Source: Escherichia phage BF15
DNA length: 64,000 bases
Direction: 5' to 3' (one strand)
Sequence record: MW822007.1
Part shown: positions 1 to 64,000 of the stretch, in pieces
How positions within the stretch are numbered: the first letter of the stretch is position 1
How the letters are laid out: every line of letters begins with the position of its first letter
Translations under genes and position numbers: made by a program
The notes under the pieces: model-generated
Seen by the model: the letters and a program-made list of their open reading frames with translations, nothing else
The model's database searches: none
What the model was told of the DNA's origin: nothing

Positions 1-671
1 TGCTGGAAATCAACCGTGAAGTTGTTGATTGGATTAACTACTCAGCTCAGGTTGGTAAATCTGGTATGACCCTGACTCCAGGTTCTAAAGCTGGTGTATT
101 TGACTTCCAGGATCCGATTGATATTCGTGGTGCTCGCTGGGCGGGTGAATCCTTTAAAGCTCTGTTGTTCCAGATTGACAAAGAAGCAGTTGAAATTGCT
201 CGTCAGACCGGTCGTGGTGAAGGTAACTTCATTATCGCTTCCCGTAACGTAGTTAACGTTCTGGCTTCAGTTGATACCGGCATTTCTTATGCTGCACAGG
301 GTCTGGCTACCGGCTTTAACACTGATACTACCAAGTCAGTATTTGCTGGTGTTCTGGGTGGTAAATACCGTGTATATATCGACCAGTATGCTAAACAGGA
401 TTATTTCACTGTAGGTTATAAAGGTCCGAACGAAATGGATGCTGGTATTTACTATGCTCCATATGTAGCTCTGACTCCGCTGCGTGGTTCCGATCCGAAG
501 AACTTCCAACCAGTAATGGGATTCAAAACTCGTTACGGTATCGGTATCAACCCATTTGCAGAATCCGCTGCTCAGGCTCCGGCTTCTCGCATCCAGAGCG
601 GTATGCCTTCTATTCTGAATAGCCTTGGTAAAAACGCTTACTTCCGCCGTGTATATGTTAAAGGTATCTAA
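1..671 (+). CDS. 23: major capsid protein gp23, C-terminal portion (5' end lies outside window)
   Basis: Frame open from window edge to stop at 669-671; translation resembles T4-type major head protein C-terminus; hairpin terminator follows. Confidence 0.85.
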   Translation, partial: LEINREVVDWINYSAQVGKSGMTLTPGSKAGVFDFQDPIDIRGARWAGESFKALLFQIDKEAVEIARQTGRGEGNFIIASRNVVNVLASVDTGISYAAQGLATGFNTDTTKSVFAGVLGGKYRVYIDQYAKQDYFTVGYKGPNEMDAGIYYAPYVALTPLRGSDPKNFQPVMGFKTRYGIGINPFAESAAQAPASRIQSGMPSILNSLGKNAYFRRVYVKGI

Positions 672-686
672 TCTTTGACGATTTAA

Positions 687-716
687 GGGACCTTCGGGTC
701 CCTTTAGTTGTTTTTA
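687..716 (+). terminator. rho-independent terminator after gene 23
   Basis: GGGACC-TTCG-GGTCCC hairpin followed by T-rich run. Confidence 0.6.
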
Positions 717-719
717 TGG

Positions 720-727
720 TATAAATA
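720..727 (+). promoter_or_regulatory. T4-type late promoter (TATAAATA) for gene 24
   Basis: Exact TATAAATA about 28 nt upstream of the gene 24 ATG. Confidence 0.55.
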
Positions 728-754
728 AATCATATAAACCAAAAGGAAAGCGCA

Positions 755-2038
755 ATGGCTAAAATCAACGAACTTCTGCGCGAATCAACCACAACGAATA
801 GCAACTCAATCGGTCGCCCAAATCTCGTTGCTTTGACTCGCGCTACCACTAAATTAATATATTCTGACATTGTAGCAACGCAAAGAACTAATCAACCTGT
901 TGCTGCTTTTTATGGTATTAAATACCTTAACCCAGATAACGAATTTACATTTAAAACTGGTGCTACTTACGCTGGCGAAGCTGGGTATGTAGACCGAGAA
1001 CAAATCACAGAATTAACAGAAGAGTCTAAATTAACTCTCAATAAAGGCGATTTATTCAAATATAATAATATCGTTTATAAAGTATTAGAAGATACACCAT
1101 TTGCTACCATTGAAGAAAGCGATTTAGAATTAGCTCTTCAGATTGCAATTGTTCTTTTAAAGGTTCGTCTATTTTCTGACGCAGCGTCAACGAGCAAATT
1201 TGAAAGCTCTGATAGTGAAATTGCGGATGCTAGATTCCAGATTAATAAATGGCAAACTGCAGTTAAATCTCGTAAACTTAAAACTGGCATCACAGTTGAA
1301 TTAGCACAAGATTTAGAAGCAAATGGATTCGATGCTCCTAATTTCCTGGAAGATTTGCTTGCAACTGAAATGGCGGATGAAATCAATAAAGATATTTTAC
1401 AGTCTTTGATTACAGTATCAAAACGCTATAAAGTTACAGGAATTACTGATACTGGATTCATTGATTTGAGCTATGCATCTGCACCTGAAGCTGGTCGTTC
1501 ATTATACCGAATGGTATGTGAAATGGTTTCACATATCCAAAAAGAATCAACTTATACAGCAACGTTCTGTGTTGCTTCAGCTCGTGCCGCTGCGATTCTT
1601 GCTGCATCAGGTTGGTTAAAACATAAACCAGAAGATGATAAATATCTTTCACAAAATGCCTACGGGTTCTTAGCTAATGGTTTACCGCTTTATTGCGATA
1701 CTAACAGCCCATTAGATTATGTAATCGTTGGTGTAGTAGAAAATATCGGCGAAAAAGAAATTGTTGGATCAATTTTCTATGCTCCGTATACAGAAGGTCT
1801 TGACTTAGATGACCCTGAACATGTAGGTGCATTTAAAGTTGTAGTTGATCCAGAAAGTTTGCAGCCATCTATCGGTTTATTAGTTAGATATGCTTTATCT
1901 GCAAATCCTTACACTGTAGCAAAAGATGAAAAAGAAGCAAGAATAATTGATGGTGGAGACATGGATAAAATGGCGGGTCGTTCAGATTTGTCTGTTTTAT
2001 TAGGTGTTAAGCTACCAAAAATTATCGTTGATGAATAA
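755..2038 (+). CDS. 24: head vertex protein gp24 (gp23 paralog)
   Basis: 427 aa, same length and position as T4 gp24; RBS AAGGAAA upstream. Confidence 0.9.
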   Translation: MAKINELLRESTTTNSNSIGRPNLVALTRATTKLIYSDIVATQRTNQPVAAFYGIKYLNPDNEFTFKTGATYAGEAGYVDREQITELTEESKLTLNKGDLFKYNNIVYKVLEDTPFATIEESDLELALQIAIVLLKVRLFSDAASTSKFESSDSEIADARFQINKWQTAVKSRKLKTGITVELAQDLEANGFDAPNFLEDLLATEMADEINKDILQSLITVSKRYKVTGITDTGFIDLSYASAPEAGRSLYRMVCEMVSHIQKESTYTATFCVASARAAAILAASGWLKHKPEDDKYLSQNAYGFLANGLPLYCDTNSPLDYVIVGVVENIGEKEIVGSIFYAPYTEGLDLDDPEHVGAFKVVVDPESLQPSIGLLVRYALSANPYTVAKDEKEARIIDGGDMDKMAGRSDLSVLLGVKLPKIIVDE

Positions 2039-2044
2039 AACAAA

Positions 2045-2069
2045 GGGACCTTTCGGTCCCTTTTTATTT
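2045..2069. terminator. bidirectional terminator between gene 24 and rnlB
   Basis: GGGACC-TTTC-GGTCCC hairpin with T-runs on both strands. Confidence 0.5.
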
Positions 2070-3072
2070 AACTTACCAATTCAATCCAAGCCGGACGAAG
2101 TACATCTTGTACCATTTTAACTAATTCCTTTTTAACCAAAGAAGGATTATCCGCTTGAGTTAGAGTAATACCTTCACGAGAAGTTTCTTCCAAAATATCT
2201 TGAACAGTTAGCCCCATCACCTTTCCAAAATCCTTCGGACCAATTTCGCCAATTTTAGAAATAACGTTATTTACTCGGTTCAGTGTAACGTAGCAAGCTA
2301 AAATTCCCAGCAATTTATTATCAGCTTCTGACAACTCAACTTTAGCTTTAATAGGCTTATCAGACTTTTTCTTTTCACTAAATTTAGAGTTCTTGCATTT
2401 AATAGCTACACGATTGCCATTAGGCATCCAAGAAGGATAACAAGGTTTCAATACATAGCCTTCAGCGGTAAATACTTCGCCTTTTGCTTCGGCATTCCAG
2501 ACGTATTTATTTGCATAAACTAATCCAGCATGGTCTACCGTAAAATTATAATCCTGGACTACAGAATCTAAATCATTTGGCAATTTAATAAGCTCTTCAA
2601 ATTTACCACGACCTAAAAGTGGAGCCATTTTAAATTTAAATGTATTACAGAATGATTCCATCATATAATCATCGACATAAGTCACATCACCACTTTCGGT
2701 AGTAACAATAATGTCAAATACATAAAAATCTTTATCACCATAATCGATATTCTTCTGAATGCCAGGTCCAGCAAATTCGCCAAAGACTTGATAAGATACA
2801 ACTGCCGAAGTTTCCATAATATCTTGTACTGCTTTAATGGAATCAGCGTAATTCTTTAGAATAATTTCATACCCAAAGAAATCTTCAGCAGGAAGAATCG
2901 GTCCAGTACGTTTAGCACAAGTTGCTTTATCGCGCTCAATAATCAACGAGAAATTTGTACCATGAATCTTTTCACGAGCTACCCATTCGCCGCCAGTCAA
3001 TCCTAAACTATAAAGTTTTTCAATGAATTTAAAATTGTAATGATTTTCAAGACTGCTATACTTTTTAAACAT
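2068..3072 (-). CDS. rnlB: RNA ligase 2 (Rnl2)
   Basis: 334 aa; nucleotidyltransferase motif KIHGTN near N-terminus; matches T4 Rnl2 in length and position. Confidence 0.9.
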
Positions 3073-3081
3073 AATTAATCC

Positions 3082-3360
3082 TCAAAATGTAATTTCTAAC
3101 CAATCACCATCACGCTGGTCACTATTGACTTTAAAGCTAAATCCTTCTTTTCTCAGCCAATCACCAATTTCTTCAGTAATCAATTTATCACGAGCAGTAC
3201 AATAATAACTAAAATATGTTTTACCTTGTTCAGCTGCTTTATTAGCAAGTTCCGAAAAATCTTTAATAAAACACTCTAGCTTAAACTGTTTGCTTTTAAG
3301 TGCTTTTTCGCGTAATTGATTAGCAAAAGATTCATTTTCATAAAGATCATACTGTTCCAT
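3082..3360 (-). CDS. hypothetical protein (position of T4 24.2)
   Basis: 92-aa ORF, tightly packed in the rnlB-hoc operon. Confidence 0.5.
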   Translation of the reverse strand: MEQYDLYENESFANQLREKALKSKQFKLECFIKDFSELANKAAEQGKTYFSYYCTARDKLITEEIGDWLRKEGFSFKVNSDQRDGDWLEITF

Positions 3361-3562
3361 TTTTCACCTTTTTATTAATATGTCTTTTTCTATAGACAAC
3401 TTTTTCTCGAGTCTCAAATTTATTCTTAGCAGTCATAGCTCGAGCCCATAATACAGCCACTTCCTTTGCCTGTAAGTTCAATTCACGAGCAATTTCAATG
3501 AATGACTTTCCAGACTCATGGAGTGTAAACACCACAACCTCAGTTCTCATAATCAATCTCAT
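3347..3562 (-). CDS. small putative helix-turn-helix protein (position of T4 24.3)
   Basis: 71-aa ORF; segment ESGKSFIEIARELNLQAKEV resembles an HTH. Confidence 0.45.
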   Translation of the reverse strand: MRLIMRTEVVVFTLHESGKSFIEIARELNLQAKEVAVLWARAMTAKNKFETREKVVYRKRHINKKVKNGTV

Positions 3563-3616
3563 GCTATCGAGTTGGTGCCATTATATACATCGTTTTCTGA
3601 TTGCGTTTTGTGTGCT

Positions 3617-3645
3617 TTCAAAATGAAGAAAGGGGCCGAAGCCCC
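3617..3645 (-). terminator. rho-independent terminator downstream of hoc
   Basis: GGGGC-TTCG-GCCCC hairpin on the minus strand followed by T-rich run. Confidence 0.55.
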
Positions 3646-3650
3646 TGAGA

Positions 3651-5069
3651 TTATGGATAGGTATAGATGATACCAGTTTCTAAAGCAGTTTTATGAATGA
3701 TGTATCCATTACGCGATTCTTGAACATCAACTTCTGGATAGTCTTTCATCATCTTCTGAAGAGTGTAACGATGCAAGTAGTATTTACTATCTGGATCTTC
3801 AGTTTTCCAATCTTTACCTTCTTCAGTCATTTTTTGGATTTCATCCATAACCCACCAACCGCACCAGATATAAGCTGAGCTACGATGTGGAAGAGGATGA
3901 ACATAAGGTAATTCACCTTCTGGTTCCGGAGCAACTTTATCAGTCACTTGAACTTGACCTGTGGCTTTAACTGTTTTACTATCATAGTCAGTTGCTGTAA
4001 CGACAGCAGTAACTTCAATAGTTTGACTTCCAATAGATGAGGTATCAACAGTATATACGTTAGTTGACCCTTCCACAGGAGAAGAATCTTTCTTCCATGA
4101 GTAAGTAATTTGTGCTGCTTCAGGTGCGCCAGTAACATTAGCAGTAAATGTAGCCGAAGCATCTTGCTGAACATTAATAGAAGGAGGAGTCAATGTAACC
4201 TGTGGATTCATTGTCTTCTTATTAACTGTCAATGATACTTCATTGGAAGTAACTTCCTTTTCATTATAATTTTCTGCAGTTACTTGGGCTACGCATTTAA
4301 TTCTTTTTACTCCACTTGTAGTTGGAGTATAGTTAAATGTAGAGTTAGTTTCTCCACCAACTTGTGAATCATCTACATACCACTGATACGTGGCAGACGC
4401 TCCATCAGGTTGAGAAGCTAAGGCAGCAGTAAATTGAACCGGGGTTCCAATTACTCCAGCAGCAGGACTAGCAGGAGTTACTGCCAAGGTAGTTGTCTGT
4501 GTCTTTTTATTAACCGTTAATGATACTTCATTGGAAGTAACTTCCTTTGCATCATAATCTGTCGCGGTTACTTGAGCTACACACTTAATTGTTTTAACTC
4601 CGCTTGTGGAAGGAGTGTAATTGAATGTAGCAGAAGTTGCTTCGCCCACAGGAGAACCGTCAACGTACCATTGATACGTAGCAGATGCGCCTGATGGCTG
4701 CGAAGCTAAGGCAGCAGTAAATTCAACGGCTGTTCCGATTACTCCTTCTGGAGGACTATTAGGAGTTATAGCTAAGGTAGTTGTTTGTGTCTTATTTTGA
4801 ACTGTGATAGTTGTACTAATTTCAGCTGTTTCAGCTTCAGAATCAGGAATAGTATTTGTTGCAACTACCTTAATAGTCTTTTGACCAGCAGGTCCTTTTA
4901 ATACATAATCAAAAGTTGCTGCTGATCCTTCTTGGGGAGCATTATCTACGCTCCAAGCATATGTAATAGTTCCACCTCCAGTTTCACCACTGGGTGTAGC
5001 AGTAAACTGCTGAGTCTGATCTATAACTCCAGTAGGTGTTTTAGGAGTTATATCAACTGTAAAAGCCAT
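3651..5069 (-). CDS. hoc: highly immunogenic outer capsid protein Hoc, extended form with an extra Ig-like domain
   Basis: 472 aa; T4-like Hoc N-terminus and C-terminal capsid-binding region; repeated Ig-like modules. Confidence 0.9.
   Translation of the reverse strand: MAFTVDITPKTPTGVIDQTQQFTATPSGETGGGTITYAWSVDNAPQEGSAATFDYVLKGPAGQKTIKVVATNTIPDSEAETAEISTTITVQNKTQTTTLAITPNSPPEGVIGTAVEFTAALASQPSGASATYQWYVDGSPVGEATSATFNYTPSTSGVKTIKCVAQVTATDYDAKEVTSNEVSLTVNKKTQTTTLAVTPASPAAGVIGTPVQFTAALASQPDGASATYQWYVDDSQVGGETNSTFNYTPTTSGVKRIKCVAQVTAENYNEKEVTSNEVSLTVNKKTMNPQVTLTPPSINVQQDASATFTANVTGAPEAAQITYSWKKDSSPVEGSTNVYTVDTSSIGSQTIEVTAVVTATDYDSKTVKATGQVQVTDKVAPEPEGELPYVHPLPHRSSAYIWCGWWVMDEIQKMTEEGKDWKTEDPDSKYYLHRYTLQKMMKDYPEVDVQESRNGYIIHKTALETGIIYTYP
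4221..4796. repeat. 288-bp tandem duplication inside hoc (two copies, about 80 percent identical)
   Basis: Unit 4509-4796 vs unit 4221-4508; encodes two consecutive 96-aa Ig-like domains starting KTQTTTLA. Confidence 0.8.
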
Positions 5070-5078
5070 AAGTTATCC

Positions 5079-5759
5079 TTATTTTAATGTTACGAAAGAA
5101 GAGTTGCGTGTTTCACGAATTAAAACTGATCCGTCACGGTTAATGTAGTAAATTAAGCTAAATAAAGTTTGGTGTGCTGACGCGTGTTCAAAACTAGTTG
5201 GGTGAGATTTCCAATCCGGAGTTTCAGCAATCCATTGATAAATCCACCAAGGAACCGTACAGAATCCTGGATTTTTTCCAATCAGCTGAAGATTTGGACT
5301 AAAGTTTTCCGGAAGAGTAAATACAGACGGCTTTTCAGATTCAATAATCTCAGCTACAGCCTGTTCGAATTTTTCTTCAACAAAAGGAGTATCTTCAATC
5401 AAAACATCGGTATTTTCAGGAATTTTATCCGTTTCTACTACTTCAATTTTAATGTCAGATTTAACCGGAGAATCAATCAGAAGTGCTGCTTCTGGATTGA
5501 CTTCTTCATCGTCATATTTTAACCCTTCTGCGGCATCAGCAGCATCGATTAAGTCTTTAATAGATAACCCATCAGTCTCTGGCATAGGTTCACTAGCGAG
5601 CTTCTGGAGGGCTTCTTCAATATCAATAACGATATTATCAAAAGATTTATTCTTTTTGACCTTTATACCAAACTGTTCAGCATATTCAGCTAATTTAGCT
5701 TTAGCTTCTTTATTATCATCAAGAGCCTTCAGCTCTGCAATATAATCTTTATCTATCAT
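5079..5759 (-). CDS. inh: inhibitor of prohead protease (Inh)
   Basis: 226 aa, same length and position as T4 Inh between hoc and uvsW. Confidence 0.75.
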   Translation of the reverse strand: MIDKDYIAELKALDDNKEAKAKLAEYAEQFGIKVKKNKSFDNIVIDIEEALQKLASEPMPETDGLSIKDLIDAADAAEGLKYDDEEVNPEAALLIDSPVKSDIKIEVVETDKIPENTDVLIEDTPFVEEKFEQAVAEIIESEKPSVFTLPENFSPNLQLIGKNPGFCTVPWWIYQWIAETPDWKSHPTSFEHASAHQTLFSLIYYINRDGSVLIRETRNSSFVTLK

Positions 5760-5772
5760 AATATTTCCTCAG

Positions 5773-5780
5773 TATAAATA
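5773..5780 (+). promoter_or_regulatory. late promoter TATAAATA upstream of uvsW
   Basis: Exact TATAAATA about 30 nt upstream of the uvsW ATG. Confidence 0.5.
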
Positions 5781-5809
5781 TAGATATATTTATTACATGG
5801 TATTTAGAC

Positions 5810-7321
5810 ATGACTGACATTAAAGTACATTTTTATGATTTTAGTCACGTGAGAATTGATTGTGAAGAAAGTACATTTCATGAACTCCGTGATTTCTTTA
5901 GCTTTGAAGCTGATGGATATCGTTTTAATCCGAAATACAAATATGGTCACTGGGATGGACGAATCCGTCTATTAGATTATAATCGCCTTCTTCCATTCGG
6001 CTTAGTTGGGCAAATTAAAAAGTTCTGTGATAACTTTGGCTATAAAGCCTGGATTGACCCGCAAATTAACGAAAAAGAAGAATTATCAAGAAAAGATTTT
6101 GATGAATGGCTTTCTAAATTAGAAATCTATTCAGGAAATAAAAGAATTGAACCACACTGGTATCAAAAAGATGCAGTGTTCGAAGGATTAGTTAATCGTC
6201 GTAGAATTCTTAATCTTCCAACATCCGCAGGTAAATCTTTAATTCAAGCTTTGCTTGCACGTTATTATTTGGAAAATTATGAAGGTAAAATTCTTATCAT
6301 TGTTCCAACAACTGCTCTGACAACTCAGATGGCTGATGACTTTGTTGACTATCGTTTATTCAGTCATGCAATGATAAAGAAAATCGGCGGCGGAGCATCA
6401 AAAGATGATAAATATAAAAATGATGCACCGGTAATTGTTGGTACATGGCAAACTGTAGTAAAACAACCAAAAGAATGGTTCTCACAGTTTGGAATGATGA
6501 TGAATGATGAATGTCATCTTGCTACAGGAAAAAGTATTTCATCTATCATATCAGGTTTAAATAACTGCATGTTCAAATTTGGTCTATCAGGTTCATTACG
6601 TGATGGCAAAGCTAATATCATGCAGTATGTTGGAATGTTTGGTGAAATATTTAAGCCAGTAACGACTTCTAAATTGATGGAAGATGGACAAGTAACTGAG
6701 TTAAAAATTAATAGTATTTTTCTTCGCTATCCCGATGAGTTCACTACTAAATTAAAGGGAAAAACTTACCAAGAAGAAATAAAAATTATTACTGGGCTCA
6801 GTAAAAGAAATAAATGGATCGCTAAATTAGCTATTAAACTTGCGCAAAAAGATGAAAACGCTTTTGTCATGTTTAAGCATGTATCACATGGTAAAGCTAT
6901 TTTCGATTTAATTAAAAATGAATACGATAAAGTTTATTACGTATCAGGGGAAGTTGATACTGAAACACGCAACGTAATGAAAACCTTAGCTGAAAATGGT
7001 AAAGGAATAATTATAGTAGCTAGTTATGGTGTATTTTCTACTGGTATTTCAGTTAAAAATCTACATCACGTTGTTTTAGCGCATGGTGTTAAATCTAAAA
7101 TTATTGTATTGCAAACAATAGGTCGCGTATTACGTAAGCATGGTTCTAAAACAATCGCAACGGTCTGGGACCTCATAGATGACGCGGGCGTAGTTTCTAA
7201 ATCAAAAACATCTTCTAAAAAATACTCGCATTTAAACTATCTTTTAAAACATGGACTTGATCGTATTCAGCGTTATGCTGATGAGAAGTTTAATTATGTG
7301 ATGAAAGAGGTTAAACTTTGA
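5810..7321 (+). CDS. uvsW: UvsW recombination/repair helicase (SF2)
   Basis: 503 aa; Walker A motif TSAGKS, DExH-like box NDECH. Confidence 0.9.
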   Translation: MTDIKVHFYDFSHVRIDCEESTFHELRDFFSFEADGYRFNPKYKYGHWDGRIRLLDYNRLLPFGLVGQIKKFCDNFGYKAWIDPQINEKEELSRKDFDEWLSKLEIYSGNKRIEPHWYQKDAVFEGLVNRRRILNLPTSAGKSLIQALLARYYLENYEGKILIIVPTTALTTQMADDFVDYRLFSHAMIKKIGGGASKDDKYKNDAPVIVGTWQTVVKQPKEWFSQFGMMMNDECHLATGKSISSIISGLNNCMFKFGLSGSLRDGKANIMQYVGMFGEIFKPVTTSKLMEDGQVTELKINSIFLRYPDEFTTKLKGKTYQEEIKIITGLSKRNKWIAKLAIKLAQKDENAFVMFKHVSHGKAIFDLIKNEYDKVYYVSGEVDTETRNVMKTLAENGKGIIIVASYGVFSTGISVKNLHHVVLAHGVKSKIIVLQTIGRVLRKHGSKTIATVWDLIDDAGVVSKSKTSSKKYSHLNYLLKHGLDRIQRYADEKFNYVMKEVKL

Positions 7322-8006
7322 ATTATAAATTAATATACGATAATTTAATTAATAGAGCCCAGAATCGGGCTCGCCTTAATGGATACACTGAAACTCATCA
7401 TATAATTCCTAGATGTATGGGCGGTACGGATGATAAGTGTAATTTGGTAGAACTAACAGCTGAAGAGCATTTTATAGCTCATAAACTTTTAGCTAAAATT
7501 CATCCAAACCATTACGGTATAATTAAAGCCGTTATATGTATGGGGATGAATTCAAAGACTCATGAAAGACACGTTAATAAATCTTACGCCTGGGAACGTC
7601 GTAAAATGGCAGAACTTCAATCAGGTGAAGGTAATCCATTTTACGGAAAACACCATACGGAAGAACATAAACAATATATGTCAAAACTCATGAAAAATCG
7701 TCCAATTACGTGGGGAAGTAAAATTAGTAAAACTAAAAGAATGAACCCAACAAAATGGACTGAAGAAGCTAAAAGATTGCATTCTATCAATCAGGTAAAA
7801 ATAATGGCATGTATGGAAGGAAACATTCCGCTAAATCTATTCAGAAAATTAAAGATAACATGCCAGATAATTCAGGAGCTAATAACCCAGCTGCTAAACC
7901 TATAGAAGTAAATGGTGTTAAGTATAAATGCATGAAAGATGCTTCTAAAGCTACTGGATTATCAATGTACAAACTAAGAATACTTAGAAAAACAGTTAAT
8001 TTATAA
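7318..8006 (+). pseudogene. HNH homing endonuclease with NUMOD-type C-terminal DNA-binding repeats, disrupted by a frameshift
   Basis: Frame 1 ORF 7318-7905 carries the HNH motif (ETHHIIPR…NLVELTAEEHFIAH) and one repeat (GEGNPFYGKHHTEEHKQYM); the next repeat and HTH tail continue in another frame (7771-8006); TTG start overlapping the uvsW stop. Confidence 0.7.
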
Positions 8007-8031
8007 GGGCTTCGGCCCTTTGGAGAAAAAG

Positions 8032-8262
8032 ATGTTACTAGAATTTAAACAATTTCTTTATGAAGCTTCTATTGATGAATTTATGGGTAAAATTGCATCA
8101 TGCCAAACATTAGAAGGTCTAGAAGAACTTGAAGCTTATTATAAGAAAAGAGTTAAAGAAACTGAATTAAAAGATACTGATGACATCTCTGTGAGAGATG
8201 CTTTGGCAGGAAAAAGAGCTGAATTAGAAGATTCAGACGATGAAGTAGAAGAAAGCTTTTAA
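8032..8262 (+). CDS. uvsW.1: UvsW.1 small acidic helical protein
   Basis: 76 aa from ATG at 8032 with GGAG RBS; the track's longer ORF uses an upstream TTG. Confidence 0.75.
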   Translation: MLLEFKQFLYEASIDEFMGKIASCQTLEGLEELEAYYKKRVKETELKDTDDISVRDALAGKRAELEDSDDEVEESF

Positions 8263-8317
8263 ATTAAAAAAGGCCCAACCAAAAAGGAAGGGCCAAAACT
8301 ATAGACTAAAGGTCACA

Positions 8318-8485
8318 CTATAGCAAAAGTTGTGTTTCATTTAATTGTTCTTCCGAACTTTCTGAAACTGGTAGTTCTTTAATGTAATTATAACAAGGCC
8401 CAGGATGTACAGGACCTTTGTCTGTTTCAACAACCAATGCAGAATCGATTGGAGTTTTACAGACAACACAAATCTTATCTGACAT
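8318..8485 (-). CDS. small Cys-containing protein (position of T4 uvsY.-2)
   Basis: 55-aa ORF translated by hand from the minus strand (MSDKICVVCKTPIDSALVVETDKGPVHPGPCYNY…); below the ORF-track size cutoff. Confidence 0.45.
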   Translation of the reverse strand: MSDKICVVCKTPIDSALVVETDKGPVHPGPCYNYIKELPVSESSEEQLNETQLLL

Positions 8486-8510
8486 GATTGTCTCCTCTAA
8501 ATTATATATC

Positions 8511-8518
8511 TATTTATA
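8511..8518 (-). promoter_or_regulatory. late promoter TATAAATA (minus strand) upstream of the small ORF at 8485
   Basis: Forward TATTTATA about 25 nt upstream of the minus-strand ATG. Confidence 0.4.
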
Positions 8519-8738
8519 TAACTCTCATATGCATATCAATGCCCATATCTTTGGAATAAAAATATTCATCAAGATATCCGGCAAATTTTCCTTTAATATA
8601 AAGTACATCTTCACCGCATGGGTGGTCAGCCAGGATACGAATATCCTGACGCTTGAGATTATACTTTTTCATTAAGAATTGAATTTCCGTTTCGAATTCT
8701 TCTTCATAATTAAAAGCATCATCAATGCTATATTTCAT
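8514..8738 (-). CDS. hypothetical protein (position of T4 uvsY.-1)
   Basis: 74-aa ORF immediately downstream of uvsY. Confidence 0.55.
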   Translation of the reverse strand: MKYSIDDAFNYEEEFETEIQFLMKKYNLKRQDIRILADHPCGEDVLYIKGKFAGYLDEYFYSKDMGIDMHMRVI

Positions 8739-9151
8739 TATTTTCCAGCCTCAAATGCTCGCATGTCTTGAATATGCTTAATAGCAAATCCACGTGATTT
8801 AATAGCATCAAGAGCTCCGCTACAGAAATCTAATAAAATTCCCCAATATTGTAATGAAGTATCAACTTTTAAAACATCCTTATCAGCTGATAGAACTGTC
8901 TTCATTTCTGATTTCTCGTAACGATCCATACTAAATTCATCACCATCTCCTCGTCCCGAGTAGTAGTCTAATTTAGCTTTAAGAGCAACTTTTTTCTGTG
9001 CATCAATTCTAAGCATTTCCTTTTTAATACTTGAATGCTTATTAAGCCATTTACTATATAACATCACATTATTAGCTGCTTCATACTGTAATTTAGTCGA
9101 ATCTATAAACACATCTTTCTTCAATTCTTCTTGAAGATCTTCTAATTTCAT
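8738..9151 (-). CDS. uvsY: UvsY recombination mediator protein
   Basis: 137 aa, same length and position as T4 UvsY. Confidence 0.9.
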   Translation of the reverse strand: MKLEDLQEELKKDVFIDSTKLQYEAANNVMLYSKWLNKHSSIKKEMLRIDAQKKVALKAKLDYYSGRGDGDEFSMDRYEKSEMKTVLSADKDVLKVDTSLQYWGILLDFCSGALDAIKSRGFAIKHIQDMRAFEAGK

Positions 9152-9218
9152 ATTGTTCTCTATTCAATTGTTATTGGATTGGACTTAGATTCATTATACC
9201 ACGTTTATACGTGAAGCA

Positions 9219-9617
9219 TTATACTCTGTTACTAGAAGCCAGTTGCAGTTTTATCTGCTCAATATCATCAGGGTTATCGATGACCGAAAAGCGTATTTCT
9301 ACTATCAGAGTATAATCATCATAAACTGGTATTACATTAACTGCTAATTTATCAATACGCGGCTCGTAGTTTCTTACTGCGCTTTCAATGTTACGCTCAA
9401 CCGTATCAGCAGTAAGAGGAGTCATATTCTCAAAAAGTTGATCAGATAAATCGCAACCAAATTCTGGGTCAAACGGTCTCGACCCTTTTCTGGTTGTAAT
9501 AATTCCCAAAAGGCTATTTTTAATTGACCTTAATCCAAGAGATCTAGAAACATCTTTGTCCCAATCCATTTTCATTTCTGGGTCAATGTCAGAATAAAGC
9601 TTATTAATATTTGCCAT
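9219..9617 (-). CDS. 25: baseplate wedge protein gp25
   Basis: 132 aa; sits in the conserved 25-26 / 51-27-28-29 divergent baseplate cluster. Confidence 0.85.
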   Translation of the reverse strand: MANINKLYSDIDPEMKMDWDKDVSRSLGLRSIKNSLLGIITTRKGSRPFDPEFGCDLSDQLFENMTPLTADTVERNIESAVRNYEPRIDKLAVNVIPVYDDYTLIVEIRFSVIDNPDDIEQIKLQLASSNRV

Positions 9618-10243
9618 TACAATAGCTCAAAGAATTCTTTGAGTCCTCTTATTACATGAGCGTGAGTTTTTCCACACTCTGGACACTTAATTGGAACAGC
9701 CAAATAAACAGTAGGCTTTAAAAGCATATCTTTTATAGCTACAATATCTGACTCTGTGATGATAGAATATAAATCTTCCAGTTCCTTTTCATTTAAGTCT
9801 TCAACTGGAATGCTTTCCCCGTTAGCATGAATCGTTTCTATGCATGATACTATCATGTGGGCTATATTTTTATCATCAAAAATTTTAGGGTAATGGAACT
9901 TAATTTTAATGTCACCCAGTGTATACCAGAGGTCTTCTGGTGCATCTATTTGTGTATGTAATAGATTTATATGGGTTGGTATTTCAGTTCCACAGGTGCA
10001 CTTCCAGGAGTTTTCATGATTAACTTCTCCAAGAGAATGCGCCCATAAATGAATCAACAATAGTTCTGATTCTTGGCGGTTTAAATCTTTTGCATTTGTA
10101 CAGTCTTTAATTAGCTTTTTAACAATTTCTTCGACTGAACCGTTCTTTTTAGCAGTAATAAGTTCTAGATATTCTTTAAGAGTAAATGCGCGACAGTTGA
10201 TTATTTTAGAACCAACTCTCACGTCAAATTTGTATTCATACAT
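9617..10243 (-). CDS. 26: baseplate hub protein gp26
   Basis: 208 aa; start/stop overlap with gene 25. Confidence 0.8.
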
Positions 10244-10264
10244 ATTTAGCTCCTTTATTTATCA

Positions 10265-10276
10265 TATTTATAAATA
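10265..10276. promoter_or_regulatory. overlapping divergent late promoters (TATTTATAAATA) for gene 26 (minus) and gene 51 (plus)
   Basis: 12-nt sequence holds TATAAATA on both strands between divergent late genes. Confidence 0.55.
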
Positions 10277-10293
10277 GAATAAAAGGAGCATCT

Positions 10294-11043
10294 ATGGCAA
10301 ACATTATTCGTTGTAAATTACCAGATGGTGTTCATCGTTTTAAACCATTTACGGTAGAAGATTATCGAGATTTTTTGTTAGTTCGAAACGATATAGAACA
10401 TCGGTCACCACAAGAACAAAAAGAAATAATTGCTGATTTAATTGCCGATTATTTTGGAGACTATCCGAAGACTTGGCAACCATTTATATTTTTGCAGGTA
10501 TTTGTAGGGTCAATAGGTAAAACTAAAGTACCAGTCACATTTGTATGTCCAAAATGTAAAAAAGAAAAGACAGTTCCATTTGAAATATATCAAAAAGAAC
10601 TAAAGGAACCTGTTTTTGATGTAGCTAATGTTAAAATTAAATTAAAGTTTCCTTCTGAGTTTTATGAAAATAAAGCAAAGATGATTACTGAAAATATTCA
10701 TTCTGTTCAAGTAGATGAAACATGGTATGATTGGAAGGAAATTAGTGAATCAAGTCAAATAGAACTTGTTGATGCCATCGAGATAGAAACATTAGAAAAA
10801 ATTCTCGATGCATTGAATCCTATTAATTTAACGCTACATATGTCCTGCTGTGATAAGTATGTAAAAAAATACACTGATATAGTAGATGTGTTTAAGCTAT
10901 TAGTTAACCCAGATGAGATATTTACTTTTTATCAAATTAATCACACACTCGTAAAAAGTAATTATAGCTTAAATTCAATAATGAAAATGATTCCTGCCGA
11001 GCGCGGATTCGTATTAAAACTGATTGAGAAGGATAAACAATAA
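10294..11043 (+). CDS. 51: baseplate hub assembly protein gp51
   Basis: 249 aa; RBS AAGGAG; first gene of the hub operon. Confidence 0.85.
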
Positions 11044-12218
11044 TGAGTATGTTGCAACGCCCAGGATATCCAAATCTCAGCGTTAAATTATTTGATAGCT
11101 ACGACGCTTGGAGTAATAATAGATTTGTTGAATTAGCTGCTACTATTACCACATTAACTATGCGGGATTCTCTTTATGGCCGAAATGAAGGAATGCTGCA
11201 GTTTTATGATTCTAAAAACATCCATACAAAAATGGATGGAAATGAAATAATTCAGATTTCTGTAGCTAATGCAAACGATATTAATAATGTTAAAACAAGA
11301 ATTTATGGATGTAAGCATTTTTCTGTGTCAGTAGATTCAAAGGGTGATAACATCATTGCTATTGAATTGGGAACTATTCATTCTATAGAAAATCTTAAAT
11401 TTGGCAGACCGTTTTTCCCTGATGCAGGTGAATCTATAAAGGAAATGCTTGGCGTCATTTATCAAGACCGCACATTATTAACTCCAGCAATAAATGCTAT
11501 AAATGCTTATGTTCCTGATATTCCGTGGACTAGTACATTTGAAAACTATTTGTCATATGTCAGAGAAGTTGCTCTAGCTGTAGGAAGTGACAAATTTGTA
11601 TTTGTATGGCAAGACATCATGGGAGTTAACATGATGGACTATGATATGATGATAAATCAAGAACCGTATCCAATGATTGTCGGTGAGCCATCTTTAATAG
11701 GTCAATTCATCCAAGAATTAAAATATCCATTGGCATATGATTTCGTTTGGTTGACTAAATCGAATCCTCACAAACGTGACCCAATGAAAAACGCTACTAT
11801 CTATGCTCATTCATTTTTAGATTCTTCATTGCCAATGATTACTACAGGAAAGGGCGAAAACTCTATTGTAGTGTCAAGGTCAGGTGCTTATTCTGAAATG
11901 ACTTATAGGAATGGATATGAAGAAGCTATTCGTCTTCAAACTATGGCGCAATACGATGGCTATGCTAAATGTTCTACTGTCGGTAATTTTAACTTGACAC
12001 CTGGCGTTAAAATTATTTTTAATGATAGTAAAAACCAATTTAAAACAGAATTTTACGTTGATGAAGTCATCCATGAATTATCCAATAATAATTCAGTAAC
12101 TCATCTATATATGTTCACTAATGCAACGAAACTGGAAACAATAGACCCAGTTAAGGTTAAAAATGAATTTAAATCTGATACTACCACTGAAGAAAGTAGT
12201 TCTTCCAATAAGCAATAA
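11043..12218 (+). CDS. 27: baseplate hub protein gp27
   Basis: 391 aa; ATG overlaps the gp51 stop. Confidence 0.9.
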
Positions 12219-12696
12219 AGAAGTTTCTATTCCTAAAATGGGTCTTAAACATTATAACATTTTAAAAGATGTTAAAGGTCCTGATGAAAATTTAAAACTT
12301 CTTATTGATTCTATTTGTCCGAATTTATCACCGGCAGAAGTTGATTTCGTTTCTATTCATTTATTGGAATTTAATGGAAAGATTAAATCTCGTAAAGAAA
12401 TAGATGGTTATACTTATGACATTAATGATGTTTATGTATGCCAAAGATTGGAATTTCAATACCAAGGAAATACATTTTATTTTAGACCGCCTGGAAAATT
12501 TGAACAATTTTTAACTGTGAGCGATATGTTATCCAAATGCTTGCTTAAGGTCAATGATGAAGTTAAAGAAATTAATTTTCTTGAGATGCCAGCATTCGTT
12601 TTAAAATGGGCAAATGATATTTTTACAACTTTAGCAATTCCTGGCCCTAATGGTCCAATAACCGGAATTGGCAATATTATTGGATTATTTGAATGA
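12163..12696 (+). CDS. 28: baseplate hub distal protein gp28
   Basis: 177 aa; overlaps the 3' end of gene 27 as in T4. Confidence 0.85.
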
Positions 12697-14465
12697 AAAA
12701 GCCACAAGAAATGCAAACGATGCGTAGAAAAGTTATTTCAGATAATAAACCAACACAGGAAGCGGCTAAATCCGCTTCCAACACTTTATCTGGACTTAAT
12801 GATATATCTACGAAATTGGATGATGCTCAAGCTGCTTCTGAATTAATTGCTCAAACTGTCGAAGAAAAATCGAATGAAATAGTTGGAGCAATTGATAATG
12901 TAGAAAGCGCAGTGAGTGATACTACTGCTGGTTCTGAGTTAATTGCTGAAACTGTCGAAATTGGCAACAATATTAATAAAGAAATCGGTGAATCACTCGG
13001 GAGCAAATTAGATAAATTAACAAGTTTATTAGAGCAAAAAATTCAGACAGCTGGAATTCAACAAACAGGAACCAGTTTAGCCACTGTTGAAAGCGCTATT
13101 CCTGTTAAAGTTGTTGAGGATGATACAGCTGAATCTGTGGGTCCTTTATTACCGGCTCCTGAAGCAGTTAATAATGATCCTGATGCTGATTTTTTCCCTA
13201 CCCCTCAGCCAGTTGAACCTAAACAAGAATCGCCAGAAGAAAAACAGAAAAAAGACGCATTTAACTTAAAATTATCTCAAGCTTTAGATAAATTAACAAA
13301 GACTGTTGATTTTGGATTTAAGAAATCCATTTCAATTACTGATAAAATATCAAGCATGTTATTTAAGTACACCGTCAGTGCTGCTATTGAAGCTGCTAAA
13401 ATGACTGCAATGATATTGGCTGTTGTTGTTGGAATAGACCTGTTGATGGTTCATTTTAAATATTGGTCAGATAAATTTTCACAGGCTTGGGATTTGTTTA
13501 GTACAGACTTTACTAAATTCTCTAGCGAAACCGGAACATGGGGTCCTTTATTACAGAGCATCTTTGGTTCTATCGATGAAATTAAAAAATTCTGGGAAGC
13601 GGGAGATTGGGGTGGTTTGACGGTAGCTATTGTAGAAGGGCTTGGAAAGGTTCTTTATAATTTAGGTGAACTTATTCAGCTTGGAATGGCTAAATTATCT
13701 GCGGCAATTCTTCGAGTTATTCCTGGTATGAAGGATACCGCTGATGATGTAGAAGGAAGAGCACTAGAAAATTTCCAAAATACTACAAATGCTTCTCTTA
13801 GCAAAGAAGACCAAGAAAAAGTTGCAAATTATCAATATAAAAGAATGAATGGAGAACTTGGTCCGATAGCAAAAGGACTAGACAAAATTGCGAACTGGAA
13901 AACTCGCGCATCTAACTGGATTCGTGGTGTTGATAATAAAGAAGCACTAACGACTGATGAAGAGAGAGAAGAGGAAGAAGAAAAATTAAAGCAACTTTCT
14001 CCGGAGGAAGCTAAAATTGCTTTAATGAAAGCTAATGAAGCTCGTGCTGCTATGAATCGTTTTGATGAATACGCTAATTCGGCTGATATGAGTAAAGATT
14101 CAACAGTTAAATCAGTTGAAGCTGCCTATGAAGACCTTAAAAAACGGATGGATGACCCGGATTTAAATAATTCACCGGCAGTTAAAAAAGAACTTGCTGC
14201 TAGATTTTCTAAAATTGATGCTACTTATCAAGAACTAAAGAAAAATCAACCTAATGCCAAACCTGAAACTTCTGCTAAATCGCCAGAAGCAAAACAAGTC
14301 CAGGTAATAGAAAAGAACAAAGCACAGCAAGCTCCTGTTCAACAAGCATCTCCTTCGATCAATAATACTAATAATGTTATTAAGAAAAATACTGTCGTTC
14401 ATAATATGACACCTGTTACGAGTACAACTGCTCCCGGTGTATTTGACGCGACTGGAGTTAATTAA
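12693..14465 (+). CDS. 29: baseplate hub / tail tube length determinator gp29
   Basis: 590 aa; extended helical Ala/Glu/Lys-rich regions typical of tape-measure-like proteins. Confidence 0.9.
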   Translation: MKKPQEMQTMRRKVISDNKPTQEAAKSASNTLSGLNDISTKLDDAQAASELIAQTVEEKSNEIVGAIDNVESAVSDTTAGSELIAETVEIGNNINKEIGESLGSKLDKLTSLLEQKIQTAGIQQTGTSLATVESAIPVKVVEDDTAESVGPLLPAPEAVNNDPDADFFPTPQPVEPKQESPEEKQKKDAFNLKLSQALDKLTKTVDFGFKKSISITDKISSMLFKYTVSAAIEAAKMTAMILAVVVGIDLLMVHFKYWSDKFSQAWDLFSTDFTKFSSETGTWGPLLQSIFGSIDEIKKFWEAGDWGGLTVAIVEGLGKVLYNLGELIQLGMAKLSAAILRVIPGMKDTADDVEGRALENFQNTTNASLSKEDQEKVANYQYKRMNGELGPIAKGLDKIANWKTRASNWIRGVDNKEALTTDEEREEEEEKLKQLSPEEAKIALMKANEARAAMNRFDEYANSADMSKDSTVKSVEAAYEDLKKRMDDPDLNNSPAVKKELAARFSKIDATYQELKKNQPNAKPETSAKSPEAKQVQVIEKNKAQQAPVQQASPSINNTNNVIKKNTVVHNMTPVTSTTAPGVFDATGVN

Positions 14466-14473
14466 GGAATAAT

Positions 14474-15568
14474 ATGGCAATTGTTAAAGAAATAACTGCT
14501 GATTTAATTAAAAAGTCCGGTGAGAAAATTTCAGCCGGACAGAGTACTAAATCAGAAGTAGGAACTAAAACATACACTGCCCAGTTTCCAACTGGGCGTG
14601 CTAGTGGTAATGACACTACAGGGGACTTCCAGGTAACAGATCTATATAAGAATGGATTATTATTTACTGCATACAATATGTCATCTAGGGATTCTGGAAG
14701 TCTTAGATCGATGAGATCTAACTACTCTTCTTCATCTTCGAGTATTTTACGTACAGCCAGAAACACTATCAGTAATACAGTATCAAAACTGTCAAATGGA
14801 TTAATATCAGATAATAATTCAGGAACAATAAGTAAAGCTCCTGTGGCAAACATTCTTTTACCGAGATCTAAATCTGACGTTGATACATCATCACATAGAT
14901 TTAATGATGTTCAAGAAAGTCTTATCAGTAGAGGCGGAGGAACTGCTACTGGTGTGCTAAGTAATATTGCTTCAACTGCAGTATTTGGAGCACTGGAAAG
15001 TATAACACAAGGTATAATGGCTGATAATAATGAACAGATTTATACGACAGCCAGAAGTATGTATGGTGGTGCTGAGAATAGAACTAAAGTGTTTACATGG
15101 GATTTGACTCCACGTTCCACAGAAGATTTAATGGCTATTATTAATATCTATCAATATTTTAACTATTTTTCTTATGGTGAAACGGGCAAATCTCAATATG
15201 CTGCTGAAATAAAGGGGTATTTAGATGATTGGTATCGTTCTACGTTAATTGAACCTTTATCTCCGGAAGACGCAGCTAAAAATAAAACACTGTTTGAGAA
15301 AATGACATCGAGTTTAACTAACGTCCTAGTAGTTTCAAACCCGACAATTTGGATGGTGAAAAACTTTGGTGCAACATCTAAGTTTGATGGAAAAACGGAA
15401 ATATTTGGCCCATGCCAAATACAAAGCATCAGATTTGATAAAACGCCTAATGGTAACTTTAACGGATTAGCTATTGCTCCAAACCTCCCTAGTACATTTA
15501 CTCTTGAGATTACTATGAGAGAAATTATCACGTTAAACCGTGCTTCTTTATATGCGGGGACTTTTTAA
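14474..15568 (+). CDS. 48: baseplate-tail tube junction protein gp48
   Basis: 364 aa; position after gene 29. Confidence 0.85.
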   Translation: MAIVKEITADLIKKSGEKISAGQSTKSEVGTKTYTAQFPTGRASGNDTTGDFQVTDLYKNGLLFTAYNMSSRDSGSLRSMRSNYSSSSSSILRTARNTISNTVSKLSNGLISDNNSGTISKAPVANILLPRSKSDVDTSSHRFNDVQESLISRGGGTATGVLSNIASTAVFGALESITQGIMADNNEQIYTTARSMYGGAENRTKVFTWDLTPRSTEDLMAIINIYQYFNYFSYGETGKSQYAAEIKGYLDDWYRSTLIEPLSPEDAAKNKTLFEKMTSSLTNVLVVSNPTIWMVKNFGATSKFDGKTEIFGPCQIQSIRFDKTPNGNFNGLAIAPNLPSTFTLEITMREIITLNRASLYAGTF

Positions 15569-16533
15569 TGTATTCTTTAGAGGAATTTAATAATCAAGCA
15601 ATAAACGCAGATTTCCAACGTAATAATATGTTTAGCTGTGTTTTTGCGACAACTCCATCAACTAAAAGCTCTTCGTTGATAAGTTCAATTAGCAACTTTT
15701 CTTATAATAACTTGGGTCTAAATTCAGATTGGTTAGGATTGACTCAAGGCGATATTAATCAGGGAATTACCACGCTAATTACAGCTGGCACACAAAAACT
15801 GATAAGAAAATCAGGAGTTAGTAAATATCTTATTGGTGCCATGAGTCAACGTACAGTTCAAAGTTTATTAGGCTCATTTACAGTTGGTACATATTTAATT
15901 GACTTCTTTAATATGGCATATAACTCATCTGGATTGATGATATATTCTGTAAAAATGCCAGAGAATAGATTATCCTATGAAACTGACTGGAACTATAATT
16001 CTCCTAATATTCGTATAACCGGGAGAGAATTAGACCCTTTGGTTATTTCATTTAGAATGGATTCAGAGTCGTGTAATTATCGTGCAATGCAAGACTGGGT
16101 TAACGCTGTTCAAGACCCAGTAACTGGATTACGCGCTTTGCCACAAGATGTCGAGGCAGACATTCAGGTTAATCTTCATGCTCGTAATGGATTACCTCAT
16201 ACTGCTGTGATGTTCACCGGATGCATTCCAGTGTCAGTGAGCGCTCCTGAGTTATCATATGATGGAGATAACCAAATAACTACATTTGATGTTACTTTTG
16301 CGTATAGAGTCATGCAGGCTGGAGCAGTTGATAGACAAGCTGCGCTTGAATGGCTTGAATCCGCTGCTATAAACGGTATTCAAAGCGTTCTCGGAAATAG
16401 CGGAGGCGTTACTGGACTATCTAATTCGCTTTCACGACTTAGTAGATTAGGAGGAACTGCTGGAAGCATTTCAAACATTAATACTATGACGGGAATTGTC
16501 AACTCGCAAAGTAAAATATTAGGAGCAATATAA
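15568..16533 (+). CDS. 54: tail tube initiator protein gp54
   Basis: 321 aa; ATG overlaps the gp48 stop. Confidence 0.85.
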   Translation: MYSLEEFNNQAINADFQRNNMFSCVFATTPSTKSSSLISSISNFSYNNLGLNSDWLGLTQGDINQGITTLITAGTQKLIRKSGVSKYLIGAMSQRTVQSLLGSFTVGTYLIDFFNMAYNSSGLMIYSVKMPENRLSYETDWNYNSPNIRITGRELDPLVISFRMDSESCNYRAMQDWVNAVQDPVTGLRALPQDVEADIQVNLHARNGLPHTAVMFTGCIPVSVSAPELSYDGDNQITTFDVTFAYRVMQAGAVDRQAALEWLESAAINGIQSVLGNSGGVTGLSNSLSRLSRLGGTAGSISNINTMTGIVNSQSKILGAI

Positions 16534-16537
16534 CAAT

Positions 16538-16568
16538 GGGGACCGAAAGGTCCCCATATTTTTATTTA
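16538..16568. terminator. bidirectional terminator after gene 54
   Basis: GGGGACC-GAAA-GGTCCCC hairpin followed by ATATTTTTATTT. Confidence 0.6.
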
Positions 16569-16852
16569 CGGAATGAAATAAAAGCAGCAACTGAAGCAAC
16601 TAAACTGTCTTCAATATAAACTTCAATTTTTACCGGAGCTTCTGACTCAAATTTACCTGTTACTACACCTTGGAAAATGCTTTCAGTCTGTTCTGGCTTT
16701 GAAAAATTTTCAGAAGGAAAAATTCCGAACTTTTTATCTGTTCCAAAAATTTTGATAAATTCATCATAAACTGCTTCATTAAAAGCGTTATCAGCAGGAA
16801 TAACGCCTTCAACTACAAGTTCTTGACCTAAAAAGCGCAAAGAAGATTTCAT
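16562..16852 (-). CDS. hypothetical protein (position of T4 alt.-3)
   Basis: 96-aa ORF downstream of a strong early promoter with GAGGA RBS. Confidence 0.55.
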   Translation of the reverse strand: MKSSLRFLGQELVVEGVIPADNAFNEAVYDEFIKIFGTDKKFGIFPSENFSKPEQTESIFQGVVTGKFESEAPVKIEVYIEDSLVASVAAFISFRK

Positions 16853-16860
16853 TTTGTGTT

Positions 16861-16913
16861 CCTCATGTTATGTCAGTAAGTCTACTATAACACAACACGA
16901 GGGACTTGTAAAC
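16861..16913 (-). promoter_or_regulatory. T4-type early promoter plus 5' leader; 53-bp cassette identical to the one upstream of alc
   Basis: Minus strand reads GTTTAC-17 nt-TTATAG…CATGAGGA; exact copy at 32288-32340. Confidence 0.55.
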
Positions 16914-18970
16914 TACATCTTGAACTTTTTAGACATTCCATTGATGTTAACCAAAGAAGCCAAGATTTGAGAAACTTCGTTTTCCTCTTCTTTTGATTCT
17001 TCTACAAGGAATTGATTAAACCCAGCCATTGGACGAACTTCACCAGTTTCCATTAGATGGTCGCCATCATATACCGATTCTTCTAATTGTTCAGAAGGAG
17101 GAACGATTGTGCCTTCGATTAGATACTTGTTATAAGCAGTTTCTTTCATCATGTACGTACTCACTTTATTAATCTTCAGCAAAATTCCACGTGGTAAAAT
17201 AACTTCAGCTTCTGATGGAAATCCTGATAAATGTCCTGGAACGATAACTTTGATTCGCTCAGCTCCTTTAATTACCATACCCACGCTAGTTTCAGCATCT
17301 TCATTGGCATACGCAGAATGACTACCCATATGCATTAAATCTTCAGCGTCAACAGAACCTTCTCCTTCACCAGAAAATACTGCACCGGAATCATCTAGAG
17401 CCATATAGTTTTTACCATACTCACCGAAGATATTTGGTTTAAGCGATGTGGATACGAAGTTCTTGAAGTAGAACATTTTATTTTCAATATTATGACGTAA
17501 AGTTTTAAAGGTAACTTCTTGTCCACGGTAAAGTGTAGTTCCTGGAGGAAGAACTGATCCTTTGGCAAAGGCAGAATCCATTGTCTCGATGTGTTTAATA
17601 GCTCGTTCCATATATTCTTCACGGGTAGAATCCGGTTTACCTAAAAGGAATGAGTTCATTTCAACATATGAATCTGCACAATAATCTTCAATTACATCAG
17701 ACTCAGCCTGAGTTAATCCTTTTGGAGTTACTTCAGTACTTGCATATTCATACGCTTGAGAAGCAGACTCATTAATCAATTTATAAACGCCATTCATGAC
17801 AAATTGAACAATAGCTACCTTTTCATCTGGTGTGGCTTTAGAACCTTTAACTAAATCATTGACAATTTTCTTAATAACATCAAAGCTATTAGAAATATTA
17901 ATGTCAGCAAGATCACTTAAAATTTTATCAGTTTTATAATCAAAAAATTCTTTATTCTTTAAATATTCTTGAGAACCTTGATATGATATATCGCTCTGTA
18001 ACTTGATAGATGGATCACGTAAACGCGCATGAGCCAATGCAATATGATTTCGGAAGCTTTCTAATTCATAATCACTAGATTTAAAACGGGAAGCACTCCT
18101 CATACCACCGATAGCTCCTTTGCTGAAGTTTGAACCAACCTGAATAACGCCAGAGTTCATTGGTCCTTCTGCTTTATATACCGGAACTTTAGATTCAAAC
18201 TCTTGATATTTCTTAGCAGCGAAGCTATCACCCTGAAGTGAAGCATCGACAGTAGAGTATTGAGCTTGTGCTGCTAATCGACGACTAATTTTAGTTTTCT
18301 GAATAACAGCTTGATCCGTGCGCTTATCATTTTCTAAAGCAATAGAAGCAGCAACAGCGACAGCTTTAGGAACAGCATTACCTGTTTTAACGTCTACATA
18401 AACATCACCAACCTTTGATTCAACTTTTGTGAATAACTCAGTTGAAATAGGAGGTACACCTGGAATGTCTTCTAAATTAGCATTTTTACGGTAAACCATA
18501 ATATATGCGTACTTTTTATCGTAATCCCAGATTTCCTTTAAAAGAACATATCGACCTGCTCCTTTAGTACGTACTAAACGGTCGGCAATAACTTGCATTT
18601 GACGAGCTGCACCATTTGTTTTACTCTTTAGTACGCGGAATAAGCATGCGTCAATTTTATACTGTTTCATTGTTTGAAGAGCAGTATCAAAAACGGCATT
18701 AATGACGCCAATTGGATTTCCACCTAAGTTTTTAAGTTTAACTAATGATAGTTTCTCATTAACACCTATCATTACGATATGCATCATTTTATCGCCTGGC
18801 TTAACGTTTTTATTTGTATCACCGCCAGAGGTGTATGTACAAAATCTAAATCCAGGAAGCACACTTTCTTCGCCTGCTTGAATAGCAAAAATTTGAGGTA
18901 TTTTATGCTTAGGATTTAAGTTAACAACCGGCGCCGAAGCGCCGTCAAATAATTCTGTAATAAGTTCCAT
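16913..18970 (-). CDS. Alt-like mono-ADP-ribosyltransferase, paralog 2
   Basis: 685 aa; N-terminus about 65 percent identical to the adjacent alt; C-terminal ART motifs YRGQ / FVSTS / SEAEVILPRG (R-S-ExE). Confidence 0.75.
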   Translation of the reverse strand: MELITELFDGASAPVVNLNPKHKIPQIFAIQAGEESVLPGFRFCTYTSGGDTNKNVKPGDKMMHIVMIGVNEKLSLVKLKNLGGNPIGVINAVFDTALQTMKQYKIDACLFRVLKSKTNGAARQMQVIADRLVRTKGAGRYVLLKEIWDYDKKYAYIMVYRKNANLEDIPGVPPISTELFTKVESKVGDVYVDVKTGNAVPKAVAVAASIALENDKRTDQAVIQKTKISRRLAAQAQYSTVDASLQGDSFAAKKYQEFESKVPVYKAEGPMNSGVIQVGSNFSKGAIGGMRSASRFKSSDYELESFRNHIALAHARLRDPSIKLQSDISYQGSQEYLKNKEFFDYKTDKILSDLADINISNSFDVIKKIVNDLVKGSKATPDEKVAIVQFVMNGVYKLINESASQAYEYASTEVTPKGLTQAESDVIEDYCADSYVEMNSFLLGKPDSTREEYMERAIKHIETMDSAFAKGSVLPPGTTLYRGQEVTFKTLRHNIENKMFYFKNFVSTSLKPNIFGEYGKNYMALDDSGAVFSGEGEGSVDAEDLMHMGSHSAYANEDAETSVGMVIKGAERIKVIVPGHLSGFPSEAEVILPRGILLKINKVSTYMMKETAYNKYLIEGTIVPPSEQLEESVYDGDHLMETGEVRPMAGFNQFLVEESKEEENEVSQILASLVNINGMSKKFKM

Positions 18971-18973
18971 GAT

Positions 18974-21067
18974 TTATCCTTGAACGAACTTGTAAGGCAT
19001 GTTTGCAATATCTATGCAAGATGCAATAATTCCAAGAGATGATTCTACTTTTTGTTTAACATTTGATGAAACAAATGATGCAAAGTCAACTCTGTCTTCT
19101 ATTTCAATATCACCTGTCATTGCAACTACTTCGCCGGTTTCCATTAGACGGTCACCGTCATAAATTACTGATTCGGTGAGTTCTTCCGTAGTCATAACTT
19201 CAGCTTGAATGAGTTTTGTATTATTAGATGTTGTTCCGTCATTATTAGAAGCATCAGTTATTTTATTAACTTTGACCATCAATCCGCGTGGTAGAATAAC
19301 TTCAGCTTCTGTTGCTATTCCGAGACTTCCTGGATATACAACATTAACTTTATGAGCTCCATCAATTGCCCATCCTATTTGAACTTTAACGTATTCAGGA
19401 TTTTCTTTATACGCTCTTATTTCGTTTGGATTAATAGTTATTCCTTCTTCATTTTTATCAACTGTCAATTCATTACGAGCTTCTGGTTCTAAAAGACCAA
19501 TACCAGCATGTGTAATTCCAAAACGTCCAAAAATGATAGGAGTTAAAGAAGTAGATACAAAATTTCTGAAATAGAACACTTTATTTTTAACTAGTGCTTC
19601 GTATATAGGAGCAGTCATGCTTTGAGCACGATAAACTGTAATGCCTTCTGGTATACGGTCACCATTTTCAAAAGCTGAATCTAAATTATTTATCGCAGAT
19701 TCAATTTCTTTTTCACTCATTACATCATATCGTTCTGGATTGTAGCGGCCTAAAAGAAGATTATTGATGTCAGTATATCCTGATCCACAATACTCTCTAA
19801 TGCCGCGCTTTTGCGATGGAGTATATTTAGAACCATCACGGGCAATAGTAATATCAATCATTGGACCTGCACCAATTCCAGAAAAGCTATAAATCATTCG
19901 TTTGAGGAATTTAGTTTTTGCTGCGTTCCAGGAATTTTTAGTTATTTCTTCCCAGACTTCATCTGGCTGCCCTTTACGAGTTTTATTATGTTTATCAAGC
20001 CAATTATCTTTATATTCTTCAAAGAATTTATTAACAGCTGCTGCGTATTTCTCTAAACATTTTATTGAAGTAGTTGGTTCATTTTTGATCGCGTTAAAAA
20101 TTACATCTTTAATTTTTTCAGAAACTTCATCAACCTCACTTTTTGGAAAGAATTTATAGTCATAGTGAAGTTCATCTGCGGTTCCTTCGGCAATGATTTT
20201 TGCTGCCTTAGTTTTAGAAGCTAATGAATTAATTCCAAGCTTCATTTCTTCTGCTTCGGGAATTAAAGGAGCAGTAGCAGGTTTATTGAAATTAGCTGCA
20301 GTAGATTCATACTTCTGGAATAATTCGCTTTCAAATCTAGAAGATTCTAATGATTGACTTTGCGCAATTGCTCTACGGGAAATTTTAACTTTAACAATAA
20401 CAGCTTGGTCAGAACGTTTATCGTTTTCTTGCGCAATAGATGCTGCAATTGCCTCATTTTTAGTTACTTGAGCTCCAGTATCTTTATTGATATAAACATC
20501 GCCGACTTTCGATTCAACTTTAGTAAAGAGCTCGGTACTAATTTCTGGAACTCCTGGAATGTCTTCTAATGATACATTTTTGCGATGTATAAGAATATAT
20601 GCATACTTTTTATCGTAATCCCAGAGTTCCTTAAGAAGGACGTATCTGCCACCTGAACGACTACGGATAAGTCTATCAGCAATAACTTGAATTTGTCGAG
20701 CTTGACCAGCAGTTTTAGACTTAAGAATACGAAGCATGCAGGCATCAATTTTATACTGACGCATCGTTTGCATCGCAACAGTAAAAACTGAATTGATATA
20801 ATTAATTGGGCTTGGACCGAGACCTTTTAATTTAGCAATTGAACCTTTAGCAGTTAATGTAAAAGGAACAATATGCATCATTTTATCGCCCATTTTTAAA
20901 TCACGGTTAGTATCACCTCCAGATGTATAGGTACATAAACGAAAGCCTGGTTGTTCAATTGCGTCATCGACATGAACTGAAAAAATTTGTGGTATTTTCT
21001 TCTTTGGATTTAAGTTTGTAATCGGAAGAGTAGTATCTTCGTCAAATAATTCTGTAATAAGTTCCAT
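18974..21067 (-). CDS. alt: Alt, virion-packaged RNA polymerase ADP-ribosyltransferase
   Basis: About 697 aa from the second Met; ART motifs YRAQ / FVSTS / TEAEVILPRG; late promoter upstream. Confidence 0.85.
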   Translation of the reverse strand: MELITELFDEDTTLPITNLNPKKKIPQIFSVHVDDAIEQPGFRLCTYTSGGDTNRDLKMGDKMMHIVPFTLTAKGSIAKLKGLGPSPINYINSVFTVAMQTMRQYKIDACMLRILKSKTAGQARQIQVIADRLIRSRSGGRYVLLKELWDYDKKYAYILIHRKNVSLEDIPGVPEISTELFTKVESKVGDVYINKDTGAQVTKNEAIAASIAQENDKRSDQAVIVKVKISRRAIAQSQSLESSRFESELFQKYESTAANFNKPATAPLIPEAEEMKLGINSLASKTKAAKIIAEGTADELHYDYKFFPKSEVDEVSEKIKDVIFNAIKNEPTTSIKCLEKYAAAVNKFFEEYKDNWLDKHNKTRKGQPDEVWEEITKNSWNAAKTKFLKRMIYSFSGIGAGPMIDITIARDGSKYTPSQKRGIREYCGSGYTDINNLLLGRYNPERYDVMSEKEIESAINNLDSAFENGDRIPEGITVYRAQSMTAPIYEALVKNKVFYFRNFVSTSLTPIIFGRFGITHAGIGLLEPEARNELTVDKNEEGITINPNEIRAYKENPEYVKVQIGWAIDGAHKVNVVYPGSLGIATEAEVILPRGLMVKVNKITDASNNDGTTSNNTKLIQAEVMTTEELTESVIYDGDRLMETGEVVAMTGDIEIEDRVDFASFVSSNVKQKVESSLGIIASCIDIANMPYKFVQG

Positions 21068-21090
21068 CATATCCTCTCTAGTGTTTATTC

Positions 21091-21098
21091 TATTTATA
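21091..21098 (-). promoter_or_regulatory. late promoter TATAAATA (minus) upstream of alt
   Basis: Forward TATTTATA about 25 nt upstream of the alt ATG. Confidence 0.45.
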
Positions 21099-21103
21099 AA
21101 ATT

Positions 21104-21121
21104 AAAGGCCCGAAGGCCTTT
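21104..21121 (-). terminator. terminator hairpin downstream of gene 30 / the 62-aa ORF
   Basis: AAAGGCC-TTCG-GGCCTTT hairpin on the minus strand with flanking T-rich run. Confidence 0.5.
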
Positions 21122-21308
21122 AATAATCTAGTGGTAAGAGAGTACGATATATTTCAAACTTTGGCCCTTTTTCATAGGCATCAAATGTTTCTGTAAATTT
21201 ATTATAAGCATATGCATCTACAAATTCGAGAACGATTTGTGATACAGAAGTAGAAACATCTCCACCTTCTTTTTGAGCCACGACAATTGTTTCTAAGTAA
21301 GCTTTCAT
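21120..21308 (-). CDS. hypothetical protein
   Basis: 62-aa ORF between DNA ligase and alt. Confidence 0.4.
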   Translation of the reverse strand: MKAYLETIVVAQKEGGDVSTSVSQIVLEFVDAYAYNKFTETFDAYEKGPKFEIYRTLLPLDY

Positions 21309-22765
21309 AAACCAGTTACCTCATGAAAATCACCAAATACATCCTCAAATGTATTAGCTTTAGTTTTATCTTCACGTAAACGAATCGCAATCGGAAGAAA
21401 TAATTTAACGTAATCAGTGCGGCCATCAGATTTTAACCAACCATTGCATTCGCACTCTAGAATTTTTCCAATATAATAATTTTGGTTTTCCATAATGCGA
21501 GTACGGTCAAGTTCATGTGATTTTACGCCAGCTTTATCTTTTAAGCCTGAACCTGCATTTACTTTAATTTTTCCACACTCTGATTCAAGAATAAATCCAC
21601 CCGCTTTAGTAGGGTCTTTACGGTGAGGATAAATTCCTACAATTTTTAAATCAACATCAATTACTTCTTTAAATTTATAAAGATTTTTTGAACGAGCATT
21701 TTCCCACAATCCATCGATATTTTTGAGAATAATACCTTCAAGACCTTGGTCAATATACTTTTTATAAATTACCTTAGCTTCATCTAGGTTATTTACTACC
21801 TGGTTTTCAATTAAAATTACTTTATCATATCCTGATGTCATTTGTTCTAGTTTAGAAAAACGTACATCATATTTTAAACGAAACGCCGGAAGACCGTATA
21901 TTTCTACCAACGGAACATAATCCCAGACCTGAAACTTCATGCATTTGGCTTCTTTTTCTGAAATAGTTCCCTTTAAAGATTTATTGGCGATTCCATTAGA
22001 AGCAGTACGAGATTCAGCTACTTCGGCAAACTCTTTAGCTTTACTATTTTCAGGAGCATCAAAAAGAAAATCTAGGCCTTCTGGTTCCTTTTCAACTTGC
22101 TCATGGTATACCAATTCGCCATCGATTAACACGCCTTCTGGATGAATCTGGCGGGCTTCAGCAGTCATTTTGATTAACTCTTCCTTAAGAAGATCTAATC
22201 CTAGGTATTCATTGCCAGCTCGTGATAAAAGACGAACATCATCTAATTCATCACCTCTGACTTCAGCAAAACACCGAGCTCCATCTGCTTTTAACTGCGC
22301 AAAAGCTGGAAACTTGATATTCTTACTAATGCCTTTTTCATCATAAGAACTTGCCAGCATTTGAGGTTGTTCAGGAATTAAACCTGGCCAAACTTTGTTT
22401 GCAATAGATACTGAAGCACCGCATTCAAGGTCTCGCATCATAACTCGACGCAAAACTTCAACATCATCCTTTTTACCATCGGTGATATATCCAGTTAATT
22501 CCTCAATTGCTGCATTGCCAGTTAATTTCCGAGTAGCTAACGTAAATTCAATAAAGTCAAGCATATCGGTAATAGTCAGCATTCCAAAACTCTGGGTAGC
22601 AATACCAGGTTTAGGCCATTTCTTGATATAATACTGTAACCCACGAGAATAAGTCAGACGATATACTCGTTTAAGCAATTCATTATTTTTATTCTTTTCA
22701 AGAATTGCTTGCTTCTGTTTAGTTGATCCAATAGATGCTATTTCATTCAGAATTTTAAGAATCAT
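21305..22765 (-). CDS. 30: ATP-dependent DNA ligase gp30
   Basis: 486 aa; adenylation motif KADGAR; T4 DNA ligase-like throughout. Confidence 0.95.
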   Translation of the reverse strand: MILKILNEIASIGSTKQKQAILEKNKNNELLKRVYRLTYSRGLQYYIKKWPKPGIATQSFGMLTITDMLDFIEFTLATRKLTGNAAIEELTGYITDGKKDDVEVLRRVMMRDLECGASVSIANKVWPGLIPEQPQMLASSYDEKGISKNIKFPAFAQLKADGARCFAEVRGDELDDVRLLSRAGNEYLGLDLLKEELIKMTAEARQIHPEGVLIDGELVYHEQVEKEPEGLDFLFDAPENSKAKEFAEVAESRTASNGIANKSLKGTISEKEAKCMKFQVWDYVPLVEIYGLPAFRLKYDVRFSKLEQMTSGYDKVILIENQVVNNLDEAKVIYKKYIDQGLEGIILKNIDGLWENARSKNLYKFKEVIDVDLKIVGIYPHRKDPTKAGGFILESECGKIKVNAGSGLKDKAGVKSHELDRTRIMENQNYYIGKILECECNGWLKSDGRTDYVKLFLPIAIRLREDKTKANTFEDVFGDFHEVTGL

Positions 22766-23031
22766 TGTTCATCCTTCAGAGTTTGATTTACATCTCTATT
22801 ATAAATCAATTCATCATTAAGCTCAGGCAAAGACTTATGATATGTCGTTCTAACTTTATTTCCTTGCATCCAGTGCTTGACGTAAATGAAACCTTGCTCT
22901 ACACATTTTTTAAAAATTCGTTCGTCTTTTTGAGCACGGAATTCTGGATTGCATCTAAAAAATTGATTTACGTGACCGTAATCACGTGTAGTATTACCTT
23001 CATTTTCATAAATAGTATGAACAACAAACAT
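22762..23031 (-). CDS. hypothetical protein (30.1 position)
   Basis: 89-aa ORF, stop/start overlaps with neighbours. Confidence 0.5.
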   Translation of the reverse strand: MFVVHTIYENEGNTTRDYGHVNQFFRCNPEFRAQKDERIFKKCVEQGFIYVKHWMQGNKVRTTYHKSLPELNDELIYNRDVNQTLKDEQ

Positions 23032-23870
23032 TAGAATGCTCCTTGAAAAATATTATCACCACTAGTAGGTCTATTATACAAATACTCTATGCCACCAGGT
23101 TTAATATAGTTCCATGTCTGAAACGGATGTGTCTGATATGGATGATATAGATGATTATAAGGATTAAATCCAGGCGTTCTCCAGGTAGTGTTCCAAGGAA
23201 AAGAATCGTTTTTAACCATCTTCTCAATTAAATCTTTTATAGCTTTTTCACTATCAAAACTTTCTTTATTTTCCTTCGGCGAAAAAAGCTTATTTTCTAC
23301 ATCATTCCATGTATAAACTCGCTGCGCAGTTTTTGGAATATTATCACGCTCCCCTCGAGCCATCCAATAAACAGGAACATTTAATATTTCACTCGCATGA
23401 TCGCAGTGATGAGCGAGATCGTCAATATAACAAATTACGTTATATTTCTCTTTTGCCTTTTTGAACAGCTCTTCTTTTGAAGAATCATGACCACACATCA
23501 TTACTTCCGAGAAAGCACCAGGAAAAAGAGCATTCAAATTAAATTGACGATTCAATAAAGCGTCAATAGAATCACCCAATGCTGTAACAGCAACAAAATT
23601 ATAATCTTCTTTTAATTTGTTAATTACACACAGGGCATCTTTATACGGAGACAAGTAACGAATAAAATCTGAACGATTGTATTTTTCAATTAACTTGACG
23701 CCAAGTTCTTCGTCACAATTAAAGAGTTTACCTGGAGAAATAAATTTCTCATCTTGGATCATTTTTAAAATATGTTCTAACGGAAGATTATATTTCTGAG
23801 CAAAATAAGGAAGGCCTGATTGCCAGCTTAAACATACTCCATCAATATCAGTCAAAATAGTTGGTTTCAT
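23031..23870 (-). CDS. HAD-superfamily-like phosphatase (30.2 position)
   Basis: 279 aa; N-terminal LTDIDGV motif resembles HAD motif I (DxDG). Confidence 0.5.
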   Translation of the reverse strand: MKPTILTDIDGVCLSWQSGLPYFAQKYNLPLEHILKMIQDEKFISPGKLFNCDEELGVKLIEKYNRSDFIRYLSPYKDALCVINKLKEDYNFVAVTALGDSIDALLNRQFNLNALFPGAFSEVMMCGHDSSKEELFKKAKEKYNVICYIDDLAHHCDHASEILNVPVYWMARGERDNIPKTAQRVYTWNDVENKLFSPKENKESFDSEKAIKDLIEKMVKNDSFPWNTTWRTPGFNPYNHLYHPYQTHPFQTWNYIKPGGIEYLYNRPTSGDNIFQGAF

Positions 23871-24331
23871 AGAGAGTCTCTTAATAGGTTTAACACATCA
23901 ATAAATTCAGCTTCGGTTAGTATTGTATCATCTTTTGTTAGACCACTAGCCATGCTGTGCTTCAAAACTTTTCCTTTCGAGGCTTGTAATGCATCACGAA
24001 AACCCCTGTTTTGGATCGCTGCTTCAAAATATGCATTTGTGTATAATTCTTTCCATGCTTCGGAATATCTTGAAAACGGAGTTCCAAGCCAGAACAACGT
24101 GCCACGGTCCTGAGCTCTTGCATAAGCTCGTCCAGCTTTTTGCGCGTCCAACCCGGACATCCCAAATATACGTCTTTGCTGTTCAACATTTTTCACCTTA
24201 CATCCTTGGAGGAATCCTTCTAGACCTCCAAATTGAATACCATCCATAACGAAAGGCCATTGGGCGAAATTGCTTAATGCACATGATGGCCATTTAAAAT
24301 TGCTTCTAATCTCTAACTCAGACATTTTCAA
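23867..24331 (-). CDS. NADAR/YbiA-like (DUF1768-like) protein (30.3 position)
   Basis: 154 aa; segment ALSNFAQWPFVMDGIQFGGLEGFLQGCK resembles the YbiA core DFSNFAAWPIKVDGKTWPTSEHYFQAQK. Confidence 0.5.
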   Translation of the reverse strand: MKMSELEIRSNFKWPSCALSNFAQWPFVMDGIQFGGLEGFLQGCKVKNVEQQRRIFGMSGLDAQKAGRAYARAQDRGTLFWLGTPFSRYSEAWKELYTNAYFEAAIQNRGFRDALQASKGKVLKHSMASGLTKDDTILTEAEFIDVLNLLRDSL

Positions 24332-24524
24332 TACTTATAATTTCAACATCAGCCCAATGACCATAGCAAGGAAGACGAAATTCAACTGGCCAGTTAGGGT
24401 CCTTTTCTAATATAATAGACTGAACTTGTGACTCTTCATATTCATCGGTATACGGACCTTTATACGTTACTTTATATGTGACCTTAATGTACTGAATTCC
24501 AAAAATCTTATTAATTATATTCAT
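24318..24524 (-). CDS. hypothetical protein
   Basis: 68-aa ORF in the 30.x cluster. Confidence 0.4.
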   Translation of the reverse strand: MNIINKIFGIQYIKVTYKVTYKGPYTDEYEESQVQSIILEKDPNWPVEFRLPCYGHWADVEIISIENV

Positions 24525-24718
24525 ACTAATTCCTTTAATCCGTAAATAGGAGATAATTCATCACCCATACGAAGGTCTTCATTTCCATCTACCCAGGAAA
24601 CAATATAAGCCTCTTTTATTTGAATACCACTCCATTTAAATGGAGATAGAACCTTAGAAATTAATCCAGGTATACCAACTCCCTTTAATTCAACAGTTTG
24701 ACCTAAAAAGAATTTCAT
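24521..24718 (-). CDS. hypothetical protein
   Basis: 65-aa ORF in the 30.x cluster. Confidence 0.4.
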   Translation of the reverse strand: MKFFLGQTVELKGVGIPGLISKVLSPFKWSGIQIKEAYIVSWVDGNEDLRMGDELSPIYGLKELV

Positions 24719-25005
24719 TAGAACCTCATCTGAAAACCGTGCGATTTAACATTACCACCACCAATGTCAGAAATATTAATTTCACGCGCAATTGAAGGGT
24801 CAATGTCAATTTCACGATTGAGTTTAACGATAGCTAAAGTATCGCGCCCATTTACACTACGGAACTCTAAGGGGCAGACTACATTAACGTAGTTTTTAAT
24901 CGATTCACTGGTAGGTTGCAAATGAGCAGGAAGGCCTTTAGGCGCCTTTGAGAAAACCACTTCACAGAAATTTTTACGGGTATCAAAATAAGTAGTCATA
25001 AACAT
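24718..25005 (-). CDS. hypothetical protein
   Basis: Likely start at the internal Met (MFMTTYFD) preceded by GAGGA RBS; the longer track ORF would span a GC hairpin. Confidence 0.45.
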   Translation of the reverse strand: MFMTTYFDTRKNFCEVVFSKAPKGLPAHLQPTSESIKNYVNVVCPLEFRSVNGRDTLAIVKLNREIDIDPSIAREINISDIGGGNVKSHGFQMRF

Positions 25006-25045
25006 AGTATTTTCCTCAGTAAGGGGCCGAAGCCCCTGTTTTATT

Positions 25046-25411
25046 TTAAATATCAAATTCGTTAAGAACTACATCAAAGATTGCTTTAAGATGCTCAGGT
25101 TTAGCTCTGTTACTCAGAATATGACGAATCCAAGTTTTAACCAGAAGCTTACGATTGACGCCATTCCAGCAAGGATGAGTACCTAAATCACGTTGACGGA
25201 AATCATCATCTAATGCGATTTTAAAAGAAGAACCTTCTTTCGTGATTGAAACCGTGATGCCATTTTCAAATCGCATATAAACGTAGTTAGGAGTCATATA
25301 CTGTTCAATTTCACATACTGATCCATTTTGATGTTTCCAAAGGCAGATAGTATCAATAGAACCTGCAATACCGTTAGAAACATATTTACGTTCAAAGTTA
25401 ATGTAGTTCAT
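25046..25411 (-). CDS. hypothetical protein
   Basis: 121-aa ORF downstream of an early promoter. Confidence 0.5.
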   Translation of the reverse strand: MNYINFERKYVSNGIAGSIDTICLWKHQNGSVCEIEQYMTPNYVYMRFENGITVSITKEGSSFKIALDDDFRQRDLGTHPCWNGVNRKLLVKTWIRHILSNRAKPEHLKAIFDVVLNEFDI

Positions 25412-25437
25412 TTTTATTCTCCGAGATATTTAATTGC

Positions 25438-25477
25438 GGTACAGGTATATAATATCATATCCTGTACCAAAGTAAAC
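25438..25477 (-). promoter_or_regulatory. early promoter with 8-bp inverted repeat flanking the -10 element
   Basis: Minus strand GTTTAC-17 nt-TATTAT; GGTACAGG (25438-25445) and CCTGTACC (25461-25468) bracket the -10 region. Confidence 0.5.
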
Positions 25478-25479
25478 AA

Positions 25480-25812
25480 TTATTTTACTACTTTCCAATG
25501 TTGCATGTCAAGTTTACCAACTTTTTTCATCTTCTCAATTAAGCGTTCGGCACGCTGGCGAGCTGTAACATAATACCATTCACCTAATTCATTTTGTTCA
25601 ATTTTTCCAACGATTACTGTATTCAATTCATAAATCCAACCAGTAAAGAAATTATGAACTTGGATTGTAAAGGTGAAATCTGTTCCCATACCTTCTGTTG
25701 TTTCTACTTCAATAATATCACCTTCAACTGCCATTAAGAACCACATAGTTTCGTTATATTCACCATTGAAGCATTTAGTTTTAACTGTGGCGTTCAGATT
25801 AATCGTTTTCAT
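25480..25812 (-). CDS. hypothetical protein
   Basis: 110-aa ORF with upstream early promoter. Confidence 0.5.
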   Translation of the reverse strand: MKTINLNATVKTKCFNGEYNETMWFLMAVEGDIIEVETTEGMGTDFTFTIQVHNFFTGWIYELNTVIVGKIEQNELGEWYYVTARQRAERLIEKMKKVGKLDMQHWKVVK

Positions 25813-25839
25813 TTTATTCTCCTTTGTTTGTGTAAGATA

Positions 25840-25869
25840 ATACTATCACAAAGGAACTATACTGTAAAC
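25840..25869 (-). promoter_or_regulatory. early promoter
   Basis: Minus strand GTTTAC followed at about 18 nt by TAGTAT. Confidence 0.4.
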
Positions 25870-25888
25870 AACTTTATGCAATCTTTGG

Positions 25889-25917
25889 AAAATAAAAAAG
25901 GACTCCCGAAGGAGTCC
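25889..25917 (-). terminator. rho-independent terminator
   Basis: GGACTCC-TTCG-GGAGTCC hairpin on the minus strand followed by TTTTTTATTTT. Confidence 0.6.
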
Positions 25918-25922
25918 TCAAC

Positions 25923-26096
25923 TTATGCTTTCTGCTTACCAAAACGAGAAGCATCATCTCGAAGAACCGCACGTGCTCGGCGCATGATCTTCTCAACAGT
26001 TTGATTGATACGAGAGTTCGACCCACGCTTGTAACCAGCGCGTTTAGAATCACCAACTTTCTTTTCAACTGCTTTCTTTGCTTTAGCTTGTTTTGC
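25923..26096 (-). CDS. small highly basic protein
   Basis: About 58 aa from MAKQAKAKKAVEKK…; Lys/Arg-rich; start site uncertain (the track offers a longer form to 26141). Confidence 0.4.
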   Translation of the reverse strand, partial: AKQAKAKKAVEKKVGDSKRAGYKRGSNSRINQTVEKIMRRARAVLRDDASRFGKQKA

Positions 26097-26495
26097 CATT
26101 ATAAATTCTCTTTTAAATGAAAATGCAGGACTTATTGGCATTGCCTGCGAAAGCCCTCAAGGGGTACTTAGGTTTTGAATATTTACCGACAGGATAACCA
26201 TAAACCCGTCATCATACCTTATAGCTCTTATCTGTTGCACACCGTTAGCTTAAAGGTTCCGGGTTCGATTTCTCGAGGATAAGATATATACTGATGGATA
26301 TATAGGCCTTGAGGCGTACTCCCAATTGGCCATCACCTCGGGGTAGCATGCACTTGCCGCTATAAGAATAACATTCAAGAGGTACACCATAAAACTGCCG
26401 GGGTCTTAAAACTATAATGATTCGCAAATCATTAATCAGACAGTTCGATGGCTCCTCGATTTTAGCTCACACTAAGGCAGTGAATCTCCAATAAA

Positions 26496-26744
26496 TTACT
26501 TCAGTGTTACCACAAAGTGACGAACTGCTTTTCGTGCAGCAGAAGCCAGAGGCTTAGCATACTTAAGTTCATCTTTTTCCTGAAGCTCAGCAGCTAATGC
26601 AGTTTGAGCAGGATTCAGATGTTTGAAATAACGCAGGATTTCAAGAGCTTCGGCTTCAACATCAATAGATGCGCCATAGTTTTCGTGACCATTATTCCAT
26701 GCGTTTCGTTGCAGTTCAAGAGCGTGTTGTAATTGTTTAATCAT
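26496..26744 (-). CDS. rIII: rIII lysis inhibition accessory protein
   Basis: 82 aa, same length and position as T4 rIII upstream of gene 31. Confidence 0.75.
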   Translation of the reverse strand: MIKQLQHALELQRNAWNNGHENYGASIDVEAEALEILRYFKHLNPAQTALAAELQEKDELKYAKPLASAARKAVRHFVVTLK

Positions 26745-26883
26745 TTAAAAATTCTCGTTAGAGATTAAAACTCGGTAGTCACGTTCTTCTGAATTTCATC
26801 TTCTTTCGACAGATCTCTCAGTTGTAGACTACCACATAGAATTGTTCGGTTAACTTATTATTCCGACACCCAATTCATATTAT

Positions 26884-26891
26884 TATTTATA
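26884..26891 (-). promoter_or_regulatory. candidate late promoter TATAAATA (minus) downstream of gene 31
   Basis: Forward TATTTATA just past the gene 31 stop; about 140 nt upstream of rIII. Confidence 0.3.
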
Positions 26892-27227
26892 TCACTTATA
26901 AAGACACGGAATAGCTTTATAGTGACAGGTAACGAATTTTTGTTTAATTTCTTTTGGCTGCTTAAGACCCAGAGCTACAAAAGGATGCGGAACGTTTCGA
27001 ATTTGACCAACTGGAAGAGAAGTCAAATCACCAACTTCGCAGAAACCTTCAGGAACATCAGGACCAACAGAGTGAACTACACACAGTTCAGGAACTTCAC
27101 CTTGAACACGTTTACCGATAATGAGTCCTGATTCTGTAACTTCTTCATCACCGGCTTGTGCAGGTTCAGAAACTAAAATAACATATTCACCGACAGCACG
27201 AATTGGTAGCTGTTGTACTTCAGACAT
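26892..27227 (-). CDS. 31: gp31 co-chaperonin (GroES analog)
   Basis: 111 aa, same length and position as T4 gp31. Confidence 0.9.
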
Positions 27228-27257
27228 CGTTTTTCCTTTTTGTTAACAGATGAATTA

Positions 27258-27282
27258 ATAATAACAAATAATTCTTAAAGCA
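27258..27282 (-). promoter_or_regulatory. MotA-dependent middle promoter for gene 31
   Basis: Minus strand MotA box TGCTTTA, 12-nt spacer, -10 TATTAT, about 30 nt upstream of the gene 31 ATG. Confidence 0.5.
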
Positions 27283-27283
27283 T

Positions 27284-27592
27284 TTATTTACCAATAAATT
27301 GAAGCAAATGCTCAACTTTCATGCCATTAACGGAAATCAATTTGTCAATAGAAAAACCTCGCCATGCACCAAGCTCAACATCAAATACTGGAATCATATC
27401 AGTAGATTCTTTACGAGTAGATTCAGTCAATTTACCGGTTTGCATGGTTGGCATAAAGTCTGCATCACGAGTACCTTTCATAGTACGAATAGTACCATCA
27501 GACTTTTCAAAAACTACGTTTGAAATACCCATGGACAATTTAGTTTTCAAAATTTCACGAATTGCTACTTTTTGTTCAGTCGTCAGTTTCAT
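27284..27592 (-). CDS. hypothetical protein (31.1 position)
   Basis: 102-aa ORF. Confidence 0.5.
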   Translation of the reverse strand: MKLTTEQKVAIREILKTKLSMGISNVVFEKSDGTIRTMKGTRDADFMPTMQTGKLTESTRKESTDMIPVFDVELGAWRGFSIDKLISVNGMKVEHLLQFIGK

Positions 27593-27829
27593 TTATTTAC
27601 CTATTACAGTTTTAATATGGGTTGTTCCACGTTCTTTAAGAGTGGAAAGCAATTTTTGGCATTTTTCTAAATCAGATTTCCAACTATATGGTCTATCAAT
27701 ACAAACCCATTCTGACTTATAATACTGCTTCCATTTAGAGAAAAAATATTTCTTATACTCTACAGCAAATGAAATATTCTCATTAGAATAAGAACTAATT
27801 GCTGTGAGTTGTACCAAACGAAATTTCAT
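27593..27829 (-). CDS. hypothetical protein (31.2 position)
   Basis: 78-aa ORF. Confidence 0.45.
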   Translation of the reverse strand: MKFRLVQLTAISSYSNENISFAVEYKKYFFSKWKQYYKSEWVCIDRPYSWKSDLEKCQKLLSTLKERGTTHIKTVIGK

Positions 27830-28410
27830 TATTCACCACAGAATTCGTTGATATTTTCCCAATTTAACTTATTCAAGTTTTTCTTAGGAACATTAAACAC
27901 TTCAATACCCGCATTTCGCAGAATATCATCCCAGCCAGGTTTATTTTTATCGTATGTTTCACAATAAACCAACTTTTTAATTCCAGATTGAGCTATCGCT
28001 TTTGCACAATCTGGGCAAGGAGAAAGTGTTACATACATAGTAGCACCTTCAATTGAAGAACCATTTCGTGCAGCAAACAAAATCGCATTTAGTTCAGCAT
28101 GAATTTCATTTTTAGACGACCATTCAGAGTGAGCGCTGCGGTGTTCTTTCGCCAAAACAAAACGATCAGTTGAACAAAATGATACACATTCGGGCTTATG
28201 ACCTTGAATGATAGTATGTTTAGGCTTATTCAGCAACCAACCTTGCTCAGCAGCATAATCGCAGCAATTCACACCACCAGCCGGAGAACCGTTATATCCA
28301 GTAGAAATAATACGTCCATTCTTTTCAATTACTGCTCCTACCTTCCAGGAGCAACACTTTGATTCTTGTGATACTAAATATGCAATTTGAAGTACTGTAC
28401 TCGCTTTCAT
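27829..28410 (-). CDS. cd: dCMP deaminase
   Basis: 193 aa; zinc-binding deaminase motifs HAE…PCPDC. Confidence 0.9.
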   Translation of the reverse strand: MKASTVLQIAYLVSQESKCCSWKVGAVIEKNGRIISTGYNGSPAGGVNCCDYAAEQGWLLNKPKHTIIQGHKPECVSFCSTDRFVLAKEHRSAHSEWSSKNEIHAELNAILFAARNGSSIEGATMYVTLSPCPDCAKAIAQSGIKKLVYCETYDKNKPGWDDILRNAGIEVFNVPKKNLNKLNWENINEFCGE

Positions 28411-28745
28411 TTCATAATCACCAGATAAGCAGATTTAGCAGTTTCAACACGATAAATTTCGTGACGAAGTTTAGTTATACTTTTAATAACAGAACTAATT
28501 ATATTCTGCCCATCTTTAAAGCGGTTTTTCTTATCAATAAAAATTGCACCAGCCATCTTTTTGTGAAGCTCAACTGGATACTTCGTCACAATAATAGCAT
28601 CATACACAGAAGGATGAATACTATTCACTAGAGTATCATTCATTAAAGTTATTCTAATGAACTGTGCTGTTTCAGAGTCAAGCGCTCTATGATCGCCAGT
28701 ATCATTTTCAAGACAATTATCAATTATATCAGTTAAATTCATCAT
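28407..28745 (-). CDS. hypothetical protein (cd.1 position)
   Basis: 112-aa ORF. Confidence 0.45.
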   Translation of the reverse strand: MMNLTDIIDNCLENDTGDHRALDSETAQFIRITLMNDTLVNSIHPSVYDAIIVTKYPVELHKKMAGAIFIDKKNRFKDGQNIISSVIKSITKLRHEIYRVETAKSAYLVIMK

Positions 28746-28978
28746 AGTACGCCATACACCCTTTGTGCTTCAACTAATCCATCAAAATCCAATTTGAGAT
28801 GTGTTATTTGGTCACCATCACCTGGATTCACAATTACTAATACTGAACGAGGAGTTTCGGTAATAACACGAACCGATGTTTCAGGAAATCGTTCAGAAAC
28901 CTTATTTACCAATTCCTGAGCAAATAGTTTAACTTTTTCTTGGAATTCTTTAACAGTAATTGGTTTTTCACTTAGCAT
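28742..28978 (-). CDS. hypothetical protein (cd.2 position)
   Basis: 78-aa ORF with upstream early promoter. Confidence 0.45.
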   Translation of the reverse strand: MLSEKPITVKEFQEKVKLFAQELVNKVSERFPETSVRVITETPRSVLVIVNPGDGDQITHLKLDFDGLVEAQRVYGVL

Positions 28979-28998
28979 TTCAATTTCCTCATTTGTTT

Positions 28999-29037
28999 GG
29001 TAGAGCTATAATATCACAACTCTACCGTAAAGTAAAC
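28999..29037 (-). promoter_or_regulatory. early promoter with 7-bp inverted repeat flanking the -10 element
   Basis: Forward GGTAGAG…CTCTACC bracket CTATAATATCACAA; GTTTAC -35 on the minus strand. Confidence 0.45.
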
Positions 29038-29039
29038 TA

Positions 29040-29315
29040 TTAAATTGCTTTGAATTCTGATGTCTGTGATTCAAAGCGAATATCGCCTTTGATAACTAAC
29101 TCAGCATCAAGACCAAATACGACAATGATATGCGCGGAACCTGGATACAGCGTAATTGCAATAGAATCCACTTGGTCTGGAAGCAAAGCGTTCAATACAT
29201 GAGTCACTTGAGCGTGGATTCGAAGTTCAGCTGCATTATCAAGCTTTTCAAACATATTATTAGCGATAATTTGGCTAAACACTACTTCTACGATTTTAGA
29301 ATAAGTCGGAAACAT
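29040..29315 (-). CDS. hypothetical protein (cd.3 position)
   Basis: 91-aa ORF. Confidence 0.45.
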   Translation of the reverse strand: MFPTYSKIVEVVFSQIIANNMFEKLDNAAELRIHAQVTHVLNALLPDQVDSIAITLYPGSAHIIVVFGLDAELVIKGDIRFESQTSEFKAI

Positions 29316-29317
29316 AT

Positions 29318-29518
29318 TTACCTCACATAATTTTCTTCAAGCCAATCAATAACATCCAAAGCGTTATCAAAAATTGAACCATCTACTTTGTCTTCTGTTT
29401 CATAATCAAGAACATCTAAGCCTACTCTTCCGTCAACAATAGGCCATAGACAAAATAGATATTTCTTTTCTTTTTCAATTTTATCACAAAGACGATAAAT
29501 CTTTTCTAGATTATTCAT
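29318..29518 (-). CDS. hypothetical protein (cd.4 position)
   Basis: 66-aa ORF. Confidence 0.4.
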   Translation of the reverse strand: MNNLEKIYRLCDKIEKEKKYLFCLWPIVDGRVGLDVLDYETEDKVDGSIFDNALDVIDWLEENYVR

Positions 29519-29707
29519 AAGTTTTCCATGGTAAAGGCAGTTTAGTTTTCTTTACTGTTAGTTCAGCATCAGGATTCTTTTCTCTTAATTTAAGACATTC
29601 CTCCCAAGCTCTGTTTTCACTAGTGAATACACAAAATTGCCCATTACTAGTACCAACTAAACCGCTATTTACAATAACAATAGCCCAAGTTTCATGATGC
29701 AAAGCCA

Positions 29708-29708
<1 letters not shown>
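29511..29708 (-). CDS. hypothetical protein (cd.5 position)
   Basis: 65-aa ORF. Confidence 0.4.
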
Positions 29709-30908
<1,200 letters not shown>

Positions 30909-30912
<4 letters not shown>

Positions 30913-31139
30913 TTATTTTTCTCAACCAATGATTGAATATAATCATGCAGGTCTTTAGATGCTTTACCCCACTTATTTTGGTATTCATTTTTAAGATTAG
31001 CACGTGATTGAGCTAATAAAACATCATTAGTTGGAGGTAAAGATTCTAATCGTTGAATCTGGCGTCCATAAATCATTGCAGCCATCTCGGATTCATAAAT
31101 CAATCCTTTGAGATGTTCAAATTGATGCCATGAAATCAT
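30909..31139 (-). CDS. hypothetical protein
   Basis: 76-aa ORF. Confidence 0.4.
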
Positions 31140-31435
31140 TTACATTTATCCTCTTTTAGCTCTTGACGATAATAACATATCATAGTTTTTTGGTCATGTA
31201 CATATCGTTTTACATCATTAAGCCAAATACGAAATTCCTGGGAATCTTCAAATGGCATACCAACCCAAGCTTTACCATCAATAACTTTAACTTGCCAGGA
31301 TAGTTTAGCTTCATCATATGACTTTATTTGTACTGGCCAATTAGGATGAACTGTTTCTTTCTTTACTTCTAAAGGCTTTGTCGAACAACCAACTAGAAGA
31401 CCAATAGATAATATTACTGCTGATAGTTTAATCAT
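31136..31435 (-). CDS. putative lipoprotein
   Basis: 99 aa; N-terminal signal peptide with lipobox-like LLVGC. Confidence 0.5.
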   Translation of the reverse strand: MIKLSAVILSIGLLVGCSTKPLEVKKETVHPNWPVQIKSYDEAKLSWQVKVIDGKAWVGMPFEDSQEFRIWLNDVKRYVHDQKTMICYYRQELKEDKCK

Positions 31436-31785
31436 TTAGAAAGGTCCTGGATGTCTTCTGCGAACTTGTTGAAGGAGTTGTTGATTTGTTTTTCAACCAA
31501 TCCTGGCTTATGAGCCACCACATCCGCCTTCTTTGCATCTTTGCGCAGTTTTTCATTTTCACGCTCAATAGCAGCAATTGCCTCACGATTTTTATTATTC
31601 ATCGCATCAATATAATTATACTGAATTCGCAAATTATCTAATGCTAAAGCGTTTTCATTGGCCGTTTTTGTAATTTCAGTAACCGATGTTTCTAATCTTT
31701 CTACCTTATTTTTTAAAATAATAGATGTTCCGCCAAATGCTATTACAAGTAATAGCAATCCAGCTGTAAAATTACTTACATGCAT
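31432..31785 (-). CDS. membrane-anchored coiled-coil protein
   Basis: 117 aa; N-terminal hydrophobic helix then heptad-like charged region. Confidence 0.45.
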   Translation of the reverse strand: MHVSNFTAGLLLLVIAFGGTSIILKNKVERLETSVTEITKTANENALALDNLRIQYNYIDAMNNKNREAIAAIERENEKLRKDAKKADVVAHKPGLVEKQINNSFNKFAEDIQDLSK

Positions 31786-32279
31786 AAAGTTTTAATAACC
31801 TCTACAATATCGTCTTGAGAAAGACCGTTAATTAAAATATGATGTTCAGCTGGAGATTTAGAAATTTTAAAACATGCCTCAACATCTTCTGCCATATCTG
31901 ATGCACTACGATTTGGATTACTAATTCCAAGACGATGTTTTCCCGTCAAAGGATTAACGATGATGTAGCATTTACAGTTGTTAATATGAACATTAGGTTG
32001 AGTCTGATTAATGAACACATCACAATCATATTTCGCAAGCTGATTTTCTAAAAAGACTTTCATCTCCTCAACTGCGTCAGGAAGCATATCACGGGCTTGC
32101 TCAAGACGACGATTTCGATATTCTTTGATGGTCGTTTTCCGCTTGACTTGCTTAGCTAAATCTTTCTTAAGATCGGTGATATATCCAACTCGACGATTTC
32201 CTTTAAATACAGAAATCCCATCTGTAGTATCACCGTATGCTTCAACGACCATTTCAGTAGTAATAAGCTGTAAATCCAT
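31776..32279 (-). CDS. alc: Alc, inhibitor of host transcription on cytosine-containing DNA
   Basis: About 167 aa from the second Met; position between pseT.x and rnlA as in T4; strong early promoter upstream. Confidence 0.75.
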   Translation of the reverse strand: MDLQLITTEMVVEAYGDTTDGISVFKGNRRVGYITDLKKDLAKQVKRKTTIKEYRNRRLEQARDMLPDAVEEMKVFLENQLAKYDCDVFINQTQPNVHINNCKCYIIVNPLTGKHRLGISNPNRSASDMAEDVEACFKISKSPAEHHILINGLSQDDIVEVIKTLCM

Positions 32280-32287
32280 CATAAAGT

Positions 32288-32340
32288 CCTCATGTTATGT
32301 CAGTAAGTCTACTATAACACAACACGAGGGACTTGTAAAC
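32288..32340 (-). promoter_or_regulatory. early promoter plus leader; identical copy of the 16861-16913 cassette
   Basis: 53 nt identical to the cassette at 16861-16913, including -35 GTTTAC, -10 and GAGGA RBS. Confidence 0.55.
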
Positions 32341-32343
32341 AGC

Positions 32344-33931
<1,588 letters not shown>

Positions 33932-33939
33932 AATAAAAT

Positions 33940-33953
33940 GGGCCTTGCGGCCC
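33940..33953 (-). other. intercistronic RNA hairpin between nrdB and denA
   Basis: GGGCC-GCAA-GGCCC hairpin on the minus strand between the nrdB stop and the denA RBS. Confidence 0.45.
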
Positions 33954-33958
33954 ACTCC

Positions 33959-35137
33959 TTAAAAATATTTTTTAAAACTCATCATAACTTTATCATCAAC
34001 ATCATTATCAATCTGTGCTACAAGGTAAGATGATAGTTCTACTTCTTGCGGCGCGGATTGAACATTATCAGAATTAAGGTATTCACGAATCCAAGGATAT
34101 GGATGTTTAACCGGAGCATCGGTAATTGGGCATGGAAGACCGCACTGTTTCATACGAGATACAGTTAAGTAATCAATAAAGCTCCACATGCTATTTGTAT
34201 TTAATCCAGGAACATCACCATCTTTAAATAAATGAACTGCCCAATCTTTTTCTTGGCGGTTAACTTCCATGAAAATATCAACTGCTTCTTGTTCACACTC
34301 TTGGGCAATTTTAACCCATTCATCACCATCAGTGCCAAGCTGAAGTTGACGAATAATATATTGGGTGCCTTTAAGGTGAAGCTGCTCATCACGAGCAATG
34401 AACTTCATAATCTTGGCATTACCTTCCATGATTTCCATGTTCTTATGGAAGTTAAAGGTACATGCGAAAGATACATAAAAACGAATAGCTTCCAATGCGT
34501 TGATTACATGAAGGCAAAGATAAAGAGATTTCATTAGTGCTCGTTTAGCTTCGGCTTCTTGTTTAATAGCTCGATTTAAACGAAAATCAGCATCAGGAGA
34601 TTCTTTAGCTAGTTCTACAAATTCTTTAGCATTTTCCCATTCACGGGTCTTCTTAAGAACATCATCGTAATAGCGACCAATGGACTCAGCGCGTTTCATA
34701 ATATCTTCATCTAATACAATCTCATCAAATACCTTTGATGGGTCAGTATAAAGATTTCGCATGATATGAGTATATGAACGACTGTGAATAGTTTCACTAA
34801 AAGTCCATGTAGCAACCCATGTATCAAGGCTTGGGTCTGAAATTAATGACATAAGTACTGCAGACGGTGCACGACCCTGAATGCTATCTAGAAGTGATTG
34901 ATACTTCAGGTTATTAGTAAAAATATCTTGCTGATACTGAGGAAGCTTGTTAAATTGTGCAGCATCCATCATCAAGTTTACTTCTTCAGGGCGCCAGAAA
35001 AATGATAATTGCTTTTCGGTTAAATCTTCAAAAACTTTATGGCGTTGAATATCATAACGCGCAATACCAAGACCTGAACCGAAGAACATAGGTTCTTTTA
35101 AAACATCAACTGGATTTGTATTAAAAACTGTGCTCAT
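33959..35137 (-). CDS. nrdB: ribonucleotide reductase small subunit NrdB (uninterrupted, no intron)
   Basis: 392 aa in a single continuous frame. Confidence 0.9.
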   Translation of the reverse strand: MSTVFNTNPVDVLKEPMFFGSGLGIARYDIQRHKVFEDLTEKQLSFFWRPEEVNLMMDAAQFNKLPQYQQDIFTNNLKYQSLLDSIQGRAPSAVLMSLISDPSLDTWVATWTFSETIHSRSYTHIMRNLYTDPSKVFDEIVLDEDIMKRAESIGRYYDDVLKKTREWENAKEFVELAKESPDADFRLNRAIKQEAEAKRALMKSLYLCLHVINALEAIRFYVSFACTFNFHKNMEIMEGNAKIMKFIARDEQLHLKGTQYIIRQLQLGTDGDEWVKIAQECEQEAVDIFMEVNRQEKDWAVHLFKDGDVPGLNTNSMWSFIDYLTVSRMKQCGLPCPITDAPVKHPYPWIREYLNSDNVQSAPQEVELSSYLVAQIDNDVDDKVMMSFKKYF

Positions 35138-35188
35138 AAATTTTCCGCTTAGTTAATAGATAGTGACTCGTCCGTGAGTCAAATTATA

Positions 35189-37453
35189 TCATAATTTACA
35201 GGATGAACAATCTTCAGCTTTTGGAGTTTCTATTTCATAATCATCAGTACCAGAACCATCACGGGTATTATGATAATAGAAATTTTTTCCGCCAAAATAC
35301 CAAAAGTACAAAAGGTCATCAATCATTACAGACATTGGAACCTTTCCTTTTGGAAAAATCTGCGGGTCATAATATGTATTCGCTGAAGCTGATTGACACA
35401 CCCATTTCAGCATAATAGCTACCTGCGTAAGATAAGGTTTATTACCTTTCTTAGCTAATTTCCACGTATAATCATAGAGGTCTATGTTATGCTCAATATT
35501 GGGCACGACTTGATTAAAGGAACCCTCTTTTGATTCTTTAACAGAGACTGGTCCACGTGGAGGCTCGATACCGTTTGTACTGTTAGAAACTTGGGAAGAT
35601 GACTCACATGGCATAAGTGCTGATAATGTGCTATTACGGATGCCAAAGAGCTTAAGGTCTTCCCGCAGCGCCGACCAGTCACAAACGTATTTTGGAGCTG
35701 CGATTTGGTCAATCTTTTTATTGTACCAGTCGATAGGTAATTCGCCTCGAGACCAACGAGTGTCTGAATAATATTCGCAAGGTCCTTTTTCTTTGGCGAG
35801 CTTAATGGATGCTTTAATGAGTCCATACTGTAATCTCTCAAATAGTTCATGTGTTAAATCGTTAGCATCTTCATAAGAAGCAAAGTTACTTGCCAGCCAA
35901 GCTGCATAGTTAGTAACACCTACGCCAAGGTTTCGACGTTTTTTAGCTTTTTCTGCTTCAGGAACTGGATATCCTTGGTAGTCCAAAAGATTATCAAGAG
36001 CGCGAACTTGGACTTCTGCCAATTCATTAATTTTATCTTGGTCTTGCCAATCGAAGTTATCCAACACAAATGCAGACAATGTACACAATCCAATTTCGGC
36101 ATCAGGACTATTCACGTCATTTGTTGGAATAGCAATTTCACAGCACAAGTTACTCTGGCGAATAGGTGCCTTTTCACGAATAAACGGAGTATAGTTATTC
36201 GTATTATCAATGAACTGTACATAAATCCTTGCTGTTCCTGATCGTTCAGTCATGAGCAATTCAAACAGTTCACGGGCTTTAATACGCTTTTTACGAATAT
36301 TAGGGTCTTTTTCTGCGGCTTCATATAATTCACGGAAACGGTCTTGGTCTTTAAAATAAGAATAATAAAGCTCGCCACCCATTTCATGTGGACTAAACAA
36401 AGTAATGTAATCGTTCTTTCCAAAACGTTCCATCATCAAATCATTCAGCTGGACACCATAATCCATATGACGGATACGGTTTTCTTCTACGCCTTTGTTA
36501 TTTTTCAAAACGAGAAGATTTTCAACTTCCAAATGCCAAATAGGATAATAAGCAGTAGCAGCGCCGCCACGAATTCCGCCCTGTGAACATGATTTAACAG
36601 CAGTCTGAAAATGTTTCCAAAAAGGAATAACACCAGTATGACGCACTTCACCTGTGCCAATCTTAGAACCTTCGGCACGAATCATACCAACGTTAATGCC
36701 GATTCCAGCTCGTTTGGAGATATATTCAACAATTGAAGCAGAAGCTTTGTTGATAGACTTCAGCGAATCACCTGCCTCAATAACAACGCATGAACTAAAC
36801 TGCCGAGTTGGAGTACGACAACCAGCCATAATAGGAGTTGGCAATGAAATCTGTCGAGTAGATACTGCTTCATAAAAACGAATAACATGTTTTAATCTAT
36901 CAACAGGTTCATCTTGATGCAATGCCATTCCAATAGTCATAAATGCAAACTGTGGAGTTTCATAAATTTGACCAGTGGTTTTATCTTTAACTAGATATTT
37001 TTCTTTTAACTGCATCGCCCCGGAATAAGTAAATTCCATATCCCGCTCGTGCTTAATTTTTGATTCTAAAAATGTAATTTCTTCTGCTGAATATTTTGAC
37101 AACAGTTCAGGGTCGTATTTACCTTCATTTACGCAGTAAGAAATATGGTCAATAAATGAACGTGGTTCATATTGCCCGTAAACATGCTTACGAAGAGCGA
37201 ACATTAAACAGCGCGCAGCTACATATTGATAATCAGGCTCTTCAACTGAAATAGAATTCGCAGCAGCCTTAATTACAATGGTTTGAATGTCATCAGTTGT
37301 CATTCCATCACGGAGATATGATTTAATATTTTCATATAATTCATAAGGATCTACAGATGTTCCTTCAGCTGCCCAAGATAAAACTTTAATAATTTTTTGT
37401 GGGTCAAAGCTTTGAGAAACACCGCTACTTTTGATAACATTAATTAATTGCAT
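35189..37453 (-). CDS. nrdA: ribonucleotide reductase large subunit NrdA
   Basis: 754 aa; class I RNR large subunit with C-terminal Cys pair. Confidence 0.95.
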   Translation of the reverse strand: MQLINVIKSSGVSQSFDPQKIIKVLSWAAEGTSVDPYELYENIKSYLRDGMTTDDIQTIVIKAAANSISVEEPDYQYVAARCLMFALRKHVYGQYEPRSFIDHISYCVNEGKYDPELLSKYSAEEITFLESKIKHERDMEFTYSGAMQLKEKYLVKDKTTGQIYETPQFAFMTIGMALHQDEPVDRLKHVIRFYEAVSTRQISLPTPIMAGCRTPTRQFSSCVVIEAGDSLKSINKASASIVEYISKRAGIGINVGMIRAEGSKIGTGEVRHTGVIPFWKHFQTAVKSCSQGGIRGGAATAYYPIWHLEVENLLVLKNNKGVEENRIRHMDYGVQLNDLMMERFGKNDYITLFSPHEMGGELYYSYFKDQDRFRELYEAAEKDPNIRKKRIKARELFELLMTERSGTARIYVQFIDNTNNYTPFIREKAPIRQSNLCCEIAIPTNDVNSPDAEIGLCTLSAFVLDNFDWQDQDKINELAEVQVRALDNLLDYQGYPVPEAEKAKKRRNLGVGVTNYAAWLASNFASYEDANDLTHELFERLQYGLIKASIKLAKEKGPCEYYSDTRWSRGELPIDWYNKKIDQIAAPKYVCDWSALREDLKLFGIRNSTLSALMPCESSSQVSNSTNGIEPPRGPVSVKESKEGSFNQVVPNIEHNIDLYDYTWKLAKKGNKPYLTQVAIMLKWVCQSASANTYYDPQIFPKGKVPMSVMIDDLLYFWYFGGKNFYYHNTRDGSGTDDYEIETPKAEDCSSCKL

Positions 37454-37770
37454 AAGTCCTCAACTTGAAAATCGTCTTTAAACAATCGGTTAACTATATG
37501 AGCTATTATATCACCATGACACGGCTTTGGTTTACATGTGCATCCTAGCCTCATTCCACGTAAAGGCTCTAAATGTGCTTTAGTTATTTCTCCGGATTTA
37601 ATTCGACGTATAAAATCTTTTTTGAATAATTCAATGGCAGCCTCCCGGCTGCCAGCATCTTTACCGACGTAATTTCCCCAAAATGTACCACGGTGAATAT
37701 TAACATCAAAGTCGGATTTATATTTATTCACTACCCGGCATAGACGGCCCACGCTGGAATAATTCGTCAT
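37444..37770 (-). CDS. hypothetical protein with C-x-C…PCHGD motif (nrdA.1 position)
   Basis: 108 aa; motif [12 protein letters not shown]. Confidence 0.5.
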
Positions 37771-37987
37771 ATTGTTTTTCCGTTAAAACAGTAATATCAT
37801 AATAACAATCAGAAGAAGTTTTAACTGTGGAAATTTTATTATCAAAATACTCACGAGTCATTTTATGAGTATAATATTTTTTGCCATAAATGATAATAGG
37901 CTGTTCTGGCCCTGGAACTTCTAACTCGCTTGGGTTAGGAAGTGTAAAAAGAACTACACCAGAAGTATCTTTAAATCGTAAAATCAT
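37724..37987 (-). CDS. hypothetical protein (nrdA.2 position)
   Basis: 87-aa ORF. Confidence 0.45.
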
Positions 37988-38010
37988 ATATCCTCACAAT
38001 TAATAATTAA

Positions 38011-38871
38011 TTACACCGCCATTTTTCCTTTAATAGGAGGGTGTGATTCGTAACCTTTAAGAACGAAATCTTTAGGCCTGAGTTTAAGAACATATTCCAA
38101 TTGTTCTTTAGTAGAAAGATGGCGGAATTTATAAGGCAATCCGCCTATTACCAGTTCACAAAGCTCTTTAGGTTCACGACGTAAAATTTCTTTACATTGT
38201 TCCACGTGATTCATATAGATATGAGTATTACCGCCAGAAAATATCAAATCTCCAGGAATAAGATTACACATCTTAGCTACAATATGAACTAATGCAGCAT
38301 ATGATGCAATATTAAATGGAAGACCGAGGAAAACATCTACCGAACGTTGATACCACTGCAAATCCAAATAGCCATTACGCACATTAAACTGATAGAACAT
38401 ATGACAAGGCGGTAATGCCATATATTTAAGTTCAGCTGGATTCCACGCAGAAACAATTTGACGCCTATCATTTGGTAGTTTTTTAATACGATCAACAACT
38501 TCTACAATTTGGTCTACACCGCCAAAATCACGCCACTGTTTTCCATAAATTGGACCAAGTTCACCACTATGATATCCTAAATCTTTTGCTTGATTTTCGT
38601 AATTTTCATCCCAGACTGTTTTGCCTTGAATTAATGAATCATGTTGAATTAATCGCAAATCATTGACATTTGTGCTTCCTGATAAAAACCATATTAGCTC
38701 AGCGATGCAAGCTTTCCAAGCGAGCTTCTTAGTCGTTACTGCAGGAAAACCTTTAGTTAAATCCCAGCGTAATTTAGTACCGAACAAAGCAATTGTTCCT
38801 GTGCCTGTTCGGTCATCGGTTTCATAGCCGTTTTCAAAAATGTCTTTAATTAAATCTTGGTATTGTTTCAT
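38011..38871 (-). CDS. td: thymidylate synthase (uninterrupted, no intron)
   Basis: 286 aa; active-site region ALPPCHMFYQF; single continuous frame. Confidence 0.95.
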   Translation of the reverse strand: MKQYQDLIKDIFENGYETDDRTGTGTIALFGTKLRWDLTKGFPAVTTKKLAWKACIAELIWFLSGSTNVNDLRLIQHDSLIQGKTVWDENYENQAKDLGYHSGELGPIYGKQWRDFGGVDQIVEVVDRIKKLPNDRRQIVSAWNPAELKYMALPPCHMFYQFNVRNGYLDLQWYQRSVDVFLGLPFNIASYAALVHIVAKMCNLIPGDLIFSGGNTHIYMNHVEQCKEILRREPKELCELVIGGLPYKFRHLSTKEQLEYVLKLRPKDFVLKGYESHPPIKGKMAV

Positions 38872-38916
38872 TTAGTACCTTATATAAATTATAATACATT
38901 TTATGAAGCTAAATAA

Positions 38917-39276
38917 TCAATACGGTTTAGCATCAAATTTTCTTTCGATTTCAGGAGTGAAATATAATTCTTTACCACGCTTGGAAAAGCGACCAATAAT
39001 ATGATAATTATTCTCATCAAACGTGATATTGCCAATATCCATAGCTTTCAACCAAATATCGATATTTCTATCCAGCTTTATATCAAAATTCCAATACGGA
39101 GAACTATTACCGAAAATACTGCAAGCGGATTCAGTGAAACAACTGCTATAAATCTTGTCTTTAGGAACTACTAATTGATAGACACCTTTAATAAACTGAG
39201 GACCCTGCCATTTTGGTTGTTTCGCGTCTTTTTCCAATAGAATAGGGTAATAATTAAAGCTCATATTTTCCGCCAC
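38917..39276 (-). CDS. hypothetical protein inserted between frd and td
   Basis: 119-aa ORF with no recognisable motif occupying the frd-td junction. Confidence 0.5.
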   Translation of the reverse strand: MAENMSFNYYPILLEKDAKQPKWQGPQFIKGVYQLVVPKDKIYSSCFTESACSIFGNSSPYWNFDIKLDRNIDIWLKAMDIGNITFDENNYHIIGRFSKRGKELYFTPEIERKFDAKPY

Positions 39277-39284
39277 GCGTTATT

Positions 39285-40111
<827 letters not shown>

Positions 40112-40119
40112 ATTATCTC

Positions 40120-40455
40120 CTAATATAAAGGATCGGGAACATATCCACTGGCTTTAATCATTTTAATTAACGTTAACATTCCTTTATTAACTGCTCGTGA
40201 GATTTCATCAAAAACTTCATCACTAAAAAGTTCTAACACACCCTTCTGAACTTTTAATTTACATCCAACGATTTCGTCATCGCCTATAATAAATTCATTT
40301 CCGCCAATTCCACCGAAAAACTTAATTACACCAGTTAACTGTCTTCCACGAGAATATGGGTCGTGTGATAAAGTAATATGAGTCACCCCAGGTACAGTTT
40401 TAAATTGGCAGCGGATGTTTACTTGGGCAATTCCAGTTACGTGAATGTCAGACAT
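40120..40455 (-). CDS. hypothetical protein (frd.x position)
   Basis: 111-aa ORF. Confidence 0.45.
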   Translation of the reverse strand: MSDIHVTGIAQVNIRCQFKTVPGVTHITLSHDPYSRGRQLTGVIKFFGGIGGNEFIIGDDEIVGCKLKVQKGVLELFSDEVFDEISRAVNKGMLTLIKMIKASGYVPDPLY

Positions 40456-40465
40456 AATATTTTCC

Positions 40466-40708
40466 TCAAACAGACTTTTTCACAATTTTCCAATCAGCTT
40501 TAAACTGATCGACGTCAGAATGGTAAATCCAGAATCCTGCGCTTTCTCCATCCTCATAAAGAGGGCATCCATCGCATTCATCTTCCCATCCCATATCACG
40601 CAAAAGACGTTCAGCTTTTTCAACAAGTTCAGAATCTTTACCGATGATATTAAAATACCATTTACCCCTAACTTCTGAATCTTTAATGCTCTGACGTTGT
40701 AATCTCAT
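40466..40708 (-). CDS. hypothetical protein (frd.x position)
   Basis: 80-aa ORF with early promoter upstream. Confidence 0.45.
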   Translation of the reverse strand: MRLQRQSIKDSEVRGKWYFNIIGKDSELVEKAERLLRDMGWEDECDGCPLYEDGESAGFWIYHSDVDQFKADWKIVKKSV

Positions 40709-40726
40709 TTTATTCTCCTTAGTTGA

Positions 40727-40763
40727 TAGGGTAATAATATCACACTACTACCCTACTGTAAAC
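40727..40763 (-). promoter_or_regulatory. early promoter with 7-bp inverted repeat flanking the -10 element
   Basis: Forward TAGGGTA…TACCCTA bracket ATAATATCACACTAC; GTTTAC -35 on the minus strand. Confidence 0.45.
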
Positions 40764-41128
40764 TACTTTTTGAAAGTTTTTCGCAAAAGTTCAATGATTT
40801 CATCTACATTGTTTTCGTCTACAATGCAATGAATTTTTGTTACGCCAGAAATCTTGTCTTCGACTTCATCTTCTTCAGAAATCGGTTCTTTATACTCGCG
40901 GAAACAATGAAATTCGTCTTCGCAGACGTTGAAGTAAAAATGCTTTCCATTTGCGCATTCAATGTGTTTTATTACTCTAAATCCATCAGCAGAGAAAGCT
41001 TCTTTAACTTCAAACCATCCACCATTTTCTTGAATAATTTTAACTATTGATGAATTAGAACGTGGGCGATAATTAATAAATGTATTAATAAGTCTTGGAA
41101 CAAGCTCATACTTTTTGCCAATATACAT
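40763..41128 (-). CDS. hypothetical protein
   Basis: 121-aa ORF. Confidence 0.45.
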   Translation of the reverse strand: MYIGKKYELVPRLINTFINYRPRSNSSIVKIIQENGGWFEVKEAFSADGFRVIKHIECANGKHFYFNVCEDEFHCFREYKEPISEEDEVEDKISGVTKIHCIVDENNVDEIIELLRKTFKK

Positions 41129-41171
41129 TGCGTTTTCCTCATTTTAACGGGGCTTGATAGCCCCTTGATAA

Positions 41172-41420
41172 TTACTGCTCAATAAATCCTGTGTAAAATT
41201 CTACATCTTCAGCATCCATACCGTCACAATATTCATTAACCATAAATTGTTTAAGACGATTTAAAGGGCCTTCAATAACAACTGAAACATTGCAATTGGG
41301 GTCATTTAGTGCGCTTGTAATACGGAGTTCAGGATAACGATTACGAATAATTTCTTCAATATATTCAAAATCAACAACATCAATATCAATTTTAGCCATG
41401 TTATTTTCCTCTTTAATCAT
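41172..41420 (-). CDS. hypothetical protein
   Basis: 82-aa acidic ORF; early promoter upstream. Confidence 0.45.
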
Positions 41421-41443
41421 CAGCAGTATTGCCGATAGTTGTA

Positions 41444-41490
41444 TAGTACCACAAAGCTTTATGCTTGTAAACAGTTTTGTGAAAAAATTT
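41444..41490 (-). promoter_or_regulatory. early promoter, member of the conserved GATAGTTGTATAGTACCACA family
   Basis: Minus strand A-rich UP element, GTTTAC, then TGGTACTATACAACTATC; near-identical to copies near 58039 and 61676. Confidence 0.5.
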
Positions 41491-41521
41491 TGAAATAAAA
41501 AAGGGGACCTCTAGGGTCCCC
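41488..41521 (-). terminator. rho-independent terminator downstream of gene 32
   Basis: GGGGACC-CTAGA-GGTCCCC hairpin on the minus strand followed by TTTTTTATTT. Confidence 0.65.
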
Positions 41522-41543
41522 AATTAATTAGTAATATAATCTA

Positions 41544-42452
41544 TTAAAGGTCATTCAAAAGGTCATCCAGGTCCGTGTCATCAGCACTAGATGAACTGCC
41601 AGAGCTTGAGCTCATAAAATCATCTTCAGTTTTTGTTTTGAAGTCATCAACATTGAATGCATCCAAATCATCAGCAACTTTATCAGCTTTCTTAGCGGCA
41701 GTTGCTGCGGCACCACCCATAGCAGCAGTTCCCATAACTTGACTGAACTTAGTGCTCAGTTCTTCAAACGATTTGAATTTATCTTTAGAAGTCATTTCAG
41801 AAAGGTCAACCATTTGTTCGAACAATTCTTTCTGGAAAGATTCATCATCAATGTTTGGAATCGCAGATTGATTCAGGAATTTAGATTCGTCGTAGTTACT
41901 AAAACCAGAAACTTGTTTAACTTTCAGTACAAAGTTAGCACCTTCCCACGGACAAGTTACATCAACCGGAGTTTCACCCATTTCAACATCAACTGCAATC
42001 ATTGCATTGATTTTATCCCAGATTTTCTTACCGAAACGGTATTTAAATACTTTACCTTCATTTTCTGGAGCAGCTGGGTCTTTTACTACAAGAATGTTAG
42101 CCCAGTAAGAAGTTTTACGTTTAACAAGACCGTACTCTTTATTGTCAGTGTTGTACAAATCATTTTTACTGATGTACTGACATACTGGACAAGAATCGTA
42201 ATCACCGTGGGTAGATGAACAGTTTTCAATATACCATTTACCATTTTTCTTGAAACCGTGATTTACAAGAATTGCGAATGGCGCTTGTTCATCATTTTTA
42301 GACGGAAGAAAACGAATTACTGCTTGACCGTTACCCGCATTATCGAGTTTCAGTTTCCACTCGCCTTTATCTTCAGAAGAAAAACCACCTTTATTTCCAG
42401 CCAGTTTAGCCATTTGTGCAGCGAGTTCAGCAGTAGATTTACGTTTAAACAT
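41544..42452 (-). CDS. 32: single-stranded DNA-binding protein gp32
   Basis: 302 aa; acidic Ser/Asp-rich C-terminal tail; position and length as T4 gp32. Confidence 0.95.
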
Positions 42453-42530
42453 TTTTATTTCCTTTTTAATTTAATTAACAGTTGGTGCTATGACGATGTA
42501 TGACCTCATAGCTGGTCAGTGAGATAATTA
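42453..42530 (-). promoter_or_regulatory. gene 32 autoregulatory translational operator (5' leader pseudoknot plus A/U-rich gp32 binding tract)
   Basis: Leader reads …GACCAGCTATGAGGTCATACATCGTCATAGC… then TTAAATTAAAAAGGAAATAAAA-ATG, matching the known T4 gene 32 operator layout. Confidence 0.55.
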
Positions 42531-42535
42531 TAATC

Positions 42536-42543
42536 TATTTATA
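42536..42543 (-). promoter_or_regulatory. late promoter TATAAATA (minus) upstream of gene 32
   Basis: Forward TATTTATA about 85 nt upstream of the gene 32 ATG. Confidence 0.45.
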
Positions 42544-42551
42544 ATAAGCAA

Positions 42552-43205
42552 TTAATACTTGCAAGATTTCACAGTTTCAATGAAAACACTTTTAGCTTTC
42601 TGTGAATCAATATTTAAAATTTTTCTATAAGCCTTTAACTTTATAGAATAATTATTCCAGACTAAATTATCAGTCTGTTCATCATGTTTATCAATTATAT
42701 TTAAAAACGAATCAAGCAAGATAAACGTCTCAAACGAAATTATATTCGATTGAAGTAGTTTAAAAATATAACTTGATTGAACTTTTGGATTATACTCAAA
42801 GATTTCTTTAAAAGCAGAAACTTCAACTTTTTTACTAAAATAATAAATGTTGCGAATATCTTCTTCAAACTTAAATTTAATTTGCTTTAAGCGTCCGATA
42901 TATTCACGATAAAACACAAGTGCATCAGCGTCAGAGATGTCACCAATCCAAGCATCCTGGTTAGCAACAAGATTGCTTATAAAGATTAAAGCAAGTTCCT
43001 TTAATTTATATTTTTCTGATAACTTCTGGAAAAAATACTTATCCCTTCGCTTTTGATAAGCGGCATCAGACACCCGCATGCACCAATTATACTTAATTAC
43101 ATCATACTTTCCATTCATATGTTGTTTTATCATTAAGTATAATTTATAAACTGATTTACCATCAATGTATCTTTCACCACCAGCAGGCATGCGGAGTTTA
43201 ATCAT
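42552..43205 (-). CDS. 59: gp59 helicase loader
   Basis: 217 aa, same length and position as T4 gp59. Confidence 0.9.
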   Translation of the reverse strand: MIKLRMPAGGERYIDGKSVYKLYLMIKQHMNGKYDVIKYNWCMRVSDAAYQKRRDKYFFQKLSEKYKLKELALIFISNLVANQDAWIGDISDADALVFYREYIGRLKQIKFKFEEDIRNIYYFSKKVEVSAFKEIFEYNPKVQSSYIFKLLQSNIISFETFILLDSFLNIIDKHDEQTDNLVWNNYSIKLKAYRKILNIDSQKAKSVFIETVKSCKY

Positions 43206-43540
43206 AGTAGAAAATCTAATGTATTAGTTTTTTCACAACGAACAACAGAAGGACGTAAAAGATTTTCGTCAATAGCTTCTGACTGAATTTTTTCAATTAT
43301 ACCCGAAGGAATAAATTTAGCAAATTGAGTTTCAGGAATAGAATTTTCTTCCAAGAATGCTGTTGTAGCTTCAAGATAACTCATTCCAAACTCTTCTACC
43401 ATTTTTTCAATAATAAATCCATTTTCTTGACGATCAAGCAGTTTTGCTATTTCATCCTTTTCTTTCTTAATTGAAAGTTCTTTTTCTGAAAGACCGGTCT
43501 CATCGACCGGACGAATATCATTTAGAGAAAACTGTGTCAT
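43202..43540 (-). CDS. 33: gp33 late transcription co-activator
   Basis: About 112 aa from MTQFSLND…; acidic; position between dsbA and 59. Confidence 0.8.
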   Translation of the reverse strand: MTQFSLNDIRPVDETGLSEKELSIKKEKDEIAKLLDRQENGFIIEKMVEEFGMSYLEATTAFLEENSIPETQFAKFIPSGIIEKIQSEAIDENLLRPSVVRCEKTNTLDFLL

Positions 43541-43787
43541 AAAGTTCAACTACCTCTTCGGTTTCAGCTTCAAACACATCACGGTTATCTTTATGATACA
43601 AAGCTAAAAGACGATTAAACATCTTACCATCAACGCCAAGTTCATCTTTGGCGCGAATTCGAATATCTTTAATCAATTCATTATAACCAGAAATTTTCAG
43701 TTTATGATCAGATGCTTCTTTGATAAATTTAGCCAAGTCTTCGCCATGGATAGCTTCATCAAATTCAACCATTTCTTTTTTAGCCAT
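43518..43787 (-). CDS. dsbA: DsbA double-stranded DNA-binding protein
   Basis: 89 aa, same length and position as T4 DsbA. Confidence 0.8.
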   Translation of the reverse strand: MAKKEMVEFDEAIHGEDLAKFIKEASDHKLKISGYNELIKDIRIRAKDELGVDGKMFNRLLALYHKDNRDVFEAETEEVVELYDTVFSK

Positions 43788-43795
43788 TATTCACC

Positions 43796-44713
43796 TCAAA
43801 ATTCATTAATGCTATTAGTTAATTTAGAAAGACCCGCTTTTACAAAATATGAATAAATTTTGCCACGCGGTGGTAATTTATATGAATTATAGTAATTCAC
43901 AATGTTTGAAGCAATATTATCAGGAATATAATCAAAATCAATTAGAACTAAATTTTCTTTATATCGATTATATTCAGATTCAGTGAGAAGCACCTTAGCT
44001 TGCTCACGGTCATTAGCAATAGCTTCAACAACAGATGTTTTCATTGAAGGAGTTCGTTCACCTTCAACTCTGGTAAACCAAAAGTCAGATCGTACTTTAA
44101 CTGAAGCAACGTTATCCTTTTTGTCGCCTTTAAGGATTTTAGTCATGCAGTCAATTTCAGCAGAACCGCTTTTAATTTTAACCCATTTCTTGTGCATCGG
44201 TGACCATTGCTTAACATTTGGATACTTGTGAAGTTGAGTAAAGTCACCATCCGATGAAATGATTAAAATTTTATGTCCTTCTAAAGAGAACTTTTTAACA
44301 AGAACAGCAATGTGATCATCTGCTTCATACTTATCAATATCCATAACAATGTATGGCATATAAGCTTTCAATTCATCTATAACTTTATGACTGGATTCAA
44401 AATAACCTTCCCAGTCCCAAGTAGATTCTTCTCGTGCTTTTCCACGGTTTTTCTTATAATAATAAGCAAAATCACGACGCCAGTATCCAGATTTCGCGTT
44501 ATCGATACACAGTATAATTTTAGTGTATCCAAGAGTTTTTGCTTTTTTGACATTAAACTTAATTGAGTTCAATATCAAATGACGAACCATTGATAAATTA
44601 ATTTTTTCTTTATCTGGAAAGTTTACTAGAGCAGTCGAAAGTGCAATTTGACTAAAGTCAATTAAGCAAATTCCTTCTTTGTAATCTTCATCCAGCATCA
44701 TTTCTAAATCCAT
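43796..44713 (-). CDS. rnh: RNase H (5'-3' exonuclease, FEN family)
   Basis: About 305 aa from MDLEMM…; upstream of the divergent gene 34. Confidence 0.85.
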   Translation of the reverse strand: MDLEMMLDEDYKEGICLIDFSQIALSTALVNFPDKEKINLSMVRHLILNSIKFNVKKAKTLGYTKIILCIDNAKSGYWRRDFAYYYKKNRGKAREESTWDWEGYFESSHKVIDELKAYMPYIVMDIDKYEADDHIAVLVKKFSLEGHKILIISSDGDFTQLHKYPNVKQWSPMHKKWVKIKSGSAEIDCMTKILKGDKKDNVASVKVRSDFWFTRVEGERTPSMKTSVVEAIANDREQAKVLLTESEYNRYKENLVLIDFDYIPDNIASNIVNYYNSYKLPPRGKIYSYFVKAGLSKLTNSINEF

Positions 44714-44775
44714 ATGAACCTCGTTCAATTAGTGAGATTTTTATTATATACCATCCGAATCTTAAAGTAAACAAG

Positions 44776-44783
44776 TATAAATA
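44776..44783 (+). promoter_or_regulatory. late promoter TATAAATA for gene 34
   Basis: Exact TATAAATA about 35 nt upstream of the gene 34 ATG; RBS GGAG. Confidence 0.55.
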
Positions 44784-44817
44784 CTTATTATTGAAAACAC
44801 AATAGGAGCCCGGGAGA

Positions 44818-47800
44818 ATGGCCGAGATTAAAAGAAAGTTCAGAGCAGAAGACGGTCTGGACGCAGGTGGCGATAAAATAATCAACGTAGCTTTAGCTGA
44901 TCGTACCGTAGGAACTGACGGTGTTAACGTTGATTACTTAATTCAAGAAAACACAGTTCAACAATACGATCCAACTCGTGGATATTTAAAAGATTTTGTA
45001 ATCATTTATGATAACCGCTTTTGGGCTGCTATAAATGATATTCCAAAACCGGCAGGAGCTTTTAATAGCGTACGCTGGAGAGCATTACGTACTGATGCTA
45101 ATTGGACAACCGTTTCATCAGGACCTTATCAATTAAAGTCAGGCGAATCAATTTCAGTTGATACTGCAGCTGGTAATGACATTACATTTACTTTACCATC
45201 TTCCCCAATTGATGGAGATACTATCGTTCTCCAAGACATTGGAGGAAAACCTGGTGTTAACCAAGTTTTAATTACAGCTCCGGTGCAAAGCATTGTAAAT
45301 TTTAGAGGTCAGCAAGTACGATCAGTACTAATGACTCATCCAAAATCGCAGATAGTTTTAATTTTTAGTAATCGTCTGTGGCAAATGTATGTTGCTGATT
45401 ATAGCAGAGAAGCTGTAGTTGTGACGCCGGCAAGTCTTTATCAAGCGCAATCTAACGATTTTATCGTGCGCAGATTTACTTCAGCCGCGGCGATTAATAT
45501 TAAACTTCCGAGATTTGCTAATCATGGCGATATTATTAATTTCGTCGATTTGGACAAATTAAATCCACTTTATCATACAATTGTCACAACATACGATGAA
45601 ACGACATCAGTACAAGAAGATGGAACTCATTCTATTGAAGGACGTACATCGATTGATGGTTTCTTGATGTATGATGATAATGAAAAATTGTGGAGATTGT
45701 TTGACGGGGATAGTAAAGCACGTTTACGTATTATAACAACTAATTCAAATATTCGTCCAAATGAAGAAGTTATGGTATTTGGTGCGAATAACGGAACAAC
45801 TCAAGCAATTGAACTTCAGCTTCCAACCGATATTTCTATTGGTGATACTGTTAAAATTTCCATGAATTACATGAGAAAAGGCCAAACAGTTAAAATCAAA
45901 GCTGCCGGTGAAGATAAAATTGCTTCTTCAGTTCAATTGCTGCAATTCCCAAAACGTTCAGAATATCCGCCTGAAACTAAATGGGTGACTGTTCAAGAAT
46001 TAGTTTTTAACGGCGAAACCAATTATGTTCCAGTTTTACAGCTTGCTTATATAGAAGATTCTGATGGAAAATACTGGGTGGTGCAGCAAAACGTGCCAAC
46101 AGTTGAAAGAGTTGATTCTTTAAATGATTCTACTAGAGCAAGATTAGGCGTAATTGCTTTAGCTACACAAGCTCAAGCAAATGCTGATTTAGAAAATTCT
46201 CCGCAAAAAGAATTAGCAATTACACCAGAAACATTAGCTAACCGTACTGCCACAGAAACTCGTAGAGGTATCGCAAGAATAGCAACTACTGCCCAAGTGA
46301 ACCAGGATACTACATTCTCTTTTGCTGATGATATTATCATCACTCCTAAAAAGCTGAATGAAAGAACTGCCACAGAAACTCGTAGAGGTGTTGCTGAAAT
46401 TGCTACACAGCAAGAAACTAATGCAGGTACTGATGATGCTACAATCATCACTCCTAAAAAGCTTCAAGCTCGTCAAGGTTCTGAATCATTATCTGGTATT
46501 GTAACCTTTGTATCTACCGCAGGAGCTACTCCAGCTTCTAGTCGTGAATTAAATGGTACAAATGTTTATAATAAAAACACTAATAATTTAGTTGTTTCGC
46601 CTAAAGCTTTGGATCAGTATAAAGCTACTCCAACACAACAAGGTGCAGTAATTTTAGCAGTTGAAAGTGAAGTAATTGCTGGACAAAGCCAAGAAGGATG
46701 GGCAAATGCGGTTGTAACGCCAGAAACGCTACATAAAAAGACATCAACTGATGGAAGAATTGGTTTAATTGAAATTGCTACGCAAAGTGAAGTTAATACA
46801 GGAACTGACTATACACGTGCAGTCACTCCTAAAACTTTAAATGACCGTAGAGCAACTGAAAGTTTAAGTGGTATAGCTGAAATTGCGACACAAGTTGAAT
46901 TCGACGCAGGCGTCGACGATACTCGTATCTCTACACCATTAAAAATTAAAACCAGATTTAATAGTACTGATCGTACTTCTGTTGTTGCTCTATCTGGATT
47001 AGTTGAATCAGGAACTCTCTGGGACCATTATACCCTTAATATTCTTGAAGCAAATGAGACACAACGTGGTACACTTCGTGTAGCTACACAGGTCGAAGCT
47101 GCTGCAGGAACATTAGATAATGTTTTAATAACTCCTAAAAAGCTTTTAGGTACTAAATCTACTGAAGCGCAAGAAGGTGTTATTAAAGTTGCAACTCAGT
47201 CTGAAACTGTGACTGGAACATCAGCAAATACTGCTGTATCTCCAAAAAATTTAAAATGGATTGCGCAGAGTGAACCTACTTGGGCAGCGACTACTGCGAT
47301 AAGGGGCTTTGTTAAAACTTCATCTGGTTCAATTACGTTCGTTGGTAATGATACAGTCGGTTCTACTCAAGATTTAGAACTGTATGAGAAAAATAGTTAT
47401 GCAGTATCACCATATGAATTAAACCGTGTATTAGCAAATTATCTGCCGTTAAAAGCAAAAGCTGTAGATAGTAATTTATTGGATGGTCTAGATTCATCTC
47501 AGTTCATTCGTAGGGATATTGCACAGACTGTTAATGGTTCACTAACCTTAACCCAACAAACGAATCTGAGTGCCCCTCTTGTATCATCTAGTACTGCTAC
47601 GTTTGGTGGATCAGTTACGGCAAATAGTGTACTAACTATTTCTAATACTGGAACAGAAACTCATCTGATTTTTGAGAAAGGACCTCAAACTGGAACTAAC
47701 CAAGCACAGACGGTGACTATTAGAGTGTGGGGTAATCAATTTAGTGGGGAATCAGACACAACACGTTCTACTGTATTTGAAGTTGGTGATGAAACATCTA

Positions 47801-48687
47801 ATCACTTTTATTCTCAACGTGATAAAGCTGGAAATATAACATTTAATATCAATGGTACAGTAACACCTATAAATGTTAATGCTTCAGGAACATTGAATGC
47901 AAATGGTGTAGCAACATTTGGTAATTCAGTCACTGCAACTGGTGAAATTATTTCTCGAAGCGCAAATGCTTTCCGTGCTATTAACGGAAATTATGGTTTC
48001 ATTGTTCGCAATGACGGGTCAGTAACGAATTTTATGCTTACTGCATCGGGTGATCAGACTGGCGGATTTAATGGATTGCGTCCTTTAGCTATTAATAATG
48101 CATCTGGCCAAGTAACGATTGGTGAAAGCTTAATCATTGCCAAAGGTGCTACTATAAATTCAGGCGGTTTGACTGTTAACTCGAGAATTCGTTCTCAGGG
48201 CACTAAAACATCTGATTTATACACTCGCGCACCAACATCTGATACAGTAGGATTCTGGTCAATCGATATTAACGATTCAGCCACTTATAACCAGTTCCCT
48301 GGTTATTTTAAAATGGTTGAAAAAACTAATGAAGTGACTGGACTTCCATACTTAGAACGTGGCGAAGAAGTTAAATCTCCTGGTACACTGACCCAGTTTG
48401 GTAACACACTTGATTCGCTTTACCAAGATTGGATTACTTATCCAACAACACCAGAAGCACGTACCACTCGTTGGACACGCACATGGCAGAAAACCAAAAA
48501 CTCTTGGTCAAGTTTTGTTCAGGTATTTGATGGAGGTAACCCTCCTCAGCCATCTGATATTGGTGCTTTACCATCTGATAATGCTATAATGGGGAATCTT
48601 ACTATTCGTGATTTCTTACGAATTGGTAATGTTCGCATTGTTCCTGACCCAGTGAATAAAACGGTTAAATTTGAATGGGTTGAATAA
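44818..48687 (+). CDS. 34: long tail fiber proximal subunit gp34
   Basis: 1289 aa; repetitive beta-rich fiber sequence. Confidence 0.95.
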   Translation: MAEIKRKFRAEDGLDAGGDKIINVALADRTVGTDGVNVDYLIQENTVQQYDPTRGYLKDFVIIYDNRFWAAINDIPKPAGAFNSVRWRALRTDANWTTVSSGPYQLKSGESISVDTAAGNDITFTLPSSPIDGDTIVLQDIGGKPGVNQVLITAPVQSIVNFRGQQVRSVLMTHPKSQIVLIFSNRLWQMYVADYSREAVVVTPASLYQAQSNDFIVRRFTSAAAINIKLPRFANHGDIINFVDLDKLNPLYHTIVTTYDETTSVQEDGTHSIEGRTSIDGFLMYDDNEKLWRLFDGDSKARLRIITTNSNIRPNEEVMVFGANNGTTQAIELQLPTDISIGDTVKISMNYMRKGQTVKIKAAGEDKIASSVQLLQFPKRSEYPPETKWVTVQELVFNGETNYVPVLQLAYIEDSDGKYWVVQQNVPTVERVDSLNDSTRARLGVIALATQAQANADLENSPQKELAITPETLANRTATETRRGIARIATTAQVNQDTTFSFADDIIITPKKLNERTATETRRGVAEIATQQETNAGTDDATIITPKKLQARQGSESLSGIVTFVSTAGATPASSRELNGTNVYNKNTNNLVVSPKALDQYKATPTQQGAVILAVESEVIAGQSQEGWANAVVTPETLHKKTSTDGRIGLIEIATQSEVNTGTDYTRAVTPKTLNDRRATESLSGIAEIATQVEFDAGVDDTRISTPLKIKTRFNSTDRTSVVALSGLVESGTLWDHYTLNILEANETQRGTLRVATQVEAAAGTLDNVLITPKKLLGTKSTEAQEGVIKVATQSETVTGTSANTAVSPKNLKWIAQSEPTWAATTAIRGFVKTSSGSITFVGNDTVGSTQDLELYEKNSYAVSPYELNRVLANYLPLKAKAVDSNLLDGLDSSQFIRRDIAQTVNGSLTLTQQTNLSAPLVSSSTATFGGSVTANSVLTISNTGTETHLIFEKGPQTGTNQAQTVTIRVWGNQFSGESDTTRSTVFEVGDETSNHFYSQRDKAGNITFNINGTVTPINVNASGTLNANGVATFGNSVTATGEIISRSANAFRAINGNYGFIVRNDGSVTNFMLTASGDQTGGFNGLRPLAINNASGQVTIGESLIIAKGATINSGGLTVNSRIRSQGTKTSDLYTRAPTSDTVGFWSIDINDSATYNQFPGYFKMVEKTNEVTGLPYLERGEEVKSPGTLTQFGNTLDSLYQDWITYPTTPEARTTRWTRTWQKTKNSWSSFVQVFDGGNPPQPSDIGALPSDNAIMGNLTIRDFLRIGNVRIVPDPVNKTVKFEWVE

Positions 48688-48695
48688 GAGGTATT

Positions 48696-49814
48696 ATGGA
48701 AAAATTTATGGCAGAGTTTGGACAAGGATATGTCCAAACGCCATTTTTATCGGAAAGTAATTCAGTAAGATACAAAATAAGTATAGCGGGTTCTTGCCCG
48801 CTTTCTACTGCAGAAGGACCATACGTTAAATTTCAGGATAATCCTGTAGGAAGTCAAACATTTAGCGCAGGCCTTCATTTAAGAGTTTTTGACCCTTCCA
48901 CAGGAGCATTAGTTGATAGTAAGTCATATGCTTTTTCGACTTCAAATGATACAACATCTGCCGCTTTTGTTAGTTTCATGAATTCTTTGACGAATAATCG
49001 AATTGTTGCTATATTAACTAACGGAAAGGTTAATTTTCCTCCTGAAGTAGCATCTTGGCTAAGAGCCGCGGGAACGTCTGCTTTTCCATCTGACTCTGTA
49101 TTGTCAAGATTCGACGTATCATATGCTGCTTTTTATACTTCTTCTAAAAGAGCTATCGCATTAGAGCATGTTAAATTAAGTAATAGAAAAAGCACAGATG
49201 ATTATCAAACTGTTTTAGATGTTGTATTTGACAGTTTAGAAGACGTCGGAGCTACCGGGTTTCCAAGAAGAACATATGAAAGCGTTGAGCAGTTTATGTC
49301 AGCGGTTGGTGGAACTAATAACGAAATTGCACGTTTACCAACTTCATCCGCGATAAGTAAATTATCTGATTATAATTTAATTCCTGGCGATGTTCTTTAT
49401 CTTAAAGCACAGTTATATGCTGATGCCGATTTACTTGCGCTTGGAACTACAAATATATCTATCCGTTTTTATGATGAATCGAATGGATATATTTCTTCAA
49501 CACATGCTGAGTTTACTGGACAAGCTGGGTCATGGGAATTAAAGGAAGATTATGTAGTTATTCCAGAAAACGCAGTAGGATTTACGATATATGCACAAAG
49601 AACTGCTCAAGCTGGTCAAGGCGGCATGAGAAATTTAAGCTTTTCTGAAGTATCAAGAAATGGTGGAATTTCAAAACCTGCTGAATTTGGCGTCAATGGT
49701 ATTCGAGTTAATTATGTCTGTGAATCTGCTTCACCTCCGGATATAATGGTACTTCCTACGCAAGCATCGTCTAAAACTGGTAAAGTGTTTGGACAAGAAT
49801 TTAGAGAAGTTTAA
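48696..49814 (+). CDS. 35: long tail fiber hinge protein gp35
   Basis: 372 aa; follows gene 34. Confidence 0.9.
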   Translation: MEKFMAEFGQGYVQTPFLSESNSVRYKISIAGSCPLSTAEGPYVKFQDNPVGSQTFSAGLHLRVFDPSTGALVDSKSYAFSTSNDTTSAAFVSFMNSLTNNRIVAILTNGKVNFPPEVASWLRAAGTSAFPSDSVLSRFDVSYAAFYTSSKRAIALEHVKLSNRKSTDDYQTVLDVVFDSLEDVGATGFPRRTYESVEQFMSAVGGTNNEIARLPTSSAISKLSDYNLIPGDVLYLKAQLYADADLLALGTTNISIRFYDESNGYISSTHAEFTGQAGSWELKEDYVVIPENAVGFTIYAQRTAQAGQGGMRNLSFSEVSRNGGISKPAEFGVNGIRVNYVCESASPPDIMVLPTQASSKTGKVFGQEFREV

Positions 49815-49819
49815 ATTGA

Positions 49820-49845
49820 GGGAGCCTTCGGGTTCCCTTTTTCTT
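49820..49845 (+). terminator. terminator after gene 35
   Basis: GGGAGCC-TTCG-GGTTCCC hairpin followed by T-run. Confidence 0.55.
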
Positions 49846-49853
49846 TATAAATA
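49846..49853 (+). promoter_or_regulatory. late promoter TATAAATA for gene 36
   Basis: Exact TATAAATA about 24 nt upstream of the gene 36 ATG. Confidence 0.55.
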
Positions 49854-49876
49854 CTATTAAAATAAAGGGGCATACA

Positions 49877-50533
49877 ATGGCTGATTTAAAAGTAGGTTCA
49901 ACAACTGGAGGCTCTGTCATTTGGCATCAAGGAAATTTTCCATTGAATCCAGCCGGTGACGATGTACTCTATAAATCATTTAAAATATATTCAGAATACA
50001 ATAAACCACAAGCTGCTGATAACGATTTCGTTTCTAAAGCTAATGGTGGTACTTATTTAAATAGAGTAATTTTTAATAATGGAATAACGATTCCATTAGC
50101 AAGTAATTCTGGAAATGGTATATATCCTGGTAATGATGATGGAGCAACATTTGATACTACAAATATGGATATTGTTTCGTGGTATGGTATTGGTTTTAAA
50201 TCATCACAAGGTTCAGCAGACCGAACTGTTGTAATTAACACTCGAAATGGAGATATTAGCTCAAAGGGCGTAATTGAAGCATCACAAATCCGTGTAACTT
50301 CGTTATCACCAGTAAATAATTATGACCTTACACGGAAAGATTATGTTGATGGAGCAATAAATATTGTTACAGCAAACGCAAACTCTAGGGTATTACGCTC
50401 TGGAGACACTATGACAGGAAATTTAACTGCGCCAAACCTTTTTTCACAGAATCCCGCATCTCAACCTTCACATGTTCCACGATTTGACCAAATCGTGATT
50501 AAGGATTCTGTTCAAGATTTCGGCTATTATTAA
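49877..50533 (+). CDS. 36: long tail fiber distal connector gp36
   Basis: 218 aa; position between 35 and 37. Confidence 0.85.
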   Translation: MADLKVGSTTGGSVIWHQGNFPLNPAGDDVLYKSFKIYSEYNKPQAADNDFVSKANGGTYLNRVIFNNGITIPLASNSGNGIYPGNDDGATFDTTNMDIVSWYGIGFKSSQGSADRTVVINTRNGDISSKGVIEASQIRVTSLSPVNNYDLTRKDYVDGAINIVTANANSRVLRSGDTMTGNLTAPNLFSQNPASQPSHVPRFDQIVIKDSVQDFGYY

Positions 50534-50541
50534 GAGGACTT

Positions 50542-53500
50542 ATGGCTACTTTAAAACAAATACAATTTAAAAGAAGCAAAACTGCAGGAGCACGTCCTGC
50601 CGCTTCAGTATTAGCCGAAGGTGAATTGGCTATAAACTTAAAAGACCGTGTACTTTTTACTAAAGATGACCAAGGAAATATTATCGATCTGGGTTTTGCT
50701 AAAGGCGGTAGTATTGACGGGAATGTTATTCATACAGGCAATTATAACCAAACTGGCGATTATACTTTAAATGGCACCTTCACTCAGACTGGTAATTTTA
50801 ATTTAACTGGTATTGCTCGAGTAACTCGCGATATTATTGCCGCTGGGCAGATTATGACTGAAGGCGGAGAACTTATTACAAAAAGTTCAGGTACAGCGCA
50901 TGTTCGTTTTTTCGATAACAATAGTCGCGAACGTGGAATCATTTATGCCCCGGCTAATGATGGTTTAACTACACAAGTACTTAATATCAGGGTTCAAGAC
51001 TACGCCGCTGGTGATGAAAGCACCTATGCATTTTCGGGCAGTGGCCTATTTACTTCACCTGAAGTATCAGCATGGAAATCTATTTCGTCTCCACAAATTC
51101 TGACCGATAAAGTTATTACAAATGGGAAGAAGACAGGCGATTATGATATATCTTCATTAGCAAATAATAATTCTGATACAGATAAAAACTATTTGCGCAT
51201 TGTACGTACCGACCCAGCGGCCGCAATGCTCCATGAAATTTGCGAAAATAACGGCATCAGTTGGTATTCCGGTTCAACCCCTACTGATTACATGTTGTCT
51301 TTTGCTTATTCAGGTGGTTTTCAAGCTGGGCATTCGATTGCAGTAGGTATGGAATCAGGGCCTATAACATATTCAGCCTTAGGTAAAGGTTCTATTGCTC
51401 TTGGCGATAATGACACCGGGCTAAAATGGCATCAGGATGGATATTTTTTTACGGTAAGCAACGGTACAAAAACTTTCCTTTCTGGTCCGGCGGAAACCAC
51501 TAGCCTTAGAAAAATGGTTATGGGTTATTCTGTAAATGGTACTGATTTGACTACTCCTCCAACTGAAAATTATGCTCTTGCAACTGTAGTTACTTACCAT
51601 GATAATAACGCGTATGGTGACGGTCAGACTCTTTTAGGATATTATCAAGGTGGTAATTACCACCACTATTTCCGTGGTAAAGGCACTACAAATATTAACA
51701 CTGCAGGCGGATTGTTAGTTACTCCAGGCAATATTGACGTTATTGGTGGTTCTGTTAATATCGATGGTAGAAATAATTCTTCTACGCTGATGTTTAGAGG
51801 TAACACAACAGGATACAGCTCAGTTGATAATATGGATATTAAAGTTTGGGGTAATACTTTTGTTGATCCAAGCGAAGGCACCCGTAAAAATATCATGGAA
51901 ATTTCTGATGCAACTAGTTGGATGAGCTATATTCAAAGACTTACAACAGGTGAAGTAGAAATGAACGTTAACGGTTCATTTGAATCATCTGGTGTTACTG
52001 CTGGAAATAGAGGAGTTCACACAACAGGCGAAATTTCATCTGGAGCAGTGAATGCGCTTCGCATTTGGAACGCAGATTATGGAGCTATTTTTAGACGTTC
52101 AGAAGGTAGTCTTCATATTATTCCAACTGCTTATGGTGAAGGTAAACATGGTGATATCGGTCCACTTCGCCCGTTTAGTATGGCTTTAGATACTGGTAAA
52201 GTTACTATTCCAGATTTACAATCAAGTTACAATACGTTTGCAGCAAACGGTTATATTAAATTTACTGGTCACGGCGCAGGCGCGGGCGGTTATGATATTC
52301 AATATGTTCAAGCAGCTCCTGTTTTCCAAGAAATCGATGATGATGCTATAAGCAAATATTATCCTATTGTTAAACAGAAGTTTTTAAACGGTAAAGCCGT
52401 TTGGTCTTTAGGTACTGAAATTAATTCGGGTACATTTGTTTTACACCATATCAAAGAAGATGGATCACAAGGACATACATCTCGTTTTAATCAAGACGGT
52501 ACGGTTAATTTCCCTGATAATGTTCAGGTTGGTGGTGGTGAAGCTACTATTGCTCGCAACGGTAACATCTGGTCTGATATCTGGAAAACGTTTACTTCAG
52601 CAGGAGACACCACAAATATTCGCGATGCAATAGCTACCCGTGTTTCTAAAGAAGGCGACACGATGACCGGCACTCTTTGGATTAATAAAGATGCTGCTGG
52701 AATAGTTCTTAATCCTCCTTTGGCCAGTGATTCATCATTTATTCGTTCCGATACGGCCGGGGTAAATAATTGGTATATTGGTAAAGGCGGTGCCGACAAT
52801 GGTCTAGGTTTTTACAGTTATGTTACACAAGGCGGTGTATATATAACAAATAACGGAGAAATATCACTTTCTCCTCAAGGCCAAGGAACATTTAATTTTA
52901 ATAGAGACCGCCTCCATATAAACGGTACACAATGGACCGCACACCAGGGAGGTGGTTGGGGAAATCAATGGAATCAAGAAGCACCGGTATTTGTAGATTT
53001 TGGTAATGTTGGTAATGATAGTTATTATCCTATTATTAAAGGAAAATCCGGTATTACTAATGAAGGATACGTATCTGGTGTAGATTTTGGTATGCGACGC
53101 ATTACTAATACATGGGCACAAGGTATTATTCGTGTAGGTAATCAGGAAAATGGTTATGACCCACAAGCTGTATATGAATTCCATCATAACGGTACTTTTT
53201 ATGCTCCAAGCTTACTTAAGAGCAGTAGAGTATCAGCTGGTGGTGGTGACCCAGCATGGGGCAGTCCTTGTATTGTATTAGGTGACAATGATACCGGATT
53301 TCTTTGGGAAGCAGATGGTATTTTCAACGCATATGCAAACGGCCAAGGCGTATTCAGTTTTAGAGCTGGTCTCGCACAAACGTTCGGTAACGTTAACTTC
53401 CACTGTAACGCCGGTATGTATGTTCGTGATAACATTGATGTTAACGATGTTTATATCCGTTCTGATATTCGTTGTAAGTCAGAAATTAAGCTTATTAAGA

Positions 53501-53781
53501 ACGCTCAAGAGAAATCTAAACTCTTAGGCGGCTATACTTATCTGCTTAAAAACCCTGTTACAGACGAAGTTAAACCGTCTGCAGGTTTAATTGCTCAGGA
53601 AGTTCAAGAAGTATTACCTGAACTTGTTTCTGAAGATAAAGAGACCGGCTTACTTCGTTTAAACTATAACGGTATTATCGGTTTAAATACTGCTACTATC
53701 AACGAGCATACTGACGAAATCAAGGAATTGAAATCTGAAATTGCTGAGTTGAAAGCATTAATTAAATCATTGATAAAATAA
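50542..53781 (+). CDS. 37: long tail fiber distal subunit gp37 with C-terminal intramolecular chaperone domain
   Basis: 1079 aa; last 106 aa (from 53461) start S-D-I-R-C-K and contain GLIAQEVQEVLPELV, resembling auto-cleaving chaperone domains of phage fibers. Confidence 0.9.
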   Translation: MATLKQIQFKRSKTAGARPAASVLAEGELAINLKDRVLFTKDDQGNIIDLGFAKGGSIDGNVIHTGNYNQTGDYTLNGTFTQTGNFNLTGIARVTRDIIAAGQIMTEGGELITKSSGTAHVRFFDNNSRERGIIYAPANDGLTTQVLNIRVQDYAAGDESTYAFSGSGLFTSPEVSAWKSISSPQILTDKVITNGKKTGDYDISSLANNNSDTDKNYLRIVRTDPAAAMLHEICENNGISWYSGSTPTDYMLSFAYSGGFQAGHSIAVGMESGPITYSALGKGSIALGDNDTGLKWHQDGYFFTVSNGTKTFLSGPAETTSLRKMVMGYSVNGTDLTTPPTENYALATVVTYHDNNAYGDGQTLLGYYQGGNYHHYFRGKGTTNINTAGGLLVTPGNIDVIGGSVNIDGRNNSSTLMFRGNTTGYSSVDNMDIKVWGNTFVDPSEGTRKNIMEISDATSWMSYIQRLTTGEVEMNVNGSFESSGVTAGNRGVHTTGEISSGAVNALRIWNADYGAIFRRSEGSLHIIPTAYGEGKHGDIGPLRPFSMALDTGKVTIPDLQSSYNTFAANGYIKFTGHGAGAGGYDIQYVQAAPVFQEIDDDAISKYYPIVKQKFLNGKAVWSLGTEINSGTFVLHHIKEDGSQGHTSRFNQDGTVNFPDNVQVGGGEATIARNGNIWSDIWKTFTSAGDTTNIRDAIATRVSKEGDTMTGTLWINKDAAGIVLNPPLASDSSFIRSDTAGVNNWYIGKGGADNGLGFYSYVTQGGVYITNNGEISLSPQGQGTFNFNRDRLHINGTQWTAHQGGGWGNQWNQEAPVFVDFGNVGNDSYYPIIKGKSGITNEGYVSGVDFGMRRITNTWAQGIIRVGNQENGYDPQAVYEFHHNGTFYAPSLLKSSRVSAGGGDPAWGSPCIVLGDNDTGFLWEADGIFNAYANGQGVFSFRAGLAQTFGNVNFHCNAGMYVRDNIDVNDVYIRSDIRCKSEIKLIKNAQEKSKLLGGYTYLLKNPVTDEVKPSAGLIAQEVQEVLPELVSEDKETGLLRLNYNGIIGLNTATINEHTDEIKELKSEIAELKALIKSLIK

Positions 53782-53811
53782 TAAAAGGGCCTTCGGGCCC
53801 TGGAGGTTTAT

Positions 53812-54591
53812 ATGGCAGTAGTAGGAATCCCTGGTTGGATTGGGACTTCAGCCGTCGCTGAAACAGGCCAACGTTGGATGACAGCAGCTTCTAGAGAATT
53901 GCGTCTTGGTAACCCATCTTGGATGTCCCAATTCGCAGGCCGCTCAAGAGAAATTATTCACACACTTGGAGCAGACCATAACTTCAATGGTCAATGGTTC
54001 CGAGATAGATGTTTTGAGGCAGGTAGTGCACCTATAGTGTTTAATATTACAGGTGATTTAGTATCATATTCTAAAGATGTTCCTTTATTTTTCATGTATG
54101 GAGATACACCGAATGAATATGTTCAGTTGAATATACACGGCGTAACGATGTATGGACGTGGCGGTAATGGCGGTAGCAATAGTCCTGGCTCAGCTGGAGG
54201 TCATTGTATTCAAAACGATATTGGTGGGAGACTAAGAATTAATAATGGTGGAGCTATTGCAGGCGGCGGTGGCGGCGGTGGCGGCGGTAACAGGGGTAGA
54301 CTAGTATTTGGTGGCGGCGGTGGTCGTCCATTTGGTGCTGGTGGGTCTTCCTCTCATATGAGTGCTGGTGCAACCGCTGGCACCATTTACGCTCCGGGTG
54401 CAGGATCTGTCGGTGAGGGGTCTCTTAGTGCATATACAGGCGGGTCTGGTGGTGAAGTAGGTTCCGCGGGAGGTAGATGTAATACTCACGGTGCCGGTAC
54501 AGAATATAACGGCGGAGCTGCTGGTTATGCTGTTATAGGGTCTGCTCCAACGTGGATAAATGTTGGAGCAATATATGGTCCAAGAGTATAA
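53812..54591 (+). CDS. 38: T2-type gp38 tail fiber adhesin with glycine-rich motifs
   Basis: 259 aa; conserved N-terminal attachment region then poly-Gly motifs ([25 protein letters not shown]) separated by variable segments. Confidence 0.85.
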
Positions 54592-54621
54592 TTTGAATAA
54601 ATATCCTTAAAAGGAGGGTCT

Positions 54622-55278
54622 ATGGCAGCACCTAGAATATCATTTTCGCCCTCTGATATTCTGTTTGGTGTTCTAGATCGCTTGTTCAAAGATAACGCTA
54701 CCGGGAAAGTTCTTGCTTCCCGGGTAGCTGTCGTAATTCTTTTATTTATGATGGCGATTGTTTGGTATAGGGGAGATAGTTTCTTTGAGTACTATAAGCA
54801 ATCAAAGTATGAAACATACAGTGAAATTATTGAAAAGGAAAGAAATGCACGCTTTGAATCTGTCGCCCTGGAACAACTCCAGATAGTTCATATATCATCT
54901 GAGGCAGACTTTAGTGCGGTGTATTCTTTCCGCCCTAAAAACTTAAACTATTTTGTTGATATTATAGCATACGAAGGAAAATTACCTTCAACAATAAGTG
55001 AAAAATCACTTGGAGGATATCCTGTTGATAAAACTATGGATGAATATACAGTTCATTTAAATGGACGTCATTATTATTCCAACTCAAAATTTGCTTTTTT
55101 ACCAACTAAAAAGCCTACTCCCGAAATAAACTACATGTACAGTTGTCCATATTTTAATTTGGATAATATCTATGCTGGAACGATAACCATGTACTGGTAT
55201 AGAAATGATCATATAAGTAATGACCGCCTTGAATCAATATGTTCTCAGGCGGCCAGAATATTAGGAAGGGCTAAATAA
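54622..55278 (+). CDS. t: holin T
   Basis: 218 aa; single N-terminal transmembrane helix and large periplasmic domain; RBS AAGGAGG. Confidence 0.9.
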   Translation: MAAPRISFSPSDILFGVLDRLFKDNATGKVLASRVAVVILLFMMAIVWYRGDSFFEYYKQSKYETYSEIIEKERNARFESVALEQLQIVHISSEADFSAVYSFRPKNLNYFVDIIAYEGKLPSTISEKSLGGYPVDKTMDEYTVHLNGRHYYSNSKFAFLPTKKPTPEINYMYSCPYFNLDNIYAGTITMYWYRNDHISNDRLESICSQAARILGRAK

Positions 55279-55551
55279 TTATTTGTTTGTATACATCTCT
55301 AGATATCGATATACACCCTCAAAACCCTCGTTGAATTCGTCGATGAGGGTTTTCTTATCTTCTTGGGTTAATTCAGAAACAATTTTACGGAATGAATTCT
55401 GATTTAACTTTCTACCTTCATGCGTTACTCCAATCTCATTCAGAAATGCAATAAAATTAGCACGATTCTCAACAATATCTTCTCTGGAAAATTTAATCAA
55501 AATAGACGCAACAGTAATAATTTCACGAACTGTATCAATGTTTTTATTCAT
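55279..55551 (-). CDS. asiA: AsiA anti-sigma-70 factor
   Basis: 90 aa, same length and position as T4 AsiA. Confidence 0.9.
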   Translation of the reverse strand: MNKNIDTVREIITVASILIKFSREDIVENRANFIAFLNEIGVTHEGRKLNQNSFRKIVSELTQEDKKTLIDEFNEGFEGVYRYLEMYTNK

Positions 55552-55563
55552 TAACTATACCAC

Positions 55564-55716
55564 TCAATTAGTTGACTTTATTATAATATCATCAGACACT
55601 TGATTTGTAAACTGGTCTGTGTTATTTTCTTCAAAAATTTTTTCTACGAATTCTTTGAACGACTCACGTTCCTGAGCTACATTATGCTCGATTACCTTTT
55701 CAAGATTATGACTCAT
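55564..55716 (-). CDS. small hypothetical protein
   Basis: 50-aa ORF translated by hand; its ATG overlaps the arn stop (ATGA). Confidence 0.35.
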   Translation of the reverse strand: MSHNLEKVIEHNVAQERESFKEFVEKIFEENNTDQFTNQVSDDIIIKSTN

Positions 55717-55991
55717 TCGAAATAATCTTCAATTTCGTAATCATGGACATAAATCATTATAGCTTTTAATACATCATCAATACTTTTTCCTGGAGCTGGA
55801 ATTACGTAAAAATACCCCGCCTTTGAGTTATCTTTATAAGTTCCAACCAAGAAATCATTATTCTCAAGATGTAGTTCTTCAACTAATTCATCGACAATTG
55901 AGTGGTATAAATTTGGTAGAAACTTATATAGCTTTTCTAGAATATCAATTTTGATTGTATATTGAACCACAGATTGAGAATCAATAATCAT
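55713..55991 (-). CDS. arn: Arn anti-restriction protein (McrBC inhibitor)
   Basis: 92 aa acidic protein; length and position as T4 Arn. Confidence 0.75.
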   Translation of the reverse strand: MIIDSQSVVQYTIKIDILEKLYKFLPNLYHSIVDELVEELHLENNDFLVGTYKDNSKAGYFYVIPAPGKSIDDVLKAIMIYVHDYEIEDYFE

Positions 55992-56074
55992 AGACCTTCC
56001 CCTTATGTTTCTGTTTGCGATTAGATTCTTTAAACGCTTTCTTCTTATCTTTATGAACAGAAGCTTTATTAAAA

Positions 56075-56293
56075 TTATGTTTTGCGACTAAATTGTTCAT
56101 AGTGCTGAATTACCTCTCTTAAACATTTGCATGTGAATGAAAACTTTTTAGCTACACCACATTCAAATATATGTTCTCTTAAATCACGTGTATCAGTATA
56201 TCCCATCTCAACAATAAAATGCCGTATTAGATTTTTATCTTTATCGTTGAGGGAATTAAAATAATCGGATTTTGAATTAATTTCCCTGGCCAA
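56075..56293 (-). CDS. hypothetical protein
   Basis: 72-aa ORF. Confidence 0.4.
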   Translation of the reverse strand: MAREINSKSDYFNSLNDKDKNLIRHFIVEMGYTDTRDLREHIFECGVAKKFSFTCKCLREVIQHYEQFSRKT

Positions 56294-56573
56294 ATTGAAT
56301 CGCCTTCAGTTGACGTTTTAGTTCTTTTATCATTTCTTCGTTCATCGCAATATAAAGATCACGTAAAGCAGGTTTTAGCATTCCATTTACTGGAGAACTA
56401 AATGGACATACATAATCTTTTCCTACAAGCTTTTTAGTTAATTCCATGTCACAAAACTGAAATGCTGGTTCATTGGCATAAATTCCCCAATTGGTTGACA
56501 TCATTTTATTGGCATATTCCAATGCCTGGATTTGATTAGTAATTCCATCAATTTGAAACTTTTTAATATTCAT
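56277..56573 (-). CDS. hypothetical protein
   Basis: 98-aa ORF. Confidence 0.45.
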   Translation of the reverse strand: MNIKKFQIDGITNQIQALEYANKMMSTNWGIYANEPAFQFCDMELTKKLVGKDYVCPFSSPVNGMLKPALRDLYIAMNEEMIKELKRQLKAIQFGQGN

Positions 56574-57034
56574 TAGTAAAGGTCCTCAGAGTAAAGTTCT
56601 TTTTCACTACCACCACGTTCAATACGTACTTGTCCAGCGTAAGTTGCAATAATCATTGCTTCTTCACGTGTCCAATAATTACTATATTGGTCAATAAACC
56701 CTTGATCATCATCACAAACTTGCTGAGTAACTAATTGAGGTTTAACTACATCTAAAACTGCTGCCATATCTTTAGAATAATGACGAGCACCTGGAATAAC
56801 AAGAGTTCGTCCATCTTTTAATTTAAAACGGTTGGCTGCGCAAACAATCCGTCGTTGGTACTTTTGGTTTTCATCCCAGTATGCGGTTTGCCAACAAATT
56901 TCCGGAACTTCTGCAAGAATATCTTCTTCTGTGCATTTATAACCATGTGCTTTAAATTTTTGAACAAGACTTTCTGGAGTTTCACGAGATAAAGGAACAT
57001 TCAGCATTTTTAAACGATTAATAAATGGATTCAT
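56573..57034 (-). CDS. hypothetical protein
   Basis: 153-aa ORF. Confidence 0.45.
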
Positions 57035-57360
57035 TTAAACCATCCTTTAATACGTTGCCACAAAGTTTTCTGTTGAGCTTTGTTAACACCAATTGAGCGA
57101 ATAACCGGTTGAGATTCCTGGAATTCTTTATAATCGGCAAGGTAAATTTCGTAAGCTGAATCTGTAAAGGAACTTATAGCTGCCATGAAATTATTGCGAA
57201 TGCCTACTGGAGCATCTTTACTTTCACGAATAATCATGTATTTACCAGTCTTAATCTTTACGATAGTTCCAAGATAAGCTCCATGATACCAGATGTCCCA
57301 CCCCTCTTGAGTGGGTTCTGCACAACGACGAAGTTCATTGACAATTTCTAACTTGTTCAT
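57031..57360 (-). CDS. hypothetical protein (motA.1 position)
   Basis: 109-aa ORF. Confidence 0.45.
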
Positions 57361-57370
57361 TATTTATTCC

Positions 57371-58006
57371 TCATAGTTCAGATGCTACAGTGATTACAGC
57401 TTCAATGTTTTCTGCTGAGCGTTTAATGTCAAGATACACATTACCGTTTTTAGCGATTTTACATGACATTCCGATGTCAGTAAATTTCTGAATATGATGT
57501 TCCATCATTTTGTATCCAAAAATTCGCATATTTCCATTGTTGTTAATTTCAAAATTACGAATTCCGTGAGTGCGTTTTTCTAAAATAGCGAGATAGTTAC
57601 TGCGATAAGTTTCAACCTTTTTAAGAACAAATCCATTTTCATCTAAAAGTTTTAACATGAAGTCTTTATCTTCTTCCATATCAGAAGTAATCTCACGAGC
57701 TTTACGAGTTGCTCGTTTTTTCAGCAGTTCCGGAGCGTTTTCCTGTGCGTATAAAGTTGCTGCATTTGAAATAATATCCTGAGCTTCACCAGTAATGATT
57801 AATCCATCACCAGATTTCTCCACCAGGCCTTTTTTAATCAATACCCCAATATTACTATTAACTACTGCGTTACCTAAATCTGGATGCACCTCACGAACTT
57901 CTGCAGCTGTAATGAAATCTTTCTTAGCAATGGTAATTAAAATCGCAGCAGTTTTTTCATTCAGAACATCGTTAGAAGCTTTGATGATGTAAGTTACTTT
58001 AGACAT
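57371..58006 (-). CDS. motA: MotA middle-transcription activator
   Basis: 211 aa, same length and position as T4 MotA. Confidence 0.9.
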   Translation of the reverse strand: MSKVTYIIKASNDVLNEKTAAILITIAKKDFITAAEVREVHPDLGNAVVNSNIGVLIKKGLVEKSGDGLIITGEAQDIISNAATLYAQENAPELLKKRATRKAREITSDMEEDKDFMLKLLDENGFVLKKVETYRSNYLAILEKRTHGIRNFEINNNGNMRIFGYKMMEHHIQKFTDIGMSCKIAKNGNVYLDIKRSAENIEAVITVASEL

Positions 58007-58038
58007 TTTCTAATCTCCGTAATTCTGTATCAGTAGTT

Positions 58039-58100
58039 GATAGTTGTATAGTACCACAGTATGCTTTGGTTGTAAACCGTTTTGTGAAAAAATTTTAAAA
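58039..58100 (-). promoter_or_regulatory. early promoter for motA (conserved family)
   Basis: Minus strand AAAATTTTTTCACAAAACG-GTTTAC-18 nt-TACTATACAACTATCAACTAC. Confidence 0.55.
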
Positions 58101-58126
58101 TAAAAAGGGAGAGCCGAGGCTCTCCC
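58095..58126 (-). terminator. rho-independent terminator
   Basis: GGGAGAGCC…GGCTCTCCC hairpin on the minus strand followed by TTTTTATTTT. Confidence 0.6.
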
Positions 58127-58131
58127 TAAAA

Positions 58132-58281
58132 TTACTGCATGACTGTGATAACTGTCATGATAACACGTTGAATGCCGAACGCAAGAAGACCTCCTGCTAC
58201 GGCTGGAACAACACCTAACCCCGCCAGTAAAATGCTACCAGATACTAACGCCGCGCTTGTAATACCAATGAATGGACTCAT
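58132..58281 (-). CDS. small hydrophobic membrane peptide
   Basis: 49-aa ORF translated by hand (MSPFIGITSAALVSGSILLAGLGVV…); ATG overlaps the gene 52 stop (ATGA). Confidence 0.4.
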   Translation of the reverse strand: MSPFIGITSAALVSGSILLAGLGVVPAVAGGLLAFGIQRVIMTVITVMQ

Positions 58282-59606
58282 TTGATTTCCTCTAAATCTT
58301 TGGTGTATTCGGTAACTACATCAGTAGTTTTCCAATATTCGTTTTCTTCTTTCTTAGCTTTAGCTTCTTCAGCAAGTTTCTTTGCTTCGTCGGAAGTCAT
58401 ATGAAAAATATTCATTCCGACTAGTTTATCGACATAAGAAGAATACATCTCAATTTTAGAAAGTTCTTCGGTCAGTTCTTTGCGAGTTTTACCCTGCACA
58501 ACAATTTCACCTGAAATTACTTTCTTAATGAAATGTGCCTTGGCAAAGGCTAAACGAAATGCTGATTCAGTTTCTTTGATTTTGTTATCAATTCGCTTTT
58601 GGACATAAGTTTTACGAACTTCAACGAAGTCTTTAATTAAATCAACTACGTTATCGTAAACTTGTAACTTTCCTTTCTCGTTGATGACTGTAATATTTTG
58701 GGAACGACGCTCAATCAACCCAAAGTCTTTCATAATTTTTGCATGGCGTTCTTCTTCGTTATCGCTCAAAGAATATTCTTTGCGGAATTTAACTTTGAAG
58801 CCAAAACCATGCTCACCGCAAGCATCATCCCATGTAATGAAGCCCTTATCTTCAAGCGGGTCTAAGATTTTACTCACATAAGTTTCACGATCATACTTAT
58901 ACGGAATCTCAGTGATATTCATTTGAGTTCGTGAAGTAAACTTATATGTTCCACGAATTTCATATTGCCCGTCAATCTCAACGACTTCACCACGAAATTC
59001 TGGGAATTCTACCTTCGGTTTAGTTACTTTCTTTCCTTGAAGAGCTTGTAGTACAGCTTTCTTGACAGAAGAAACACTATGAGGAAGAATGTAAGTTGCA
59101 TAACCAGTTGCAATACCGGAAACACCATTAAGAAGAACAGTAGGAATAATAGGCAAATAGAAAGCAGGAGGAATGTGTTCTTTATCTTGATGTACCGGAG
59201 CATATTCAGTATCTTTATATACGTTATAGAAATTTTTACTTACACGAGCAAAAATATAACGGCTTGCCGCTGCTTTTTGAACGGTACGAGAACCAAAGTT
59301 TCCTTGACCATCTAACAAAGGAAAGTTATTATTCCAAGTGTTAGCCATCAAAGCCCCCGCATCTTGTGCAGAGTTTTCGCCATGATGATATCCAAGGTCA
59401 GCTACACCACCTGCAATAGAAGCGAGTTTGTGAAACTTATCTTTATTTCCCCGTGCCAAATCAAGAGCTCGAGCGATAACAAATCGTTGAACTGGCTTAA
59501 ATCCATCAATCATATTTGGAATAGCACGATTTTCAACCGTGTACATAGCATAAGCCAATGCTTCATTATCAATGATACTTTTTAAATCGCGATTATTCAG
59601 TTGCAT
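58278..59606 (-). CDS. 52: DNA topoisomerase II medium subunit gp52
   Basis: 442 aa, same length and position as T4 gp52. Confidence 0.9.
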   Translation of the reverse strand: MQLNNRDLKSIIDNEALAYAMYTVENRAIPNMIDGFKPVQRFVIARALDLARGNKDKFHKLASIAGGVADLGYHHGENSAQDAGALMANTWNNNFPLLDGQGNFGSRTVQKAAASRYIFARVSKNFYNVYKDTEYAPVHQDKEHIPPAFYLPIIPTVLLNGVSGIATGYATYILPHSVSSVKKAVLQALQGKKVTKPKVEFPEFRGEVVEIDGQYEIRGTYKFTSRTQMNITEIPYKYDRETYVSKILDPLEDKGFITWDDACGEHGFGFKVKFRKEYSLSDNEEERHAKIMKDFGLIERRSQNITVINEKGKLQVYDNVVDLIKDFVEVRKTYVQKRIDNKIKETESAFRLAFAKAHFIKKVISGEIVVQGKTRKELTEELSKIEMYSSYVDKLVGMNIFHMTSDEAKKLAEEAKAKKEENEYWKTTDVVTEYTKDLEEIK

Positions 59607-59610
59607 AAAT

Positions 59611-59751
59611 TTACCATACTAGTGAATGTAGTGCCATAATAACATCAGAAATGAAAAGCACGACTTGAATTAATCCGAACATTACTCCATAATATAGTGC
59701 TACCAATAAAGCAGCAAGGGCTACCGAGTAGCCCAAGATTTTCTTAATCAT
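59611..59751 (-). CDS. small hydrophobic membrane peptide
   Basis: 46-aa ORF translated by hand; start overlaps the ac stop. Confidence 0.35.
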   Translation of the reverse strand: MIKKILGYSVALAALLVALYYGVMFGLIQVVLFISDVIMALHSLVW

Positions 59752-59899
59752 TAGATAACAACGCAAATGTTAAATATGCACACATACCCTGAGCTAAAGC
59801 TTGCGAAAACACACTGCTAGCATCTATACAGATAGTTAAAACACATGCTACTATCCAACAAATAAATGAAATAACTCCTAATAATTTTGCAATATTCAT
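59744..59899 (-). CDS. ac: Ac-like small membrane protein (acridine sensitivity locus)
   Basis: 51-aa hydrophobic ORF translated by hand; size and position between stp and 52 fit T4 ac. Confidence 0.5.
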   Translation of the reverse strand: MNIAKLLGVISFICWIVACVLTICIDASSVFSQALAQGMCAYLTFALLSND

Positions 59900-59906
59900 A
59901 TTTTCC

Positions 59907-59987
59907 TCACTGGCGTCCGAAGACGCCTTTAGTTTTAAGATTATTACGATAGAACTGCATCACGTGTTCGTTGTGGAAATTACTCAT
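59907..59987 (-). CDS. stp: Stp peptide (modulator of the host EcoprrI / PrrC anticodon nuclease)
   Basis: 26-aa [29 protein letters not shown] translated by hand; ATG overlaps the ndd stop (TAATG). Confidence 0.85.
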
Positions 59988-60442
59988 TAATATGCCTGCA
60001 AAACGAATTTAAAATTATCAGCCAACATACGGTTCATTTCTTCAAGTGTTTGATACTCAGAATGATGATTACGAGTAAACGCTAAAGCTAACTGTCCTTT
60101 TCCAAATCCCGTCGTCAGAGGTTTCATCTTAGAAGCAGGCAGATAAAATACTGTGTATGGAACATTGTTATTTGCAATAGTACGTGCAAGCTGAGATCGA
60201 CGTTGACGAATATGACTTAGAACTGCACTGAATCCTTGCTTAGAACGCTGATTACCTACATAAAATCGTGCTGACACACATGGATTACTAAATGGACGAC
60301 CATCTAATTTACTTACTAAAAAGTAAAATCCAGGTTTAGATAAAATATCTTTATGCGGAGTTCCCAAAAACCACTCACCACCCTTGATTGTACCAATAAC
60401 AGTAGCGCCTGCGTTGTTCAGATCAGTAACAGTCATGTATTT
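59987..60442 (-). CDS. ndd: Ndd nucleoid disruption protein
   Basis: About 151 aa from MKYMTVTD…; the track's longer ORF has an unsupported N-terminal extension. Confidence 0.85.
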
Positions 60443-60503
60443 CATATTAATTTCCTCTAAATTATTTTCTACTCCATGGCCGCATGAATACGCGGCCATT
60501 AAA

Positions 60504-60719
60504 TTAATCGTCGCAGTCGACGCTCAATTCCCAAAACTCTTCTACGGTATAAGTTTCAGTATCATTTTCAATACAGAAACGTTCATTACTGTTATTTGCT
60601 AAAGTAGCATTAACTGTCGGTTTCTCGCTAGTGCTCTTAAGAGGTGAAATACGAATTAACTGATCACCGTTATCTAAACAGAAAATTTCACCAACTTTTA
60701 CATCTTTAAAGATTTTCAT
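60504..60719 (-). CDS. hypothetical protein (ndd.x position)
   Basis: 71-aa acidic ORF. Confidence 0.45.
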
Positions 60720-60730
60720 AATTCACCTCA

Positions 60731-60838
60731 AGGAGTATAAAATCCGAATGCAGTTGTTGACCATCCCATCCAATATGGGAAATTTGCACCAATGTAAAAC
60801 ATGAGAATATAAAACCAACCACTCAGCAAATTCATCAT
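60731..60838 (-). CDS. tiny hydrophobic peptide
   Basis: 35-aa ORF translated by hand (MMNLLSGWFYILMFYIGANFPYWMGW…); ATGA overlap with the upstream ORF. Confidence 0.3.
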
Positions 60839-61053
60839 TTTACACCATTCCAAATTGTTTCAACTACAGATTTTAAGCCATTTTGATGAATGTCCATTCC
60901 GACAACTGCCATCAAATAGATTCCAACTACAACTGAACCTAAGGCGAAAATCAGCATGAAAATGAATAAAGCCGGAAAAATATTATCGAAAAACCATTCA
61001 ATAAATGTAAAAGCACTGCGTTTACGCTTCATATTTTCCTCACATAAATCCAA
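60835..61053 (-). CDS. small membrane protein
   Basis: 72-aa ORF with a hydrophobic helix. Confidence 0.45.
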   Translation of the reverse strand: MDLCEENMKRKRSAFTFIEWFFDNIFPALFIFMLIFALGSVVVGIYLMAVVGMDIHQNGLKSVVETIWNGVK

Positions 61054-61153
61054 AGTAAGCGTTTAATACATCAATCATTAAAACGATTGGGAATATACTC
61101 AAAACTACTAGTATTATAACTACATTCCATATAGCTTTAACAATCTTTTTCAT
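61040..61153 (-). CDS. small membrane peptide
   Basis: About 37 aa from MKKIVKAIWNVVIILVVL…; the longer track ORF would run through the early promoter. Confidence 0.35.
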   Translation of the reverse strand: MKKIVKAIWNVVIILVVLSIFPIVLMIDVLNAYFGFM

Positions 61154-61159
61154 TTTCTG

Positions 61160-61205
61160 TTCCTCCGTAGTTGATAGGGTAATAGTACCACGGAAGAACA
61201 GTCTT
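61160..61205 (-). promoter_or_regulatory. early promoter
   Basis: Minus strand GTTTAC then TGGTACTATTACCCTATCAACTAC, related to the conserved family. Confidence 0.4.
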
Positions 61206-61433
61206 GTAAACAACTTTTTTAAAAATATTCGTAATAAATGTGAATACCAACTACTACCGCTGAAACCTGTGCAACCCACCACGCGCAAGCAATAAGTACA
61301 GAATTCATAATTTTCATAATAACCTCATTACAAAAGTAAATGTTAAACAAATTACTGGAATACTAATTAACCAAACAAAACACCACCATAGTGAACTCAT
61401 AGTTCAATCTCAACCATTTTCATTTCATTTTAC

Positions 61434-61652
61434 TCAATAATCCGCTAAAAGATCAACGATTGCATCACGAAGACACTTATTCGCAATACGTTTAAGAGCG
61501 ATTTCAGCTTCTGGAGCATTTTGAATAATCATTGAATTCAATTCAGCTTCAGCAAACTGAAGTTCTTTAACTAATTCAGCTTTATATTTTCCTTGCCCTT
61601 TCTTAGCTTTTGCTCGTTTTAGTTCAGCTGTAGTAAACATTTTATTCTCCAA
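61434..61652 (-). CDS. hypothetical protein
   Basis: 72-aa helical ORF downstream of an early promoter. Confidence 0.45.
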   Translation of the reverse strand: MENKMFTTAELKRAKAKKGQGKYKAELVKELQFAEAELNSMIIQNAPEAEIALKRIANKCLRDAIVDLLADY

Positions 61653-61675
61653 ATCCGTATCAGTTGATAGTTGTA

Positions 61676-61720
61676 TAGTACCACAGTCCTTGTGGTATGT
61701 AAACCGTTTTGTGAATTTTT
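61676..61720 (-). promoter_or_regulatory. early promoter (conserved family)
   Basis: GATAGTTGTATAGTACCACAG…GTAAAC on the forward strand, i.e. GTTTAC…TACTATACAACTATC on minus. Confidence 0.5.
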
Positions 61721-62277
61721 TAAATGGAAAGATACCATCCGTTGTAGTTGCTTTTTCTTACAACCTTACGAAGGTCTTCTCTGTCACCGATGAACTTCGG
61801 AGTGTACTGGATGACACCTGGATGAATTTCTTTAGTGTTGAATATAATTATACAGTCAGCGACTTGATGATTTAGAATGGGCCCTAGATTTATTCCAGAA
61901 CCATATGGATACTCTCCGCTGCATCCTGTTGTTACCGAAATCCAACGTGAGTCAGTTTGATGTGTCTTAACTTCTACACGAAGCCCACAGTATTTTGGAT
62001 GTGCTAAAACATCCCATGCATATGTGTACGGATCATCGACATCTTCTTGGCCTTTATTGACATATCCGCTTAGCCAATCTGCCACAAAAAACTCTGCGTA
62101 CACAGCGATACGGCATCTTTCGATAACTTCTGCTTTATCCTGGTTCGGGTTTTGTTTTAAAGAGTATCTTGCTGTATCAGCAATTTTGACCTTCATTTCA
62201 CTAGTCAAGTCACTGTTCGATAGGGTAAATGTCGGAATCTGAAATAGTCTCTGTAAACCCGGATTCGTTTTCTGCAT
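61720..62277 (-). CDS. denB: endonuclease IV
   Basis: 185 aa, same length and position as T4 DenB. Confidence 0.85.
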   Translation of the reverse strand: MQKTNPGLQRLFQIPTFTLSNSDLTSEMKVKIADTARYSLKQNPNQDKAEVIERCRIAVYAEFFVADWLSGYVNKGQEDVDDPYTYAWDVLAHPKYCGLRVEVKTHQTDSRWISVTTGCSGEYPYGSGINLGPILNHQVADCIIIFNTKEIHPGVIQYTPKFIGDREDLRKVVRKSNYNGWYLSI

Positions 62278-62359
62278 TTAGACTTTCCTTTATGTCGGAA
62301 TCACTGATATTCATATAAATCATAATTTCTCTTAAAACAAAAGGGCCGAAGCCCTTATT

Positions 62360-62554
62360 TTATTTGAATTGTGCAATTCTTTTCTCTAAACAGTCAGCGT
62401 AAGATTTCATTGAGATGAACTGCGAAAGTAGCAGTTCTTGCTCAACTGCACTAACTGTTAGAAACTTTGCGCTTTCTAAAAATTTACTCAGTGCATTAAT
62501 TTTGAGCATTAATTGATCGTATTCTTCTTTTACTCGTGCTTGATAACCTAACAT
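62360..62554 (-). CDS. hypothetical protein (denB.1 position)
   Basis: 64-aa ORF flanked by AAGGGC-CGAA-GCCCTT hairpins. Confidence 0.45.
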   Translation of the reverse strand: MLGYQARVKEEYDQLMLKINALSKFLESAKFLTVSAVEQELLLSQFISMKSYADCLEKRIAQFK

Positions 62555-62582
62555 AATTTTCCTTAGTTAAGGGCCGAAGCCC

Positions 62583-63521
62583 TTATTTAAATTGTTCAGT
62601 AACGTCTTCAACTACTTCGTATTGGCAGGTACGCATTTTAGCGTCGTTGTAATCAATCGGAATTGATACTACATCGCGAGGATGTACTTTAACTTTTACA
62701 ACTCGGCTAGTTGAACTGCCAAAGTGACGAATATAAGATTTAGAACACACGTGCAGACCACGAGAACAAGTTTGTGTATCATCGTCATTCACACGAGTAC
62801 GTGGCATTTTAACTACTTTACCAGGACTGTTATCAAAGGTATTTGAGTGGCAGTCAAAGTAATTGCTGCGAACTACTTTCCAAGCATAGAAGTAACCATC
62901 TTCTGTAATTTCAATATCGTTTGCTACCAAGAAATCAAAGAGTCGAGACACCGCTTTTTGGCTTGGATTTTCCAGCAGATTTTCCAAGAACGGAAAATAA
63001 AATTCAAAGTTTTCGCCTTTTTCCATCGAATCGAGAATACGATCAACTAAACCAGACCGCAATTCAATGTTTTGATAGAACAAGCTTCCACCTTCAATTC
63101 GAACATCACCGGAAATATATTTTTCAACAGCGCGACGAACATTAATTTTTTGTGCCGCTTCTTCCAACTTATCCGCTACAAGCAGATTAAGAATTTCCTG
63201 GAAGTTTGAATGAGTATTAGGAGTTGCGTTATAAGTTACACCGTCAACAGTAATTGAAATGAATTTTTTAGATGCATTCCAAATAATGTCAGATTTAGCA
63301 ACTGGAGCAATAACTGCATCGCTATTAACTTTAACTGTAATATCACCGCTAATAGTAACTTTAGAGCGTTTAGCTTCTTCAGCATTTTTCAAAACACGAC
63401 GGATTGTGTCAACCGATACACCTTGCCAATCAGCCAATTCCTGTTGGGTGTAATTACCACTTGAATACAGCTTAACAATTTCAGCTTGTTCGTTTTTGGT
63501 CAGGCATTTAATATTGTACAT
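62583..63521 (-). CDS. rIIB: rIIB membrane-associated protein
   Basis: 312 aa, same length and position as T4 rIIB. Confidence 0.9.
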   Translation of the reverse strand: MYNIKCLTKNEQAEIVKLYSSGNYTQQELADWQGVSVDTIRRVLKNAEEAKRSKVTISGDITVKVNSDAVIAPVAKSDIIWNASKKFISITVDGVTYNATPNTHSNFQEILNLLVADKLEEAAQKINVRRAVEKYISGDVRIEGGSLFYQNIELRSGLVDRILDSMEKGENFEFYFPFLENLLENPSQKAVSRLFDFLVANDIEITEDGYFYAWKVVRSNYFDCHSNTFDNSPGKVVKMPRTRVNDDDTQTCSRGLHVCSKSYIRHFGSSTSRVVKVKVHPRDVVSIPIDYNDAKMRTCQYEVVEDVTEQFK

Positions 63522-63532
63522 AATTTTCCTTA

Positions 63533-64000
63533 TTAGGCCGCAAGGGCCTTCATAGTTTTAGCGATTTGGGAAACTTCATCATCACTTAAAGAGTTGCGAT
63601 ATCCGATGAAGTCGGAAACAATACGGAATTTCTTGGTAAACTCAGCAACCATTTTATCACTGTTTTTTGAAGCATTATTTGATAATACATCAAAAAGATT
63701 AGTTACTGTCCAGATGTCATGACCGATGGTATCTTTTCCACCATTAAAATATACACCCTGTAATGAACTAACCATATTAGCAAGTCGTGTATATTCTTCA
63801 GAAACTTCATCTACGCTGAAGTACTTCATCATAAAATCTAATTCAGGATACTTGATAATTTTATCAATATATCGTTTAGCTGAACTTGAATAACCTACAT
63901 ACTTATCATAATCTACATCATCAAAAGCATCTACATATAAATCACGCAAAGCTTCAAAAATACATTGGCACTGACCGAGTTCTTTTACCTTTTTCTGTAA
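63533..64000 (-). CDS. rIIA: rIIA, C-terminal portion (5' end beyond the window)
   Basis: Open frame runs to the window edge; stop at 63533-63535; hairpin between the rIIA stop and the rIIB start. Confidence 0.8.

Follow-up and report, generated by a model that had tools for sequence, protein, structure and literature searches.

The Hoc protein of Escherichia phage BF15 carries two tandem copies of domain 2, one state of a one-to-four-copy series among T4-type hoc genes

The hoc gene of Escherichia phage BF15, a Tequatrovirus (PMC10059673), encodes a 472-aa form of the Hoc capsid protein in which domain 2 occurs twice in tandem. We analysed the gene within a 64,000-nt stretch of the BF15 sequence record MW822007.1 (the whole stretch is called the window below) and found that 472-aa Hoc is a common allele class in a one-to-four-copy series of T4-type hoc genes, an ordinary form that is already deposited. 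The two copies, domains 2a and 2b, are very probably old paralogues descended from an in-frame duplication of a single domain, and the BF15 gene represents one state of a series that has been reshaped by recombination.

Identity of the gene and its product

The 472-aa product matched the deposited 'highly immunogenic outer capsid protein [Escherichia phage BF15]' at 100% over its full length; in the paper on the BF15 genome Hoc is not mentioned (PMC10059673). The whole protein aligned with PDB chains 5vf3_Z, 8t1x and others of length 376 (E 2.6e-217), residues 1-103 being placed on T4 Hoc 1-103 and residues 189-472 on T4 Hoc 93-376 (E 2.5e-172). T4 Hoc (PDB 5vf3, 8t1x, 8t9r, 9mkb and 9mof) is encoded at the same locus, and its domain 1, domain 3 and capsid-binding domain, the last defined as T4 residues 281-376 (PMC10385173), are collinear with those of the BF15 protein and highly similar to them. 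It contains a single domain-2 unit, a mosaic of the beta and alpha types described below, whereas BF15 Hoc contains two. The T4 protein has 376 aa (chain 5vf3_Z) and a CDS of 1131 nt, and the 472-aa form is longer by exactly 96 aa. Nearly all columns of the C-terminal domain were invariant among the 32 homologues aligned.

The order of genes is that of the annotated T4 locus (rnlB, 24.2, 24.3, hoc, inh, uvsW), with a 334-aa RNA ligase, two small ORFs, a 226-aa Inh and a helicase of 503 aa in the opposite orientation as the neighbours of hoc in the window, and the flanks of the gene are 92-94% identical to the T4 locus by blastn. With the capsid-binding domain, the string of Ig-like domains and the conserved position in the locus all present, the product is the Hoc protein of T4-like phages. 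The sequence GGGGCTTCGGCCCC located 3' of hoc is a probable intrinsic terminator, and a terminator is annotated at the equivalent position in phage G2133. No T4 late promoter (TATAAATA) was found within 200 nt on the upstream side of hoc; the gene may be co-transcribed with inh.

Table 1. Features of the hoc gene and its surroundings; positions refer to the 64,000-nt window.
Feature	Position	Strand	Description
hoc CDS	3651..5069	(-)	472 codons + stop; highly immunogenic outer capsid protein with the domain order D1-D2a-D2b-D3-capsid-binding domain
Ig-like domain 1, aa 1-91	4797..5069	(-)	aligned with T4 Hoc 1-103; AF2 beta-sandwich, block pLDDT 76-91
Repeat unit A (domain 2a), aa 92-187, alpha type	4509..4796	(-)	without collinear T4 counterpart
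Repeat unit B (domain 2b), aa 188-283, beta type	4221..4508	(-)	collinear with T4 domain 2
A/B junction GTTAATAAAAAGACACA	4498..4514	(-)	codes for linker ..TVNKKTQ..; read from sequence
Ig-like domain 3, aa 284-379	3933..4220	(-)	T4 domain 3 alignment; Pfam; AF2 block pLDDT 88-94 to about residue 377
C-terminal capsid-binding domain, aa 380-472	3654..3932	(-)	near-identical to T4 Hoc C-terminal region; AF2 block pLDDT 42-69
Candidate intrinsic terminator GGGGCTTCGGCCCC, then TTTCTT	3626..3645	(-)	directly past the hoc stop codon; read from sequence

A 288-nt tandem repeat with end points in the inter-domain linker

Tandem Repeats Finder reported 2.0 copies with a period of 288 nt at 4212-4793 (80% matches, score 745), which is the sole tandem repeat in the window with a score of at least 80, and a second repeat search likewise gave two copies of 288 nt, at 78% identity. 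The units lie head-to-tail and in frame, the first one, unit A, beginning at codon 92. Units A and B are identical at 226 of 288 nt (78.5%) and at 76 of 96 aa (79%), and their codons show 31 synonymous and 20 non-synonymous differences. This is far above chance: ungapped identity at a lag of 288 nt averaged 0.288 (SD 0.042) over the whole window and reached at most 0.385 outside hoc, versus 0.785 at the repeat. The longest identical runs between the two units measure just 30 and 22 nt, and deletion of a unit within a stock should therefore be infrequent.

The boundary between domain 1 and unit A reads ...GTTCAAAATAAGACACA, that between units A and B ...GTTAATAAAAAGACACA and that between unit B and domain 3 ...GTTAATAAGAAGACAATG. 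All three have in common the microhomology GTT.A.AA.AAGACA, which codes for the inter-domain linker TV(Q/N)(N/K)KT (TV-x-x-KT) and within which the homology of the repeat both begins and ends. Because these end points fall inside the linker, a whole domain can be gained or lost without disturbing a fold, and their position would fit recombination at short homology.

Each repeat unit corresponds to one predicted Ig-like domain

The period of 288 nt equals 96 codons, the size of one structural domain in the AF2 model of the protein. Pfam searches recovered PKD (41.5 bits, cut-off 23.5), with its best stretch at aa 197-267 in unit B, and I-set (26.2 bits, cut-off 23.7) together with Ig_3 at aa 289-374 in domain 3. 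The AF2 model, built on a shallow alignment of 32 homologues, had a mean pLDDT of 84 and contained four confident beta-sandwiches (aa 1-91, 92-187, 188-283 and 284-377), followed by a C-terminal domain of low confidence; the succession of strands was alike in units A and B. The best PDB matches of this model in Foldseek were strings of four Ig domains, namely Dscam1 Ig1-4 and Sidekick-2 Ig1-4 (E ~1e-13). We judged the fold from the AF2 model since the crystal structure of RB49 Hoc was not returned by the sequence search of solved structures at E <=0.001. By this predicted fold, each 288-nt unit coincides precisely with a single Ig-like domain, namely domain 2 of Hoc (N92-N187, T4 numbering), and the Hoc protein here has four Ig-like domains compared with three in T4. 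The limits N92-N187, those of the unit duplicated in BF15, were also given to Domain 2 of PNJ-9 Hoc (PMC11853027).

The original prediction had read the gene as hoc, with 472 aa compared with roughly 376 aa in T4, and had described two adjacent in-frame 96-codon units, about 80% identical and each an Ig-like module. The alignments and the T4-like gene order bear out the first point, and the identity counts and the two modelled beta-sandwiches bear out the others. Of the checks that it had proposed, alignment with the Hoc proteins of other T-even phages identified the extra 96 aa as a second copy of domain 2, and structure prediction folded them as a complete beta-sandwich.

Copy number among T4-type hoc genes

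A megablast search with the hoc gene against 50,697 phage records matched 678 of them. The two half-matches of single-unit genes get joined in such a search, and for this reason an exact census was replaced by length classes taken from an evenly spread sample of 60 rows. This sample held 30 records with the T4-like form of about 1131 nt (including T4, T2 and RB32), 20 with the two-unit form of 1419 nt, three with more than two units (UGKSEcP1, ESh16 and slur08) and seven that were partial matches or belonged to other genera. The two-unit form thus made up 20 of the 53 T4-type hoc genes sampled, roughly a third. At the protein level, the best 120 clusters, a ranking biased toward the query, comprised 79 clusters of 376 aa, 29 of 472 aa and seven of 568 aa, the remaining five having lengths of 371, 379, 468, 567 and 570 aa (one each); several of the 472-aa clusters hold tens to hundreds of member sequences.

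The 472-aa Hoc proteins of vB_EcoM_G2133 (G2133), PP01, ime09, teqskov and Shigella phage sb1 are identical to that of BF15 in architecture and length, and the G2133 gene shares 97.8% nt identity with the gene in the window. The second unit of ime09 and sb1 belongs to the gamma type, in contrast to the beta type found in BF15. The series continues with UGKSEcP1 Hoc (568 aa, three units) and slur08 Hoc (664 aa, four units, deposited as 'PKD domain protein'), in which the same 96-aa unit, linkers and flanking domains recur and both period and junctions are unchanged. In annotation, hoc length classes spaced by multiples of 96 aa are to be expected and should not be taken for mistakes.

These data also bear on two further points of the original prediction. 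Copy number had been expected to vary, and it does so between isolates, with one, two, three and four units and with a crossover product in T4_ev240 (see below). The prediction was to be refuted if canonical Hoc proteins were already this long, which is partly the case, 472 aa being a common length among T4-type genes.

Unit types and age of the duplication

To compare the copies we extracted units from 17 hoc genes, namely the one in the BF15 window, those of 12 deposited phages and those of four IMG/VR contigs. An early extraction by the motif KTQTTTL missed 13 of 120 proteins and left only six diagnostic sites, and a looser pattern combined with nucleotide analysis was used instead. Paralogous units within one gene were 74-84% identical in nucleotide sequence, compared with 93-99% for orthologous units between phages, and in the NJ tree the units clustered by type, not by phage. 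The alpha type comprises first units. The beta type comprises the second units of BF15, G2133 and PP01, the units of T4, JS09, IMGVR2 and IMGVR3, and unit 2 of slur08; delta-like middle units (UGKSEcP1 unit 2 and slur08 unit 3) grouped with it. The gamma type comprises the last units of ime09, sb1, UGKSEcP1 and slur08 and the single unit of Lutter. The single units of T4, RB32, JS09, Lutter and T4_ev240 nest within these paralogue clades. The nearest relatives of BF15 unit A were unit 1 of G2133 (94%), unit 1 of PP01 (93%) and the single unit of T4_ev240 (93%), while unit B was 99% identical to unit 2 of G2133 and PP01 and 91% identical to the single unit of T4. The order of the types, with alpha first and gamma last, was constant in all multi-unit alleles examined.

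Outside the array, the flanks formed by domain 1 and by domain 3 with the C-terminal region were 85-99.5% identical between the BF15 window and the other phages compared, and are hence less diverged than the paralogues. Since the unit types are shared across phages and the flanks have diverged less, the duplication is older than the divergence among the sampled alleles and did not arise in BF15. By the Nei-Gojobori method units A and B differ with dS 0.863, dN 0.127 and omega 0.147; the high dS indicates that the duplication is old. Tandem duplication as the source of the extra domain was correctly recognized at the outset, but the event is neither recent nor specific to BF15.

The two-unit gene might alternatively have been assembled when two diverged single-unit alleles, one alpha and one beta, underwent unequal recombination at the linker microhomology during co-infection. 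Single-unit alleles of the alpha (IMGVR4), beta (IMGVR2, T4 and JS09) and gamma type (Lutter) do exist, mosaicism is rife among hoc alleles and the microhomology would permit such a join. However, the types differ by about 22% in nucleotide sequence, mostly at synonymous positions, a divergence exceeding that of the flanks, so that single-domain alleles would need to be much older than the sequences that surround them. The constant order of types is also more readily explained by inheritance from a single array than by several separate assemblies, and we consider such an origin unlikely.

The low omega indicates that both copies have been held under purifying selection, and both domain 2a and domain 2b are thus probably functional. 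The unit ends in 12 residues, VTSNEVSLTVNK, that were invariant in 29 of 29 units; synonymous diversity was somewhat lower in this stretch, at 0.19 versus 0.32 at amino-acid-invariant codons. These observations argue against the notion that the second copy of domain 2 is neutral padding whose number drifts by recombination without an effect on fitness, since without selection an in-frame copy should degenerate or be deleted. One to four copies do coexist among closely related phages, and Hoc, which laboratory growth does not require, has been described as non-essential (PMC10580926), but on balance we find drift an improbable account of the array. That the repeat is a recent duplication in the isolate or an assembly artefact, the 472-aa protein not being a real virion component, found no support and can be dismissed, given that 62 of the 288 positions distinguish the copies, which therefore cannot stem from collapsed or expanded reads, that the full-length 1419-nt gene is present in dozens of independent genomes from various countries and hosts, and that the selection on both copies has been long-term.

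Recombination between units

Among the single-unit alleles, T4_ev240 offers the clearest case of recombination between units. Its single unit equals unit 1 of G2133 (nt 1-219) joined to unit 2 (nt 231-288), with 3 mismatches in 288 nt; up to nt 219 it matches unit 1 save at two informative sites, and from nt 231 it matches unit 2 at all of them. Judged by this pattern, the allele is the product that would be expected of an unequal crossover deleting one unit from an allele like that of G2133 or BF15. As to whether T4_ev240 is a laboratory-made chimera, the literature gave incidental mentions only. The RB32 unit shows a similar but less clean chimera pattern, and the units of IMGVR2 and JS09 look like products with an early breakpoint.

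The T4 unit is composed the other way round, with a beta-type prefix and an alpha-type suffix (the best chimera is unit 2 followed by unit 1, with 16 mismatches). Such a reverse mosaic is impossible by a single deletion in an alpha-beta array, so that ordinary exchange between alleles must contribute as well. Hence the history of the locus is a recombination network, which the NJ tree merely summarises.

Domain gain and loss is seen also beyond the T4-type genes. The lengths of distant Hoc homologues (~50% identical) fall at 279-282, 367-377 and 471-472 aa, in steps of ~95 aa. At loci L005 and L006 it is a domain of the domain-3 type (KKTMSGVSV...), not domain 2, that has been copied in tandem, an independent event at an equivalent linker. 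The gain or loss of domains at the linker has thus occurred more than once.

Discussion

The scheme that we favour begins with the tandem duplication, in frame, of a single complete Ig-like domain, the end points of which would have lain in the short conserved linker flanking it. Thereafter, copy number would have been changed time and again as units recombined unequally and alleles were exchanged, rather than by an event in BF15. Unit types are shared between phages, and single-unit alleles carry either one type or a chimera of two. By analogy with T4 Hoc, the BF15 protein would bind the centre of the gp23 hexamer through its unchanged C-terminal domain. A length of about 180 angstroms is given for the T4 Hoc fibre (PMC10385173), and the extra domain would presumably lengthen a fibre of this type by one Ig module. 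The surface of domain 2, including the motif NEVSLT, would be doubled, and the reach or avidity of adherence to mucus could change.

Variation of domain number in Hoc proteins is well documented. A study from 2023 described 650 Hoc homologues, which mostly consist of Ig-like domains, from one to 10 of them, strung together on a conserved capsid-binding domain (PMC10385173); at the upper end stands the 1174-aa Hoc of Serratia phage Muldoon, in which 10 Ig-like domains are carried on the conserved capsid-binding domain (PMC10385173). Domain number in Hoc proteins was called widely variable also in the work on Klebsiella phage PMBT63 (PMC13435897), whose Hoc-like protein (468 aa) has four Ig-like domains, one above T4 Hoc. 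This protein is 46% identical to T4 Hoc, its proposed role is the binding of fucosylated mucin glycans, and its extra domain was not presented as a tandem duplicate of domain 2 (PMC13435897). PNJ-9 Hoc differs in the opposite direction: it has three domains, having lost a domain and not gained one, and its gene is ~65% identical to that of T4 in nucleotide sequence (PMC11853027). Since the variable number of Hoc domains is known and the 472-aa protein is deposited, the array is a detail within a known phenomenon. In the literature that we surveyed, the coverage of which was incomplete, we found no description of a domain-2 tandem array of one to four copies in Hoc proteins of the T4 genus, and likewise none of a chimeric unit-deletion product in hoc. 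The mildly new element is therefore the one-to-four-copy series of domain 2 together with direct evidence of its reduction by unequal crossover.

An effect of the extra domain on adhesion, which the original prediction had raised, is plausible by analogy with related proteins. The MUC2/fucose-binding site of PNJ-9 Hoc was assigned to S183/L184/T185 of Domain 2, within NEVSLT (PMC11853027), and this motif occurs twice in BF15 Hoc, at aa 180-185 in unit A and at aa 276-281 in unit B. We regard the relation of the NEVSLT pair to the mucin-binding motif of PNJ-9 as a resemblance. In the four-domain Hoc of PNJ-6 the critical MUC2 residues lie in domain 1, although NEVSLT is conserved (PMC11853027), so that the doubling of the motif need not matter.

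For the BF15 window itself the significance of the finding is small. A wider and tentative possibility, which we think has less than an even chance of being right, is that the domain-2 array constitutes an adhesin cassette of one to four units, drawn from three or four conserved types in a constant order and continually reshuffled by unequal recombination, with the textbook four-domain T4 Hoc being a mosaic reduced from an ancestral array. If this were true, the reshuffling would tune the length of the fibre and its avidity for glycans to mucosal or environmental niches. T4 Hoc serves widely as a scaffold for display and vaccines and as a model for the adherence of phages to mucus. The natural alleles with two to four copies are ready-made longer fibres that have already been tested by selection, and the natural allele series is suited to asking whether the length of the fibre or the valency of domain 2 affects the binding of mucin.

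Copy number and recombination of domain-2 units in hoc

Four domain-2 units (the 288-nt, 96-codon repeat) were found in tandem within the hoc gene of Escherichia phage slur08, the largest array among the hoc genes compared here; its product is annotated as "PKD domain protein" and nothing more. The hoc gene of Escherichia phage T4_ev240, whose name suggests an experimentally evolved phage, encodes a single unit that is almost exactly a chimera between unit 1 and unit 2 of a two-unit allele of the vB_EcoM_G2133/BF15 type, with 3 mismatches in 288 nt and a breakpoint located between nucleotides 219 and 231 of the unit.

The VTSNEVSLTVNK segment closing each unit was invariant in all 29 units of the 17 hoc genes analysed, and its third-position diversity was lower than that of the rest of the unit (0.19 versus 0.32). 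In the window, the segment also contains a 30-nt stretch over which both copies match exactly. This pattern could stem from gene conversion, from a hot spot of recombination or from constraint at the nucleotide level.

Positions of hoc genes, repeat segments and neighbouring genes
Feature	Record	Position	Strand	Description
T4_ev240 hoc	LR597657.1 (locus L023)	301-1431		one domain-2 unit
slur08 hoc	LN881733.1 (locus L029)	231-2225		1995 nt, 664 aa
VTSNEVSLTVNK segment	window	4221-4256 and 4509-4544		final 12 codons of both units
inh	window	5079-5759	minus	
Helicase gene	window	5810-7321	plus	

Genomic surroundings and database naming of hoc

The late-promoter motif TATAAATA was not found in the 200 nt upstream of hoc (window 5070-5269), where the sole signal is a Shine-Dalgarno-like AAGGA 7 nt ahead of the ATG; thus, judging from the sequence, hoc may be transcribed by read-through from inh. 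While in the T4 record a gene for a 205-aa homing endonuclease (144-761 of the T4 locus L022) separates inh from the helicase gene, the corresponding gap in the window is only 50 nt (5760-5809), hence this mobile endonuclease is absent from BF15.

The protein cluster P0017, a cluster of 472-aa Hoc that comprises 58 member sequences, bears the source name "endonuclease [Shigella sonnei]", probably a mis-annotated phage sequence inside a bacterial assembly.

Domain gain and loss in distant T4-like phages

In a more distant T4-like group, the five-domain Hoc proteins of two IMG/VR contigs (L005 and L006; 472 and 471 aa) owe their length, compared with the 377-aa Hoc of L007 and L008, to tandem duplication of a domain-3-type module, and the 282-aa Hoc of L011 lacks a middle domain. 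Both this domain-3-type gain and the loss in the 282-aa form are independent events, located at linkers of the same kind.

What the first reader, a model, noticed from the sequence alone, without database searches (positions are those of the whole stretch)
7318..8018. Frameshifted HNH homing-endonuclease gene inserted between uvsW and uvsW.1
uvsW and uvsW.1 are separated by about 700 bp encoding an HNH nuclease motif and NUMOD-type repeats. The frame breaks near the A-run at 7794-7802: frame 1 reads …AKRLHSINQ while the next repeat SGKNNGMYGRKHSAKSIQK and the HTH tail lie in another frame. The start is a TTG overlapping the uvsW stop. This looks like a free-standing mobile endonuclease that is decaying, relies on a programmed shift, or sits on a homopolymer sequencing error. 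A GGGC-TTCG-GCCC hairpin (8007-8018) follows it.
Basis: partly seen in the sequence, partly recalled or inferred. Interest (0 to 1): 0.6.

Follow-up and report, generated by a model that had tools for sequence, protein, structure and literature searches.

The report
Frameshift-broken homing endonuclease gene in uvsW
A selfish "homing" nuclease gene that about one in ten T4-type phages carry at the end of their uvsW helicase gene has been broken here by loss of four bases from a short repeat; this is ordinary decay of a mobile gene, not a recoding signal or a sequencing slip.

Summary
Window 7318-8006 encodes a MobE-like HNH homing endonuclease (HEG) between uvsW and uvsW.1, and its reading frame breaks after codon 159.

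The lesion is not in the A-run. All 48 other phage records carrying this gene, classical T6 included, have tct(ATCA)3gg and span 689 bp, against tct(ATCA)2gg (7786-7793) and 685 bp here. The nine I fetched are intact 230-codon ORFs. One tetranucleotide unit was lost.

The frameshift separates the HNH nuclease plus first NUMOD3 repeat (195-aa ORF) from the second NUMOD3 repeat and the I-TevI-like helix-turn-helix DNA-binding tail.

The deletion is probably real. The same deletion is in an independent SRA assembly whose flanks differ by 2%. The exact 195-aa product is deposited as "homing endonuclease [Escherichia phage BF15]".

A programmed shift is unsupported: no homologue needs one, there is no canonical slippery heptamer, and there is no downstream structure.

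- The cassette (7307-7991) sits inside the last five codons of uvsW.
- It supplies a replacement UvsW end (EVKL*) and a Shine-Dalgarno sequence.
- It ends on the native uvsW codons KTVNL* and their stop.
- The GGGCTTCGGCCC hairpin is host sequence.
- Orthologues occupy the same position in three other T4-like lineages.

Verdict: an ordinary, recently pseudogenised member of a known kind.

The parts
5810..7321 (+). uvsW helicase gene (503 codons). Its last four codons and stop (EVKL*, 7307-7321) are supplied by the inserted cassette.
   Evidence: ORF list. Annotated uvsW/DNA helicase in relatives. C-terminus comparison.
7190..7306 (+). HEG-linked haplotype of the uvsW 3' end. A replaced patch at about 7192-7228 reads GVVSKSKTSSKKYSH, against GVKPKSANxKKKYVH in HEG-less phages. 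About ten mostly synonymous changes follow at 7251-7300. This is a candidate immunity or co-conversion tract and possibly the target region.
   Evidence: With 10 HEG+ and 10 HEG- loci, between-group divergence is 24.6% in the last 100 nt and 14% in the preceding 100 nt. It is about 4% elsewhere and 1.7% downstream.
7307..7991 (+). The inserted HEG cassette: 685 bp here, 689 bp in intact relatives. The boundaries are ambiguous by 3 nt (AAA).
   Evidence: The HEG-less junction reads ...AATTACGTAATGAAA|ACAGTTAATTTATAAGGGCTTCGGCCC. Insert coordinates were computed.
7307..7321 (+). Left end of the cassette, GAGGTTAAACTTTGA. It carries the replacement UvsW C-terminus E-V-K-L-stop, the Shine-Dalgarno GAGG for the HEG, and a TTG start overlapping the TGA stop (TTGA).
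   Evidence: Sequence. The same arrangement occurs in Dhakavirus PSD2002, GAGGTCCAAATTTGA = EVQI*.
7318..7793 (+). Native-frame part of the HEG, codons 1-159. It holds the HNH nuclease domain (motif residues about 23-58, nt 7384-7491) and the first NUMOD3 repeat (aa 94-122, nt 7597-7683).
   Evidence: Pfam. Invariant H28, N42, H51 and H55 in a 45-sequence alignment. The family profile hits the McrA HNH motif at E 5e-4. T4 MobE is 66% identical over 73 aa.
7786..7793 (+). The lesion: (ATCA)2 where all relatives have (ATCA)3. This is a 4-nt repeat-unit deletion that puts everything downstream in the -1 frame.
   Evidence: Alignment A1. All 48 other records span 689 bp against 685 bp here. The same deletion is in Logan contig L030.
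7794..7905 (+). Out-of-frame tail of the 195-aa ORF (VKIMACMEGNIPLNLFRKLKITCQIIQELITQLLNL, stop TAG 7903-7905). It has no homology to the family.
7797..7801 (+). A5 run, unchanged relative to intact alleles. It is the only place in the overlap where a single tRNA-Lys could re-pair in the -1 frame (A AAA). A second public allele (L031) has A4 here.
7791..8006 (+). Stranded C-terminal module in the -1 frame: the second NUMOD3 repeat (SGKNNGMYGRKHSAKSIQK, 7791-7847) and an I-TevI-like beta-beta-helix-turn-helix DNA-binding tail (about 7890-8003). The longest ATG-started ORF is 7809-8006 (65 aa).
   Evidence: Pfam. PDB 1i3j at E 0.006 with a single sequence and 5.6e-7 with the profile. Foldseek probability 1.0 to 1i3j. 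AF2 model pLDDT 86.7.
7989..8006 (+). Native uvsW 3' end (AAA ACA GTT AAT TTA TAA = K T V N L stop), now read as the last codons and stop of the HEG.
   Evidence: Identical to the uvsW end of HEG-less phages.
8007..8018 (+). GGGCUUCGGCCC tetraloop hairpin. This is host sequence downstream of the native uvsW stop, not part of the mobile cassette. Only UUU follows, so it is not a canonical terminator.
   Evidence: Present and invariant in HEG-less loci. It folds in the MFE and centroid structures. The terminator scan did not call it.
8032..8262 (+). uvsW.1 (76 codons), with its own GGAG at 8022-8025.
   Evidence: Pfam UvsW-1, E 1.5e-30.

Best explanation
This is a free-standing, promoter-less HNH homing endonuclease gene of the T4 Mob class. 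MobE is its nearest characterised relative.

In its intact form (230 aa) it has three parts:
- an N-terminal HNH nuclease domain;
- two NUMOD3 linker repeats;
- an I-TevI-like helix-turn-helix DNA-binding tail.

The cassette sits inside the last five codons of uvsW. It brings four substitute codons plus a stop, so UvsW stays complete (EVKL* in place of TVNL*). It also brings a Shine-Dalgarno sequence and a weak TTG start that overlaps the new uvsW stop. That arrangement suggests low-level translation coupled to uvsW. The HEG ORF then ends on the displaced native uvsW codons and stop.

By analogy with MobE and MobA (inferred), the intact enzyme nicks or cuts the HEG-less uvsW 3' region of a co-infecting phage. 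Recombinational repair then copies in the cassette together with the divergent roughly 120-nt uvsW flank that makes the carrier immune.

In this window one unit of an (ATCA)3 repeat has been lost, most likely by replication slippage. Translation therefore leaves the native frame after residue 159 and ends in 36 unrelated residues. The nuclease domain is cut off from its DNA-binding module. The gene is most likely a non-homing pseudogene at the very start of decay, because everything else matches intact alleles (one other base differs from phage ZN18).

Shown: the gene's identity, its architecture, the lesion, the population frequencies, the flank haplotype, and a second occurrence of the allele. 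Inferred: the nicking and homing mechanism, the location of the target, loss of activity, and replication slippage as the cause.
For: Lesion:
- The window differs from ZN18 by a 4-nt gap plus 1 mismatch, and the gap lies in (ATCA)3.
- All 48 other records span 689 bp against 685 bp here.
- All nine fetched HEG+ loci are intact 230-codon ORFs.

Family:
- PHROG 655 'homing endonuclease', E 5e-59.
- NUMOD3 above the Pfam cut-off.
- T4 MobE 66% identical over 73 aa, E 1e-32.
- The family profile hits the McrA HNH motif at E 5e-4 and the I-TevI DNA-binding domain at E 5.6e-7.
- Invariant H28, N42, H51 and H55.

Selection on intact copies: dN/dS is 0.03-0.07.

Mobility signature:
- 48 of 498 records carry the gene.
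- The flank divergence peak is 24.6% immediately upstream.
- Diversity among carriers is very low next to the gene, 0.4-0.9%.

Insertion anatomy.

The allele is real:
- The exact 195-aa product is deposited for phage BF15.
- Logan contig L030 from SRR13517625 has the same (ATCA)2 in a background 98.0% identical over 2443 nt.

Literature (PMC2988022):
- Mob genes are an HNH domain plus a distinct C-terminal DNA-binding region.
- MobA and MobE nick their targets.
- Seven of T4's twelve free-standing HEGs, mobE among them, are promoter-less cassettes.
- The mobE start overlaps the nrdA stop.
Against: - No reads were available, so the deletion in this particular assembly is not directly verified.
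- Nuclease activity, target site and homing have never been tested for this gene, as far as I could find.
- A low level of -1 slippage at A AAA (7797-7800) would give a near-native protein (INQVKNNGMYG in place of INQSGKNNGMYG), so complete loss of function is not proven.
- The truncated HNH + NUMOD3 protein could retain non-specific or weakly specific nicking.
- Whole-chain structure searches did not give a significant HNH fold match.
Confidence: 0.8

Rival explanations
1. Sequencing or assembly artefact: the phage really has (ATCA)3 and an intact 230-codon gene.
For: No complete genome in the 50,697-record phage collection shares the deletion; the best identity is 99.3-99.4%, which equals the 4-nt gap plus one mismatch. 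Short tandem repeats can be mis-called by some long-read platforms (general knowledge).
Against: The lesion is a whole 4-nt repeat unit, not a homopolymer length change. The same deletion is in an independently assembled contig from another run, SRR13517625, whose flanks differ from the window at 48 of 2443 positions. That contig is therefore a different phage. The GenBank BF15 protein has exactly this 195-aa product.
Confidence: 0.07
2. Recoding: the gene is expressed as a full-length enzyme through a -1 ribosomal shift by tRNA-Lys slipping on A AAA at 7797-7800. The shift could be programmed, or it could be an adventitious 'saviour' of the indel.
For: The -1 frame is open from 7773, so a slip at 7797-7800 would restore everything downstream. 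The result would lose only one residue and change two. The next 0-frame codon is AUA, which is rare in E. coli (general knowledge).
Against: All nine intact alleles fetched carry the same A5 run within an uninterrupted ORF, so the run was not selected as a shift site. There is no X XXY YYZ heptamer in the overlap. There is no significant downstream structure (z -1.16). The SD-like AGG lies 1-3 nt upstream, not at the 10-14 nt spacing that stimulates -1 shifts (sequence plus general knowledge). T4-type phages encode their own AUA-reading tRNA-Ile (general knowledge).
Confidence: 0.05
3. Split enzyme: the 195-aa nuclease fragment and a separately translated 65-aa DNA-binding fragment (ATG 7809) reassemble into a working two-piece endonuclease.
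For: An ATG-started ORF at 7809-8006 retains most of NUMOD3 repeat 2 and the helix-turn-helix, and gene callers do call it.
Against: The only SD-like AGG is 12 nt upstream of ATG 7809. The upstream ORF stops 100 nt further on, so re-initiation coupling is not available. The linker that tethers the domains in I-TevI-type enzymes is what sets cleavage distance (general knowledge). A comparable ICP1 gp115/gp116 split was read as an inactivated HEG by its authors (PMC10448857).
Confidence: 0.04
4. Selected inactivation or an on/off switch: the (ATCA)3-GG-TA5 stretch is a slippage-prone hotspot, and loss of HEG function is favoured or reversibly toggled.
For: Two different -1 frameshift alleles lie within 15 nt of each other in public data: (ATCA)2 in the window and L030, and A4 in L031.
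Against: There are only three instances against 48 full-length genomes. L031 is a 903-nt contig that starts 34 nt from the site, and its A4 may be a read error. Three units of a tetranucleotide and an A5 run are far below the repeat lengths of known contingency loci (general knowledge). The repeat simply encodes I-N-Q-S.
Confidence: 0.04

Closest known systems
T4 MobE (free-standing HNH homing endonuclease between nrdA and nrdB)
   Same: The N-terminal HNH domain is 66% identical over 73 aa. Both are promoter-less cassettes whose start overlaps the stop of the upstream gene: UAAUGA in mobE, UUUGA here (PMC2988022). Both have a C-terminal region distinct from the nuclease domain.
   Different: The insertion site and presumed target differ: the uvsW 3' end rather than nrdB. 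The C-terminal module differs: NUMOD3 x2 plus an I-TevI-like HTH here. The start codon is TTG. The cassette lies inside the host coding sequence and shares its stop codon. This copy is frameshifted. Activity is untested.
T4 I-TevIII, the defunct truncated HNH endonuclease whose full-length form is in RB3
   Same: It is an HNH homing endonuclease that is active in one phage and defective in a close relative (Table 1 of PMC2988022). It shows the same population-level snapshot of HEG decay.
   Different: I-TevIII is intron-encoded. T4 mobE can mobilise it in trans, according to the title of Wilson and Edgell 2009 cited in PMC2988022. This window has no neighbouring HEG that could do so, because segE is absent.
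ICP1 gp115-gp116 (IPA-HNH homing endonuclease split by a frameshift)
   Same: A frameshift separates an N-terminal HNH nuclease ORF from a downstream ORF that carries the DNA-binding domain. The authors interpreted it as an inactivated HEG (PMC10448857).
   Different: It has a different DNA-binding domain (AP2), a different phage group and a different locus.
mobE in Aeromonas phage Aeh1 nrdA and mobA in T4 gene 60/39 (HEGs inserted into coding sequence)
   Same: These HEGs are inserted within a host gene rather than cleanly between genes (PMC2988022).
   Different: Those insertions split the host protein into two functional polypeptides. Here only the last four residues are displaced and the cassette replaces them, so UvsW stays in one piece. 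The uvsW/uvsW.1 division pre-exists in all HEG-less relatives.
Fungal mitochondrial free-standing endonuclease ORFs inserted in frame at the 3' end of a host gene with a substitute C-terminus (for example Allomyces atp6; recalled from memory, not checked here)
   Same: The mobile ORF carries a replacement for the host gene's C-terminal codons, leaving the displaced native end downstream.
   Different: The endonuclease family (GIY-YIG) and the genetic system differ. There the ORF is fused in frame to the host gene, whereas here it is a separate, overlapping ORF.

Membership tests
HNH (beta-beta-alpha-metal) nuclease superfamily | Catalytic motif: His(-His) general base, structural Asn, metal-ligand His, in the order HH...N...H | tested here: met
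   ETHHIIPRCMGGTDDKCNLVELTAEEHFIAH is present. H28, N42, H51 and H55 are invariant in 45 homologues. The family profile aligns to the McrA HNH motif (6ghc, E 5e-4) and to a group II maturase HNH (E 0.009). The Pfam HNH match is only 17.2 bits, below the 21.4 cut-off.
HNH (beta-beta-alpha-metal) nuclease superfamily | Beta-beta-alpha fold of the catalytic core | tested here: inconclusive
T4 Mob-class free-standing HNH homing endonucleases | N-terminal nuclease domain homologous to a characterised Mob protein | tested here: met
   BLASTP against the T4 MobE N-terminus gives 48/73 identical, E 1e-32. tblastn hits annotated mobE in RB6, LZ7 and Ah1.
T4 Mob-class free-standing HNH homing endonucleases | Free-standing gene with presence/absence polymorphism at a fixed site among close relatives | tested here: met
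   48 of 498 Tequatrovirus records carry it, always at the uvsW end. About 446 have the empty site.
T4 Mob-class free-standing HNH homing endonucleases | Site-specific nicking or cleavage of the HEG-less allele, and over-representation in progeny of mixed infections | not testable with these tools
   There is only indirect support: a divergence peak and a carrier-specific haplotype immediately upstream of the insertion, and strong purifying selection on intact copies (dN/dS 0.03-0.07).
T4 Mob-class free-standing HNH homing endonucleases | Uninterrupted ORF joining the nuclease and DNA-binding domains (needed for a functional member) | tested here: not met
   The frame breaks after codon 159, and the DNA-binding module lies in the -1 frame.
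NUMOD3 / I-TevI-type DNA-binding module | NUMOD3 repeats and a C-terminal helix-turn-helix homologous to the I-TevI DNA-binding domain | tested here: met
   NUMOD3 scores 34.2 bits in the window ORF and 51.8 bits (two stretches) in the intact protein, against a cut-off of 20.4. PDB 1i3j matches at E 5.6e-7 with the profile and Foldseek probability 1.0. In the window this module is out of frame.
Programmed -1 ribosomal frameshift genes | The frameshift is conserved among homologues | tested here: not met
   All 9 fetched alleles and the orthologues in 3 other lineages are single ORFs. All 48 records have the intact length.
Programmed -1 ribosomal frameshift genes | Slippery heptamer X XXY YYZ in the frame overlap, plus a stimulatory element | tested here: not met
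   There is no canonical heptamer in 7773-7905, only A AAA at 7797-7800. The downstream 78 nt fold no better than shuffles (z -1.16).
Homopolymer sequencing error | The length difference lies in a homopolymer and is absent from independent data | tested here: not met
   The A5 run is unchanged and the missing bases are one ATCA unit. The same allele is in Logan contig L030, which comes from a different run and a different phage background.

The most novel reading that the evidence does not exclude
The short slippage-prone stretch (ATCA)3-GG-T-A5 may act as a dosage or on/off control of the endonuclease. Two independent -1 alleles within 15 nt exist in public data: (ATCA)2 here and in L030, and A4 in L031. 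In the (ATCA)2 allele a tRNA-Lys slip on A AAA would regenerate a near-native enzyme at low level. Together these could give a self-limiting but not dead homing gene.

A second, weaker reading is that orthologues of this HEG sit at the uvsW/uvsW.1 seam in four T4-like lineages because an ancestral insertion created the uvsW/uvsW.1 split. I found no fused UvsW-UvsW.1 protein to support that.
Probability: 0.06. Interest if true: 0.5.

Novelty: new member of a known kind. Interest (0 to 1): 0.25.

Why it matters
The practical value is mainly for annotation.
- The two ORFs at 7318-7905 and 7809-8006 should be annotated as one frameshifted HEG pseudogene.
- The uvsW end and the hairpin should be attributed correctly.

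For homing-endonuclease biology the locus offers a compact natural series at one site:
- empty susceptible alleles, about 90% of records;
- intact carriers, about 10%, including classical T6;
- freshly broken carriers: this window, L030 and possibly L031;
- empty alleles that keep the carrier-linked flank patch (OES_C-1, OES_C-2, OES_C-3 and LH2).

This is the gain, decay and loss cycle expected for selfish nucleases. It comes with a testable candidate target and immunity region about 80-115 nt upstream of the insertion.

The way the cassette repairs the UvsW C-terminus and borrows the displaced codons and stop shows how a HEG can enter a coding sequence at no cost to the host. None of this changes current understanding of these elements.

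Tried and rejected
- Allele survey by exact pattern in IMG/VR, JGI metagenomes and GTDB genomes. Only ZN18 was found, so these collections add nothing.
- Exact look-up of the 195-aa ORF in the contig index: not on record.
- Tandem Repeats Finder on the intact allele: the 12-nt (ATCA)3 is too short to be reported.
- Promoter and terminator scan of 5700-8600. Counts were no higher than in shuffles, and the 8007-8018 hairpin was not called as a terminator.
- The idea that the HEG created the uvsW/uvsW.1 split. All 75 UvsW.1 homologue clusters are 52-96 aa and none is fused to a helicase. The split is also present in every HEG-less relative.
- The idea that the SD is sequestered by an RNA hairpin, as in Aeh1 mobE. 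Only a weak 4-bp GAGG:CUUU pairing appears in the MFE structure, and it is shortened in the centroid.
- I drafted a further exact look-up of hypothetical A4, A6 and d4 products on other allele backbones. I did not run it, because variable start-codon calling would make a negative result uninformative.
Full report
**What is in the sequence**

The window is a Tequatrovirus (T4-like) segment. The gene order is hoc (3651-5069, minus strand), inh (5079-5759, minus strand), uvsW (5810-7321), the feature, uvsW.1 (8032-8262), then uvsY.-2, uvsY.-1, uvsY, 25 and 26 on the minus strand.

Between uvsW and uvsW.1 lie 710 nt.
- A TTG at 7318-7320 overlaps the uvsW TGA at 7319-7321. GAGG sits at 7307-7310, 7 nt upstream of the TTG.
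- From that TTG, frame 1 is open for 195 codons, ending at TAG 7903-7905.
- The -1 frame is open from 7773 to TAA 8004-8006. It reads ...SGKNNGMYGRKHSAKSIQK...GLSMYKLRILRKTVNL*.
- The hairpin GGGCTTCGGCCC is at 8007-8018.

**Where the frame really breaks**

Megablast against 50,697 phage records found 48 that contain the whole element. They include classical phage T6, Yersinia phage PST, HY03, ACG-C40 and ZN18. In every one the window's 685 bp correspond to 689 bp.

Alignment with ZN18 and ACG-C40 places the 4-nt gap in a tetranucleotide repeat. The relatives read tct/tca-ATCA-ATCA-ATC[A/G]-gg, whereas the window reads tct-ATCA-ATCA-gg at 7786-7793. The A-run 7797-7801 is A5 in all of them.

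The lesion is thus the loss of one ATCA unit, not a homopolymer length change. Apart from it, the window's element differs from ZN18 at one base. The nine carrier loci I fetched all encode an uninterrupted 230-aa protein. With the four bases restored, the window's protein is identical to that of HY03 and EC121, a sequence seen on 58 contigs.

**Is the deletion real?**

I had no reads, but two results argue against an artefact.
1. The exact 195-aa product, out-of-frame tail included, is deposited as QXN75883.1 "homing endonuclease [Escherichia phage BF15]" from a 167,801-bp contig. The window is therefore probably BF15, an unclassified Tequatrovirus.
2. The stranded 65-aa C-terminal ORF is called on two Logan (SRA-derived) contigs.
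   - L030, from SRR13517625, carries the same (ATCA)2. It is only 98.0% identical to the window over 2443 nt (48 mismatches), so it comes from a different phage.
   - L031, from ERR4622922, is an ACG-C40-type allele that keeps (ATCA)3 but has A4 instead of A5. This is a second -1 frameshift five bases downstream. L031 is a 903-nt contig that starts 34 nt from the site, so its A4 may be a read error.

**What the gene is**

- Pfam finds NUMOD3 above threshold: 34.2 bits in the window ORF, and 51.8 bits with two stretches in the intact protein. HNH and I-TevI DNA-binding matches are sub-threshold.
- PHROGs places it in phrog_655 "homing endonuclease", E 5e-59.
- The N-terminal 73 residues are 66% identical to T4 MobE, E 1e-32. 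tblastn hits annotated mobE and other mob genes in many T4-like phages.
- In an alignment of 45 homologues, H28, P31, C33, G36, N42, E50, H51 and H55 are invariant.
- A profile of that alignment matches the HNH motif of McrA (6ghc, E 5e-4) and of a group II intron maturase (E 0.009). Its C-terminal third matches the I-TevI DNA-binding domain (1i3j, E 5.6e-7).
- Intact alleles are under strong purifying selection, with dN/dS of 0.03-0.07 at dS of about 0.16.

The frameshift falls exactly at the start of the I-TevI-like module. The 195-aa product keeps the nuclease and the first NUMOD3 repeat. It loses the second NUMOD3 repeat and the helix-turn-helix.

**Insertion anatomy**

HEG-less Tequatrovirus genomes read ...AAT TAC GTA ATG AAA ACA GTT AAT TTA TAA GGGCTTCGGCCC TTTGGAGAAAAAGATG. 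That is, UvsW ends NYVMKTVNL*, followed by the hairpin and then the uvsW.1 SD and ATG. The T4 RefSeq record still carries the old sequence error that fuses the two genes.

In the window, uvsW ends NYVMK-EVKL* and the HEG ends ...LRILRK-TVNL*. So the cassette (7307-7991, boundaries ambiguous by AAA) lies inside the uvsW coding sequence, five codons before the native stop.
- Its left end, GAGGTTAAACTTTGA, supplies four substitute codons, the stop, an SD and the overlapping TTG start.
- The displaced native codons and stop now terminate the HEG.
- The hairpin belongs to the host.

Orthologues at 55-70% identity occupy the same position in three other T4-like lineages.
- Dhakavirus PSD2002: uvsW ends KEVQI*, the start is a TTG overlap, and the HEG ends MKQVDL*. 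That ending is the native uvsW end of a HEG-less relative, including its stop/start overlap with uvsW.1.
- Klebsiella phages such as Roth16: there are ATGA overlaps on both sides, uvsW keeps KTVNL*, and the HEG ends RNL*.
- Morganella phage Rgz1: the HEG start is an ATG that overlaps the uvsW stop (uvsW ends REIKL*), and the HEG ends LLKG* three bases before the uvsW.1 ATG.

**Signature of mobility**

I compared ten carrier loci with ten empty loci. Between-group divergence is 24.6% in the last 100 nt of uvsW and 14% in the preceding 100 nt. It is about 4% elsewhere and 1.7% downstream. Carriers are nearly identical to each other next to the gene, at 0.4-0.9%.

The carrier haplotype has two parts:
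- a replaced patch, GVVSKSKTSSKKYSH, against the widely conserved GVKPKSANxKKKYVH;
- about ten mostly synonymous changes in the final 56 nt.

PSD2002 and Rgz1 carriers also have KSK[DN]S in that patch. Four empty-site genomes (OES_C-1, OES_C-2, OES_C-3 and LH2) keep the patch but have the native last 75 nt.

This pattern is what free-standing phage HEGs leave behind: a co-converted, cleavage-resistant flank (PMC2988022; PMC10448857). It points to a target in the conserved uvsW 3' region. The enzyme's activity and its target remain inferred.

**Mechanism proposed**

- Shown: gene identity, architecture, lesion, population frequencies and flank haplotype.
- Inferred from MobE and MobA (PMC2988022): the intact enzyme is translated at a low level by coupling to uvsW. 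It nicks the HEG-less allele of a co-infecting phage, and recombinational repair copies it in.
- Inferred for this window: replication slippage removed one ATCA unit, uncoupling nuclease from DNA binding. The copy no longer homes and is at the first step of decay.

**Rivals**

- A programmed -1 shift is unsupported. No homologue needs one, there is no X XXY YYZ heptamer in the 7773-7905 overlap, and there is no downstream structure.
- An adventitious tRNA-Lys slip on A AAA (7797-7800) would give INQVKNNGMYG..., a near-native protein. Trace activity cannot be excluded.
- A two-piece enzyme is unlikely because ATG 7809 has no good ribosome-binding site.
- A sequencing artefact is unlikely for the reasons given above.
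- A slippage "switch" is suggested only by two or three alleles.

**Comparison and novelty**

The gene is a member of the Mob class of HNH homing endonucleases and is annotated as such in dozens of genomes. I found no paper describing this uvsW-end element or its frameshifted allele.

Frameshift-split HNH HEGs are known, for example ICP1 gp115/116. So are defunct HEGs such as T4 I-TevIII. The finding is therefore an ordinary, well-explained pseudogene of a known kind. The in-coding-sequence "repair and borrow" insertion geometry and its conservation across lineages are a modest descriptive addition.

Noticed in passing
window 3651-5069 (-): hoc encodes 472 aa, against 376 aa in T4. Two roughly 95-aa Ig-like units (KKTQTTTLA[IV]TP...NEVSLTVN) are nearly identical and in tandem. 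This suggests a recent duplication that added an extra Ig domain to the capsid decoration protein.
   Followed up: no
window 5760-5809: There is no segE between inh and uvsW (a 50-nt gap). T4, T6, PST, HY03, EC121, ACG-C40, RB3, AR1 and FL23 all have a segE-type GIY-YIG HEG there. uvsW is thus flanked by two independent HEG sites, and this phage has only the broken downstream one.
   Followed up: partly
window 7355-7372: A 6-7 bp GC-rich hairpin, GAGCCCAGAATCGGGCTC, lies inside the 5' coding region of the HEG. T4 mobE has an internal 5' terminator hairpin, but no U-tract follows here. The terminator scan flagged it only on the minus strand.
   Followed up: partly
L031 1-40 (Logan ERR4622922): This is an ACG-C40-type copy of the same HEG with (ATCA)3 but A4 instead of A5 (gggtaaaataatgg). 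It is a second -1 frameshift allele, five bases from the window's lesion. It may be a read error, because the contig starts 34 nt upstream.
   Followed up: partly
L029 1530-1760 (phage OES_C-3; also OES_C-1, OES_C-2 and LH2): These are HEG-less alleles that carry the carrier-linked uvsW patch (GVVSKSKTSSKKYSH) but the native last 75 nt. They could be recombinants, products of HEG loss, or candidate cleavage-resistant empty sites.
   Followed up: partly
L003 3660-3700 (T4 RefSeq NC_000866): The T4 reference record still has uvsW as a fused 587-codon CDS, because of the old sequence error at the uvsW stop and hairpin (TTTAATAAGCTTCGGCCC against TTTATAAGGGCTTCGGCCC in other phages).
   Followed up: yes
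L040 701-1397 (T4 mutant clone T4_7t1, OL964745): mobE is annotated there as two overlapping CDS of 79 and 156 codons. I did not check whether this reflects a frameshift in that clone or an annotation choice.
   Followed up: no
window 7324-7331: TATAAATT matches the T4 late-promoter core TATAAATA at 7 of 8 positions and lies just inside the HEG start. It is not conserved in the PSD2002 orthologue and is probably chance.
   Followed up: no
L020 2883-3007 (HY03); L024 2188-2280 and L027 2184-2276: The uvsY.-2/uvsY.-1 interval varies among relatives. Some genomes have an extra roughly 100-nt segment or a small 30-codon ORF that the window lacks.
   Followed up: no

Follow-up and report, generated by a model that had tools for sequence, protein, structure and literature searches.

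Tandem genes of the Alt family raise the question of whether a phage carries one enzyme twice or two enzymes with separate roles. In a 64,000-nucleotide stretch of Escherichia phage BF15 (MW822007.1; the whole stretch analysed is called the window here), adjacent minus-strand Alt-family ADP-ribosyltransferase (ART) genes of 685 and about 697 aa had been predicted, and open reading frames (ORFs), BLASTP, PF03496 and phrog_802 all confirm this pair. The source is a T2/T6-like coliphage, and its locus is the alt region in the form normal for a T2/T6-type Tequatrovirus. The two genes, here copy A and copy B, are intact and lie 3 nt apart.

Gene layout and expression signals

Copy A (18974..21067, minus strand, 697 aa) is alt itself, in its T2/T6-type allele, as identified from the ORF list, BLASTP and PF03496. 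A late promoter precedes it, and its location in the genome is between gene 30/alt.1 and alt.-3/gene 54. The longest ORF is 18974..21070 (minus strand, 698 aa) and opens with two ATGs; the second of these (21067, 697 aa) is the annotated start in PP01, T2, and T6, and has the better spacing to the GAGG ribosome-binding site. The TAA stop codon of copy A (18976-18974) is separated by the 3 nt gap from the ATG of copy B at 18970. Copy B (16913..18970, minus strand, 685 aa) is a full-length alt paralogue, named alt.-1 in T2 and alt.-2 in T6. Its downstream neighbour, identified from the ORF list and a domain match, is alt.-3 (16562..16852, minus strand; 96 aa, DUF5498), after which the terminator scan places a strong hairpin terminator (16536-16557).

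A T4-type late promoter, TATAAATA, is present on the minus strand at 21091..21098, 23 nt upstream of the copy A ATG. No other exact match occurs on the minus strand from 16500 to 21400, in agreement with the original prediction that a late promoter lies only upstream of the distal copy. An internal late promoter for copy B was not found: the variants of TATAAATA inside the genes each have one mismatch, and not one of them is at the junction, where consensus scans likewise found neither a promoter-like nor a terminator-like site. An AAGGA ribosome-binding site for copy B (18977..18981, minus strand) is within the last codons of copy A. Based on these signals, it is probable that the copies are co-transcribed late in infection, both being transcribed together from the single TATAAATA promoter, and copy B, beginning 3 nt past the copy A stop, would rely on its own ribosome-binding site for translation. 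In T4, alt is a late gene by both transcriptome and proteome (PMC9697503).

Two further signals flank this putative unit. Upstream, a hairpin, AAAGGCC-TTCG-GGCCTTT followed by AATTTT (21104..21121, minus strand), overlaps the alt.1 stop codon (21122-21120). This hairpin was read directly from the sequence and was not reported by the consensus terminator scan; it lies immediately ahead of the late promoter and looks like the terminator of the gene 30/alt.1 transcript upstream. Downstream, a sigma-70 early-type promoter-like site, TTTACA-17-TATAGT (16884..16912, minus strand), is a consensus match only, with 10 out of 12 matches and a TG before the -10 hexamer. As this site is just past the copy B stop codon and upstream of alt.-3, it suggests that the late alt transcription unit and alt.-3 are under separate control.

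Comparison with reference genomes finds the same annotated gene pair in T2, T6, PP01, and JS98, and annotated genes 98-99 % identical to the two are present in hundreds of phages in GenBank, T2 and T6 among them. The original prediction had allowed that an arrangement identical to that of reference phages would be ordinary; it is identical in T2, T6, JS98, and hundreds of genomes. The tandem alt pair is therefore ordinary, already known, and the usual arrangement in most T4 relatives, and as a genome feature it is routine. Paralogues next to alt had already been described in 2006, including in 44RR and RB49 (PMC1524935). A literature search found no paper on the second Alt paralogue (copy B) and no virion proteomics detecting copy B. 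The new detail is the purifying selection on both copies, the presence of gp21 motifs in both, and the domain-wise grouping of the sequences.

Catalytic residues, domain architecture and processing motifs

The two proteins share 41 % identity overall (BLASTP, E 5e-163), unevenly distributed along their length. In copy B numbering, identity is 100 % for residues 1-6, 67 % for residues 7-238, 16 % for residues 239-412, 35 % for residues 413-631, and 44 % for residues 632-685. The predicted common N-terminus (67 %), common ART signature (35 %), and strongly divergent middle (16 %) are thus borne out by the regional identities. The phrog_802 profile ('Alt-like RNA polymerase ADP-ribosyltransferase', 674 positions) covers both proteins end to end, aligning with residues 1-685 of copy B (E 4e-255) and 1-696 of copy A (E 2e-272). 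PF03496 matches copy B (E 2.4e-20) and copy A (E 1e-37), and in precomputed annotation the pair of domains PF03496 and PF26846 is present on all full-length homologues. No NCBIfam family was matched by either protein.

Both proteins have a C-terminal ART domain of the R-S-E (C3/VIP2/Alt) clade, in which the E-x-E form of the motif predicts arginine specificity. The R, S-T-S, and E-x-E columns are invariant in alignments of 17 and 18 sequences, and their codon coordinates were checked. In copy B these residues are R482 (17527-17525), S507-T-S509 (17452-17444), and E587-A-E589 (17212-17204); in copy A they are R480 (19630-19628), S505-T-S507 (19555-19547), and E587-A-E589 (19309-19301), all on the minus strand. 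The catalytic R-S-E-x-E residues are thus intact in both copies, as had been proposed, and neither lacks the Glu-x-Glu. Searches against PDB sequences gave no match for copy B at E 0.01 or better and only weak matches for copy A, to CDTa and iota toxin, whose catalytic Arg and E-x-E align with VYRAQ and EAEV of copy A; no solved Alt structure was found with either query. By predicted activity, copy A and copy B are anciently duplicated Alt-family mono-ADP-ribosyltransferases of the arginine (E-x-E) type.

Both copies have the full Alt architecture of N-domain, helical middle, ART domain, and C-terminal tail, and the full-length alignment includes T4 Alt. In the AlphaFold2 models, secondary-structure elements follow in the same order in the two proteins. 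The predicted layout of copy A is a propeptide at residues 1-6 (ending at ITE-6), an alpha/beta N-domain at ~12-195, a helical central region at ~203-410, an ART domain at ~417-625, and an L-T-E632 cleavage motif followed by a low-confidence tail (pLDDT <50 from residue 651). That of copy B is a propeptide at 1-6 (ITE-6), an alpha/beta N-domain at ~11-195, a helical central region at ~200-415, an ART domain at ~420-628, and an L-E-E631 cleavage motif in a low-confidence tail (629-685). The low-confidence ends of the copy B model (1-10 and 629-685) coincide with the propeptides; in the copy A model confidence is low at residues 1-11 and in the tail from 651. Confidence is only moderate between S-T-S and E-x-E in both.

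The prohead protease gp21 cuts T4 Alt at ITE-6 and LTE-619 (PMC5694885). Motifs for this protease are present at both ends of both proteins: the MELITE N-terminal propeptide is common to the two, giving ITE-6 in each, and the C-terminal motifs are LTE-632 in copy A and LEE-631 in copy B. This L-x-E motif is approximately 60 residues from the C-terminus, aligns with the T4 Alt site, and has a Glu that is invariant across the alignment. Co-packaging of both copies, which had been suggested for the pair, is supported at the sequence level by the MELITE propeptide and the L-x-E site.

Conservation and possible role of the second copy

Strong purifying selection is seen on both copies: against PP01 and T2, copy B has a dN/dS of 0.017-0.046 and copy A one of 0.035-0.062. 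An intact copy B with an identity of at least 95 % is present in approximately 396 records (about 400 out of about 500 Tequatrovirus records), and 772 sequences make up its protein cluster; the contiguous T4-type junction, where copy B is deleted, is present in 91 out of 502 records. The two-gene arrangement is also syntenic in JS98, of the genus Dhakavirus (YP_001595323 and YP_001595322), with reciprocal orthology: the upstream gene is closer to copy A (48 %) than to copy B (33 %), and the downstream gene is closer to copy B (48 %) than to copy A (32 %). R, S-[TA]-S, E-x-E, and the L-x-E site are kept in the JS98 genes.

These relationships differ by domain. Copy A and its JS98 orthologue are 33 % identical in the central region and 61 % in the ART domain, and for copy B the corresponding values are 45 % and 55 %, whereas paralogues within one genome are only 13-16 % and 33-40 % identical in these regions. 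The N-domain shows the reverse, with 67 % and 65 % identity within a genome versus 42-47 % across genera. Grouping is therefore by genome for the N-domain, which is homogenised within each, and by paralogue, across genera, for the central helical and ART domains. The central and ART modules of each copy have been separately conserved since before the split of Tequatrovirus and Dhakavirus. The pattern is consistent with two different effector modules, each joined to a common module for packaging and delivery.

T4 Alt is an NAD+:arginine mono-ADP-ribosyltransferase that is packaged in the head, at about 40 copies per head, and injected; its known targets are Arg265 of RNA polymerase alpha and other host proteins. 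By extension, it is reasonably probable that the locus encodes two distinct injected Alt-type effectors with a shared delivery module and different host targets. The delivery module would be made up of the MELITE propeptide, the alpha/beta N-domain, and the C-terminal tail preceded by the L-x-E site, and would place both proteins in the prohead core. There gp21 would trim both ends of each, as in T4 Alt, and the mature proteins would be injected with the phage DNA; immediately after infection, each would ADP-ribosylate its own set of host proteins. Copy A is the counterpart of T4 Alt, and copy B would be a second effector, lost by T4. Different host targets, also raised in the original prediction, are most likely, since the central and ART modules differ and each has been kept separately from before the two genera split. 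A more specific suggestion, made tentatively, is that copy B is a second virion-delivered ART with targets of its own, possibly a host defence or stress-response protein and not RNA polymerase, the N-domain serving as an adaptor for packaging and ejection.

Copy B might instead be a redundant second Alt, packaged and injected but directed at the same main target, RNA polymerase alpha Arg265, where it would add dose or robustness. The E-A-E motif and four-part architecture are alike in both copies, copy B has been lost without obvious cost by T4 and in 91 of the 502 related records, and the T4 ARTs already overlap, Alt and ModA both modifying alpha Arg265 (PMC2988021). However, a purely redundant copy should have decayed or been homogenised along its whole length, whereas only the N-domain has been homogenised. 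Each paralogue is kept separately across genera under strong purifying selection, and within a genome the central (13-16 %) and ART (33-40 %) identities compare with 33-61 % for cross-genus orthologues. Redundancy is therefore unlikely.

It is less likely still that copy B is not an injected effector and either acts inside the late infected cell or is mainly structural in the prohead core, with its ART activity secondary. The non-catalytic N-domain is the most conserved part of both proteins and co-varies with the phage genome, and T4 alt mutants package more DNA (PMC3012670), implying that Alt proteins take up head volume. Even so, the catalytic residues are invariant, purifying selection acts on the ART domain, the processing motifs at both ends are kept exactly where T4 Alt is processed, and T4 Alt, the closest characterised relative, is injected. 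The idea that copy B has no function of its own, being either a pseudogene in decay or a duplicate of recent origin, as the broken remnant of the homologous region in T4 might suggest, is scarcely credible: the 685-codon ORF is intact in the approximately 396 records at 95 % identity or above, and the reading was rejected on the dN/dS of 0.017-0.046 and the syntenic orthologue in Dhakavirus.

It counts against the favoured reading of two delivered effectors that T4 and about 90 relatives do well without copy B and that T4 Alt is itself non-essential (PMC9026906); any function of copy B is therefore conditional. If copy B is delivered with its own targets, the classical Alt literature would cover only half of an ancestral system of two effectors, one that T2, T6, and most other T-even phages still use, and separate targets could help explain why T2, T4, and T6 differ in how they take over the host or in how sensitive they are to bacterial defences. 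From the way the domains have evolved, a hypothesis also follows as to which part of the protein delivers it and which part selects the target.

The T4 deletion and comparison with known systems

T4 is without 1,699 bp between two 9-bp near-repeats, CTAAAGAGT (18631-18623) and CTAAAAAGT (16932-16924), which bound the interval 16924..18631 (minus strand) in the window; in addition, there is a 1-nt frameshift, one A being gone from an A-run. The DNA of T4 alt.-1/alt.-2 (NP_049810 and NP_049809) is approximately 96 % identical to the first 348 nt and last 20 nt of copy B but, unlike copy B, has only two short ORFs left and no ART domain. The profiles phrog_23015 and phrog_15247, which match the N-terminal stretches equivalent to these T4 fragments, fit copy B better than copy A. 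T4 alt.-1/alt.-2 are the remnant of copy B after a deletion, with T4 as the exception among its relatives. The T6 annotation of alt.-2 as an 'apparent insertion' was rejected in favour of a T4 deletion, based on the full-length syntenic gene in JS98 and the location of the T4 junction in a 9-bp near-repeat. The model phage T4 is therefore atypical at alt, most relatives injecting, or at least encoding, two Alt-type enzymes.

Copy A is the positional orthologue of T4 Alt (gpAlt, NP_049811), with 70 % identity overall. Identity is 99.6 % over residues 7-246 and 95 % over the C-terminal 63 residues, but falls to 29 % in the central region and 66 % in the ART domain; this low central and ART identity marks copy A as the T2/T6-type allele, and it is 98.7 % identical to T2 Alt. 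Copy A and T4 Alt have in common the R-S-E-x-E motifs, the position of the late promoter, and the cleavage motifs ITE-6 and LTE, with the E-x-E being EAE in copy A and EME in T4 Alt.

Copy B is the same gene, in length and position, as the 685-aa ORF after alt in T2 (AYD82791, noted as alt.-1; 97.7 % identical), T6 (AXN58232, noted as 'alt.-2; apparent insertion'), and PP01 (YP_010073571, 'Alt-like RNA polymerase ADP-ribosyltransferase'). There is no difference of substance from these ORFs, although their annotations run from 'hypothetical protein' to 'Alt-like ART'. The JS98 orthologues are more distant, at approximately 48 % identity to copies A and B.

Beyond the Alt family, the C3/VIP2/iota-type R-S-E ARTs (Vis, C3bot, CDTa, and Certhrax) and T4 ModA and ModB have the ART fold in common with both copies, together with the R, S-T-S, and E-x-E motifs. 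The toxins among them have neither the N-domain of Alt nor its helical region nor propeptides for the prohead protease; ModA and ModB are small, made early, and not packaged. The Alt proteins, unlike the C3/VIP2/iota-type ARTs, have a long variable insert between S-T-S and E-x-E.

Tandem alt genes and their expression signals

This segment of a Tequatrovirus genome carries, in order, gp29, gp48, gp54, alt.-3, a pair of long ORFs on the minus strand, alt.1, and the DNA ligase gene gp30. The first of the long ORFs, an alt paralogue referred to here as copy B (16913..18970, minus strand), encodes 685 aa and the second, alt itself or copy A (18974..21070, minus strand), encodes 698 aa in its longest form. 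There are two ATGs at the 5′ end of copy A, of which the second, at 21067, lies 5 nt from a GAGG ribosome-binding site, is the annotated start in PP01, T2, and T6, and gives a product of 697 aa. The prediction that these are tandem minus-strand Alt-family ADP-ribosyltransferase (ART) genes is borne out by matches of both the 685 aa and the 697 aa proteins to PF03496 (ADPrib_exo_Tox; E 2.4e-20 for copy B, 1e-37 for copy A) and, end to end, to phrog_802 'Alt-like RNA polymerase ADP-ribosyltransferase'; the two share 41 % identity (E 5e-163). The R-S-ExE catalytic motifs are likewise intact in both, the codons having been checked; when 17-18 homologues are aligned, the catalytic Arg, both S-T-S serines, and the two E-x-E glutamates are invariant. 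The VYRAQ and EAEV of copy A line up with the catalytic Arg and the E-x-E motif, respectively, of CDTa. Both copies are expected to be catalytically active and, as is well established for R-S-E ARTs, the E-x-E form of the motif predicts an arginine acceptor for each. A precomputed domain, PF26846, is present beside PF03496 on all full-length homologues listed and is presumably the Alt N-terminal region; it was absent from the local Pfam scan of the two copies.

As predicted, a late promoter is present solely upstream of copy A, at 21098..21091 (minus strand), this being the one exact TATAAATA on the minus strand within 16500-21400. Ahead of it is a hairpin that, from its sequence, looks like the end of the transcript of alt.1 (21120-21308, minus strand; 62 aa; PF24647 'Phage_blade', E 1e-29). 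Only 3 nt separate copies A and B, an AAGGA ribosome-binding site for copy B lies within the 3′ end of copy A on the minus strand, and a consensus scan found no promoter-like or terminator-like site at the junction; the two genes are probably co-transcribed. Directly past the copy B stop codon, 5′ of alt.-3, there is a sigma-70 early-type promoter-like site (TTTACA-17-TATAGT with an upstream TG; 16884-16912, minus strand). The alt.-3 gene (DUF5498; 16562-16852, minus strand) is followed by a hairpin at 16536-16557, and C-terminal extension mutations of alt.-3 allow T4 to escape the CmdTAC defence system (PMC11618068).

Domain structure and divergence of the two copies

In the AlphaFold2 models, both copies divide alike into four parts. 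An N-domain of alpha/beta type (residues ~11-195) is followed by a central region made up of helices only (~200-415), then by the ART domain (~420-628) and a C-terminal tail modelled with low confidence. The shared N-terminus and strongly diverged middle reported originally are evident, identity in copy B numbering being 100 % over residues 1-6, 67 % over 7-238, 16 % over 239-412, 35 % over 413-631, and 44 % over 632-685. In T4, ~40 copies of Alt are packaged per head (PMC5694885; PMC9026906) and are processed by the prohead protease gp21 at ITE-6 and LTE-619 (PMC5694885). The corresponding motifs are ITE-6 and LTE-632 in copy A and ITE-6 and LEE-631 in copy B, the cleavage Glu is invariant across the family alignment, and the predicted propeptides of copy B fall on the low-confidence ends of its model (1-10 and 629-685). 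Both copies are likely candidates for packaging and proteolytic processing.

Both copies are under strong purifying selection (dN/dS against PP01 and T2 of 0.017-0.046 for copy B and 0.035-0.062 for copy A). The upstream gene of JS98 is closer to copy A (48 % identity, against 33 % with copy B) and the downstream gene to copy B (48 %, against 32 % with copy A); this reciprocal orthology places the duplication before the split between Tequatrovirus and Dhakavirus. Together, the JS98 orthologue and the low dN/dS of copy B rule out that it is a pseudogene.

Comparison of the N-domains (18260-18955 for copy B and 20350-21052 for copy A, minus strand; JS98 locus L005 1410-5624) shows 67 % identity between the copies here and 65 % within JS98, against 46-47 % for the same paralogue across genera and 42-47 % for all cross-genus pairs. 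For the central region, identity is 13-16 % within a genome and 33 % (A) or 45 % (B) for the same paralogue across genera, and for the ART domain 33-40 % and 61 % (A) or 55 % (B). The N-domain thus groups by genome and the central and ART regions by paralogue, which suggests a delivery module shaped by concerted evolution or by co-adaptation. In two metagenomic proteins, P0003 and P0006, the N-terminus (the first ~55 and ~195 residues, respectively) is of copy A type and the body is that of copy B; these natural chimeras show that the two copies do exchange sequence, and they are consistent with gene conversion between tandem copies. T4 Alt is 99.6 % identical to copy A over residues 7-246 and 95 % over the last 63 residues, but only 29 % in the central region and 66 % in the ART domain, the mosaic stretch being copy A residues 247-634. 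Since copy A is mosaic and falls into two allele classes, T2-type (at least 90 % identity; ~316 records) and T4-type (60-80 %; ~212 records), its effector part behaves as an exchangeable allelic cassette.

Loss of copy B in T4 and its possible function

Alignment of the T4 alt.-3 to alt.-1 region with this locus (16924-18631, minus strand, against T4 NC_000866 123065-123450; L002 5066-5451), and rebuilding of the remnant from copy B, show that the 358-nt T4 remnant is copy B minus 1,699 bp between the 9-bp near-repeats CTAAAGAGT (18631-18623) and CTAAAAAGT (16932-16924). It is ~96 % identical to copy B, and the loss of one A from an A-run has split it into alt.-1 and alt.-2; copy B is a closer match than copy A to phrog_23015 and phrog_15247, the families of these N-terminal fragments. 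Of 502 matching records, 91 have the contiguous T4-type junction; full-length copy B is therefore the majority state, and the syntenic orthologue in JS98 makes it the ancestral one as well.

Copy B is the Alt paralogue that T4 has lost, and no experimental work on it came up in the literature search. A range of host proteins is modified by T4 Alt, among them RNA polymerase at Arg265 of its alpha subunit (PMC2988021). Copies A and B may have different targets, and it is possible, though somewhat less likely than not, that copy B is a second injected effector with targets of its own. In the reading tentatively favoured here, the propeptides and N-domain would form a delivery module common to both copies, kept alike by gene conversion or else by co-adaptation to the prohead core of the phage itself, and each copy would join it to an effector module of its own, the two having been distinct for a long time. 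That T4 lives without copy B would suit a second Alt that is redundant with copy A and shares its target, but redundancy fits poorly with each effector module having been kept separately across genera and is considered unlikely. It is more doubtful still that copy B is not injected, or is mainly structural.

Occurrence in other phages

A 5-kb query across the locus matched 544 phage records, 364 of them at 80 % coverage or more, the best being ~98 % identical. Copy B is present at full length and at least 95 % identity in ~396 phage records, and its protein cluster at 90 % identity has 772 member sequences. The alt paralogues adjoining alt in RB49, 44RR, and T4 were listed by Nolan et al. 2006 (PMC1524935), and the T4 record itself attributes alt.-1 and alt.-2 to an alt duplication. 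Both genes are labelled 'Alt-like RNA polymerase ADP-ribosyltransferase' in the PP01 and SHFML-11 RefSeq records. In T2 (MH751506), the 697-aa alt is followed by a 685-aa ORF noted as 'alt.-1', and T6 (MH550421) has the same pair, the second ORF being noted as 'apparent insertion in alt.-2; also similar to alt'. The direction of that annotation is reversed, the change being a deletion in T4 between the near-repeats. A tandem pair, each gene named alt, is also found in JS98, which belongs to a different genus, Dhakavirus. The original prediction is accurate in its observation and sound in its interpretation; as to novelty, it had itself regarded an arrangement shared with reference phages as ordinary, and the arrangement is the same in T2, T6, and JS98. 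This is the standard, already known and annotated alt locus of T2/T6-type phages.

Follow-up and report, generated by a model that had tools for sequence, protein, structure and literature searches.

A T4 adfN ortholog in a T4-like Escherichia phage, predicted to encode a NADAR enzyme that counters DarTG1

The minus-strand gene at 23867..24325 (stop codon included) of the window, by which we mean the whole 64,000-nucleotide stretch of phage DNA analysed here, was found on sequence grounds to be an ortholog of T4 adfN (gene 30.3), encoding a stand-alone enzyme of the NADAR fold. The evidence as a whole was best explained, with high confidence, by a 152-aa protein, translated from an ATG, that would act as a DNA ADP-ribosylglycohydrolase of the NADAR superfamily and would counter DarTG1 by removing ADP-ribose from guanine in the phage DNA. 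What was established for the gene in the window is its orthology, the NADAR fold, the conservation of the catalytic residues and the intactness of the C-terminus; the enzymatic activity, the guanine specificity, and the necessity and sufficiency against DarTG1 were taken from the literature on the T4 protein, activity and protection having been shown for the T4 and T2 proteins only. The gene is an already known one, present here as a new isolate's copy of a characterised counter-defence gene, and this copy of adfN added nothing new on mechanism.

The 30.3 product was identical to T4 gp30.3 at 143 of 152 positions (94%), in an ungapped alignment over the full length and with an identical C-terminus. 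It matched the Pfam family PF08010 (Phage_30_3, 'Bacteriophage protein GP30.3') with E = 4e-68 and 228 bits, the gathering cut-off being 36 bits, and the match covered profile positions 1-138 of 138; PHROG 652, a family of unknown function, was matched as well. T4 AdfN and the allele here shared the same length, the same genomic slot and the same Pfam family, with E36, K43, H123 and the C-terminal helix identical, and differed by nine substitutions (R11K, L56M, A60D, Q63K, S67A, V82T, P89E, K107R and I125M), none of which fell on a known functional residue. The gene order 30.4-30.3-30.2-30.1-ligase was the same as in T4, and the same-strand neighbours comprised an Alt-like ADP-ribosyltransferase, an ATP-dependent DNA ligase, a DUF3045 protein (30.1), the 279-aa product of 30.2, a 30.4-like ORF and more small ORFs. 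The phage was assigned to the T4-like coliphages (Tequatrovirus). Megablast of positions 22700-24600 returned 681 phage records, nearly all from T4-like phages of Escherichia and Shigella, the top match being vB_EcoM_JE01 (98.3%), where 30.3 is labelled 'hypothetical protein'.

The original prediction had described a 154-aa ORF at 23867-24331. This minus-strand ORF, running from a TTG at 24331 to 23867, is real and carries the core quoted at the time, ALSNFAQWPFVMDGIQFGGLEGFLQGCK, exactly, but translation almost certainly begins at the ATG at 24325 and yields 152 aa. The two additional codons, TTG AAA (24326..24331, minus strand), arose from the mechanical ORF call, and they probably lie outside the translated part. 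The ATG was preferred because T4 30.3 is annotated with 459 nt, because the homologs, which like the T4 annotation begin at an ATG, open with MSELEIR, and because the 8-nt overlap with 30.4 is reproduced. In the T4 annotation (NC_000866), 30.3 encodes 152 aa and shares 8 nt with 30.4 and 4 nt with 30.2; with the ATG at 24325, the same layout was found in the window, where the stop codon of 30.3 and the start codon of 30.2 share the tetranucleotide ATGA.

The motifs of the NADAR superfamily were located along the minus strand. The N-terminal signature L17-S-N-F20, which HHalign paired with the YbiA motif FSNF, was encoded at 24266..24277, and its S18 and N19 were invariant in alignment A4, which takes in YbiA. 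The catalytic motif E36-G-F-L-Q40-G-C-K43 occupied 24197..24220, with the E36 codon at 24218-24220 and the K43 codon at 24197-24199; both residues were invariant in A1, which represents nine diverse 30.3 homologs and where they appear as E38 and K45 in TTG numbering, and mutation of either one in T4 AdfN impairs function (PMC11825919). H123 (23957..23959), which stands in the last strand within L-K-H-S, did not vary in A1 or A4 and was nearly invariant in A3, and the pattern L-x-H-[ST] was found in nine of ten further phage loci (L003-L012). This His, at a position where YbiA-type NADARs carry Glu and DarT1-associated NADARs carry Asp, is a hallmark of the gp30.3/AdfN-T4 clade (PMC11125620; PMC11825919 also names a clade signature).

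The C-terminal alpha-helix, about residues 138-152 (23870..23914, minus strand), was intact, and the predicted model placed a helix at residues 140-153 (TTG numbering), corresponding to the last ~14 residues of the 30.3 product. This helix is needed for AdfN function (PMC11825919). The only DarTG1-sensitive phage in the published work was RB69, a related T-even phage, whose sensitivity comes from a 1-nt insertion in 30.3 that drops the last 15 residues (PMC11825919), with the result that the helix is missing from the frameshifted product; whereas RB69 offers a natural loss of function in the same gene and at the same locus, the allele here is full length. Many alleles gave a tblastn match that stopped at residue 144, which raised the suspicion of a truncation like that of RB69; this was rejected, as the Mosigvirus Shf125875 allele proved to have 152 aa and an identical C-terminus.

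The relationship of the 30.3 product to the NADAR proteins was visible solely at the level of profile-profile comparison and fold. An HMM search against NADAR/DUF1768 had been proposed as a check in the original prediction, and the direct result was negative: Pfam PF08719 (NADAR/DUF1768) gave no match to the 30.3 product even at E<=1, which is, read literally, the lack of a significant profile hit that had been named as speaking against a NADAR assignment. NCBIfam and PADLOC searches with the product gave no match, and phmmer of PDB sequences returned a single match, a spurious one to N-WASP (E 1.3). A word-indexed homolog search recovered just 22 close relatives, and an exhaustive search with the A1 profile recovered 1,462 cluster representatives at E<=1e-3, multidomain proteins being numerous among them. 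All 44 sampled family members matched PF08010; six of these also matched PF08719 at E<=0.001, under its gathering cut-off, and relatives in the gp30.3 family scored at most 27 bits against PF08719, for which the cut-off is 35.1. Precomputed Pfam labels assigned both PF08010 and PF08719 to some relatives of YbiA.

HHalign comparison of 159 gp30.3-family domains with 107 YbiA-family proteins yielded a probability of 97.6% and E = 3.4e-12 over 109 columns. The alignment paired L17-S-N-F20 with FSNF of YbiA, E36-G-F-L-Q40-x-x-K43 with S-E-H-Y-F-Q-A-Q-K, and L-K-H123-S with V-E-H-T. The NADAR/YbiA-like reading that had been offered from the letters was borne out by this homology, by the NADAR fold, by the conserved catalytic residues and by the published experiments on the T4 ortholog. 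In metagenomic proteins (P0123-P0269), the PF08010 NADAR domain was fused to BspA-type LRRs, GDSL lipase, ASCH and NT5C, and further fusion partners were prolipoprotein diacylglyceryl transferase and UPF0227/alpha-beta hydrolase, along with tandem NADAR copies. The family therefore extends well past the T4-like phages.

Identity between the 30.3 product and E. coli YbiA (PF08719) was only about 20-25%. YbiA, a housekeeping N-glycosidase, uses a catalytic Glu and gives no protection against DarT1 (PMC11125620). A nucleotide salvage activity had been the second option of the original prediction, and the 30.3 product might in that case be a YbiA-type housekeeping N-glycosidase acting on riboflavin-pathway intermediates or in nucleotide salvage. 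We consider such a role very improbable, as the clade has His instead of the YbiA-type catalytic Glu, published trees put the clade beside the DarT1-associated NADARs and not in the YbiA group, and the DarTG1 phenotype has already been demonstrated.

That phenotype was described by Johannesman et al. [quoted passage not shown] T4 AdfN is a DNA ADP-ribosylglycohydrolase specific for guanine, and it is both necessary and sufficient for T-even phages to resist DarTG1 (PMC11825919, PMC11125620). Deletion of adfN in T4 or T2 abolished plaquing on DarTG1 hosts, RB69 was fully rescued by ectopic adfN-T4, and adfN was without effect on the thymidine-targeting DarTG2 (PMC11825919). In an independent study, T4 gp30.3 hydrolysed guanosine-ADPr in vitro (Toxins 2024, PMC11125620). 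From its 94% identity to T4 AdfN, we infer that the allele here would behave likewise, as a guanine-ADPr DNA glycohydrolase that protects from DarTG1. A counter-measure against an ADP-ribosylating defence toxin had been suggested from the letters, and this suggestion matched the published DarTG1 experiments on the T4 ortholog.

In the proposed mechanism, adfN would be expressed from the tightly packed block of 30.x genes. In a DarTG1 host, guanines of the phage DNA would be ADP-ribosylated by the toxin DarT1, by which replication would be blocked; AdfN would then cleave the N-glycosidic bond that joins ADP-ribose to guanine, restoring the base and freeing ADP-ribose, and after this repair phage replication would go on. 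By restoring both the base and replication, AdfN would thus be an 'orphan antitoxin' mimicking the host's own DarG1. No DarT toxin gene was found beside 30.3, which is flanked by 30.4 and 30.2, and PADLOC gave no match; the gene is therefore an orphan. Its product would act like DarG1 though it is not a member of a toxin-antitoxin pair. The two also differ in that DarG1 (the DarT1-associated NADAR antitoxin, e.g. the Geobacter lovleyi NADAR, PDB 8bat) has Asp in the last strand where the 30.3 product has His, and DarG1 has an N-terminal extension whereas gp30.3 is without one (PMC11825919). Furthermore, T4 AdfN was unable to substitute for DarG1 in uninfected cells.

DarT1 was not neutralised by T4 AdfN in uninfected E. 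coli, and non-T-even phages were only partly rescued (PMC11125620); the rescue of T5 and Bas25 by AdfN-T4 was weak (PMC11825919). From the failure in uninfected cells and the weak rescue of T5 and Bas25, the authors postulated a potentiating factor of T-even phages (PMC11825919). Given these limits outside T-even infection, a picture in which the enzyme alone suffices leaves something out, and AdfN may naturally act on a broader or different set of substrates. The lack of antitoxin activity of T4 AdfN in uninfected cells would be in keeping with an enzyme that acts mainly on soluble ADP-ribose derivatives, such as immune signals or RNA-repair by-products, with the anti-DarT1 effect being secondary; the fusion of the family to very diverse domains (e.g. 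LRR, GDSL lipase, ASCH, NT5C and LGT) points the same way. However, de-ADP-ribosylation of DNA in vitro was shown directly, as was a clear DarTG1 phenotype that depends on the catalytic residues, and the gp30.3 clade is not known to have a soluble substrate, so that we judge a mainly soluble substrate to be distinctly unlikely. With removal of ADP-ribose from DNA guanine as the preferred function, the phage is predicted, unlike RB69, to plate on DarTG1-carrying E. coli, and an intact copy of adfN would be of use for host-range prediction and for the choice of therapy phages.

The presence of an Alt-like ADP-ribosyltransferase gene on the same strand (18974..21070), about 2.8 kb downstream, could suggest that the enzyme reverses or tunes the ADP-ribosylation for which the phage's Alt, ModA and ModB transferases are responsible. 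We give this reading next to no credence, as the adjacency to alt reflects conserved T4 gene order, every tested NADAR was specific for guanine-ADPr, and NADARs are not known to act on the substrates of the phage's transferases. The Alt-like protein has 698 aa; T4 alt, with 2049 nt, encodes 682 aa.

Gene 30.2 (23031..23870, minus strand), whose 279-aa product was 97% identical to T4 gp30.2, had originally been placed upstream of 30.3; relative to transcription, it lies downstream, with its start overlapping the 30.3 stop in ATGA. The N-terminal DxDG-type motif ascribed to it was correct, D8-I-D10-G11 being present and invariant in 25 homologs. Sequence and predicted model together identified gp30.2 as a phosphatase of the HAD fold in which each of the four motifs is conserved. 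Among the 25 homologs, D8, D10 and G11 (motif I), K132 (motif III) and D150-D151 (motif IV) were invariant, and T96 (motif II) was conserved in at least 90%. The model showed a Rossmannoid HAD fold with a cap, with pLDDT >90 across residues 1-190; the predicted phosphatase domain spans aa 1 to about 195 and is followed by a poorly conserved C-terminal tail of ~80 aa that was predicted to be disordered. Searches of gp30.2 against Pfam, NCBIfam and PADLOC gave no match to a curated family model at E<=1, the match to a PHROG polynucleotide-kinase family was weak (E 0.002), and a literature search on gp30.2 found nothing relevant. The tail (23031..23270, minus strand) was aromatic- and proline-rich (…FPWNTTWRTPGFNPYNHLYHPYQTHPFQTWNYIKPGGIEYLYNRPT…), with pLDDT <50. 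It was missing or replaced in many homologs, and a short GIEYL-x-x-QPT-like motif recurred in several genera.

Genes 30.3 and 30.2 are translationally coupled by the ATGA overlap, and the original prediction had viewed their products as a two-step nucleotide-processing pair. Among the 12 genomes examined, 30.2 directly adjoined 30.3 in four (this window, T4, Mosigvirus Shf125875 and Acinetobacter phage W16) and lay within about 1 kb of it in two (RB43 and Yersinia phage MHG19). The other half (Marfa, COW86c, Krischvirus MIZ5, Moonvirus KM16, Rhizobium N34 and Ochrobactrum ORM_20) had no 30.2 homolog within 3-4 kb of the 30.3-type NADAR, and 30.3 abuts the ligase gene directly in Krischvirus MIZ5. 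Each of the two genes was present in about 1,450-1,500 phage records, and their host distributions ran parallel, as is the case for any two widespread T4-like genes. The gp30.3-type NADARs P0133 and P0139 were fused to an NT5C (HAD 5'-nucleotidase) domain, and the motif I region of P0133, VFVDMDNVLVDFQSGL, resembled that of gp30.2, ILTDIDGVCLSWQSGL. We rejected these fused HAD domains as homologs of gp30.2: HHalign was marginal for P0133 (E 6.4e-5, probability 64%) and gave no match for P0139, and the gp30.2 HMM returned nothing from 169 family proteins at E<=10, the fusion proteins included. A two-step pair of 30.2 and 30.3 is therefore possible yet unsupported.

A more specific role was weighed, in which gp30.2, as a divergent NT5C-like HAD phosphatase, would be the T-even potentiating factor that AdfN-T4 needs to be fully active, or would process the ADP-ribose-derived product within one pathway with AdfN. 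The ATGA overlap, the adjacency of the genes from E. coli to Acinetobacter T4-like phages, the NT5C fusions and the likeness to P0133 may speak for such a role, as may the full activity of AdfN-T4 only during T-even infection, whereas the six genomes lacking a nearby 30.2, the wide occurrence of both genes and the failure of the HMM to find the fusions may speak against it; on balance we think it rather unlikely. In Klebsiella phage Marfa (L005, 4001..4453) and Erwinia phage COW86c (L008, 3001..3450), the gp30.3-type NADAR gene was located within a tRNA gene cluster and not by the ligase gene, and it has therefore moved between hypervariable regions.

An out-of-frame ORF of 75 aa, corresponding to T4 30.3', lies inside 30.3 at 23962..24189 (minus strand). 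The T4 annotation describes it as an internal translation in a different frame, and it is open in the window. Identity to T4 was 71% for 30.3' and 94% for the overlapping 30.3. The substitutions relative to T4 within 23962..24189 were divided into 16 synonymous and 13 non-synonymous in the frame of 30.3, and into 5 and 24 in that of 30.3', a split that therefore indicated selection on 30.3 and not on 30.3'. This pattern speaks against independent constraint on 30.3', which may not be a real overlapping gene and whose coding status is doubtful. The nucleotide differences from T4 in 30.3 numbered 35, with 29 in the central 228 nt (12.7%) and 6 in the other 231 nt (2.6%), and this clustering may reflect mosaic recombination or a local relaxation of constraint.

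A sigma-70 promoter scan of positions 22700-27400 gave 17 sites where 15.7 were expected, which is at chance level, and no conclusion on transcription units was therefore drawn from the scan. A strong terminator-like hairpin (25898..25919, minus strand), with a 9-bp stem, five G-C pairs and a T-run, lies directly downstream of a 72-aa minus-strand ORF (25923..26141). A sigma-70-like promoter (25482..25511, minus strand; TTGACA-18-TAAAAT, matching 11 of 12 positions and near consensus) lies upstream of a 121-aa ORF (25046..25411). The hairpin and this promoter may delimit a transcription unit that holds 30.3, the overall promoter count being at chance. By position and length, the 121-aa ORF corresponds to T4 30.7.

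Follow-up and report, generated by a model that had tools for sequence, protein, structure and literature searches.

T4-type early promoters within RNA hairpins that probably act on read-through transcripts: a PeSL-like arrangement in a T-even phage

The closest described relative of the arrangement reported here is the promoter-early stem-loop (PeSL), which was defined in the T4-type phages RB49 and phi1 as a strong σ70-like early promoter combined with a stem-loop, positioned between a stop codon and the next Shine-Dalgarno sequence (SD) and ATG (Arbiol et al. 2010, PMC2839356). The stem-loops were described as 'overlapping the -10 box', and reporter evidence for termination was obtained for one RB49-type stem-loop only (PMC2839356). 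PeSLs were later extended to PST/T4 and nt-1/KVP40; in the T-even pair PST/T4, the stem-loops were placed 'just upstream' of the promoter, with the consensus AGNA-loop-TCNT (Comeau et al. 2014, PMC4122927). T4 itself offers known cases of a promoter lying in a hairpin (e, soc, 49 and I-TevI): long transcripts fold there, and those started at the internal promoter are without the 5' arm (PMC3014915, section 29). Searching the literature on dyad symmetry in the early promoters of T4, and on 3' ends mapped in its early regions, we found only the two PeSL papers and the 2010 reviews. Two other systems offer points of comparison. Bacterial intercistronic stabilizers of the REP or malE-malF type are hairpins free of a U-tract, which could block 3'-to-5' exonucleases after downstream cleavage, and in phage N4 the virion RNA polymerase, a phage enzyme, reads promoters that consist of a DNA hairpin with a loop of 3 nt.

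The window analyzed here is a 64-kb stretch of phage DNA. Its first-pass annotation had pointed to three early promoters (sites 1 to 3) whose -10 element is flanked by perfect inverted repeats, with arms that differ between sites and stay complementary. All three repeats are indeed perfect and their coordinates right (Table 1), and at all three the arms differ in sequence yet remain complementary. The core ATAATATCA between the arms is the reverse complement of TGATATTAT, that is, the minus-strand extended -10 (TGn + TATTAT); it occurs eight times in the window against 2.07 expected. On the minus strand, each site displays the T4-type early promoter pattern of GTTTAC, 16-18 nt and TGnTATTAT, with A-rich sequence upstream. 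The genes downstream are 30.7 (site 1), cd.2 (site 2) and an 80-aa frd.3-like gene (site 3). The same promoters, repeats included, are found in T4, whose GenBank record names the site 2 promoter Pe133295, an early promoter, in agreement with the first assignment.

A 2-kb query around site 1 matched 965 phage records, the top ones being Tequatrovirus (T4-like) genomes at 97-98% identity, and rIII and 30.7/30.8 are among the annotated genes under the match. The minus-strand genes of the region are 30.7, 30.8, rIII, 31, cd, cd.1-cd.5, frd and 32. A search of the entire 64-kb window with Rfam at gathering thresholds gave zero matches. We counted 12 clear early promoters in the window, of which seven carry a bracketing hairpin (including a weaker one at 25845), and 32 early-promoter candidates in T4, of which four segments (about 157 of 169 kb) were examined.

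Table 1. Features of the hairpin-bearing early promoters in the window, with their positions and strands
Feature	Position	Strand	Remarks
Site 1 inverted repeat, GGTACAGG / CCTGTACC	25438-25445 / 25461-25468	+	perfect
Site 2 inverted repeat, GGTAGAG / CTCTACC	28999-29005 / 29020-29026	+	perfect
Site 3 inverted repeat, TAGGGTA / TACCCTA	40727-40733 / 40749-40755	+	perfect
Site 1 -35 GTTTAC, gene 30.7 promoter	25472-25477	-	gene 30.8 stop (25480-25482) 2 nt upstream
Site 1 5' arm GGTACAGG	25461-25468	-	within promoter spacer
Site 1 extended -10 TGATATTAT	25449-25457	-	top of hairpin
Site 1 3' arm CCTGTACC	25438-25445	-	about -3 to +5 of inferred start site
Site 1 SD GGAG and ATG	25419-25422 and 25409-25411	-	both unpaired
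Site 2 -35 GTTTAC, cd.2 promoter (= T4 Pe133295)	29032-29037	-	upstream stop 29040-29042
Site 2 5' arm GGTAGAG	29020-29026	-	
Site 2 extended -10 TGATATTAT	29008-29016	-	
Site 2 3' arm CTCTACC	28999-29005	-	SD GAGG 28987-28990
Site 3 -35 GTTTAC, promoter of 80-aa frd.3-like gene	40758-40763	-	upstream stop TAG (40763-40765) overlaps its G
Site 3 5' arm TAGGGTA	40749-40755	-	
Site 3 extended -10 TGATATTAT	40734-40742	-	
Site 3 3' arm TACCCTA	40727-40733	-	immediately after -10; SD AGGAG 40715-40719
Cassette copy 1, promoter + leader	16861-16913	-	-23 kcal/mol, z -4.8; SD masked
Copy 1 helix, CCTCGTGTTGTGTT with GACATAACATGAGG	16889-16902 with 16861-16874	-	
Cassette copy 2, promoter + leader	32284-32340	-	-24.4 kcal/mol, z -6.0; SD masked
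Copy 2 helix, AAGTCC+TCGTGTTGTGTT with GACATAACATGA+GGACTT		-	
P30.8 promoter	25820-25869	-	spacer TCCTTTGT (25848-25855) pairs with ACAAAGGA (25820-25827), covering SD
Early promoter, 15-bp spacer-SD helix CTGTTCTTCCGTGGT / ACTACGGAGGAACAG	61157-61211	-	-22.7 kcal/mol, z -4.8
Canonical intrinsic terminator GAGGACTCC-TTCG-GGAGTCCTT	25898-25919	-	upstream of P30.8

At each of the three sites, the entire gap between two co-directional genes is taken up by the promoter and its 5' leader: the upstream stop codon lies 0-2 nt before the G of GTTTAC, and SD and ATG follow within 30-45 nt downstream. In sense orientation, the promoter spacer holds the 5' arm; the 3' arm begins 0-3 nt past the -10 hexamer and runs across the inferred start, from about -6 to +5. 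Each perfect repeat measures 7-8 bp. In RNA, the TGn region also pairs with the -10 through A-U and G.U pairs, which bring the stems to 12-14 bp with loops of 3-4 nt, so that the -10 is partly inside the RNA stem and not just in the loop. In none of the three minimum-energy folds is the SD paired, and the 3' arm ends 6-15 nt before it. In most of these promoters, the A-rich UP-element region falls within the final codons of the preceding gene, whose stop codon is 0-5 nt away from the -35.

Two further observations concern sites 1 and 2. The last part of gene 30.8 contains a near-consensus σ70 promoter (25482-25511, minus strand; TTGACA, 18 nt, TAAAAT; 11 of 12 matches), which precedes the 30.7 promoter by 33 nt and whose transcript would start a few nt before the site 1 hairpin and carry it at the 5' end. 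For site 2, the T4 GenBank record holds a misc_feature at T4 133300-133313 (window 29006-29019), worded 'inverted complement of previously reported sequence; corrects the early promoter Pe133295'. This interval is the exact 14-nt loop, including the -10, between the 7-bp arms, and because it spans exactly the loop, the loop appears to have been flipped between the arms in the older clone or sequence; such a flip would inactivate the promoter. A search of the window and about 88 related-phage loci found no natural inversion of the loop between the arms.

These sites resemble PeSLs in several respects. Each has a strong σ70-type early promoter with an AT-rich upstream region and a stable stem-loop overlapping the -10 (7-8 bp perfect; -15.5 to -18.2 kcal/mol), and each lies between the stop codon of a small gene and the next SD and ATG. 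As with PeSLs, the motif is repeated in regions of small non-essential genes, and it may be linked to the gain, loss and duplication of cassettes. The stems of RB49 and phi1 are typically GGGG...CCCC, whereas the three sites have mixed-sequence cores of 7-8 bp plus A-U and G.U pairs. Further, the T-even PeSL stem-loops reported in 2014 match the canonical terminators found here, for example the one upstream of P30.8, and not the bracketing hairpins. The finding is thus a rediscovery of the PeSL class that overlaps the -10, in a T-even phage where this class was not pointed out. What may go beyond the published PeSL description is that hairpins and terminators nearly exclude each other, that sense RNA is preferred, and that in one class of early promoters the spacer pairs with the SD; each point is described below.

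The repeats are much more frequent at early promoters than chance would allow. In the window, a perfect repeat of 7 bp or more links the spacer to the downstream region in four of the 12 early promoters, as against 3% per promoter when halves of different promoters were joined, and 0.32 promoters expected with shuffled spacers. A wider survey covered four T4 segments, two Mosigvirus genomes, one Dhakavirus, one Gaprivervirus and 42 IMG/VR loci around cd, and its 216 promoters were reduced to 179 unique ones and to 114 non-redundant clusters. Among these 114 clusters, 45 possess a perfect repeat of at least 7 bp, compared with 5.6% of chimeric controls (P about 1e-26), and 29 possess one of at least 9 bp, compared with 0.9% of chimeras. 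The read-through leaders of the same survey fold with a mean of -21.2 kcal/mol, against -16.6 for the chimeras (P 1e-15). Two geometries were distinguished among the 45 hairpin promoters: in 28, the class of the three sites, the 3' arm directly follows the -10 and leaves the SD untouched, and the remaining 17 have a 3' arm that covers the SD. An IMG/VR pattern scan for GTTTAC-N14-16-TGATATTAT yielded mainly unrelated contigs and was left out of the survey, and one metagenome scan with Cd.2 found six near-identical relatives only. Additionally, T4 has a 13-bp inverted repeat, TCCTAGAATTGTG / CACAATTCTAGGA, around a near-palindromic 10-nt AT-rich -10 at about 65,790 (minus strand), upstream of ipII. 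The promoter pattern missed this repeat; PeSL-like sequences had been noted at the internal-protein locus in the 1990s.

We compared the stability of the three hairpins as RNA and as DNA. Sense RNA of sites 1, 2 and 3 folds at -18.2, -16.4 and -15.5 kcal/mol (z -3.4, -3.6 and -3.4), antisense RNA at -15.0, -9.6 and -7.2 kcal/mol, and sense DNA at -8.4, -5.2 and -4.0 kcal/mol (z -2.6, -1.7 and -0.7); either DNA strand folds far worse than sense or antisense RNA. All six window hairpins fold better as sense than as antisense RNA, and across the 114 clusters the sense RNA is the more stable by 1.6 kcal/mol (P 5.6e-5), a gap that exceeds that of the chimeras (P 0.03). On the sense strand, non-Watson-Crick positions in or beside the helices are G.T rather than A.C at 50:21, with 49% G.T under the null (P 2.7e-4). 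The promoter motif may bias the G.T count in the inner flank; with this flank left out, the ratio is 26:21 with 41% expected (P 0.03), a modest excess. These results favor a hairpin in sense RNA over one in DNA. The first-pass annotation had proposed folding the regions both ways and had allowed for a stem-loop in either DNA or RNA: sense RNA folds best and DNA weakest, and of the two options RNA from read-through sense transcripts is favored.

A role in DNA would nevertheless be conceivable, with cruciforms or single-strand hairpins modulating the promoter, for instance in the unexplained shut-off of early promoters, or with the repeats serving as hot spots of recombination and cassette exchange. 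Perfect repeats form equally on both DNA strands, PeSLs have been tied to cassette shuffling and mini-circles (PMC2839356), and early-promoter shut-off is 'not completely understood' (PMC3014915). The same reading draws on the duplicated cassette at 16889 and 32316, on the site 2 loop once reported inverted according to the T4 annotation, and on the promoter cassettes of sites 2 and 3, which some close relatives have and others lack. Certain phages with a downstream protein 96-99% identical are missing the site 2 or 3 cassette, and a different gene abuts the SD; these cassettes would therefore mark boundaries of gain and loss. Against a role in DNA stand the weak DNA folds, the greater stability of sense over antisense RNA, and the imperfect positions, which favor sense-strand G.T and would stabilize RNA only. 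The DNA loops measure about 4-6 nt at site 1 and about 12 and 9 nt at sites 2 and 3 (14-15 nt on the opposite strand at sites 2 and 3), and loops of 9-15 nt make cruciform extrusion costly. The three sites thus do not show the stable, short-looped DNA hairpin of an N4-type or supercoil-extruded hairpin promoter. As in N4 hairpin promoters, an inverted repeat belongs to the early promoter; unlike those, they are ordinary σ70 promoters, and their hairpin is best supported in RNA. We consider an action of the repeats in DNA improbable.

Orthologous promoters were compared for the conservation of pairing. At P30.7, four genera (Tequatrovirus, Mosigvirus, Dhakavirus and Gaprivervirus) have either unchanged or extended arms, the longest being TTTGGTACAGGT/ACCTGTACCAAA, whereas their loops and 3' flanks diverge. 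Covariation at site 1 is absent within these four genera, where the arms are simply invariant, and this invariance, taken alone, would also fit a sequence-specific site. In more distant relatives, whose downstream protein is 39-55% identical, the arms of P30.7 are unrelated, as in GCTGATTGAGTGT, TTGGTGTAGGAGTA (with G.U), TTTGTAGGAGAC and ACTGAGGTTA, and some of these orthologs form a helix to the Shine-Dalgarno sequence instead. Fold energies range from -19 to -22 kcal/mol (z -3.6 to -6.1) for the orthologs of P30.7 and from -15.6 to -16.3 kcal/mol (z -1.9 to -4.4) for those of the frd.3-like promoter. In an alignment of six Pcd.2 sequences from two or three lineages, 94.9% of cells are paired; three pairs have changed on both sides (A-U to G-C, G-C to A-U and U-A to C-G), and at four pairs a one-sided change leads to G.U. 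The frd.3-like promoter has three arm sets at one position: TAGGGTA/TACCCTA, AGGCTAT/ATAGCCT, and ATGGGGCT/GGTCCCAT with two G.U. Orthologs thus keep the hairpin with different arms, in the comparison that the first-pass annotation had suggested. Its central claim, that the structure is selected and not a single protein-binding sequence, is upheld by the enrichment across the 114 promoters, the unrelated arms at P30.7 and the compensatory changes at Pcd.2.

The comparison of orthologs bears on two further explanations. Being palindromic, the repeats could be recognized by a dimeric DNA-binding protein, from phage or host, such as a repressor of early promoters; GGTA...TACC is common to the three window sites, and the site 1 arms are invariant in four genera. 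Yet GGTA and TACC are spaced 23, 20 and 15 nt apart at the three sites, the arms are unrelated across promoters and across orthologs, and their positions slide relative to the -10. A site for one single dimeric protein was rejected because of this variation of arm sequence and spacing, and dimeric binding sites in general appear very improbable. The repeats could also be functionless by-products, if template switching perfects quasi-palindromes and recombination between promoter cassettes spreads them. This would suit the perfection of the repeats, the flipped site 2 loop in the older T4 sequence, and the duplicated cassette, in which identity ends exactly at the -35 and the SD. It sits poorly with arms kept across four genera while loops and flanks diverge, with unrelated arms at the same orthologous promoter, and with the G.U excess; together with the gene-junction context and the functional logic of the spacer-to-SD helices, to which we now turn, these points make an origin as mere by-products quite improbable.

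The hairpins are strongly associated with the context of the gene junction. Where the upstream stop abuts the -35 and a terminator is absent, 42 of 78 promoters in the survey carry a hairpin, compared with three of 36 in other contexts (P 1.5e-6). With an upstream terminator, a hairpin is found at one of 23 promoters, against 44 of 91 without (P 7e-5), although many of the terminator cases are P30.8 orthologs, so that the independent cases are fewer than the counts and the P value suggest. Across genera, P30.8 has an upstream terminator and a weak or absent hairpin, and the adjacent P30.7 has a strong hairpin and no terminator. In the window, exceptional hairpins are found at promoters 25454, 29013, 40739, 16889, 32316 and 61187, and more weakly at 25845; at six of these seven, a stop codon abuts and a terminator is absent. 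Among the window promoters without such a hairpin, 58053 and 41448 are preceded by a canonical terminator, 20-30 nt before the -35, 44748 and 55588 have no called upstream ORF ending nearby, and 61680 has only a small hairpin inside the spacer. The terminators of 58053 and 41448 lie about 53-74 nt upstream of the -10 and, like the one upstream of P30.8, consist of a GC-rich stem, a tetraloop-sized loop and a T-run. Hairpins placed where a stop abuts the -35, together with their near-exclusion with terminators, indicate that they most likely act on read-through transcripts. The near-exclusion is predicted by a role in read-through RNA and not by a DNA-level role at the promoter.

This mutual near-exclusion suggests that the bracketing hairpins do a job related to that of true terminators, and like Rho-independent terminators they are stable RNA hairpins directly after a coding region. 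They differ from these in lacking a U-tract, in their A-rich tail and in an upper stem rich in A-U and G.U. A U-tract is absent after the stems of the three sites, whose tails are GCAATTAA, AAACAAAT and TCAACTAA, and a terminator scan called none there; in the bracketing class as a whole, the 8 nt past the 3' arm contain 48% A and 20% T. A reading as intrinsic (Rho-independent) terminators was rejected here, and the bracketing hairpins are not classical terminators, because the U-tract is absent. For the same reason, the terminator function of the RB49-type stem-loop is not simply transferable to the three sites; judged from the sequence, the terminator role proposed for PeSLs is not supported at them. 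We also considered whether a hairpin might protect the upstream message after a downstream GGAG cut by RegB, and found no support for this idea, since GGAG is not enriched downstream of the bracketing hairpins (43%, versus 46% without a hairpin).

In the second geometry, the 3' arm pairs with the SD. An anti-SD motif (CTCC or TCCTC) directly follows the -35, and the pairing reaches up to 15 bp. In the window this geometry occurs at promoters 25845, 16889, 32316 and 61187, as in the 17 hairpin promoters of the survey mentioned above. The window helices span 61157-61201, 25820-25855, 16861-16902 and 32284-32334 on the minus strand, and helices of this type occur at many loci in relatives. For 16861 and 32288, the first-pass annotation had described a shorter AAGTC/GACTT version of the bracketing repeat; this motif is present, but as a fragment of a much longer helix that masks the SD. 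The two loci are copies of a 53-nt promoter-plus-leader cassette (16861-16913 and 32290-32340, minus strand), 15 kb apart and both present in T4. Their identity extends from the -35 exactly to the Shine-Dalgarno sequence, and the differing 3' junction of each copy adds pairs with a different part of the same spacer. In this class, the read-through RNA is plausibly masked for translation and the transcript from the promoter itself is not, a functional logic that argues against a mere by-product. The masking geometry is that of T4 e, soc, 49 and I-TevI, but at early promoters, and we found no description in the literature of spacer-to-SD pairing at early promoters. The three bracketing sites share with those T4 genes a promoter within a hairpin and, with the start deduced from spacing, own transcripts without the 5' arm. 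They differ in that the T4 genes have late promoters with the 3' arm over the SD or AUG, whereas the three sites are early promoters with a free SD, and translational masking is not evident at them because the SD is unpaired.

Taken together, we put the probability at roughly 70% that the three sites are T4-type early promoters inside RNA hairpins that act on read-through RNA, in the arrangement of a PeSL. In this reading, the arms would sit in the parts of the promoter that are free to vary, namely the spacer and about -6 to +8, with the constrained TGn/-10 atop the hairpin. As start sites usually lie about 7 nt past the -10, transcripts from the promoter itself would begin inside the 3' arm and would thus be unable to form the hairpin. 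Both arms would be present only in sense transcripts read through from upstream promoters, and read-through at these junctions is to be expected from the established polycistronic early RNA of T4 and the absence of terminators. The hairpin might then be an intercistronic insulator, marking read-through RNA or governing its handling where there is no room for a separate terminator. One candidate effect is attenuation or pausing of read-through, and another is a barrier against decay of the upstream message. A third is damped translation of the downstream gene from long transcripts, via the ribosome standby region 6-15 nt upstream of the SD. Processing by RNase III is unlikely for stems of 12-14 bp. 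Stabilizers of the REP or malE-malF type are likewise hairpins without a U-tract between the cistrons of a polycistronic RNA; they do not overlap a promoter, as the hairpins of the three sites do.

T4 is a reference for phage gene control, and structure in its long early transcripts has been little studied. The present results point to a selected RNA hairpin on about 40% of the compact early promoters of T4-like phages, where a terminator is absent. In the PeSL model, the stem-loop has so far been treated chiefly as a terminator and recombination site. For annotation, the bracketing hairpins should not be taken as terminators, and in phage engineering the insertion or deletion of cassettes at these junctions would alter the structures. 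If the proposed reading is true, each such gene would have two kinds of message, a structured read-through RNA and an unstructured RNA from its own promoter, which can be distinguished and tested. More speculatively, and in our judgment unlikely though worth stating, the bracketing hairpins and the spacer-to-SD helices could be two forms of one genome-wide T-even system, in which packed early genes would be expressed only from their own unstructured transcript, and read-through copies would be structurally marked and poorly translated or differently processed. Such a system, if it exists, would tie protein output to the firing of early promoters and would help to explain the abrupt fall of early protein synthesis after early-promoter shut-off.
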